This document shows positions 1 to 64,000 of a stretch of 64,000 bases of DNA, one piece after another (within the stretch, counting starts at the first letter, position 1; the number at the start of each line of letters is the position of its first letter). Below the pieces are notes generated by a model. That model was given only the letters and a program-made list of their open reading frames with translations, was not told where the DNA came from and made no database searches. Location of the stretch: the NCBI GenBank assembly GCA_024679065.1, contig JAGIQG010000031.1:17360001-17424000 (forward strand), written 5' to 3'. The stretch comes from Sphyrna mokarran (taxonomy: Eukaryota). The position numbers were made by a program, and so were the translations under genes.

Positions 1-225
1 GGAGCATGTGGTGTCTGTGGGTGTAGTTGACGCCTTCCATACTGCTGGGTACCGTAGGGGCTGGTGTGCATTATAGATCCTGACAATCACATTTTAATTT
101 TATGTGTCTTAAGTTTCCTTTATACTTTTTTTTTGTTCTGGCTGTTCCCTTTCCTTTTGGGGAGCTGCCCTTTTACTTTGTCCTTATTTAATTTGAGTTT
201 GTCTATTTGGTTTGTCCTAAAAGAC
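1..225 (+). mobile_element. 3' end of Tx1/L1-like non-LTR retrotransposon (degenerate ORF2 C-terminus plus T-rich 3' UTR)
   Basis: Translation EHVVSVGVVDAF... followed by DPDNHILI-like sequence resembles C-termini of fish Tx1-type ORF2 (recalled). A T-rich tail follows. Confidence 0.4.
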
Positions 226-429
226 ACCTGAAGAGACTGGGTGCCCCTGAGAATGGTATGAGAGAGTACCTGTTTGACAGGCTCACTCAACTGACTGGGA
301 TTCTAATAGAAGTGTTAGCTTTGCTGTATTTGGAAATAAAATCATTTTGTCTCTGTCAAAAAAAAGAGAGGCTAAGCCCTGCTGATATGTAGCTTTTAAC
401 GAGCTGAAGTGAGCCACACCCTGAGCCTG

Positions 430-915
430 CTAATCATTTTAAATTGATTGTTACCTGTTGCATTGACTCTTAGCACATTCAGAATTTAGTAAGTGTTAAT
501 TCCATTTGTGGAATCACATTTAATGTTGGGCACCGTGTTCTGAATTTCCCAAGTATGATCTGGTTGAGTACAGTCACTACCCTGTCTGTTGTGAACAGCT
601 GAAGGGACAGGCTGTTTGACACAATATACCAGCAGTTGAGATATACAACCTGCATACCTGGCATCATCCCAGCATTCAAATTCATGTACCATACTACGCA
701 TTGGTGTGGTATGTAATTTTTTTTGCTTGATGGCAGTGTCCTGTTTGTCGAGAACACCACTTGTGTGAAGGAATCCCAACACTGAAGATAGGCTCGTGTA
801 GCTGGCAGGAGGGAACCTGTTAGCAGATTTCTCAACTGGCACATTGAAGAAAGAGAGCTTGTTCAACTGGTCTAAAGTATTCACAAACCTTGTTGTTTCA
901 CATTGCTATGATGCA
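430..915 (-). mobile_element. Penelope-like element remnant (GIY-YIG endonuclease region)
   Basis: ORF 486..884(-) contains VHEFECWDDARYAGCISQLLVYCVKQPVP, a decayed form of the VYxFxCxCxxxYVGxTxxxLxxRxxQH GIY-YIG motif. Confidence 0.55.
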
Positions 916-1046
916 GTAGCAATTTGAGTGGGTGAGCCAACTGTTCTCTGATGCTGCCCCTTGCACCCACTTTGGGATGACCCTTCAAGCTCAGAGCTGC
1001 TTACTAATCCCTACAAATAGCCATAGTGAGACTTGAGAAGACCAGG

Positions 1047-1825
1047 TGTGATGTTAGTGTACCTTTTAAGAAAGTTCTTGTTTCTTTAAATCTGTTTCTG
1101 CAGTTGAAGACCTTTTTCAGTTTGTTTTCATTGCTACTGTGCTGTCTACGAAGGGTACTTTTATTGCTTAAAGGGTCTGTTTATTTGAACTCTGGGTTGT
1201 TTTGTGTGGTTTTGGACAGTCTTTTCTTTCCAATATGTTTAAGATTTCATTTTCTGTTTGGCTGCAGTTAGTTTAGTTTTAGAAGTCACATCAAGCTCAA
1301 AATAAGTGTGTGTCTCTCTCCCTGGTTTTGTAAGTTCTGTTGTTAGCTAGAAGCAGGGTTTCTTATCATCCTGAAGTAGAAAATCTGCTGTTGGTGACTT
1401 GACCAGAGTGTCTCCCTGGGGTTCTGAAAAGTTGTTCTGACTTCAAACTGTTCTGGGTGTGTCAAAAGAAGTATTAGAACTTACAAAACTGAGATTTTTC
1501 AAATTTCCAACCAAAGGACTCCATTTCAGCATTATATGAGCATTAGTCTTTGCTGTATTAAACCTTTGAAAAGGGCTGTTTATGGCATTGGTTTGACTGG
1601 AACATCGTGGATAGATTTATAAAGGATTACATATATCATAGTTGTTTTGTTAGTAAATGATAAAAGGTACGGCTAATTTTCTTTCTGCACATGTTAACCA
1701 CATTGTTAAATAAACTTTCTTTGATTAAAAACTGCCGAGTGTATCATTTGAATCATACTTGAAGTGAAACCTATGATCCAAGCCGCCTCCGTAAAAGACT
1801 TGAGTTTCTGACCTCAATCATAACA
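1047..1825 (+). mobile_element. Probable solo LTR (Gypsy-type)
   Basis: Termini TGTGATG...CATAACA form a short inverted repeat. Flanks CAGG/CGGG are a 4-bp TSD with one mismatch. AATAAA at 1709-1714. No coding potential. Confidence 0.6.
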
Positions 1826-2319
1826 CGGGTCAGAAAAGGAGAGGGAGAAAACTCTAATGATACGAAGAATATTTTGTGTTTAATATTGATTAAAAATGTC
1901 ATGGAACAAAATAATAGAAATGACAACAACAGTCAGATCAGTTAACTTTCAGAGTATCTGACCTCAAAGTAAATCTTTTAAAGAAACATCCTGACTGAAC
2001 CCGAAAAAAAAGTGTTGTAAGTAATTGGGCAAAAAAACACACATTTGAAGGCTTCCCAATACTTAATGAGATCTGAGTCCATTTTCGATTTGCTCTGAAA
2101 AGCATCCAATTCAATCCACACTAATATTGAATGTTACTTTGAATCGTGTTTGTAATTATGCAAAATCCAACCAAAGGCTGGGTACGGATGTGTTTTTTGC
2201 TGTGCTTGCGCTGATTTAGATTTTTGTTGATTTACAGGTAAAAGTATCAGTCTATTTTTTACCATGATCATGATATCGGAATTCGTAGTTAATTGCCTCC
2301 TTCTCCAGTGCTTCTGGTA

Positions 2320-2560
2320 TTGAAATTGGCTGACGTTTGCAGAGGTCACATTGTGGTTTTTTTTATTTGCTGCGTGTTTGAATCGTCCTCAGTAAACGCT
2401 GTGGATCAGCCCGGCTGCTGACAAAGCGCAGCTACTACACTTCCCCTTGCTTGATCGGGTTTGTGCAGACAGGCAGTGTGTTTCAAGCAGCCTTCTTTTT
2501 AGAACGAGGCGCGCTCAGAGACATTACCCCACCGGGCCTGGTTACATTACCTTTAGATAC
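2320..2560 (+). promoter_or_regulatory. CpG-enriched putative POLM promoter / non-coding first exon region
   Basis: Local CpG enrichment in an otherwise CpG-poor background, 200-400 bp upstream of the POLM ATG. Confidence 0.35.
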
Positions 2561-2731
2561 AGCTTTTGCTTGCCACAGCAGTCAATAAAATGTCACCTTT
2601 TTAATAGCACTCCCAGAAAGCAGTAACTTTGGCTTCATGGGGCTTCTGTTGACTTTCACTTATGCTATTGACAGCTCTGTCTCTCTCGTTTCCTTTTCTC
2701 CTTTCTATCTCCCTCCTCCCCTCAGCTTACT

Positions 2732-21593
<18,862 letters not shown>

Positions 21594-21869
21594 GCTGCTG
21601 AATTCAAAATGCAGGAATGTAAAGAATAAGCAGTAAGGACACCTCCAGGGATACCCTCTTGCAAAATGTCTGTACATTTGTCGCTTGGTGTATAACACCA
21701 AGTAAAAGCTGGCTGGTCATTTCCCCCATGTTTGGTTCCTATAATTTAGACACATTTACACTATGCATTTGTAAAATTTGGTAAGTTTTATATGTTGGTA
21801 GATTAAAGAGTCATTTGTTTGCTATCCTGTCATGTTTCTATACAAAGCATACATGTGGACATGTAATTC

Positions 21870-22258
21870 ATTAGCTGTGCTGTTGCAGTCTTTCTGCTGA
21901 ATCAGAAGTTTATAATTCACATCCCACTCAAAGATTGAGTACAAAATCTAAACTAAAACCAAGGGAATTCTGTGTTGTTGACAGTACCATTTTTCTGTTG
22001 AGATTTGACGCTGAAAATCCACCTGCCTCCTCCAGGTGAATGTAAAAGATGTCCAAGTGCAGCTCAAAAAAAGAGTATCATAGTTCTTCCTGGTCGTAAG
22101 TCAATATCCCTAGATTAAATACGGGTATTCCTGTTTATGGAATCTAGCTGTTCCACATTTCCTATCTTACAACAGTGAAGATGTGCTAATTGGCTGTAAA
22201 GCACTTCAGAATGTCCTTAAATCACTGAAGCTGCTAGATAAATGTAATTTCTTTCTCA
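21870..22258 (+). mobile_element. DeuSINE/SacSINE1-like SINE downstream of POLM stop
   Basis: Same head-body-tail pattern as the 20715 element, with tail TTGGCTGTAAAGCACTT...TAGATAAATGTAATTTCTTTCT. Confidence 0.5.
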
Positions 22259-22461
22259 TACAGTATTGCTTTAAGCATTCTAATGTCTGTCTCCAATTTT
22301 TCTTTGCTATTTGTCTCCTCTGTCTTCATTTCACTCATTCTGCTGTACTAAAAATATTCTGTAAGCTACTAATTCAGTTTTGGATGCTTTAAACTTTAGT
22401 TTCACTGTTGCTCAGTTTAAGAAGGGAAGAATTGGGAAGACTGCCCTCTTGATTTCACAAT

Positions 22462-25400
22462 TGTTATGATTGGCAATGGAGGATCATCGATGAATTTCCC
22501 ATGGGCTTTGTGGAGTATGAGCTGCCTTATTGATTGAGCGGAGGCTTGCCCAATGGATAGCAGTCATCAGAGTTCTTAAATTCCATCCGGTCTGTGATTG
22601 TAGGTCCTGAGGTAGAGACTAACTGATTATAAGCTGCAGTCACAGCCCTTCAGTGATGGGAAACTGATGTTTGGCTGAATGACCACATTGGCGATGAGGA
22701 AAATTTTTCTCTTCCTATTTGTATCCAAACAACTTCTAATTCTGGTAGGAATAAACCATTATGCCTCTTCTGGAAAATTGAGGCCTATGACACAAGTGGG
22801 GTACACTGAGCACAATACTATTACTACTATGTTAACAAAATTGAAGGAGACAAAAACAGATATTGTTAGCACTGTTGCCTCACAGTGCCAAGGACCTGGG
22901 TTCAATTCTGGGCTCAGGTGATTGTGTGGAGTTTGCACATTCTTTGCATTATCTCCAAGGGTTTCCTCTCACACTCCAAAGATGTATGCATTAGGTTGAG
23001 TAGCCATGCTAAATTGACACTTTGTGTCAAGGGGATTAGCAGGATATATACACGAGATTATGAGGACAGGGCCTGGGTGGGATTGTTATTGGTCAGTGTG
23101 CCACAGAGAGCCTTCTCTCTTTGGGAATTCAAAATGGCTGGGTGAACTCCTCAAGAATTTTGTCATAGAGTTCTTGGCTAGATTGCGAAATTAGCTGAAT
23201 GTTGCAAATTAGGACCACCTCTTCATGAAATGTGAGATAGATTGATATGTGGCACAACGACTTAACCATGCTCAAGAAGCTGTTGGCAGAACACCATTTT
23301 GACTTTTAAAACAATTGTTAAAATAGCCTTGTCACTTGAGAATGCAGAAAAAGGAGCTCTGGAATTCAAGGTGCATCAGGCAGCAATGCCCTCCAATTAG
23401 GGAGAGGGATCTCTTGTCATCAATCCTCAATGGAGACTGCTTGTGTAAACCAGGTGTTAAAAGAACCCTTACGATTTAGGAATCCTAATGTTACCACCAG
23501 ACAGTTAAGCAAAGATAGTGATCTCAAGAGGGCCAAAAGACTTGTTTTTGTGCTGTATTGTTCTATGAGAGTGGTGGGAGTGTGGAATGAACTGCCAGAT
23601 GAAGTGGTAAATGTGGGCTCACTTTTAACTTGTAAGAAAATCTTAGAACATGGTTCTAAGACTTGTAAGAAAATCTTAGAGACAGGAAAAGTACAACTGA
23701 ATTACACTATTACAATGAAATTTGCCCCAATAATTGTGGAATTAGTATTGAACAGCTATCCCTTGAAGATGGAAGTGGACATGGTAGCTGCAATCTCCAT
23801 TAACAGTCAAAAGATTTGGAAGCTTTCTTAAGGTTGGAGGAACAAAGAGCAGGCTACACAGCAGAGCTTTGAACAATAAAAGACACCACATGGTCCCAGT
23901 AACTTGGAGGCAACAATCAGCCCGTCTCTCACTCATTGTTGTACAGGCTCGTGCATCAAATCTTATGGAGAGAGATTGGCTCCAGCAGACCAGTTAAACT
24001 ACTTGGAGATCTTCAGGCTAAGTGTGGACGATTTGTAACAAGTTATTGCAGATACTATGGAATTTTTCAGGAGGCCCTGGAAAATATAAAAGCAGTCAAC
24101 CTCAAAATCTTCATTGGCTCTAATGTTACATTTCAATATTTCGGAGCCAGACCACTCCCTTACTCCATTATTGGAAAAGGTGGAAACTGAACTAGGATAC
24201 TGCGAAAGCTTTGGGCCATGCAATTTGCAGAATGAGTTGTACCCAGAGTCCCTGTTAAGCTCTGCAAATCAGTTTGTCTTTGAGGACTGTAAATTACCAG
24301 GCAATTGGTTCTTTAAATGGAAAAGTATCCTGTGCCCTGAATCAAAGATTTGTACTCTTAAGTTAGCAGGCAACAATGTTTTCTAAATTGGACATGAGTC
24401 ACGCTTATCTTAAGCTTGAATTGGAGTTCTCCAAGAAATATGTGATAACCAACACACAAGGAACCCTACGAGTTTGCCCATTGGGATCTTGTCAGCATGT
24501 GCTATTTTTCAAAATTATGGAGAACGTCTTCATGGGCTACCTAAAGTCGCAGTAAACTTGGATAGCATATTGGTCAAGGGGCTTCAGAATACAAACACCT
24601 GGCCAACTGAAGTTTTGAAGAGATTTTGTGGAGTGGGAATTTGCTTGAAGAGGGAGAAATGGATTTTAAGTGGCCAAAGTGACCTATTCAGACAATGGAT
24701 GAGATGGGAAGGGGTTATATCCACTAGAAGATATGGTAAAAGATATCAAAAGCACCAAGCTGAAGAAACACAATGTTGTTAAAATCCTTCCTGATGGATG
24801 AGTCAATTATTGAGGAAAATTCATCCTGAATTTGGCTTCCATGCTGGCCTCCTTGCATGCCTGACTACAAAAATATTAGAAATGGTCTTGAAGCTCTGCA
24901 GGCAGAAGTTAAACATCAGTTACTGTCATCTAACTTGCCCATTTTGATCTGAAGAAAGAAGTTGTGGTGCTTTCCCATACAAAGTTGTTGCAGTACTGTC
25001 ACATTGCTGGAAAGAAGGTTGGAAAAGCCCATCGTGTATGCCTCCAGGACTCTTTTTTTTTTAAGATGCAGAGCAAAGGGATTCTTAAATTGAGAAGGGT
25101 TGGTGGTCGTATTTGGTGTTAAGTAGTTGCAGCAATATGTCTATGATCTATGGAATTTTATAGTCATTGACCATATATTCTTAGGCCTCTTCAAGAAAAC
25201 AAGGCAATTCTCCCATCACTTCTGTCTTGATACAGTGCTAGGCCTTGTTACTGGTAGCCTAAAATATCTTCTGAAACATTGCCCTGGAACCCAGATAGCT
25301 AATGTTGAATCACCACCATTGCCCACATACCTGGCTCCTTCACCAGCATTGGTTGTGTAATGACCCTAAACCTTTTGAAGACATTGCCAGTATCAGTGAG

Positions 25401-26350
25401 GCAGATTAAAGATTCAACCTTATCCAAAATAAGACACGTGATTCTGTTTGGAGGATTCAGAGGACAACTGTCTGAAGAAATGAATCCTTATCTCATGAAG
25501 AAAGATGAACTTAGTGTTGAGGATTGAATCATTGTTTGAGGGTCCCAAGTAATTGTTCTGCCCCAAAGATGACGTCCAATATTAATGGAACTACTTAATG
25601 GCCACTCGCAAGTAGCAAAAATGAAGATGCCGGCTAGGACAAACCATGGTGGCCTGGTTTTGGTTTTGCATCACAGAGCAAAGTGAATTGTGCCAGCTAA
25701 AACAAAAACACCCACCCTCAGCCTCCCAACACCCATAGAATGAACTTTGCGGACCATGGTGTGTGTGCATGTGGATTTCAACAGCCCTTTTGAGTTGCAT
25801 CATTTTAATCATAGTGGAAGCACAGTCCAAGTGGTTGGAGGTGCACTGCATAGGCTCCACAACATCTTAGGCTACAATTGAGAATACCATTGAATGCTTC
25901 AGTATAGGTGGAATACCAAAAGGTGGGAATCCGATAATGGCATAGTCTTTTCTAGTGGTGATTTCCAAAACTTCTGCTCTCCAATGGCATCTAACACATG
26001 AAAACTGCACCTTATCACCCATTAAATGGAATGGTACAACAGGCAGTTCAAACCTTCAAAAATGGCATGAAGAAACAATCTGCAGCATCTATGGAGACTC
26101 AACTGGAGATCTATGGAGATCAAACGCTGTTTGATTACAGCGGACCATACCAACAACAAGGGTTGCTCAATTGGATAAACAGTGCTTTAGGAACATGTGT
26201 TCTCATTCTTGTGACAAACTTTAGGAATGGTTGCAGGTGAATCCCTGGGATTGTTATGGAAAAATGGAACTAGTGTTTTACAAGGTCAAAATTCGGGGTA
26301 AAATCCTGAAGAAGCAGTTGGACCATCTCGGAACCAGGTTCCATGCTTGA
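22462..26350 (+). mobile_element. Degenerate Ty3/Gypsy LTR retrotransposon (5' LTR, PBS, gag, protease, RT, RNase H, integrase remnants)
   Basis: LTR starts TGTTATG at 22462. PBS-like TGGCGATGAGG at 22689. Protease VLNSYPLKMEVDMVAAISI. RT FSKLDMSHAYL, LPIGILSACAIFQ and NLDSILV. RNase H KPIVYASRTL. Integrase RPW..HVDF, DNG and KTAPYHPLNG...AVQTFK. Many stops and frameshifts; no 3' LTR seen. Confidence 0.85.
22862..23098 (+). mobile_element. HE1-like V-SINE inserted in Gypsy gag
   Basis: GTTAGCACTGTTGCCTCACAGTGCCAAGGACCTGGGTTCAATTC (tRNA head with B box), then TGTGGAGTTTGCACATTC...TCCAAAGATG V-domain. Confidence 0.75.
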
Positions 26351-26394
26351 GCAGGCCCCAGCTATACGATGAGTCATGGCCATGCAGGATATCT

Positions 26395-27305
26395 AAGGGA
26401 GAACCAGTATATGTAATATATTTGGATTTCTAAAAAGCATTCAATAGGATACTACACAAAATGAGAGCTCTGGTGTTGGGATTATATTAGCACAGTTAGA
26501 AGATTGCTGAAGTAATAGACAGTTGGGATAAGAGGGGCATTTTCATAATGGCAACTTTTTAACTAATGGAGTGCCCCAGTGTTGGGCCACAATTATTTAT
26601 TTATATATTAATGACTTGGATGAGGGGAGTGAATGCACTATTGCCAAGTTTGCACATGACACAAAGATGGGTGGAAAAGCAAGTGATAAGGATGACACTG
26701 AGTCTACAGAGGACTATAGACGGGTTAGTGAATGGGTAAAAACTTGGCAGATGGAATATAGTATAGGAAAATATTAAGTTATGTACTTTGAAAGAAAGAA
26801 TAAAGGAACTGAAGACTCATTAAATGGAGAAAAATGACAAAATTGCAGGGATTTGGGGATCCTTGTGCATAAATGACAAACTATTATGTAAGTTCAGCAG
26901 GTAATAGGGAAGGCAAATGGAATGTTGAACTTCATTTCAAAAGGAATATAACCATAGTGAAGTCCAGCTAAAATGATACGAAACACTAGTTAGACCACAC
27001 CTGGAATACTGAGAATGATTTTGGTCCCTTATCTAAGGAAAGATATTCTGACATTGGAGGCAGACTTGAGAAGATCCATAAGTTGATCTTGGATATGGAG
27101 TGGTTGAGTAGGTTGGATTGGTGTTCAATGACGCTTAGAAGAATTTTTGAAATGTATAGGATTTTAAGAGGGCTTTACAAATAGATATTGAGAAAGTATT
27201 TCTCCCTTGTGGGACCAGGGAAAGCTGAATTGAGGATTAGTCATGATCTTATTGATTGGCAAAGTAGTCTTAGTGGTTGAAGTGGCCTGAATGTTCCTAT
27301 GTCTT
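26395..27305 (+). mobile_element. Old CR1 LINE fragment
   Basis: YINDLDEGSECTIAKFAHDTK and LVRPHLEY, followed by a CR1 3' tail. Confidence 0.85.
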
Positions 27306-28067
27306 AGTCTTCTGGTCTTGGATACTGAAACAGTCCAAAGCCATCTGCAGCTAGACTTGAAGAACATAGAGATTTGAAGTGATAAGTGACATAAGTCATT
27401 GCCTGATACATACATGGACCAGGCAATGACTTATCTCTAACAAAAGAGAATCAAGTCTTTCTTTCTTGACATCTAACCACAGTATCACTGCTGAATCCCC
27501 CACTATCAATATCCTGATGGTTACCATTGAACAGAAACTGAACAAGTCTCCTTTGAGGGCACCTTTCAAACCCGTGATTGCTACTGTTTTGAAGGAGAAG
27601 GGCAGCCGACACGGGATATTACAGTATATTTTAGAAAAGCTGTGCTGATAACTGTCCTTTAAAAGGGTTCCAGGCATCCGGTGTTGATTTTGATTATCTT
27701 TATCCTACCTTTCCGATAACAGCAGGATGCACTCCTCAGACAAATACATTTAAAATGCAATCAATGTTCCCAAAGACTAAAGAGAAACTCATTGAGTTGG
27801 TGGCTTTTCCTCCAAATACACAAAATCTTATTGATGAAGTTATGTAAGGTGGATAACTTGGAATTATCACTTAGCTTATTTGGAAGATGATGCAATATTG
27901 TGTGGGTTACATGAAAATGGTGGTCAGCTTGCCTGACCTGCAAGAAGCATTAAAAAAGGCAGGAACAAGGCAGATCTACAGAGGACCATCTTGAAAAGAT
28001 GTTAACCCAAGAAAAGACGAGGTATTTCAAAACAGCTGCTGGTCTGCTGTACAGTTAAATATTGCCA

Positions 28068-28648
28068 TGCTGTAGAATATGAGTAAAGAATCGCTGTGTG
28101 AAGTTGGACGAATGAAGTAATGGTATGATGGGAAAATTTGTCAACAATTTGGTACAAAATAAGGAAAACTGACTCTGCATAACCTAAGACATGAATAAGA
28201 CCAGAGAAGATCAAGACCTGATAAGGCTGACTCTGCATAACCCAGGGCTGTATGAGTACTACAAGACAAGGTCAGGGATGAAGGAGTCATGGACTTTCTG
28301 TTCTATCAAAGGATAAGATAAAAGTATGAATGATGAGAGAGAGTTGGAGGAGGTCAGCAGGCTGTACCATGATTTCTGACATTGCTTATGACGCTACCAC
28401 TAATTAAATTTCTGAATAAGCTCTGGTCTCACAAACTGTTAATGATTATGTATAAAAACTGAACTGATTCTTTATGTAAGCGCAGACTTGAGAAGGAATT
28501 AGCAAGTCGTAGCAACGGCTCTCCAAACTCAAGTTACTGCCAATACTGCATACAGTCTTTCGTAAATAAAGACTAGTTATTTGATTGGGATGAATTTTGT
28601 TGTGTCTTTCTATCATAGTCGAGAAGCAGGAAAATTTCTACTTCAACA
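28068..28648 (+). mobile_element. Probable solo retroviral/LTR-type element
   Basis: Duplicated 16-mer CTGACTCTGCATAACC (28169 and 28227), TATAAAA at ~28451, AATAAA at ~28565, ends ...TTCAACA. TSD not evident. Confidence 0.45.
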
Positions 28649-31519
28649 TCAGCTTTATAAACCCTGATTTACACTTAAACTCAGCCCTTAAAGTGACTTC
28701 TGGCAGTTTAATATGGATGCCAGTGTAACTGCAGCCACAAGTCTATAATCTCAAGATCTTCACTTCAGATAACGCAACTGTTCAAGTCCAAAACACATCA
28801 GGCCTGCATTAAACATGGACTAATCTTGATTTATGTTCATTAGCATGGCTGTATCTTCTTTTTGTGTGTGTTTGTGTACTAGAGCATGGAGTGAAATAAA
28901 CTAACCTTACAGTACAAATATTTTTCTGTTTGGTTATTTTAATGCATTTACTTATTCCAAAGTGAAATACACAGACACACTTCATGGGGACAACCTTTTA
29001 AAGTGTGCACATGACATCACCATCATGACTGGCTCTGCTGCATAAGCCAAATGGTAAACTGAAGAGGGCAGGACAAGTTTGTGCTTGATATTCACTGGTC
29101 CTGTTGATGGATCTGGCACATTGGCCAGATGGTGGCATTCCTGGTTTCAGCCATATTGCTTCTGGTTCACATAGCTTTTCGTGGAATTGTTACGGGATAA
29201 GAAGAAGTTATTTTGCCTGGCATGTCTTCGAAGGAGAAATTCACCTCGTTTCACTTTCCCCACATTCTCCCCTTTCAGCTAATAATCTAATTTGCTCTTG
29301 ACTGCCATGCTGTCACCAAGGTTTAAATCTTGTAACTTTACAGGATCAGTGGTCATCCTCCAACTATTCTGAATCCACTTAGTACTGTGCTCCAATTTTG
29401 CCTCTTGTTCAGTTGTAATCTGTGATTCTGGCTCACCAGTGAGGTCAATAATAACTGCAACATTTATTTACCATTAGCCATCATAGAGGTTACCAGTCAG
29501 CTCCTGAGAAGATTTTGCAACAGAACCCAAGCTCACCAGGGTGATTCCTCCACTGTGCTCTGATTTCCGTTACGTGGGCTTCGGAAGGGGAAAAATGATC
29601 CAGAGAAAAACAGCCCTGCGACCATTTAAGGCTCATTTACTACTTCTAATAGTGCGTTGAGCCGCCAGTGAGTTATATCAACTAGGTGTGGAGATGGTGA
29701 ATGACCTGTGTGTGTTGTGTTAGTGTGTGGAGCAATCACAGATAAGGTACGGGGTTGGCCCTACAGATCTTGCAAGAGGATGGATATAGACTGATTGGCA
29801 AGGGCATGTTTGTTCCCAACTCTGCTTTGTTCCTGTCCCCAAAATCTTAGGTCAGGCTGGACCTGACACTCATCTGAAAAAATGCTATGATGCTCACACT
29901 GCAATTAATGCCCAGCGATCACAGGAGACTTCCTCCTTTCTTCCTTTTATCCCTTTTTCCTACCTCTTGCTCTTCTGTTTTTTCTTTGTCTTGTGTATCA
30001 CAAACTTCTATGAGATTTATGTTCTGTTCCTTTGAAGGAGGTAACTGGGAAGCCAGATTCCTGGCTCAATCTGATGGCCATTGGAGTGGTTCTTTTACAA
30101 TTCCACCTGTTTGAAGTGGCCTGGAAATCTTTGGACCTTGAGTCAAGAGTCATAATTTTCTGGCTCCTCGTGCTATGGTGATTCAGCCACTTTGTGCAAT
30201 AATATGTACCCAATTCCTTGTGACAAAAATTTCTTCAGGCATTTTTGTTCTGTTTCAGTGCTACACCAGGGAATAATAATGTGGATACCAGCAAAACACT
30301 GTGGATGCTAGGTGACACTCTGACAAAGGATTGTCTTGACTCAAAACATTGGTTCTATTCTTTCTTCACATGTTGTCAGATGTGATAAGCATTTCCAATA
30401 TCTTATGTGTGTGTGTGAAAAATGTGGACATGGTTAAAATTATTATAAGGTTCTGAAGGCACACATTTGGTATGGCAAAGATTTAAACTGTGAACTGACA
30501 CTTCATTCTCTTACTTAAGTTAAAATTTTACAGTGTTTGTGATTTGATTATTGTTTGCCAATTAGTGTACAATATCTTGAAATATTTTGCTCAATTTTTC
30601 TCTCTGGATTTGTCTTCTCAGCACTGATTGTCCTTCCCTTGTTCAGGTTGTGTTAAATATGACAGTCATTACTTCAGATTTGGATTGGTCTGCAACTTAA
30701 ACATTAACTGATTTGCTCTTCCCATTGATGCTTCCTGCCATATTTGAAATGCTTTTCAACCCCTGCAGTATTTTGAACACTGTTCAGAAGTTTCGGGAAG
30801 TGATGAGGGCTATAAAACGTCAAGGAAAATTCAAGTATATGAATCAAACTGCTGTGCTATCTTTTTCCATTTGAGGGCAACACGAGCACAAACCATCTCA
30901 GTAGCTAACAGGAAGATTCAGCTGTGTCATCTGCAAATTAAGTAGATTTGAATAAGTCAGAAAATTACCTTGATATATCTTCATTCTGCATGTACCCACA
31001 TAATCTCACCCTAGTTTAAGCCCTTAGCTTTTTTTATTTAAACTTTAATTGGATTCACCTTAATACCTTTGCAGGACAGTGGCATAGTAACTTAATGGTA
31101 TTCCTGTTGCCTTTACTGTGCTGTGCTGTGAGTCGGTTCAGTTCAGTTGGCTGGATAGCTGGTTTGTGATGCAGTGTGATGCCAATAGTGTTCCCAAACC
31201 TGCTGAAGTTATTCATGAAGACTCTGCCTTGTCAACCTTATCCCTTAGTAGTAATCCTCAACTTAAATCACCACTAGTCAGCTCTCGGGCTATGGATATC
31301 TGGGATTTCGGCCACTTTACCTTTGCACTATGCTGCACCCAGCTTTTGACATATTTTGAGAGCATAAGGAGTTGGTGTGATTCACCAGGTGTTCAATTAT
31401 AATAAAAATGAAAACTGTACTGGAGTCTGAAGAAAGCAGGAGTTATTTCCTATTATCAGTTCTGTTCAATTTCCCAGCTGTACAATAGCCTGTGAATGTT
31501 TTTGAACTTCTGACACAAC

Positions 31520-33010
31520 ATGTGGGGCATCAGTTGGGTCGAGAACTGGCTCGGGAGGAGAAGACAGAGGGTAGTAGTGGAAGGCTCTTTTTCCGGCTGG
31601 AAGCCTGTCACTAGTGGAGTGCCACAAGGCTCAGTACTAGGTCCTCTTCTATTTGTGGTCTACATAAACGACTTGGAAGTAGGGGTAGGTGGTGAGATCA
31701 GCAAATTTGCTGATGACACCAAGATGCTTGGATTGGCGGGTACAGAGGAGCAGTGTCAGGCAATACAACAGGACATAGACAGGTTGGTAGACTGGGCAGA
31801 TAGATGGCAAATGGAATTTAATCCGGATAAATGCGAGGTGATGCATTTTGGCCGGAAAAATGCAGAAGAGAGTTATAGTATAAAAGGTAAAACTATACGG
31901 AGCATAGAGACGCAGAGAGACTTGGGGGTGCAGGTTCACAAGTCTCTGAAGGTGTCCTCACAGGTGGAGAAGGTGATAAAGAAGGCGTATAGTATGTTAG
32001 CTTTCATAGAAAAGGGTATAGAATACAAGAGTAGGAGTTTGATGTTGCAGTTGTATAGAACTTTGGTTAGGCCTCACTTGGAATACTGCGCCCAGTTCTG
32101 GTCTCCGTACTATCGGAAGGATGTGGAGTCCTTGGAAAGAGTGCAGAGGAGGTTTACCAGGATGCTGCCTGGTATGGAAGGACTGTCTTATGAGGAACGA
32201 TTAGATAGACTGGGGTTGTTTTCCCTTGAAAGACGTCGGCTTAGAGGGGATCTCATAGAGGTGTATAAGATTATAAGGGGTATAGATAGAGTAAATGGAG
32301 GTAAACTTTTTCCACCTTTAGAAATGGATAGGACGAGGGGTCATGGCCATAGGGTGAGGGGGGCTATGTATAGGACGAATATTAGAGGGCAGTTTTTCAC
32401 ACAAAGGGTAGTGGGGGTGTGGAATGCACTGCCGAGTAAGGTGGTGGGAGCAGGCTCGCTGGGGCTGTTTAAGGGTCTCTTGGACAGCCACATGAGCGGT
32501 ATGCAGATAGAGGGATATATTAGGACTGTTTAACTACGGCTTTTTTCCACAGGTAATTCGGTCCATACTTTGAGCATGCATTCGGCAGGTGGTGCGGGTA
32601 CAGCTCTTGGATGTTGATTCATGGGTTGCCTGGTACCTCATGTCGTAAATGAATGCTTTATGTGGACCATCTGAAGGGCACCATGACAGCTCAGAGACTA
32701 TCGATGTGGCTGTGCAGACACTTGGAATTGGGCCGGTGTCTGCGGGAGTTTGCGCGTTCTCCCCGTGGTTGCGTGGGTTTTCTCCGGGCACTCCGGTTTC
32801 CTCCCACAACCCAAAAATTCGCTCTTAGGCTGATTGGGAAACAAATTGTCCCTATGGTGAAAATTTTCCATATTAGGAATAATATATATATTATTATATA
32901 GGAATATTAAAATAGGATAATGTATTTGCTACTATGTAGTATGACGGCGGCGTGGGCTCGTTGGGCCGAAGGGCCTGTTTCCCGTGCTGTGTTGCTTAAA
33001 TTAAAAAAAA
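31520..33010 (+). mobile_element. Young 5'-truncated CR1 LINE with uninterrupted 337-codon ORF2 segment and composite 3' UTR (hairpin, V-SINE domain, CR1 tail)
   Basis: SGVPQGSVLGPLLF..YINDL, KFADDTK and RPHLEYC, with no stops before the TAA at 32533. Tail GGGCCGAAGGGCCTGTTTCCCGTGCTG followed by an A-rich end. Confidence 0.92.
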
Positions 33011-33759
33011 ATTTAAAAAATCTCATTGAGTTAAGATCAGTTGTGTCACTCGGATTATTTAGAGTAGAGCATAGATCAGGCAGTTGGGCTATTTCCCCCA
33101 CTAGTTCATTTATGATCTAACCATCTTTCCTGATCTAAACTTAACATTGTCACCTTCTATTTATCTAAGAAAGCATTTCCGCCTTTAGCAGTTTGACTTT
33201 GTTCTTGTGTGTTTCATTGAACTGTCCTCATTTATCGAGCCAATATTTCCATGTGGGAAGATGTTTTTAAAAAAAAACCTGTGCCATGATCTGAAGAAGG
33301 GCAGATATCTTCTCTGATCAGCTAACACATTGCTTGGGTTCTTGATCCGTTTGTGGAACCAATTTTTTTTTTGGTTCCTATTATACCTGATATTCTCAGG
33401 CAGTCACCCATTCAATTATTAACCAGGACTGAGTCTGTTTAGTTTCTGACATTAGACAAGATCGGGTGTTTTCAGAGAAATGTGGCCATAGGCCTATTTG
33501 TGGAACCTTGCTGTACAGCTATTAGTTGTTTTGAATTGCCAATAAATCAATGTCTTTTTGGTACTGAAGAGACTAAGTGGGTTACTGTTCTTGATCTTGC
33601 AGACTTTCAAGATTTTAATCATCATGAGCCTTCAATTTTAAAATGTAGGCGACTGAATCATTCATTTTTGCAACACGTCGAACGGAGAAACCAAACGAGC
33701 TGTAACGTTCATTACAGTAAAAAATGCAAATTTGAAATGTTGTAAGATTGCAACCAGCA

Positions 33760-34013
33760 GCAGCTGGTGCCTCTCAGCTGACTGTTGTCTAGGAACCTTT
33801 ATTTCAAGACCAGGTGACTGGGGGGGCGTTTTGTCGCGGTGGACGGAATCTGACGGAAGTGTCTCGGGGAAAGTCGCCGTAAAAAAAGGGAGAAAGTTAA
33901 AGAAAAAAAGGAGGCGAAGCTTGTTCCCGTGCGACAGTCGGCTCAGGGTTCGAGACTGACGGCGAATTAGAGTCCTTGGCGTCGAAGGGTGGGTTCACTT
34001 CCCAGCTTTGGAA
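33760..34013 (+). promoter_or_regulatory. CpG-rich NUDCD3 promoter / 5' UTR with ETS(GABP)-like motifs
   Basis: High CpG density, with tandem CGGAA(T/G) motifs at 33844 and 33854 (CGGAAGTG) upstream of the ATG. Confidence 0.6.
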
Positions 34014-34211
34014 ATGGATGGGCCCCCCGAGAGGACCGAGATGTACGACCAGGCGCTACTGGGTATCCTGCAGCATGTCGGCAAGATCGAGAACTTTCTG
34101 GAAGTTTTCTTCGGCTTTCTGTACAGGAAGACCGACTTCTTCCGCCTGATGGTGCTGAAGGAGGACAAGCTGGGCTTCCCGCCCGGGGTGGCCGAGAAAC
34201 TAGCCTTGAGG
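34014..34211 (+). CDS. NUDCD3: NUDCD3 exon 1
   Basis: MDGPPERTEMYDQALLGILQHVG...EKLALR; donor |GTGAGT. Confidence 0.95.
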
Positions 34212-37200
34212 GTGAGTGCCGGGGGTGGGGGGTGGATGGCAAACTGTCTCAGCACCGCTTTGTTCACCAGTCTTCTTCAGTTCACTGTCCGTGTCCTCTT
34301 CACACCAATGTCTCATCATCCCACATCCAATTCCATTCACTTATCAAAACTGTGCTCACTGACCTGTGTTAACCCCGGATTTGCAGACTTCCTCTTTGGT
34401 AGCCTCCACTCCGTAATCCTCTGATCTCGAAGTGCTTCTCCGATTTGGCTTCTTATACCTACCTGATTTTAATTGGTCCGCCATCATCTCTTGAGATCTA
34501 AAGCACTGGAATTCCCACTTGAATATCGCTGGCTCTCCTTTTAATTTCCCTCGTACTCGTTACTTAAAACCTGCCTTACCTGTGCTCCTTTCTTTGGCTC
34601 AAATTGGGTTGAAGTCACGTTTGTGAAGGACCTTGAGATGTTTTACTGTGTTTGAGGTATTAAAGGATCTGTTATTGTTGCTGTTTGGCCACTAATTCGC
34701 TGATGACAATCATATTGATCCTGACTGTCACTCTGCCAAGGCCAGCAAGCTCAGACACCTGAGACTTCGAGAATTTGTGCTTCAACCACTTCTCAAATGA
34801 TTACAGCATAGACACATAGACAATCAAAATGATCAATTTATTTTAATATACAGGCATCCCAGGTGAGGGACACAAATGCACACAGCGTAGCATTGGAGTT
34901 GGCTATTGGTTGTTCAAAATTTTACTGGCTTTGCTGTCAAGGGCCCCTTGTAAAGAGAAAAAGAAACTGCACAGGAGAAATGCTGATCTGAAAACTGCAC
35001 ACGATGTAAATGGCTGATGGCCAGAATCTTGAAAACAGTGTGGTCAAAAATACAAGTCTCCAGAATAATACTAAGCCGCCTTTTATGTTTTCAACAGCGG
35101 GTTTCTCATTAAGGTCTTGCACCTTTTCTACTATTATATAATTTTATTTTTTTTAATGTCTAGGATGTTTTAACTTAGAAGAAGTATATCCATTGTTGGG
35201 TTGATTTGATGGGTAATGTCTGAGGCATATGAAGCATTCTGAAGATTGGAATGGGTGACGTACATGAAGCTGCAAACTATAAGCAGTCCTGGGAGGGAGT
35301 GGTTCTTTATTGGATCCCTCAACAAATTTATCATGACTGGGGAAATTGTTTCTACAAGGGATGGGGATGGCAATAGTGGGATGATATGGTTGAGAAGTAA
35401 GATGGTTAAAATACATATGTGTGGCAAAATTACTGTTCTAGTTATTTGAAGCAATGTATTATTTTAAAGCTATTCTTTGTGAAGATTCAGGAGATTTGAA
35501 TCAAAATGTTTTCAAAAAGCTTTCAGGTGAATTGAAAGGATATGTTAGAGTTGATTCCATTGACAAAGATGATAACTGCTTCAATTCTTCAGAATTTCGA
35601 CCCAGTCAAACTCTGGCATGCTTCTAAGCAACCTGAGACTTAAGGAAGGATCACCACAGAAATCTAGGACAAGAGGAGGGATAAGGCCATGGAGGTATTT
35701 GAAAACAGTGATTAAGATTTTTAAAATTGCAGTGGTGTTGCCAGATAGGAAGTCTATGAAATTGTCATACTCGTGCAACATGGGATGTTTTCTTAAACTA
35801 ACAAATTTAGTCCACATCCAGAGGTGCTTGAATAGCCCAGGGTGGACTTTTGATTTTCCATGTTGTTTAATTTCGACCTGGAGTACATGCTGCATTAACA
35901 ACACACTTCATTTTAGTAAAGAATGTTGAAGGGATTCATTGAATTACAATTCATTCAGTTATAATATTGCTCTCATTTGATTTTATTATCACGTTTTGAT
36001 ATACAGTGAAAAGTATTGTTTCTTTCATGCTATTTAGACAAAGCATACCTTTCATAGAAAAGGAAAGAGAGAGTGCAGAATGTAGTGTTACAGTCATAGG
36101 GTATAGAAAAAAATCAACTTAATATAAACTGTATTTTTAGCAGTACTGCGGCGCTAAATGTACAATTGTGACTAAGTGCTTTGTGGATCTCTGAGTTGCA
36201 AGAATTTCCCATCTCTGAATCGAGAATGTTGTGTTTGATTGCTGTTTGCAAAGGATACACTGCCAAGCAAAAGTCTGTGTGCTAGTACATTGTTATTAGC
36301 AAGGTTGTTGTCTTTTTTGAAACTCATGTAAGAACATTTGAATCCTAATGTCAGATGTGCTTGATTTGAATTGATTTGAATTCAACATAATGGTTTCCAG
36401 CAGGGTAACAAGTTAACCTGTAAATTGTATAAAAACTGGTGATTGTTTGGGGCATTAAAGAGTTAAACAACAATTAACAGGGATCAGTGTTTTGTGAAGG
36501 ATATGAATGAAATCATAAAGTGTGACAGTAAGATGACGGATTCAAGATAATGCGACATCACAGAATAATAAATATAAAGTGCTTAGTTTCAGCCATTGGT
36601 CATGAAAGGAATTATGTAAATACAAGATTATTTTAAAAGGATTCTTTTTGACAACATAGTCCCAACAACTTAATTGCACTAGTGAGTGCCTGTTTCTGAA
36701 CTCTGAAAGTCAACAAAAGTGCCCTTAGCTCTGTTTTACTGTGTTTCAGTTGCCAGATCCTTGTCAGGGGAGACCCCTCGCTGTTGCCAATGGATTACAT
36801 AATGAGGGAATTATCAGGTGTAGTGTCTTGATATTGAGATGCAAATTTATTGAAAGGATGGAAGGCAGGGATGCTCGCAAAGGGATATCCCACAAGCATA
36901 AATTTTGTTCTGTGTCTCTTGTGATATTTTGCATGCCTGTCACCATTGATGCCTGCTGCAAATACGATGCAAAATCATGGCTATCCACTTCCTGTCTGGC
37001 AATATATCAACTTTGAAACACTCTCTGCCTTGTTTTCAAACACCTGGAAGGTTACATCCCTTCCACCTTTGTAACTTCTTCAGTCCTGATACTCTCCTAA
37101 GGTATTCGAATTGCTTTGAATCTAATGTTTTGCATGTCCCTGATTTTCATTGCTCCATCTGGTGACTGTGCTTTCAGCTGCCCAAGCTCCAAAGCTAGAA

Positions 37201-40200
37201 TTGTCTTCGTAGCACAGTTTAAAAGTAAAAGTACCTCTCTTCCTCTCTGCCTTAAGACCCTCTTTAAAATATACCTTTAATCATCTTTTCCATTAGCTCT
37301 CATTTTTAAAAAAAAGTCCTCAATATTGATCTCAATTCTGATGAAAGGTCATCCATGTTCCCCCCCGTGTGGATTTCCTCTGGGTGCTCCAGTTTCTTCC
37401 CACAGTCCAAACAATGTGCGGGTTAGGTTCTTTTGGCCATGGTAAATTCTTCCTCTGTGTTCCCGAACAGGCGCTGGAGTGTGGTGACTGGGGGATTTTT
37501 ATAGTAACTTCATTGCAGTGTTAATGTAAGTGTGCTTGTGACACTAATAAACTTTAAACCTGAAATGTTAACTCTATTTCTCTCTCCACATATATTGGCA
37601 GAACTACTGAGTATTTGCAGCAATTATTGTTGTCATTTCTCACATCCACAGAATTTTGCTGTTCTAATGTCTTCTTATCAAATTTTATTAGATTGTACAA
37701 CTGTTCCTGCGGATATTTTCCAAAGGTGATGTGCAAATTAAATTTCTTTTTGATGATAAACAGTCCAATCTGGTGAAATGGCACCCAAGGGGCTCTAGAT
37801 TTTGTGACCCTCAACTCATTTTGTTTTGGATTTGGTTTTCACTGCTTCAGGATTTGTTGTGGCTTCTGCAAGGGAAAGAGCAGCTTTCTTGTCAATGGCT
37901 TCAGCCGGTCCAGCTGCAACCAAGAATTCTTCAGCCAATTGACCTTTTTAATTGGACATACATTGTTTCAGGAATAGAAACAAATGTAGCTGAATGATCT
38001 ACTTCAGCTTCTCCAGCCTGCTTTGCCATTGAATGATATCGTGCCTGACCTGTACCTCAGTTCTAATCTCTCATCTTAGCGCTTATCATCTCATGATATC
38101 ATTGCCTTACATAAAGTGTTATGATTACACTGTTGAATCAGTGTTTTCATTTTCATTTTGTTTTCAAGGCTTTCAAGAAGTTTGAACGTTATTCCATTCA
38201 AGATAATGAGAGACGGGTGAAAGAACTGGAGAAGAAACTGAATGACAGGAAAATGGAAGAAGAAAAGCTGTGTGTCCCACTTCCTGGTCAGGAGGTGGAG
38301 ATTGAGTCAGCAGCAGAGGAGCAACCTGAAGCAGAGGCAGCAGTGACAGCTGAACAGAACACTGTGAGCACAAAGAAAGATGAGCAAGCGATTCAGGCAG
38401 ATGTACAGAAACCTGCTACTACTGATAAACAGCTAGAGGGCACTGCTACTGCACCAGTTGTGAAACAGGAGCACTTTAAGCTTTCCAAGTATGTGCACCC
38501 ATTTGTTCTTAATATAAAACAGAGTAAGAATTAATATCCACACGTGTTGTAGTTCTTATGATGTGACTAATCGCTGTATAGTCTTTTTCAGAAAACTTGG
38601 GGGTTGTTGTCTCTGCTTCTCTGCAGTTGGGTTCCACCTCATTGCGCCAAGCAAATGTAGCAGATTCTCTGCTGCATTGCAGATATTACTTGTCATAGGG
38701 TTTGACTCAGTGTTTGACTGCTCCCTTTACAGCATTTATACTTGAGTGAATCTGTGTCCCTGACATGGCAGCTTGAGTGACTGTGAAAGGAATAGGACAA
38801 TAGCTTTTTAAATCAGGGCAACTGGACCTGAATAATGGATAATTAGAATGAATAATAAGGAGTAGCACTGTAATGATGGAAAGGTTATTTTCTGGATTGG
38901 TACCAGGAATGAAAGACTAGAGAATTAATATTTTTCATTTTCAAATACAAAAGGTTAATAAGGGACGTAATAGAGGCGTTGAAAATGACTGACCGGCTCC
39001 TGATAGAGGGTCATATTCTTAGAAGTACAGGGTAAAGCCAGAATACCTGATGAGTACTCCTTTAGGATATTTACAAAGGAAGAGGAATCTGATAAAATGT
39101 TGCAGATAGTAGAGACAATACAAAGTAAAAGTTGAGAAGGATGAAGTATTGTAATGCCTGAATATGTCAGTGGATTAATGACTTGTTCTGGATGGTTTGC
39201 GTTCCACGACATTGGAAGAAGTGCAGGTTGAGATAATGGAATCTTGCTATCTTCCTCAACCCAGGGGACTGGATAGTGCAGTTGTGTCAGGCTAGAGCTA
39301 TTGTCATTCACATCTTTTTCAAATGATCTCTTGTTGCCTTGCCACTCATTTCCAGAATCCTCATTTACAACAAGGGTTCATGAGAGGGAAATGGGAACAT
39401 TTAAATGGAAATGGGAGGAGGAAAGGGAAGGAATTAAAGAATTCTTATTTAAAGGTCAAACAAAAAGGTTTCAGTTATCTTCACAAATATGTAATTAAAT
39501 CCCAACACGATAAAACCGTTCTGCGTGGGTTAGATAATTGTGCTCTGAATGACTTAGAGTTTTGAATATCTGAATATTAGTTCAAAAGTCAAAAAAAAAA
39601 CACTATTAAAACAGAAAAAAACTATTAATATAAAATTAATGTTTTATTGTATCACATCTAACTGTCCATAGTGACTGTTATAAATCATCCAGTTCAGAGC
39701 AATGTTTTCTGAATGTTTATGAAATTTTTGGCCAATAAGATACAAATAATATTTGTTCTTTGTAAATAATAAATTAAGAAGTTTCTTGAAAAAGATTGTA
39801 TTTATTCATGAGCCCCACTCCTGTAAAGAAGTGAGAACATCAGAAATAGGAGCAGGAGAAGGCCATCTAGCCCCTCGAGCCTGCCCACCATTCAATAAGA
39901 TCATGGCTGATCTGAAGTGGATTAGTTTTACTTACCCACATGCTCCCCATAACCCTTAATTCCCTTATCGATCAGAAATCTGTTTACCCGTGACTTAAAT
40001 GTATTCAATGAGGTAGCCTTCACCACTTCAATGGGCAGAGAATTCCAGAGATTCACCACCCGCTGAGAGAAGTTCCTCCTCAACTCTCTTCTCAACTGAT
40101 TCCCCCCTCCCCCTCTTATTTTGAGGCTGTGCCCACTTATTCTGGTGTCCATTCTAAGTAGAAAGAATCTCTTTACCTCTACCCTATCTAATCCCTTCAT

Positions 40201-43200
40201 TATCTTATATGTCTCTATAAGATCACCCCTCAGTCTTCTAAACTCCAACAAGTACAGGCCCAATCTACTCGATCTTTCCTCATAAGCTAAACCCCTCATC
40301 TCCGGCATCAACCCGGTGAACCTTCTCTGTACTCTCTCAATGGCCAATATATCCTTTCGCAAATAAGGGGACCAAAATTGCACACAGTACTCTTGTTGTG
40401 GCCTCACCAATGCCTTGTACAGTTGCAGCAAGACTTCTCTCCTTTTATATTCTATCCCCCTTGTCATAAAGGCCAACATTCCATTCGCCTTCTTGATCAC
40501 CTGCTGTACCTGCAGACTGAGTTTTTGCAATTCATGCAGAAGAACCCTCAGGTCCCTCTGCTCAGTAGTGTATTGTAATTTTTCACCATTTAAATAATAT
40601 TCCATTTTATTATTATTTCTTCCAAAGTGGATAACCTCACATTGGCCAACGTTATACACCATCTGCCAGATCCTTGCACACTCATTCAGCCTATCTAAAT
40701 CTCTCTGCAGACTTTCCACATCCTCCACGAATTCACTTTCCCATCATCTTTGTGTCATCAGCAAACTTTATTTTTCTACACTCAATCCTTTTCTCCAGAT
40801 CATTTATGTATATGGTAAACAGTTGAGGCCCAGCACCGATTCATGCGGCACGCTATGAGTCACCAACTGCCAACCAGAAAAGCACCCATTTATTCCAATT
40901 CTCTTCTTCCTGTTAGATAGTCGATCTTCAATCCATGCTAACACTTTACCCCCAACTCCGTGTACCCTAATCTTCTGCAGTAACCTTTTGCGAGACACCT
41001 TATCAAAAGCCTTCTGGAAATCTCAAAATACCACATCCATCGGTTCCCCTCTGCCAACCACATTAGTCACGTTTTCATAAAAATCCAGTAAATTCGTCAA
41101 ACTCCACTTTCCCTTCGTGAATCCATGCTGCATCTGCTTGATCGAACCGTTCTTTTCCAGGTGTCCTGCTATTTCCTCTTTAATGAGGGATTCCAGCATT
41201 CTCCCAACTATGGATGTTAAGCTAACCAGTCTGTAATTACCCACCTTTTGTCTACTTTCTTTTTTGGAAAACAGCTACACTGTTGTTTAATCAGCCGGCA
41301 CTTCCCCAGAGTCCAGTGAATTTTGATAAATAACTTCTAACACATCTGCTGTTACTTCTGCCATTTCTTTCAGTACCCTGGGATGCATTCCATACGGGCC
41401 CGGGAACTTGTCTACCTTCAGTCCCATTAGTCTACCAAGCGCTACCTCTTTAGTAACAGTAATTGTATTAAGAACCTCATCGACCTCTATCGTTAATATC
41501 CGTTAAGCTATTTGTGCCTCCACCGTGAAGACTGACACAAAAAACTTATTTAAAGTCTCAGTCATTTCCTTGTTTCCCACTATTAAATCCCCCACTCTTG
41601 ACGTCCAAGGAGTCATCATTCACTTGAGCCAGTCTCTTCCTTTTTATATATTTGTAAAAACTATTTTTTTTTATATTTTGAGCTAATTTAGTTTCATAAT
41701 CTATCTTTCCTTTCTTTATTGCTTTCTTAGTTGTTCTTTGTTGTTTTTTTTTAAAGATTTCCCAATCTTCTGATTCCCCACTATTTTTGGCCACTCTGTA
41801 CGCATCGGTTTTTAATTTAATACTCTCCTTTATTTTCTTCGTTATCCATGGCTGGTTATCCCTTTTCTTATAGTCCTTTTTTTTTAATCACCGGATATAT
41901 TTTTGCTGACTACTGAAAAAACCTCCTTAAAAATTCTCCACTGTTCCTCAGCCACCCTACCAACCAGTCCAAGCTCCCAGTCTGCGTTAGCCAATTCCAC
42001 TCTCTTCCTATCATATTCCACTCTGTTCAAGCAGGAAACACTGGTTTGGCACTCTACTTTCTCCATCTGTATCAGATATTCAACCATATTGTGATCACTC
42101 ATCCCAAGAGGATCCCTCACGAGAAGAGCCTTAATTTTACCTGTCTCATTACATAGTACCAATTTTAAGATAAAGTGCTACCTTATAGGTTCTGTAATAT
42201 ACTGTTCAAGGAAACTATCCCAAAAGCATTCTGAGAACTCTTCCTCAAGCTCACCGCATCTGACTTGAGTCAACAAATCAGTGTGCAGGTTAAAATGCCC
42301 TGTGATTATTGTCGTTCCGTTTTTGCACACATCCATTATTTGCTTTATAGCCCTCCCCACCTTAAAGTTATTATTTGGAGGCCTATTGACCACACCAACC
42401 AGTGACTTTCTCCCCTTACTATTCCTTATCTCCACCCACAATGATTCCACGTTTTGGTCCTTAGAGCCTGTATCGTCTCTCACTACTGCCCTGATATTAT
42501 CCTTTATTAACAGAGTTATCCCACCTTTTTCTTCCTGTCTATCCTTCCTAAATATCTGATAACGCTGAATATTCAGTTCCCAGTCCTGGTCACCCTGCAG
42601 CCATGTTTCTGTAATGTCCACCAGACTGATTTGTGGCATTGGTTCATTCACTTTGTTTTGAATGCTTCGTGCGTTCAGGTAAAGTGTCTTTATGCCAGCC
42701 TTTATCTGGACCCGATTTGTAGAAACACTACTAACCTCTCCCGAGCCCTCTACTCCTTTAACTAGTTGAATATCCTCAACCTGTATTCATACCCTCTCCT
42801 TGACCTTTGATTTTGTAATTCCCCATAGCCCTGCGCGCGTGTGCGCACACATGCACCCCTAATATATATTATTAAGTATTGTTAGTATTAAGTTTAAGAT
42901 GTCTATTGCTTTCCTGTGCCCTGTCCAAGCTGGGCACACGACTGGTACATATTGGAGCTCTTGAGAGATGTTAAGGTCCCTGGACTGGGACAAGAATGGG
43001 CTACATGACTTCTTTTTAGCAACACTGCTGAGTATTGCAGTAAGTTAGCAAACTGTTTTGACATTTCTTGGATTTGAATCCTGCCCAACTGATCCGTTGA
43101 AACTGTCTTTAGCTGGATGTCAGGATGATCTGTGAAAGGCGTTTGGGCAGTGCTTACACAGCATTTGGTTGGTGTGTATCCACGTCACAGAATCATTTCC

Positions 43201-46200
43201 AATTTGGCCCAATCTTGGGAATCAAGCTTTAAGAAAATATGGTTGTCTTACTCACGCAGTAGACTTGATATATGTGGTGCTATCGCTGTTTTATGAAGAA
43301 TACTTGTTGACTTGGCAATGAGAAAGTCACAGCTGGCAGTTTTATTACATTTTTGCAGTTTTAGGACTGACGTGTTACTGTGATTAGTTGTTTGTTGGTT
43401 TGTTTTGCAGAAAATGTGAAGAAAACTCTGACAGCTACAATGGGGCTGTGAGAGACAATTACACTTGGTCCCAGGATTACACTGATCTGGAAGTTAAGGT
43501 GCCAGTATCCAAGACGATTGTAAAAGGAAGACAGGTAATAGCCAATCTCATGCATTTTGAACCAGATTCCACCTTGTTCAAATAAGTTAGCCTGTAAGAG
43601 GTGTGACCAGTTTAGAATTCATTGCCAAACTTTGTGATGACTGAATAGGCCAAGACTCTGTCTAGAACACCGCAAAGCCACTTGATTTCTGGTCTACATT
43701 GAACTTGGCTGTAACAGCACTTCAGGTGCATAAGAATACTTTTTGCTGCTGAACAATGTCAGTGACATCTATTGGGAAGCATGTGTACACATTGGTTGTA
43801 AACAGATTCCAATTGTGGGGAATAAATTGCTTGATCAACCTTTAGGTGGACACAAGAATAGTCTACTGGTTGGGGTATAGATAATTTACCAGTGCCAGAG
43901 AAACTAAACTCAGAAGAGATTGATGCCTTCAGATGAAGTAGGTGGAAAATTGTGAAGTCAGCCTATAACAGGTCAGGTGCTGAAATCTAAAACCTGATAA
44001 TGTCGTAATGATCTAAAACTGTTTCTGAATGACCTGAAAAAAGATTGGGTTGAGGCAAATTGAGGAAAAAGATCACAAGATGTTGCTGCTTGCATACCCA
44101 GAACTCGAGTACAGGGAGTGTAGATGCATTGTTCCATTTCAGTAAAGGCAGTTACCTGTGGGTGTTTTGTCAACGATAGTGTACATTTACATCTGTTGAG
44201 TGGCTGAAACCCTGGTCCAGGCAGTATCTGCTGAAAACATGATGGTTTATGACAAACCAATTCATTGGGATTAGATTGTATTTCTTTTTGATGGAGTCTT
44301 TGTAGTTTCGTGGTTCAGCATTGAACGTTATTGGAATTAAATGGAGTTAAATGGTTAGCTAACAATTTGTAATTGTTGTGGTACAAGAAGCTGACTGTTT
44401 AACAAGTATTTAAACTGTGATTTAAATTAATCCTTCCAGAAAGAGCCTTATGCTTTAGAATTATTTTGCTCCTGTTTGGATTTGAGGAGATGATGCTCAT
44501 TTGTGAATTTAATGTGTTCCGGCAGCCATGACAAATAAAAGTGATTTAAATTTTTGGTCTTACTCACTCATTAAGTAATAGTCTTTAAAAAGTTGGGTAT
44601 GTCAAAATTTCATGCAATAGCAGCTTGGACCATACAGCTAAATTGGTGGAAAATAGCATTTGTGCCACATCAGTGCCAGACAATATTCATTCCAGTAAGA
44701 GAGAATTTAACCATTTCACTATGACATTCAATGACACTGCAGTTGATTCTTAATTTCTCCCTGAAATGGCCAAGCAATTGGGGATGCAACAAATTCTGTC
44801 CTTTTCATGTATCCCATCAAAGGATTTTTAAAAAATTGCTCTCATCCAATGGTAATGCTGTTACTTATCATTGACCAAAAACTTAATGTGAATTTACTTA
44901 GCACTTACCAGCCCATGTCGCAATGTTGCTGACTAACAATTTCAGTGTCTGAGAAGTTGTGAATGGTGCAGTCACCAACTATTCTGACCTTGTGTTGGAG
45001 AGAACGCTTTTAGTGAAGATGACTGGGCCAAGAGCACTTGAGCTGAACAACTAATGCAGTGAAGTCCAGAACAAAGGATAAAGCAGCCCAGGTCATTGGC
45101 ATCCCAAGTCCCACCAAAATACAGCGGCAGCAGCTTTTCAAGACCCTTTCAACAGTATTTTCTAAACCTGGAATCTGTACCACCTAAAAGCAGGACATGG
45201 TAAGGTGATGCATGGGAGTAGCACCTACACGTTCTTTTCCAAGACAGATACAATTCTGATTTAGAACTATGTCAAAGCTCCTTTACTGTTGTTGACCAAA
45301 ACGTTGGAACTTGTTTTCTAAAACCACAAAGTGCAGATATACCAAATGTGCTGTAACCATTTAAGAAGGCACCAAAATTACAAAAAAAAGTGTGCAAGAA
45401 ATGGTGATGTTGCCAGTGATGCTTGATGCTTAAACGTGGCTGAAGATGCAATGTTGAAGCTCCTGTCTTTACAATGGGACTCCGTTTTGATAGTTCAGAT
45501 GGATATTCACAATCCCTTGGCAAGCTTTGGAGAAAAAAGAGGGAGTTCTCTTTTTTCAAAATGGTGTAGTTTTTTTCACTTCCAAATCTTGTGCTACACA
45601 TCAGTCCCATTACAGGATGGACCATGCAGTACAAGACCAAAGGAGCTGTTTGCTGCAGTGAGCCTGTGCTGGCTCTTTCAAAGAACAATTTGGTTTGTCC
45701 ATTCTTGTCCATTTTTTGCAATTTTGTTCCTCCTTCAAGTATTTAGTTCCCTTTTGAAGGCTCGTTTTTAACGAATTTCTATCTACCAATGAGGCAGTAC
45801 ATTCCAATCCTAGCTGTTCATTGCTTAACATTCTTTTGTCACCTGATTGATTTTAATTTTTATAAAATTGGACTTTCTTCCAGTGCGCTTGAAGGATCAA
45901 CACTTTTTTTTTTCAATGCCTGATTTTCATGCTCTTTGATCCAGAGAAGAATGTGATAACAGATTGGGAACCTGGCATAGGCTGGGAATTATCAGAACTC
46001 TCATAATTTCAGATAAATATGAAATTGTATTAATGTATTTCAGGACCATCTAAACTTTTTGATTAAGGTGAAATGCAATTGAGAAATGGAATTTGTGTAT
46101 AAAGATGAAATCATTAGATTTTATATTTTGTATTTGCACACAGGTTTCTGTAGATATACAAAGCAGCTATCTACGTGTGGCTGTGTTTGAAGATGGGAGT

Positions 46201-49200
46201 GAGCAAGTCATTGTAGATGGAAAACTGACGCATAAAATCAACACCGAAAACTCTATGTGGAGTTTAGAACCAGGATGCTGCATCTTGGTAAGACTGCTAA
46301 CGTATGTGGAATGTACAACACAGACACAGACAATTTGGTCCAAACATCCGCGGTACACACAAACTCATGGCATGTCAACAGGCCATTAGAATAAGAAGAG
46401 GTTGCACTACAGTTGGTCTGGGTATGAATTCCATGCATATGTATTTTCTGGTGTTGATGGTAGTCATGATTTGGAGATGCTGGTATTGGACTGGGGTAAA
46501 CACAGTAAGAAGTTTCACAATACCACGTTAAAGTCCAACAGGTTTATTTGGTTTTTTTGGTAGCTTATTTGGCTTTTGCTACCAAATAAACCTGATGGAC
46601 TTTAATATGGCATTGTGAAACTTCTTACTGTGTATTTTCCATTAGGTCATGTGAATGATTAGAAGTATTGACACAGGCTAGCTATGTTCCAATTGCTAAC
46701 AAAGATGGACTGAAAAATTTCTGTTTCACAAACTGGAAATCAAGTCAATGACTTCCTGTCTTTGTGGATCACCCATATTGACTGTTTCTGTGTACCTAAT
46801 GGAGCAACAAAACAAGTTTATCATCAATTTCCTCTATATACAGTACGTTTTGGCATTTTGCAAGTGTTTGTGTCAGTGATCGTGGTGAGGTGCTGGACAG
46901 ATGAGGTGAATTGAATCTTTGTTTGGCTGTAATTTGAAGTAGACAAGAAGGTATAACTGGGAATAATTCTGATTTTCTCATTCAGCACACCTATGGGATT
47001 CATTGTTGGTCTCCATTTTTAAAAATTTATTTGATCTTGGGTGATTTGCGTCATTGACATCCATTTGTTGCCCAACCCTAATTGCCCTTCAGAAAGTGGT
47101 AGTGAGCTCCTTTCTGAACCTATTGTGTAGGTACATCTATTATGCTGTTAGGAAATTCGTCCCAGGATTTTGATCCAATATTGCTGAAGGCATAGCAAGC
47201 TAGTTCAAGTCAGGACTGGTGAGAGATGTGGAGAGAAACTTGCAGATGGTGGCAATCCCAGGCATTTGCTTCTTTTATCCTTTTCTGGTAGTAGAGGTAA
47301 TGTGTATGAAAGTTGCTGTCAAAGAAACTTGATGCATCTTGCAGATGGCATACACAGCTGTCACCATGAAGTAGAAGTGTCTAGAGCTTTGGGTTTTAGG
47401 TGTCCAGATCATCACCAAGCTGTCGTGGTCTTCCTATGTTGACGTTATCATTAACAAAACCCCCCCCCGATATCTCTACTTTCTCAGAAGACCAAGAAAA
47501 TTTGACATGTTTGCTACCAATTCTCACCAACTTTTATAGATACAACCAGAAAGAATGCTTTCTATGGTGCATCACAGCTTGTTCCTGCTCTGCCCAAGAC
47601 TGCAAGACACTATAAACGGTCATGAACGAAGCCCAGCCCATCACTCAAACCAGTCTCCTGTCTACTGACTCCATTTACGTTTTCTGCTACCTTGGAAGAG
47701 CAGCCAGCATAATTAAGGATGCCACACACCCTGGATATTCTCTCATCTATCTTCTGTCGGGAAAGATAGAAAAGTCTTAGGTCACACACCAACCGACTCT
47801 AACAGCTTCTTCCCTGCTGTTGTCTGACTTTTTGAATGAATTTATTTTGCATTAAGTTGATCTTTCTCTACACCCTACCCGTGACTGCAACACTGCATTC
47901 TGCGCTCACCTTTCCTTCTCTATGAATGGTTTTGTCTGCAGAGTGTGGAAGAAACAATACTTTTCACTTTTCATCAAATCAAGGTGTTGAGGGTTCAGGA
48001 TGAGCATTGGTATAAGTAAGTTTTTGAAGCTTGCGTTTCTTAACATCTTGGGGGAAAAGAAAAAGCTCCTTGTTAATGTGTCAGATGAGATGAAGAACAA
48101 AATTGAATTTCGGACAAGTAAAGCTTTGAGAGAGCTGATATTGGAGCATCAACGGATGAGGCTGTAATTGACTGAGTTGGACTGTCCTCTTTTTCTGCAC
48201 AGGAACGTGGGTAGTTTTCTACATTGTTGGCTTGATATCTGCACATTAGCTGTACTGGAACAGTTTGACTAGAAACGTGGCTATTTGTGGAATACAAGTC
48301 TTCAGTACTGCTGCTGGGATGTTGTCAGAACACATGGCTTGACTACCTTCTGCTGTTTCCTGTTCTCGAGTGCACTGAATCTGTAGCTAAAGTCTGGTGT
48401 CTCTGATGCTGGAGATCTTGAGAGGAAGCTGACATGGGATTATTCTCACTGTGTTTCTGGCTAAAGATGTATTTGATTGCAAATGTTTCAGCCTTTTCTT
48501 CTTGTGCATTAAATGGGATGGTCTGTGTAACGATCAGTTTTCCATGAAATGTTTATTCTTGAGGAATTGAAATTTGATAGTTCATTCCAAAAGCAACCTA
48601 AGTGGAAAACACATCAGCTCATGAAAGCTAGAAAAGCCCCAAACATAACAGTTTTCCTCTCACTTATGTCAATGAAATCAAGATATGTCTGCTTATTGCA
48701 AACGTCAGCTGCCTGAAGAAAGCTTCATGTTAATTCCTTGAAATCAGTTACAGAAAATTGCTTTTAATTGTCATGCTTTGTTTTTTCCTCCCTCGGTATT
48801 TTTTCTCCGTTGAGACCTTGAATTCTGATGGCAGTTTTGTTGAATGACAGTCTGTTGATGAAAAAAGGCTGAACTAAATGTACAGTTCATACTGCACCAT
48901 CCCAGTTTAATTAATTTAAAATGATAATTATTTCAGTTTTTTTTTTGTAAAATGTTCAAGCAAGAAGGAAAAATTCCCATCCTAAGTCACCTTGTTGCAG
49001 AATATTGTTCTTGTATCATTCAGGGATGTGAAGCAGCAGGAGTGAGGTTTGGCTGCAGAAGAAATGCTCTGAGCTGACGCTGTACACTACTGGTGAAGAT
49101 CTGTGCAGGACAGATTTTGAGTGACATTCATTAATAACTCGGATTCAATACATGACATGGACATTTAAAGATGGGTTTGCATTTTCATAATCCTCAGGAT

Positions 49201-52200
49201 AATTTTCCAATTATGGATCTGCACTGAGGCTTCCAAGCATAGGGATATGGCAGGAGATTAAATGTAAAACTATTTTGCCTTAGTTGGTAGACGAGTGCCA
49301 ATGCATCAAAAGAGGCACATGGAGCAAAACTTAATCTCGTGTTAAATGCTGTATTGATGTACAGAGTGGTTTCCAAGTAGCCTTTGGAATTTGGAAAAGT
49401 TCGATACAAACCCAACTTAATGATGTGAAGCTCAAGTCTTCCATGAATTGCTCCAGTCTTTCCACTATATTTCCAATCCCATGCACTAACTTGGCCCAAG
49501 AAGATTGGATAACTTAACTTGCACCCACCTCTCTGGTTGTTTGATGAATTTTAATCTTTTGCACACTTGTGATTTATTCTGAGTTTCTGTAGAAAATAAA
49601 TTGCTCATTTTCTGCTTTGATTTGTTTTTGCTCATTATCCTTATTGTAATCAGGAAGCCCAACTGGAAAGGAAAATTCAAATTAAAACTACCACTGTGCT
49701 GTACACTTAGTAGGCCCTGCCTGGACCGCCATTCAGTAGGCCTGGCAGGTTACTCACTGCCTGTTACCAGGGATACTCATACTCAATGAGTGCCATTGGA
49801 AGATCAGCCAGTGGATCTAGTGCAGGTCATCACATTTAAGATACCCTTTCATAGAAAAGGGTATAGAATATAAGAGTAGGAGTTTGATGTTGCAGTTGTA
49901 TACAACTTTGGTTAGGCCTCACTTGGAATACTGCGCCCAGTTCTGGTCTTCGTACTATCGGAAGGATGTGGAGTCCTTGGAGAGAGTGCAGAGGAGGTTT
50001 ACCAGGATGCTGCCTGGTATGGAAGGACTGTCCTATGAGGAACGATTAGATAGACTGGGGTTGTTTGCCCTTGAAAGACGTCGGCTTAGAGGGGATCTCA
50101 TAGAGGTGTATAAGATTATAAGGGGTATAGATAGAGTAAAGGGAGGTAAACTTTTTCCACCTTTAGAAATGGATAGGACGAGAGGTCATGGCCATAGGGT
50201 GAGGGGGGCTATGCATAGGACGAATATTAGAGGGCAGTTTTCACACAAAGGGTAGTGGGGGTGTGGAATGCACTGCCGAGTAAGGTGGTGGGAGCAGGCA
50301 CGCTGGGGCTGTTTAAGGGTCTCTTGGACAGACACATGAGCGGTATGCAGATAGAGGGATATATTAGGACTGTTTAACTACGGCTTTTTTCCACAGGTAA
50401 TTCGGTCCATAATTTGAGCAAGCATTCGGCAGGTGGTGCGGGTACAGCTCTTGGATGTTGATTCATGGGTTGCCTGGTACCTCATGTCGTATATGAGTGC
50501 TTTATGTGGACCATCTGAAGGGCACCATGACAGCTCAGAGACTATCGATGTGGCTGTGCAGACACGTGGAATTGGGCCGGTGTCTGCGGGAGTTTGCGCG
50601 TTCTCCCCGTGGTTGCGTGGGTTTTCTCCGGGCACTCCGGTTTCCTCCCACAACCCAAAAATTCGCTCTTAGGCTGAGTGGGTAACAAATTGTCCCTATG
50701 GTGAAAATTTTCCAAATTAGGATTAATATATATATTATTATATAGGAATATTAAAATAGGATAATGTATTTGGTATTACGGTGGCGCGGGCTCGTTGGGC
50801 CAAAGGGCCTGTTTCCCGTGCTGTGTTGCTTAATAAAAAAAAAAATAATAAAAAAGATAAATTGCAATAAATTTAGTCACAAAAATAAGTTTAAAAATAC
50901 AAGGCCCAATTAAATAATTATGTAGTACAATTTTTCAAAAATCTTGGATTGACAGTAAGTATCTTGAGAAAGACTGGACAGAGAAGTTGAGCGAAGAGAG
51001 TTATTTCAGGAACTGTTTTTTAGGCTGAGACTGACTGACCTTTACCATTGAAACCATACAGTTCAGAAGGAGGCCATCTAGCCCATCAAGTCCGCACTAT
51101 TCCCACAACAATCTCACCAGTCCGTACCATTTCCGCAACAATCCCACCGTGGCTGCACCGCAGTCGCACCGATCCCCTTTCTATGTAACCCTACATACTT
51201 GTACCGCTAACCCCTTTAACCTATGCATCCTAGGACACTAAGGGGCAACTTAGCATGGCCAATGCACCTAACGTGCACATCTTTGGACTGTGACAGGAAA
51301 TCCATGCAGTCATGGGGAGACTGTGAACAGACAGTCACCCGAGGCTGGAAACAAACTTAGCTCTTTGGTGCTGTGAGACAGCAGTGCTAATTGTGACACA
51401 TTGCCTGTCTTTTTTTTAAACACTTGACTCTTAAATGTTGGCTTGTGTCGTGATAAACCTTGTGTATGACGTTTATTTTATTTATTCCATGGAATTTTAT
51501 CACATTCCCTTGCAGACAAAAAGAACAGGAGACCACTACTTGAACAATTTGTTGTATTTGATTTCTTAATATTTTAAGACTGTGGGAAAGAGAAAATATT
51601 GACCCAAGAGAATCCTTGTCAATATCCAACCTAAGTTTAATTACATTTTCTGTAGAGAGCTTCTTAAGTTTGTCAATCCCACTATTCTTGTGAATGTGGA
51701 TTAGAAAAGGGGGCCTGAGGCCAACAATGCCCATTTTGGGGATTTCTCAGCTATGTAAGGTTTTCCGTATTCTAAGCTGTTGTTACTTCTCCCGAAATGG
51801 AGAAGGTGTACACACTTAAAATAAATGATTGAAGTCTGCTTTGAGCTGTATCTTTCTCCTTGTTTTAACAAAGCGTGTGTTTCATATGAATGTTGAATTC
51901 TATGTTTTTTTAATTCAATGAGCAATTAAATACACTCCAAGTATAAGATGCTGTCCAATGTAAAATTTATTTGAAAGCCGTTCTACTTGTTTGTTATGCA
52001 AGTGTATCTTTCCATCTGTATTAGAGGTGTGCTCCTAGGACCTTTTAACTGTTCAGTTATATGAGGGAAATTTAATATTTTAAAATATTTCTTTTGTTAA
52101 CAGATTAACTTAAATAAAAATGGAGAATACTGGTGGAATGCAATTCTGGAAGGTGAAGAGACTATAGACATAGACAAGATAAACAAAGAACGGTCGATGG

Positions 52201-55200
52201 CAACAGTGGATGAGGAGGAACATGCAGTGTTGGACAGATTAACCTTTGATTATCACCAGAAAATGCAGGGCAAACCACAAAGTCATGAAACGGTAAGAAA
52301 ATTATCAAGAATGGGAAGACAGTTGGTAATCCTTGAGCACTGATCTATTTTTATGTTATGAATCAATTTTTGTCATGACTCCTGTCCATAACCCTTCTAC
52401 CTTGTTTGTCAAAGTCTGTAATGGAAAAATTCATAGTAACGTAGCAACGTTTCTGTTATGGTTTGCTGCAGAACAAGTAGAATTGCTCCGGTTTTGCAGA
52501 GAAAGTCTTTGTCTCCTTTTTCCCTCAGTAATTGCAACTTTTCATGCTCAAAACAAGTATTTAAGTAACTATGAATTTCATTGTGTATTTTAAAGCCTTT
52601 GTGATATTTTTCCTTTTAAAGGTGGCATGTGGGCTTTTTATTTTTGCTTTAAACTGTGACATTTCGATCTGAGGACAGGTCTGCCAATTTCTGTGTGCAT
52701 TCGTAATACTTGAGCAAGGGAAATGTTGGAATGATCTTATTTTGGTCTGTGACAAAATCTTATGTGCTTTAGCAAATTAAAAAAAGTTAGGTGATACTTG
52801 AAATAAACGATGAACATTCTAGCATTCAAATTTGCCAGATGTAGAGCTTTCTTTCTTTGACCAAAGTTGGTATTCCTGCTGGGTGTAATTCCTCAGCAAG
52901 GACCAAGTGGGAAAGCCTATTTTGATGTTCCTTTGCTATCTCCTTCCTAATTTGGGATGAGCAAATTGAAATGGACTTCTGTCTCGTGGATTCTGTTGCC
53001 CAAAAACATTGCTATCCCAACATAGATATCAGTGAGCTTTGTGCATCTGTTGCCAGTGTGCAGATTCTTGACTAGAGACTTCCAGTATCCATCTCTAATC
53101 CTCCATCGCTGTAGGACTGGACAATGAACATTTTGATGCATAGAGCAGTTGTCACCATAGTGCAGGGGTCTGGATTGTGACTCTAAAACACACAGAGCAC
53201 TAGAGAAATTCCAGCAGCAGTATTTACGCCCCATATTCTAGATTCCATGGGAAGGCGATTGAACAAATGTTGGTGTGTTTGTTGAAGTCAGGTGCATAGA
53301 ATGTATCTGCATGACTGAAAATCATTTCCCATCAGATCTTGTTCTCATTGTCAAATGGCCAGTGTTCCAAAGGAGAACAAAAACAAGCTCTGAAGTTCTC
53401 TATGAAGTATTAACATTATTTATTGAGAAGAGCTTGCTCTGAATTGCTGAGAATGATGATAATGTATCCATTAAGCTGTGTCACACATAAGAGTTCCAGT
53501 CTCTTGATGAAGCAGACAGATGGCAGAGAATGGATGGCAAGGAAGCAATCCTGCACTCTGGGTCACTATCTCGTGGGATGTCCTGTTGTATGTGCCCAAA
53601 GAAGTCACCTGAAGATCTCGGCAAGGACTTGTGACCCTAAAGAAATATTATTCTTGAATCAAGGGACAGCTAAACAATTGGTAATTATGGTGTCTTTCAT
53701 GCACATGATGAAATAATGAAACCATGTGGTACTGTGGTTAGTACTGCTGCCTCACAGTGCTAAGGACCTGGGTTCAATTCCAGCATTAGGTGTCTGTGTG
53801 GACTCTGCATGGGTTTCCTTGGGTGCTTTGGTTTTCTCCTCTAGTCCAAAGATGTTCAGTGGATTGGCCATACTGAACGGCCAATTCAGTACGTTTTGGC
53901 CATGCTAAAATGTAACTTAATGTTTTCCCAAGATGTATACTCCTTTAGTCTCCTAAGATGTCTGGAGTAGATGGGTTAGCCATGTGGCATACAGAGGGTG
54001 GGTTTAGAGTTTGGGTAAGGTGCGCTGTTGTGATTCGTGGTAGACTCGATGAGCTCCGTTGCACAATAGGGATTCTATTCTGTGCACTCCACCGAAACTT
54101 TGTGGATTCCCACAAAGATTGAGAAATGGGAGGAGTGAATTTTCCTCCCACTATCTCATTAGGAGGAGGCATGCCATGTTGGATCATTATTTATTTTCTT
54201 GCCAGATACAAAATCTATTAAAGCAGAGAACTAGTTTATAAGAACGTTCGTTGAAAACTGGGCTGAGTGTGATTTGTGTCTTTAACACACTTGATATTCT
54301 GAAGGAGACCTTCCTTCAAACTGAGATATTCAAAGCTTTCAGTCATTGTCCAAATTGGTGTCAGTTTGTTTCTCATCACTCTCCTATAAGATTTCTCTGG
54401 ACTGTTTACTACCACTGCATGGGTACATGATGACTAATTCTCATGTTACTCTGCTTCATTTGGCTATTTTATTTCAATCAAAATGTTATGGGTTTAAACT
54501 CTCCTTGAAAAGTTCTGGCTGATGTTGAATAAAAGGAAACTATTGCAGATGCTGGAAATTTCAAATAAAACCCAAATACTGAACAAGTTTGACAGCCTCT
54601 GTGGAGTTGGACTCTGATTTTATCGGCGTGGCCGCTCGAGGCTTGTAAGACCATGCCTGAAGCCAACGGGGAGTGCCATTCTACGTGCCTTGCCCAATCC
54701 TATTTGGGATGGCCGTGCTGGTAAAATCAGGGCCTTAATGTTTCAGATCAAGAGCTAGAGTTGCTGGAGTTTGCATTCCTTAATCCCCGAAAGGAAGAGA
54801 AAGTTGTGGGATGAAATGAAACAACAGAGCATGGCAGCTTTGAGATTGAGTTGGTGCCTCTGGAGAGGGATTGAGAATGTACATATGGCAGTGTGTGTCA
54901 ATCCTGATGCAGCCAGAACAACAATTCGTAGAATATTGAGTATCTTTGAGACACCTGCAATCGTGGATACAATCCAAACATAAAGGATGGAATTTCTGTT
55001 TGAATCCACTCAATAAATTGGTGCTGGAGACAGTTGCTGAGGAAGGAGAAAGTAAGTTTTAATGGCCACTGTGGCCATGTTTCTAGAGTCTCATTTGCAC
55101 CAGCACTGTTACCAGCGAGAATGGAGAAGTTAATGGTCAGCCAAAACTCCGTTCACTGCTATAGGAGTTGTGAATCCCAGCCATGGGTGAGGTTGGAGAT

Positions 55201-57788
55201 TTCTAGCCCATTGTCAAACACAATGAGGGAAATGGAAAGCAACGAAGGGGTAAGAAACAAGTGAGAATCCAGCCAGAGGGGAGAGCAGAATCTCTTCCGT
55301 GTAATCATTTCTGAGAGAGAGGAGAAGCAAAATACTGTAGATGCTGGAAAATTGAAATCAAAACAAAATGCTGAAGATACTCAGCAGATCTGGCAGCATA
55401 TGCAGAGAGAGAGGAAGTTCCTTAACCTGCAATGTGAATTATTATTTCAAGCAAATAACGTTGTCAGATGTCAGACCTGCCAAGTATTTCCAGTGTTTTC
55501 TGTTTTTATTTTTGGCTGATATTGCAATACTGAGGGAATGCTGCAAGGTCAGTAACGTTGTGCTAGGCCCACTTTCTTCTTTTCATGCATCAGATATATG
55601 TTACATCTTCTATAACATTATTTAAAGACGAATAAAGTATTTTCAGTATCTTGACCAGCACCGCTGATATATCAGAGAAACTCCCAAATCTGGCTGTGAA
55701 GAAACTGCAAACTTTTAGTGGAGGCTGTTTATTGCAGAGCTTAATTCTCAACTCTAACATGCTCATATCTGAGAGCATTGGCTGACTCCTTATATGAACA
55801 TTTGAATATAATTACCTAATGAGTGCCCAACACCCTTTAGCCGATTACTTAAACAATTCAGCATTTAACATCCATCAACAGAATCTATCAGACACAAATA
55901 TAATAAAGTTAGATAAACACGTTTGTCGTCATTTTATCTGGATCAAAGCCATTACTGTGAGTGACTATCTTACAGAAGTTATCATCTTAAAAAATAATTT
56001 GATGTGCAGCATGGGAAAAGTTTTAAGAACTGATGAGGCGTTCCTTTGTCAACCAATATTTCAGATTTCTGCTTCGCTTTCAGAATTTTGGTTAAAAGCC
56101 TTGCTTCTGCTGTGTGTACCATTACCCAAAGCTGCGTGATAACACTTGGGGCAAACATGGATACTACTTGAGGTCTTTTGGGCAAAATGGTCTGCCTCTG
56201 TACCATGGACTTGCATCTTTCAGCCACTTTACATGTTTTGTTTGTTTCTTCAATTCCTCCCAATTATGTGACTGATATTGTTAATTAACAAAGGTTTTGC
56301 TGCACAATAAGTAGCCAGAATCCTTCAGAGAACAAGAGTATTACTCTCACATGCAAATTATGGTATTGGCAAAACACTTAAACGTAGATAAATGTTCTGC
56401 AGGAGACATGTTTTAATTGCGTCTAAATATAGATTTATGCTGATGGCCGAATAAAATGACAGCCAAGGCATTTGGATCATTAGGGCTATTTTAAGGAATG
56501 CTGATGTGACTTTTTGAAACATCAAGACAAAACAAGTTTGGTTTCTTTCCTTCTGTATCTACAAAGCGTGTCAAAAATTTTCTTTTCATGTTACTTGCCT
56601 TTTCCCTCTAATTGTCGAATCCCAACATTGCAGATGGTCCATCGAACCTGCAGTTAGCCTCTGATGAGTATTTCATCCAAACCCTATCCTTGTAACCTGT
56701 GTATTTACCCCACTAATCCTTCCAATCTATACATCTTGGGACAACATTAAGTTACATTTTAGCATGGCCAGTCCATTTAACCTGCTCATCTTTGGACTGT
56801 GGGAGGAAACCCATGCAAACACGGGGAAAACATGCAAACTCCCCACAGTCACCTGAGGATGGAATCAAACCATTAGTCTGGCACACCCTGACCAAACTGT
56901 TCTTGATTTCAAAAGTAACTTTTACACACTACAGATGGTGACTAAAGTAAGTATAAATGGTGGTTAAAGATATGAAAAGGACTGGACAAAGCACTCATTC
57001 TTCAGGGAGTGAAGGACCTTTGCTTAAGCAGATTCTCTGATTGTAAGTGGCAAAGCTTGTGTGTTACTACATTGATTGTTTATGGTATGTTAAGCCTAGT
57101 GTTTGAGGAGTTTAGAGTGCAGTTCTATACGGAGCTTGCATGTTTTGTATTTCAAGGTCAGATGCTGTACAGAATAGATGAAGTTGCAATTTCTTGCTGC
57201 AACAGTAAAATTTTATTCAAACTTCAAAACTCCTTACTGTGAACTTCATTTTTACCACGGTGTCTGAAACTGAGGCCTCTCGTAATGAGATTACCAATGC
57301 TGTCAGTTTGGATGGTTTCACGTTGTGAACTTTGAACCACAAAGAGCTGGTTTGATATTGACTCATAATCTGGACCCTGATACAAAGAGAAGCCTTTGCT
57401 TAATTTGTCCTGAAGCTATTGTTGGACTCTCTTGGTGAAAAGACAATTTTCCAACTGACTTGTATTTCTCCCAACTTTTGTGATCTCTGGCTTTTCATTT
57501 GGCTGCTTAAATGTAAATGTATGGATAGTGGTTTCATCTTGCAGTTTTTAAGTTGCATATATGAGTTTGCAACTAGGCAGGAACTTGTGCATATACCATA
57601 TGTTGTTACAAACTGGGATAAATGACACATTTTCTCTACTTTTTTCAAACTTTTTGTTATTTGTTGACGGTTTCTAGAAAGTGCACGAGATGTTGAAGAA
57701 GGGTTGGGATGCTGAAGGTTCACCATTTAAAGGGCAGACGTTTGACCCATCTCTGTTTAACATTTCTCCTGGAGCAGTGCAGTTCTGA
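34014..57788 (+). CDS. NUDCD3: NudC domain-containing protein 3, 6 coding exons, 361 aa: join(34014..34211,38169..38488,43411..43534,46144..46287,52104..52292,57678..57788)
   Basis: YDQALLGILQHVG..FL.VFFGFLYRKTDFFR...GFPPG, DSYNGAVRDNYTWSQDYTDLEVKVPV, CS/p23 domain, WWNAILEGEE.IDIDKINKERSMATVDEEE, and LKKGWDAEGSPFKGQ.FDPS.FNISPGAVQF*. All introns GT-AG, phases consistent, 1086 nt. Confidence 0.96.
37356..37556 (+). mobile_element. 5'-truncated V-SINE with non-CR1 tail
   Basis: V-domain (GGGTGCTCCAGTTTCTTCCCACAGTCCAAA) followed by GTAACTTCATTGCAGTGTTAATGTAAG...GTGACACTAATAAA. The same tail occurs antisense at ~61247-61330. Confidence 0.65.
38169..38488 (+). CDS. NUDCD3: NUDCD3 exon 2 (coiled coil and acidic linker)
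   Basis: ttttcaag|AFKKFERYS...HFKLS; phase-2 donor AA|GTATGT matches exon 3. Confidence 0.88.
39832..42800 (-). mobile_element. CR1 LINE with APE endonuclease and RT remnants (most of ORF2) in NUDCD3 intron 2
   Basis: ITETWL, GHFN and SDHN (EN motifs); NYRLVSLTS, QHGF and RVVNLWNSLP (RT); 3' tail at ~39832-39930. Confidence 0.92.
43411..43534 (+). CDS. NUDCD3: NUDCD3 exon 3
   Basis: KCEENSDSYNGAVRDNYTWSQDYTDLEVKVPVSKTIVKGRQ; donor |GTAATA. Confidence 0.95.
46144..46287 (+). CDS. NUDCD3: NUDCD3 exon 4
   Basis: VSVDIQSSYLRV...KINTENSMWSLEPGCCIL; donor |GTAAGA. Confidence 0.95.
46500..46633. repeat. Inverted repeat (~53-bp arms) made of two opposed Penelope pseudo-LTR ends
   Basis: CACAGTAAGAAGTTTCACAATACCACGTTAAAGTCCAACAGGTTTATTTGGT and its near reverse complement at 46581-46632. 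The same sequence occurs at 62465-62517. Confidence 0.85.
47395..47975 (+). mobile_element. Rex1/Babar-type LINE 3' end
   Basis: FLGVQI..., LTNFYR, HPGYSL, LLSGK and NSFFPAVV motifs, plus the characteristic tail (seen antisense at ~35980-36125). Confidence 0.6.
49846..50856 (+). mobile_element. Second copy of the composite CR1 (ORF2 end, hairpin, V-domain, tail) in NUDCD3 intron 4
   Basis: Nearly identical to 32001-33005, with scattered substitutions and a 1-nt deletion near 50240. Confidence 0.92.
51050..51390 (-). mobile_element. HE1-like V-SINE
   Basis: Reverse complement gives TTAGCACTGCTGTCTCACAGCACC head, V-domain and CR1-derived tail (GATGGCCTCCTTCTG). Confidence 0.75.
52104..52292 (+). 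CDS. NUDCD3: NUDCD3 exon 5
   Basis: INLNKNGEYWWNAILEGEE...DYHQKMQGKPQSHET; donor |GTAAGA. Confidence 0.95.
53725..54090 (+). mobile_element. HE1-like V-SINE
   Basis: GTGGTTAGTACTGCTGCCTCACAGTGCTAAGGACCTGGGTTCAATTCC head followed by V-domain. Confidence 0.75.
54609..54735. mobile_element. Small MITE with ~24-bp imperfect terminal inverted repeats
   Basis: GGACTCTGATTTTATCGGCGTGGCC ... GGCCGTGCTGGTAAAATCAGGGCC. Confidence 0.6.
56630..56875 (-). mobile_element. HE1-like V-SINE
   Basis: TCTTTGGACTGTGGGAGGAAACCCATGCAAACACGGGGAAAACATGCAAACTCC is the antisense V-domain. Confidence 0.7.
57678..57788 (+). CDS. NUDCD3: NUDCD3 last coding exon
   Basis: KVHEMLKKGWDAEGSPFKGQTFDPSLFNISPGAVQF*. Confidence 0.95.
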   Translation, partial: KVHEMLKKGWDAEGSPFKGQTFDPSLFNISPGAVQF

Positions 57789-58146
57789 TTTCTCCTGCAC
57801 AGAAGACACACACCTGACCCGGACATCACCGAAGATGAGCATAAATCATGGATTGTACTCTTCTCAAGTAATGAGAGACTTTCTCTGAGCTTCATAACAA
57901 AGTCATTGCAAAGTATTGGTTGCCAAGTCTCTGTATTTATTTTGATTGATCTTTATTTGTTAATCGTTGCATATTTTGAATTTTTCTGAGACTTGATTTG
58001 TTATCTCCAGTTATTTTCAGCAATTTCTCTAAGTTTGTGATTTAGAGTGCTTTCTGATGAACAGTGAAAATAGTGTTTGATACTGTCCTTCTCCTTTGCC
58101 TGAAAGAACTGATATTTATATGCGACTCATGGTTTTGAACTTAAAC

Positions 58147-58152
58147 AATAAA
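58147..58152 (+). terminator. Candidate NUDCD3 polyadenylation signal
   Basis: First AATAAA downstream of the stop codon (~360 nt), with a GT-rich element after it. Confidence 0.5.
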
Positions 58153-60599
58153 TACATTTGTGGGTGAACACTACAGCTACCTAGTCTATCTTAATGTTAT
58201 CTGAGAGAATTGGAAGTGACAGAAATTGAGCATTTTTGTATAGGCTAGGTGGTGGTCTATTTAATTTTTGTGCTACATAATGCATCTGCAGTTAAGGCCA
58301 TTACCCAGCCTAACTGGAAAGAGAGTGTTACAAAGAATTGATCTGTTGTCTGTGAGCCAGTTTGTTTGAAGCGAAGCAGTCTCTTAAAAGCATGCTGTGA
58401 TTTCTGTGTATGATCAGCAGCTGATTTTTTTTTTAACTGAATGTGAAAATGTTAAAAACCAACATACCTAAAAAAACAAGTGAACTATTTTAAACCATTC
58501 TTAAGAATATGTCAGTTTGGAATGGATCATGCATTTTTTCAGGTTTAATTGAAATTTGGTCAAATTATTGTTTTGAATAATGGAGCAGGCTTAAGTTGCC
58601 TGCTCCTATTTCTGTTCTACAGTTGGAAAGTACAAAATAGTATAATGATTTACACGAAAATCATTCATTATAGACATTGTTTTCACCTTTTTTATCGGGT
58701 TGTTCCAATATTGATCTATCTTCATATATGCGCGTTGACCGTTCACAATTCCTTCAATTCTCTTGAGGTAAAGTGCAAAGGACGTCTGGACTCGGAATGC
58801 TTTAACGTTTTTCAAAAACAGAAGTAAGCTTGATTGGAAGGATAGAATCCATCCAAAAATGTAATTTTCAAAAAATTTTCCAACTTCTTATCTGAAACTT
58901 GTAATCAGAATGTTCATTTTGTTTCAGGATCAGTGAGAATACTCTGGACACTGATAAGGTAAGACTTCAAAGTTTAACTAGAATTAAGAGGAGCCAAATT
59001 AACCAAAGTTTGAGGGGTAGAAAGGACACAAACTGTACTACCACCTTTTTGGTGTTATATGTCAACATTGATAAAGAAAGATGATATGTTGTGCAATAAA
59101 CCGAGTTTCTGAAAAGCTCCTTGATAAGATTATACTTATTGCATACCTGATAGAATGGTTTTTCTTCTTCAGATTGAAACTGAGATACTGCCAGAAACGT
59201 ACACAAGAAATAGTCAAGACCTAGTTGAATCGGTTGGACAGACCACTGCTCAGTAGCATTCTTGATGGCATTCGAGATAGATCCCTATTTTTGATCCACA
59301 CCAAACACTTTACCATGAGGCCCCATTGTAGAGCTCCGACTTTTAAATTGACTCTGGAAATAGTTATGATGTTGTCCATGTGTGACTGAACTGACATAAT
59401 CCAATACAATTTGGTGTGATCATTCTGTTGAAAGCTTCTCAAACAGCAAAAATCAAATGCATTCAATTAGTAAATATATTTTGCTCATCAAATCTGAAAG
59501 CAATGCGCTGCCTTTGAATTGCACACCTGATATGAGATCACTTTGGACCTGACTCAACTCGCATTTTCTCACGTGAACTCTTAGATTTGAGTTCAGACTA
59601 ACTGACGTAATGCTATTGCCACTTGATGGTTCCACCTGAGCTTAGTGAGCGATGATTAAGAACCTTGGCTGTTTTTTTTTTTCCTTTTGCCCTTCTCTGT
59701 ACAGGTATTTTTGAGGCTGGGTATAGCACTGTCTTCCTCCTAGATTGAGATTAAGTTTGCGTTGACTGCAAGTTATAATTTGAATTGAACTGCTTGCAAG
59801 TTCAGCCAAGCAAGATTTGATTTAGAGTTGCAGGTTCAGTTTTCTGTTGATAAAATAAGATACCTATACGTTATATGAGTAGAACATAACTATTGTATCA
59901 ACAAAAGTTGCCTTGATCCCTCATGAACTTGCACAATATTGAGCATTGGTTAGAATACAGACTAACACAATTGCCAGGTTATGTGATTGCAGCTTAAAAA
60001 CAATTGATTTTAATGTATAACCTTGCGAAATAGATGTAATTTTTGAACAGAATGTTAAGTCACTATGCTTAGGTTTGCCCAGTGTCCTGGAAACAGCGTC
60101 AAATGCAAGCTTTTATGTGTGTGTTATAGATCAACCATTAGTAAATATGGATTCAGTTGTCTATCGTGATGGAGTATCCATAAAGCATGAAACGTTGTGA
60201 CTGGCAATTACTTGGTGAAAACCCAATTAAATCCTTCCAAGTCATAATACACTTTACTTTCATCTGAATTTTCTTCATCTATTAAATATTCAGCAGGTTC
60301 TGAATTATTGCCATGACATTATGTGAGCAGTTCACTCTTGAATGTTTGCCAGTGCCGTGTCATCGTCATTTTGTAAGGAAGTAATCCCATCAATGCACAG
60401 GATTATGTTGCTACCTGATTGAGAGTTGTAACACATGGATTTGAATGCATGATTCTCTTCATTTCTCACCTCAGCGGGAGATGACCACTGAATCATGGCA
60501 GAATCATGACAAGATGCTTTGTGTGAGTGCTTTATAAGTTCATTTGCCAATTAGACACTTGTAATCCATCAGTGGCAATCAACTTGTATTTCAGCAACA

Positions 60600-61245
60600 A
60601 TAGCTTTTAACTTAAAGCACCTTTAATGTAATTAAACATTGCAGGGCACTTAACCGAAGCATTGTGAAGTGAGGTATGACACTGAGCCACTTAAGAAGGT
60701 ATTAAGTCAGACGACCAAAGGTTTGATGGAAGAGATAGCTTAGAAGTGTCTCAAAGTGAAATTGAGAGCCAGAGGCGTAGGAAAGATATTCCAGAGCTGG
60801 GGCCTGGGCAGTTGAAGATATGGTCACTAATTGTTGAGTGATTAAAATCGGTTTTGCACAAGAGGCACAATTCAAGCAGTGCAGATATCTCTGAGGGCTG
60901 TGATGTGAGAGGAAGTTACAGAAATGGGAAGCAAAACCCTGATGGATGAAAATTTTAAAATCAAAATGCTGCTGCTTGATTGGAAGGAAATGAAGATCAG
61001 CAGGATTCTGGGTAATAGGGGAATGGGACTTGATGCAAGTTATGATATGTTCAGCACAGATTTGGATGATCTCAAGTTTACAGAGGGCAGAATGCCTGAG
61101 AGTACCAGGGTTGCACTGGAGTAGTCAAACCTAGAGGTAATAAGGGCGCAAATGAATATTTCTGCAGCAGTTGACGGGGCAAAGGTATGCAATGCTATGG
61201 AAATGCAAATAGACAAATTTGTGATGGCACAAATATGAGGTAGTA
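60600..61245 (-). mobile_element. Old L2-like LINE 3' remnant
   Basis: Antisense L2-type tail (AAAGCACCTTTAATGTA..AAACA) and GGAGTAGTCAAACCTAGAGGTAA (antisense TSRFDYS motif). Confidence 0.45.
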
Positions 61246-62429
61246 AAGTTTATTTATTTATCAGTCACAAGTAAGGCTTACATGAACATCACAATGAAGT
61301 TACTGTAAAATTCCCCTATTCACCACACTCTAGTCCTGGCACAGTCTGGAAGTCCATCTCTTGCTCAGGGAAATTCTGCAACAGAGAGATGGAGTTGGTG
61401 TTTTACAAAAACAGAAAACGGTAATGAACAATTGAGTTACTTCCCCTCCTGGTTATCATCTCTCTGGAAGTCTGAACCTGAAAATCAGGAGCTGAGATAT
61501 TTCGCATTAATGATTCTCTGGACCAATCAAAATGTCTGTGAAAGCTGCACAAATGGATTCAAGGAACAGCAACAAATTAGTTTTGAATTCCTTGATGTCT
61601 TTTCTGTATTAGTTTTACAACATGCTGAACATGGTTCCAGATGGGCATTCAGAACATTTAACACTTGACAAACCAGTTTGCCTGTTTATCCTATATTTCT
61701 ATGTAGTGATGGTGAACAAAATGGAATTACTGAAATATTAACACACATTAGAGACGCATACAAGTTAGACCAGCAAAACCCCTTTCCTTCACTTTCTAAG
61801 TTGGGAGATTGGTATCGATGTAAGCAGGATAGTGATTAACCCACCTGCATAAGCCAATTCTTTGCTCAGTTGTTAGCAAATTTGTTGTAAATTTTTCGGA
61901 AAGAGCAAATTTGAAATGAATATTTTGAACTGAATGAATTGCATACGGACCGTGAAAGGGAATTGATTTCTTGGATAAGACGTTTATTAATTTGACCCAA
62001 ATGTTGAAACTGATTGTAGCAGCTAACGCTAACTAAAGTCAGTAACAATGGATTGTTGTTTTTCTGTTTCATGTTTGTATTAATTTTATGGAATATGTCC
62101 CCAAAGGAATTTTACAATAATTGCTTGCCTCAGTTTTGTCAACACAAGCACAAGAGCAGTTGCCCAAAACAACTGATTGCCAACAGTTTTGCTATCTTTA
62201 TTTCTGATATATCAATAGTAACCAATTATGTAGCAATTTAAACTTAGCACGAGTGAAAAGTGCAACTCTGTTCTTGATTGTCTTAACCACTTGTTATCAT
62301 AAATATCCTTTTGGGCTTTTTTATATTTGGCAAAACTGGGACTGTTTCTAGAAATGTCTTGACTCTGTTCAGAGTACTGTAAGCATGCTATAAGTGAAAT
62401 GTTGCCATTTTGACCTGCTTATTTCAGAT

Positions 62430-63520
62430 CAGATGTCGAAATGCCAGTGTTGGATTGGAGTAAACACAGTAAGAAGTCTCTCAACACTAGGTTAAAGTCC
62501 AATATGTTTATTTGGTAGCAAAATCCACTAGCTTTCGGAGCGCTGCCCCTTCGTCAGGTGAGTGAGAGTTCTGTTCACAAACAGGGCATATAAAGACACA
62601 AACTCAATTTACAAAATGATAATTGGAATGCGAGTCTTTACGGGTAATCAGGTCTTTAATGTGCAAACAATGTGAGTGGAGAGAACGTTAAGCATAGGTT
62701 AAAAAATTGTGTATTGTCTCCAGACAGACAGTTAGTGAGATTTTGCAAGCCCTGGCAAGTCGTTTATGGAGGTTACAGATAGTATGACATGAACCCAAGA
62801 TCCCAGTTGAGGCCATCCTTGTGCGTGCGGAACTTAGCTACCAGTCTGTGCTCAGCGACTCCGCATTGTCGTGTATCGTGAAGGCCGTGTTGGAGAACGC
62901 TTATCTGTAGATCACATGCTGAATGCTCGTGACCGTTGAAGTATTCCCCCACAGGAAGAGAACCCTCTTGCCTGGTGATTATTGAGCAGTGTTCATTCAT
63001 CCATCTATGCGTCTGCATAGTCTCCCCAATGTACCATGCCTCGGGATATCCTTTCCTGTAGCGTATCAGGTAGATGACGGCCAAGTTGTAAGAGTACGTA
63101 CCGTGTATCTGGTGAATGGTGTTGTCGTGTGAGATGATAGCATCTGTGTCAATGCTCCAGCACATCTTACAGAGGTTGCTGTGGCAGGGTTGTGTGGTGT
63201 TGTGGTCACTGTTCTCCTGAAAGGTTTGGGTAATTTGCTGTGGATAATGGTGTGTTTGAGGTTGTCAAATTGTTTGAAAGCATGAATTGGGGATGTGGGG
63301 ATGGCCTTGGCGAGATGTTTGTCTTCATCAATGACATGTTGAAGGCTCCAGAGAAGATGTCATAGCTTTTCCGCTCTGGGGAAATACTGGACGACGGAGG
63401 TTACTTTGTCCATCGTGTTTATTTTCTGAGAAGGTTAGTATGGTTTTTCATTGTGGCGCATTGGAACTGTTGATGGATTAGTCGAATGCCATATCCTGCT
63501 CTTAAGAGGGCATCTTTCAG
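62430..63520 (-). mobile_element. Penelope-like element 3' half (GIY-YIG endonuclease and pseudo-LTR)
   Basis: ORF 62773..63165(-): VIYLIRYRKGYPEAWYIGETMQ..RWMNEH...PVGEYF...E.RLVAKFRTHKDGLN. Confidence 0.9.
62526..62560 (-). ncRNA. Minimal type I hammerhead ribozyme in Penelope pseudo-LTR
   Basis: Minus strand reads CAC-CUGACGA-A-GGGGC-AGC-GCUCC-GAAA-GCUA-GUG: CUGANGA core, stem II, GAAA, palindromic AGCU stem III, CUA cleavage triplet and CAC/GUG stem I. Confidence 0.75.
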
Positions 63521-64000
63521 TGTACTGCAAGCCCATGGATAACCTTGCGGTGCTCCACTTCTTACCTTCCACTCTAAACATTAAACATTCCCTACAGACA
63601 AACCCTTTGTGTACACAGGATTTGCTCAGATGAGGAGGATCATAACAGACATCTCCAGACATTGAAGGATGCCCTCATAAGAACAAGATATGGCGCTCAA
63701 TTCATTAATCAACAATTCCGATGCGCCACAGTGAAAAATCGCACCAACCTCCTCCAAAGTCAAACATGGAACAAGGTGGACAGAGAACCCTTCGACGTCC
63801 AGTACTTCCCCAGAGCAGAGAAACTATGACGTTTTCTCTGGAGTCTTCAACATGTCATTGATGAAGATGAACATCTTGTCAAAGTCATCCCTACAGTGCA
63901 CTTATTGCACAACCTCAAATAGACTGTCTGCAGCAAACTATCCAGCCTTCCGGAGAATAGTGACCACGACACCACACAATCCTGCCGTGGCAACCTCTGC
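63505..64000 (+). mobile_element. Inverted second Penelope segment (RT thumb region), continuing beyond the window
   Basis: GHLSVYCKPMDNLAVLHF (cf. YRKPTD). 63660-64000 is the reverse complement of 63166-63520. Confidence 0.85.

What the first reader, a model, noticed from the sequence alone, without database searches (positions are those of the whole stretch)
32534..33010. CR1 LINE family carrying a V-SINE central domain inside its own 3' UTR
Seen: after the ORF2 stop come ~200 nt of unrecognised sequence, then TGTCTGCGGGAGTTTGCGCGTTCTCCCCGTGGTTGCGTGGGTTTTCTCCGGGCACTCCGGTTTCCTCCCACAACCCAAA (32737-32817). This matches the conserved central domain of the HE1/V-SINE copies elsewhere in the window but has no tRNA head. 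An AT-rich spacer and the normal CR1 tail follow. The whole arrangement recurs near-identically at 49846-50856 with a different 5' truncation point, so it retrotransposes as a unit and is not a one-off nested insertion. Established: V-SINEs normally share only the 3' tail with their partner LINE, and the origin and function of the V domain are unresolved. Inference: either an autonomous LINE captured and kept a SINE body, or it is a LINE-type donor of that body.
Basis: partly seen in the sequence, partly recalled or inferred. Interest (0 to 1): 0.75.

Follow-up and report, generated by a model that had tools for sequence, protein, structure and literature searches.

The report
CR1 retrotransposon that captured a SINE
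A jumping gene (CR1 LINE) of a cartilaginous fish carries, in its 3' untranslated end, a captured copy of its usual parasite (a V-SINE) that has lost its own promoter but appears to have kept its RNA fold, which offers a direct way to test what the ancient V domain does.

Summary
Two 5'-truncated CR1 copies (about 31529-33020 and 49846-50855) are 96% identical over 1021 nt with unrelated flanks. Both run ORF2 stop, linker, V domain, AT-rich spacer, CR1 tail. Four other CR1 3' ends in the window have short UTRs without V.

'No tRNA head' is wrong. Models built from SINEs alone place a SINE head at 32678-32732, gapless for 53 nt, with 14-16 positions over the B box deleted. That register is best both by identity (26/53) and by base pairs (21/24; 3 of 20000 shuffles). 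Against a teleost V-SINE, 6 of 6 two-sided stem changes keep pairing. So a whole V-SINE was captured, its Pol III promoter was lost, and its predicted four-way junction and Vhc hairpin were kept. The 'LINE donated V' idea is not supported.

Most likely the fold works in cis on the LINE RNA (inferred, untested). The main rival is that the changes arose in an unsampled donor SINE. Only two copies were seen; Repbase, Dfam and the genome could not be checked. My literature searches found no V domain reported in a LINE.

The parts
31529..32533 (+). Copy 1: 3' part of CR1 ORF2 (RT C-terminal half onward), open to the stop; 5' truncation near 31529-31535
   Evidence: groups with chondrichthyan CR1 proteins, 99/99
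32534..32677 (+). Linker of unknown origin; holds a long irregular hairpin (about 32550-32673)
   Evidence: z -4.46, 0 of 200 shuffles, bounds chosen after a first fold; no other window match than copy 2; no Rfam match
32678..32732 (+). Remodelled tRNA-derived V-SINE head: P1 5' strand, P2 hairpin over the former A box, P3 5' strand; B box deleted just after 32732
   Evidence: covariance models from SINEs alone; register tests; two-sided changes
32735..32817 (+). V domain: P3 3' strand, P4 hairpin (32744-32763), P1 3' strand (32764-32772), Vhc hairpin (32773-32807)
   Evidence: (84.5% over 71 nt to teleost-type V-SINE L004)
32818..32856 (+). Post-V SINE body remnant
   Evidence: 25 of 41 positions match the window-SINE majority and 28 of 41 the teleost-type copies over 32818-32858
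32859..32942 (+). AT-rich spacer (18% GC); begins with a 72%-identical 18-nt tandem copy of the post-V end; a 10-nt indel separates the two copies
   Evidence: no significant match to SINE post-V bodies (37-442 of 500 shuffles)
32943..33020 (+). CR1 3' tail stem-loop (about 32943-32993) and A-rich end
49846..50855 (+). Copy 2, same anatomy (head at 50522, V from 50579), shorter 5' truncation, one frameshift in ORF2

Best explanation
A young chondrichthyan CR1 lineage acquired an entire V-SINE (tRNA-derived head, V domain, some post-V body) in sense orientation between ORF2 and its 3' tail, and retrotransposes with it. SHOWN: linkage in two independent-looking insertions; head homology in a fixed register; B-box deletion; pair-keeping substitutions in a predicted four-way junction plus an intact Vhc hairpin. 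INFERRED, capture: most likely through the shared tail. Either reverse transcriptase copied a full SINE RNA and switched to LINE RNA, or a LINE read through into an adjacent SINE, or a SINE inserted into a master copy and the two tails recombined to one. These routes cannot be told apart here. INFERRED, function: once inside a Pol II transcript the Pol III boxes were dispensable and were lost, while the fold was kept because it helps the LINE RNA in cis, probably as a compact domain that stabilises the RNA or binds a host or LINE protein during RNP assembly. Rough weights: whole-SINE capture 0.9; selection on the fold inside the LINE 0.6-0.65; the specific RNP/stability role 0.4.
For: Two SINE-only covariance models put the head in the same register from 32678: R1 with my 30 pairs, 32.0 bits; R3 with the 7 automatic RNAalifold pairs, 27.6 bits; best other non-training hit in the window 12.4 and 12.6 bits. 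Both drop 14-16 model positions over the B box. Fixed-register test: 32678 is best by pairs (21 of 24; 3 of 20000 shuffles), by identity (26 of 53; 137 of 20000) and jointly (0 of 20000); 0 of 124162 other window positions reach 21 pairs. With pairs taken only from the L002 fold: 20 of 25, 33 of 10000, using the 1-nt gap that the sequence-only model also places. Two-sided changes keeping the pair: 6 of 6 against L002 (4 of 100000 simulations), 7 of 7 against the teleost-type set, 9 of 10 against all 9 SINEs. Vhc hairpin 9 of 9 pairs kept in the LINE. Whole UTR folds at z -3.62, 0 of 100 shuffles. The sister CR1 fragment at 21.1-21.4 kb has a short V-less UTR.
Against: The pair list for R1 and one search was drawn after I had seen the LINE fold. 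Among the 9 SINEs alone, covariation does not beat shuffles (63 of 500) and RNAalifold recovers only P3; only L002, and partly L001 and the 22.9 kb copy, fold this way singly. Without the 1-nt P3 shift the L002-only test is not significant (16 of 25; 5758 of 10000). A loosely defined junction forms in 49 of 2000 shuffles. P2 alone is not significant (17076 of 20000). The SINE sample is small, decayed and partly teleost. The head is 26/53 and 22/53 identical to the teleost and window consensus while these share only 30/53, so a divergent donor is possible. One search uses an alignment fitted to the structure. Covariance-model hits cover positions 1-112 even for junk, and bits of R1/R3 and R2 are not directly comparable. 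Only two copies; no full-length element; no expression or functional data.
Confidence: 0.62

Rival explanations
1. Neutral hitchhiking. A V-SINE was captured, but from an unsampled family whose head had already diverged with compensatory changes. In the LINE it is a passenger, copied because it lies between ORF2 and the tail, and the B-box loss is ordinary decay.
For: Teleost and window head consensus differ from each other almost as much (30/53) as from the LINE. V-SINEs exchange modules freely; a second V-SINE tail type lies in this window. Differences between the two copies are too few to show constraint (2 substitutions in 124 nt of V+post-V, 11 in 533 nt of ORF2).
Against: The A-box positions are altered too, which an active SINE should resist (A-box consensus recalled; no match at 32678-32732). 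The deletion removes the B-box arm while P3 still closes. The V core is better kept than the post-V body against teleost-type copies (37/45 against 28/41).
Confidence: 0.27
2. One-off chimera or local duplication: a single LINE/SINE chimeric insertion later copied once or a few times, not a real family.
For: Only two copies seen, 18 kb apart. One-off Alu/L1 chimeras are common in human (113 reported; bioRxiv 10.1101/2025.02.02.635956, section 23). No close ORF2 relative in the rows listed by two protein searches (best near-full-length 69%; one unnamed 218-aa fragment at 80%).
Against: Homology ends at the element borders, 5' ends differ, each copy has its own A-rich end, and copy 2 has a candidate target duplication. 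ORF2 is open in copy 1 and the copies differ by about 2.4%, while the SINE part is heavily remodelled, which needs long residence in a replicating lineage.
Confidence: 0.07
3. LINE-type donor: this CR1 3' UTR is the ancestral source of the V domain.
For: LINE parts have supplied SINE bodies in other cases (RTE and Vingi 5' UTRs; PMC5786205). The LINE's V is more complete than that of 4 of the 5 window SINE copies that span it.
Against: The segment includes a tRNA-type head remnant with a deleted B box. Related CR1s lack it. V-SINEs occur in cnidarians, molluscs and arthropods (PMC4824008; PMC4758252), far older than this CR1 branch.
Confidence: 0.03

Closest known systems
HE1 V-SINE / HER1 CR1 LINE pair of sharks and rays (Ogiwara 1999, 2002; not read, known here from the table in PMC3747384)
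   Same: V domain, head ancestry, CR1-type tail stem-loop, same host group
   Different: In that pair the listed relation is SINE and partner LINE; here head and V sit inside the LINE's own 3' UTR without a B box. I did not compare with the HE1 or HER1 consensus, so the HE1 label for window SINEs is inferred.
Vhc subdomain hairpin (PMC4758252, section 11)
   Same: Same 35-40 nt hairpin with an internal loop, kept here with 9 of 9 pairs
   Different: Described in SINEs only, and said not to be preserved in fish V-SINEs (data not shown there); the head-to-V junction proposed here is not mentioned in that section.
Alu/L1 and U6/L1 chimeric retrotranscripts (bioRxiv 10.1101/2025.02.02.635956, abstract and sections 23, 34)
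   Same: Full-length, sense-oriented SINE joined to a LINE during retrotransposition; plausible capture route
   Different: Single insertions sought 5' of L1; here the SINE lies 3' of ORF2, is remodelled and is propagated.
LINEs holding SINE-like pieces: Ingi-3_AC (RTE/Ceph-like segment in 5' UTR) and RTE-1_DAn (tRNA-like sequence) (PMC5786205); BovB with SINE or CR1 pieces at its ends (recalled from Walsh 2013, not read)
   Same: A LINE family carrying sequence of possible SINE or small-RNA origin
   Different: Other clades, 5' UTR or unstated position, no V domain, no evidence given of a kept fold.

Membership tests
CR1 LINE (canonical vertebrate CR1) | ORF2 reverse transcriptase domain | tested here: met
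   RVT_1, E 8e-13
CR1 LINE (canonical vertebrate CR1) | ORF2 groups with vertebrate CR1s | tested here: met
   99/99 clade with Stegostoma, Chiloscyllium and Hypanus proteins and a window fragment; 15 named proteins of the 120 listed were used; no Zenon or L2 outgroup in the tree
CR1 LINE (canonical vertebrate CR1) | 3' tail stem-loop shared with other CR1s | tested here: met
   Same fold and loop class as the 21.4 kb and 9.8 kb CR1 ends
CR1 LINE (canonical vertebrate CR1) | APE endonuclease and esterase-type ORF1 (PMC13343379) | not testable with these tools
   Both copies are 5'-truncated inside ORF2
CR1 LINE (canonical vertebrate CR1) | Ends in a short repeat, not poly(A) (PMC13343379 gives poly-A as unique to Zenon in the group) | tested here: inconclusive
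   Both copies end in an interrupted A-rich run
V-SINE superfamily | About 80-bp V domain | tested here: met
V-SINE superfamily | tRNA-derived head with Pol III A and B boxes | tested here: not met
   Head homologous but B box deleted and A box altered
V-SINE superfamily | Short non-coding unit that inserts on its own | tested here: not met
   Both copies begin inside ORF2; no free copy of the remodelled unit in the window
V-SINE superfamily | LINE-derived 3' tail | tested here: met
   whether the tail came with the SINE or is the LINE's own is unresolved
One-off chimeric retrotranscript (U6/L1, Alu/L1 type) | Single insertion with the small RNA 5' of the LINE part | tested here: not met
   Two insertions; SINE part 3' of ORF2
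Annotated Repbase/Dfam or published shark CR1 family | Consensus already contains this 3' UTR | not testable with these tools
   No Repbase or Dfam here; the consensus cells of PMC13343379 Table S2 are cut at 400 characters, so 3' ends could not be searched

The most novel reading that the evidence does not exclude
An autonomous CR1 has domesticated its own parasite: it swallowed a whole V-SINE, removed the Pol III promoter and kept, by compensatory change, a four-way junction joining the former tRNA head to the V domain, because that RNA structure boosts retrotransposition. This would mean that the V domain, conserved across eumetazoans, is conserved as part of an RNA machine built with the head, acting on the mobile RNA itself and independent of Pol III.
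Probability: 0.4. Interest if true: 0.85.

Novelty: new variant of a known kind. Interest (0 to 1): 0.7.

Why it matters
Why SINE central domains stay conserved for hundreds of millions of years is open. [quoted passage not shown] A V domain inside a LINE separates it from Pol III transcription and from parasitism. The substitutions in this copy also yield a specific structural model (head pairs with V) that could be read from ordinary V-SINEs and probed. Because LINEs work in cis in standard reporter assays, the function of V becomes directly testable.

Tried and rejected
Sequence-only searches for the head were negative: local alignment sum 296 of 1000 shuffles and no nhmmer head hit; ungapped 28-nt test 1904 of 5000; sequence-only model matched positions 71-110 only; ARAGORN 0; Rfam only two chance hits, E 6-8, over 32400-33100. 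GTDB scan with a V motif gave 4 loci, all teleost-type V-SINEs on contaminant-looking contigs, none with ORF2 nearby; they served as outgroup SINEs. Plasmid and phage collections: no match. Two protein searches found no close named ORF2; each scored only 8000 candidates and listed 120. Synonymous/non-synonymous differences between copies were 4 and 7 plus one indel (synonymous site fraction 0.22), uninformative. The AT-rich spacer showed no significant match to 4 SINE post-V bodies. No second tail motif was found inside the UTR at up to 2 mismatches, so an old LINE tail upstream of the SINE is not evident. The long linker hairpin is unexplained; 1 of 60 random window segments folded as well or better. 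Ten literature searches returned no report of a V domain in a LINE; Ogiwara 2002 was not held and Ogiwara 1999 was not sought. Unchecked: the host genome, Repbase, Dfam, SINEBase, the metagenome and viral contig collections, file 1 of the PMC4824008 supplements, bioRxiv supplements.

Full report
Setting. The window is vertebrate DNA with a Pol mu/TdT-family exon near 15.7 kb and a NudC-domain first exon at 34017; I read these as POLM and NUDCD3 from recalled synteny. The repeats point to a cartilaginous fish. Copy 1 of the element lies about 1 kb upstream of the NudC exon; copy 2 lies downstream of it, probably in an intron (not checked).

The observation. Window self-comparison gives one young repeat pair: 32001-33020 with 49846-50855, 96.1% over 1021 nt. 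Similarity stops at both borders; copy 2 has a candidate 6-bp target duplication, copy 1 none that is clean. Copy 1 begins near 31529-31535 inside ORF2 and is open to the stop at 32531-32533; copy 2 has one frameshift. A profile of 7 window SINE fragments hits both UTRs (E 9e-9, 5e-9) from 32735 to about 32853. The V part is 84.5% identical over 71 nt to a teleost-type V-SINE found on a GTDB contig. The 4 other CR1 3' ends measured have 59-85 nt from the ORF2 end to the tail loop, against 443-453 nt here. In a tree of 20 rows the ORF2 falls in a 99/99 clade with Stegostoma, Chiloscyllium and Hypanus proteins and the window fragment at 21.1 kb, which fills only 22% of columns and has a short V-less UTR. 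The block is therefore a derived gain.

The head is there. Sequence-only local tests did not find it. Folding showed a four-way junction over 32677-32772 followed by the Vhc hairpin at 32773-32807, with high pair probabilities in both copies. The teleost-type SINE L002 folds with the same topology, using its tRNA-derived head: 5' end paired with the middle of V (P1), an A-box hairpin (P2), a stem closing on the start of V (P3) and a V hairpin (P4). I aligned 9 SINE sequences without the LINE and built three models. The model with my 30 pairs and the one with 7 automatic pairs both align the LINE from 32678, gapless for 53-55 nt, then skip 14-16 positions over the B box (32.0 and 27.6 bits; best other non-training hits 12.4 and 12.6). 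A direct test over all registers in 32640-32734 picks 32678 by pairs (21 of 24; 3 of 20000 shuffles), by identity (26 of 53; 137 of 20000) and jointly (0 of 20000); none of 124162 other window positions reaches 21 pairs. Relative to L002, 23 of 26 pairs are kept despite 17 changed sides, and all 6 two-sided changes keep pairing (147 and 4 of 100000 simulations). Adding the two LINE copies lifts the covariation score from 0.163 (63 of 500 shuffles) to 0.307 (0 of 500; alignment fitted to the model, and the two copies are one event).

Limits of that result. I chose the pairs after seeing the LINE fold. With pairs from the L002 fold alone the test gives 33 of 10000 with a 1-nt shift in P3 and 5758 of 10000 without it; the sequence-only model places a 1-nt gap at that spot. 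The SINEs alone do not establish the junction: RNAalifold recovers only P3. P2 alone is not significant. A loose junction forms in 49 of 2000 shuffles and 39 of 1500 genomic segments, a strict one in 0 and 1. The SINE sample is small and decayed, so I cannot date the compensatory changes relative to capture.

How it most likely works. CR1-group LINEs of the stringent type need a 3' stem-loop bound by ORF2 (shown for zebrafish L2 elements; PMC4176376, passages), and V-SINEs of sharks use a CR1 partner (PMC3747384, table passage). A shared tail makes it easy to join a full SINE to a LINE by template switch, read-through or insertion plus recombination; the complete SINE 5' end and the single tail fit all three. 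The tail loop here matches the CR1 ends at 21.4 kb and 9.8 kb better than the window SINE tails; I recall ray V-SINEs with this tail class, unverified. In a Pol II transcript the boxes were free to go, and the B box went by deletion while P3 still closes. I infer that the fold is kept because it helps the LINE RNA in cis, through stability or protein binding (overall 0.62). The main rival is a passenger from an already divergent donor (0.27); a one-off chimera (0.07) and a LINE donor of V (0.03) fit poorly.

What is known. [quoted passage not shown] Ogiwara 2002 was not available. Ten searches found no V domain in a LINE. The family may still sit unremarked in Repbase, Dfam or published consensus sets, which I could not read.

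Verdict. A real CR1 element with a captured, promoter-less V-SINE in its 3' UTR; it is a CR1 on the features testable here and not a V-SINE. New variant of a known kind; interest 0.7, limited by two copies and a structure model that needs a larger SINE sample.

Noticed in passing
window 22.9 kb (+), 51.3 kb (-), 56.8 kb (-), 53.8 kb (+): Four of the 5 window SINE copies that span the V domain lack 18-20 nt of it: three lose the 5' half of the Vhc hairpin between two internal direct repeats, one a neighbouring stretch. This may be a V-deleted subfamily or a deletion hotspot.
   Followed up: partly
window 37355-37560 (+) and 61244-61352 (-): V-SINE fragment with an intact Vhc and a different 3' tail from the CR1 type, shared with the 61.3 kb fragment; a second V-SINE/partner pair in this genome.
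   Followed up: no
window 32550-32673 (and 50394-50517): Long irregular hairpin directly after the ORF2 stop, z -4.46, no homologue found. Unexplained.
   Followed up: partly
window 32541-32558: A pyrimidine run ending in CAG followed by a GT donor-like site just after the ORF2 stop, in both copies; possible cryptic splice signals, by recalled consensus.
   Followed up: no
L001-L004: Four GTDB genomes (Nocardioides malaquae Y6, a Brevinema MAG, a Cellulosilyticaceae MAG; three assemblies in all) hold contigs with teleost-type V-SINEs, likely fish DNA contamination.
   Followed up: partly
protein hits P0002, P0007, P0174: CR1 ORF2 proteins 65-69% identical to this element are filed under Klebsiella, Proteus and Carnobacterium on 1.6-3 kb contigs, likely contamination.
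   Followed up: no
window 62773-63264 (-): 163-codon open stretch that resembles a Penelope-type endonuclease end (recalled likeness); no Pfam hit.
   Followed up: partly
window 17529-18772 (+), 39834-41116 (-), 26532-27074 (+), 21075-21420 (+): Older CR1 copies of at least three other lineages; the first two are 79% identical.
   Followed up: partly
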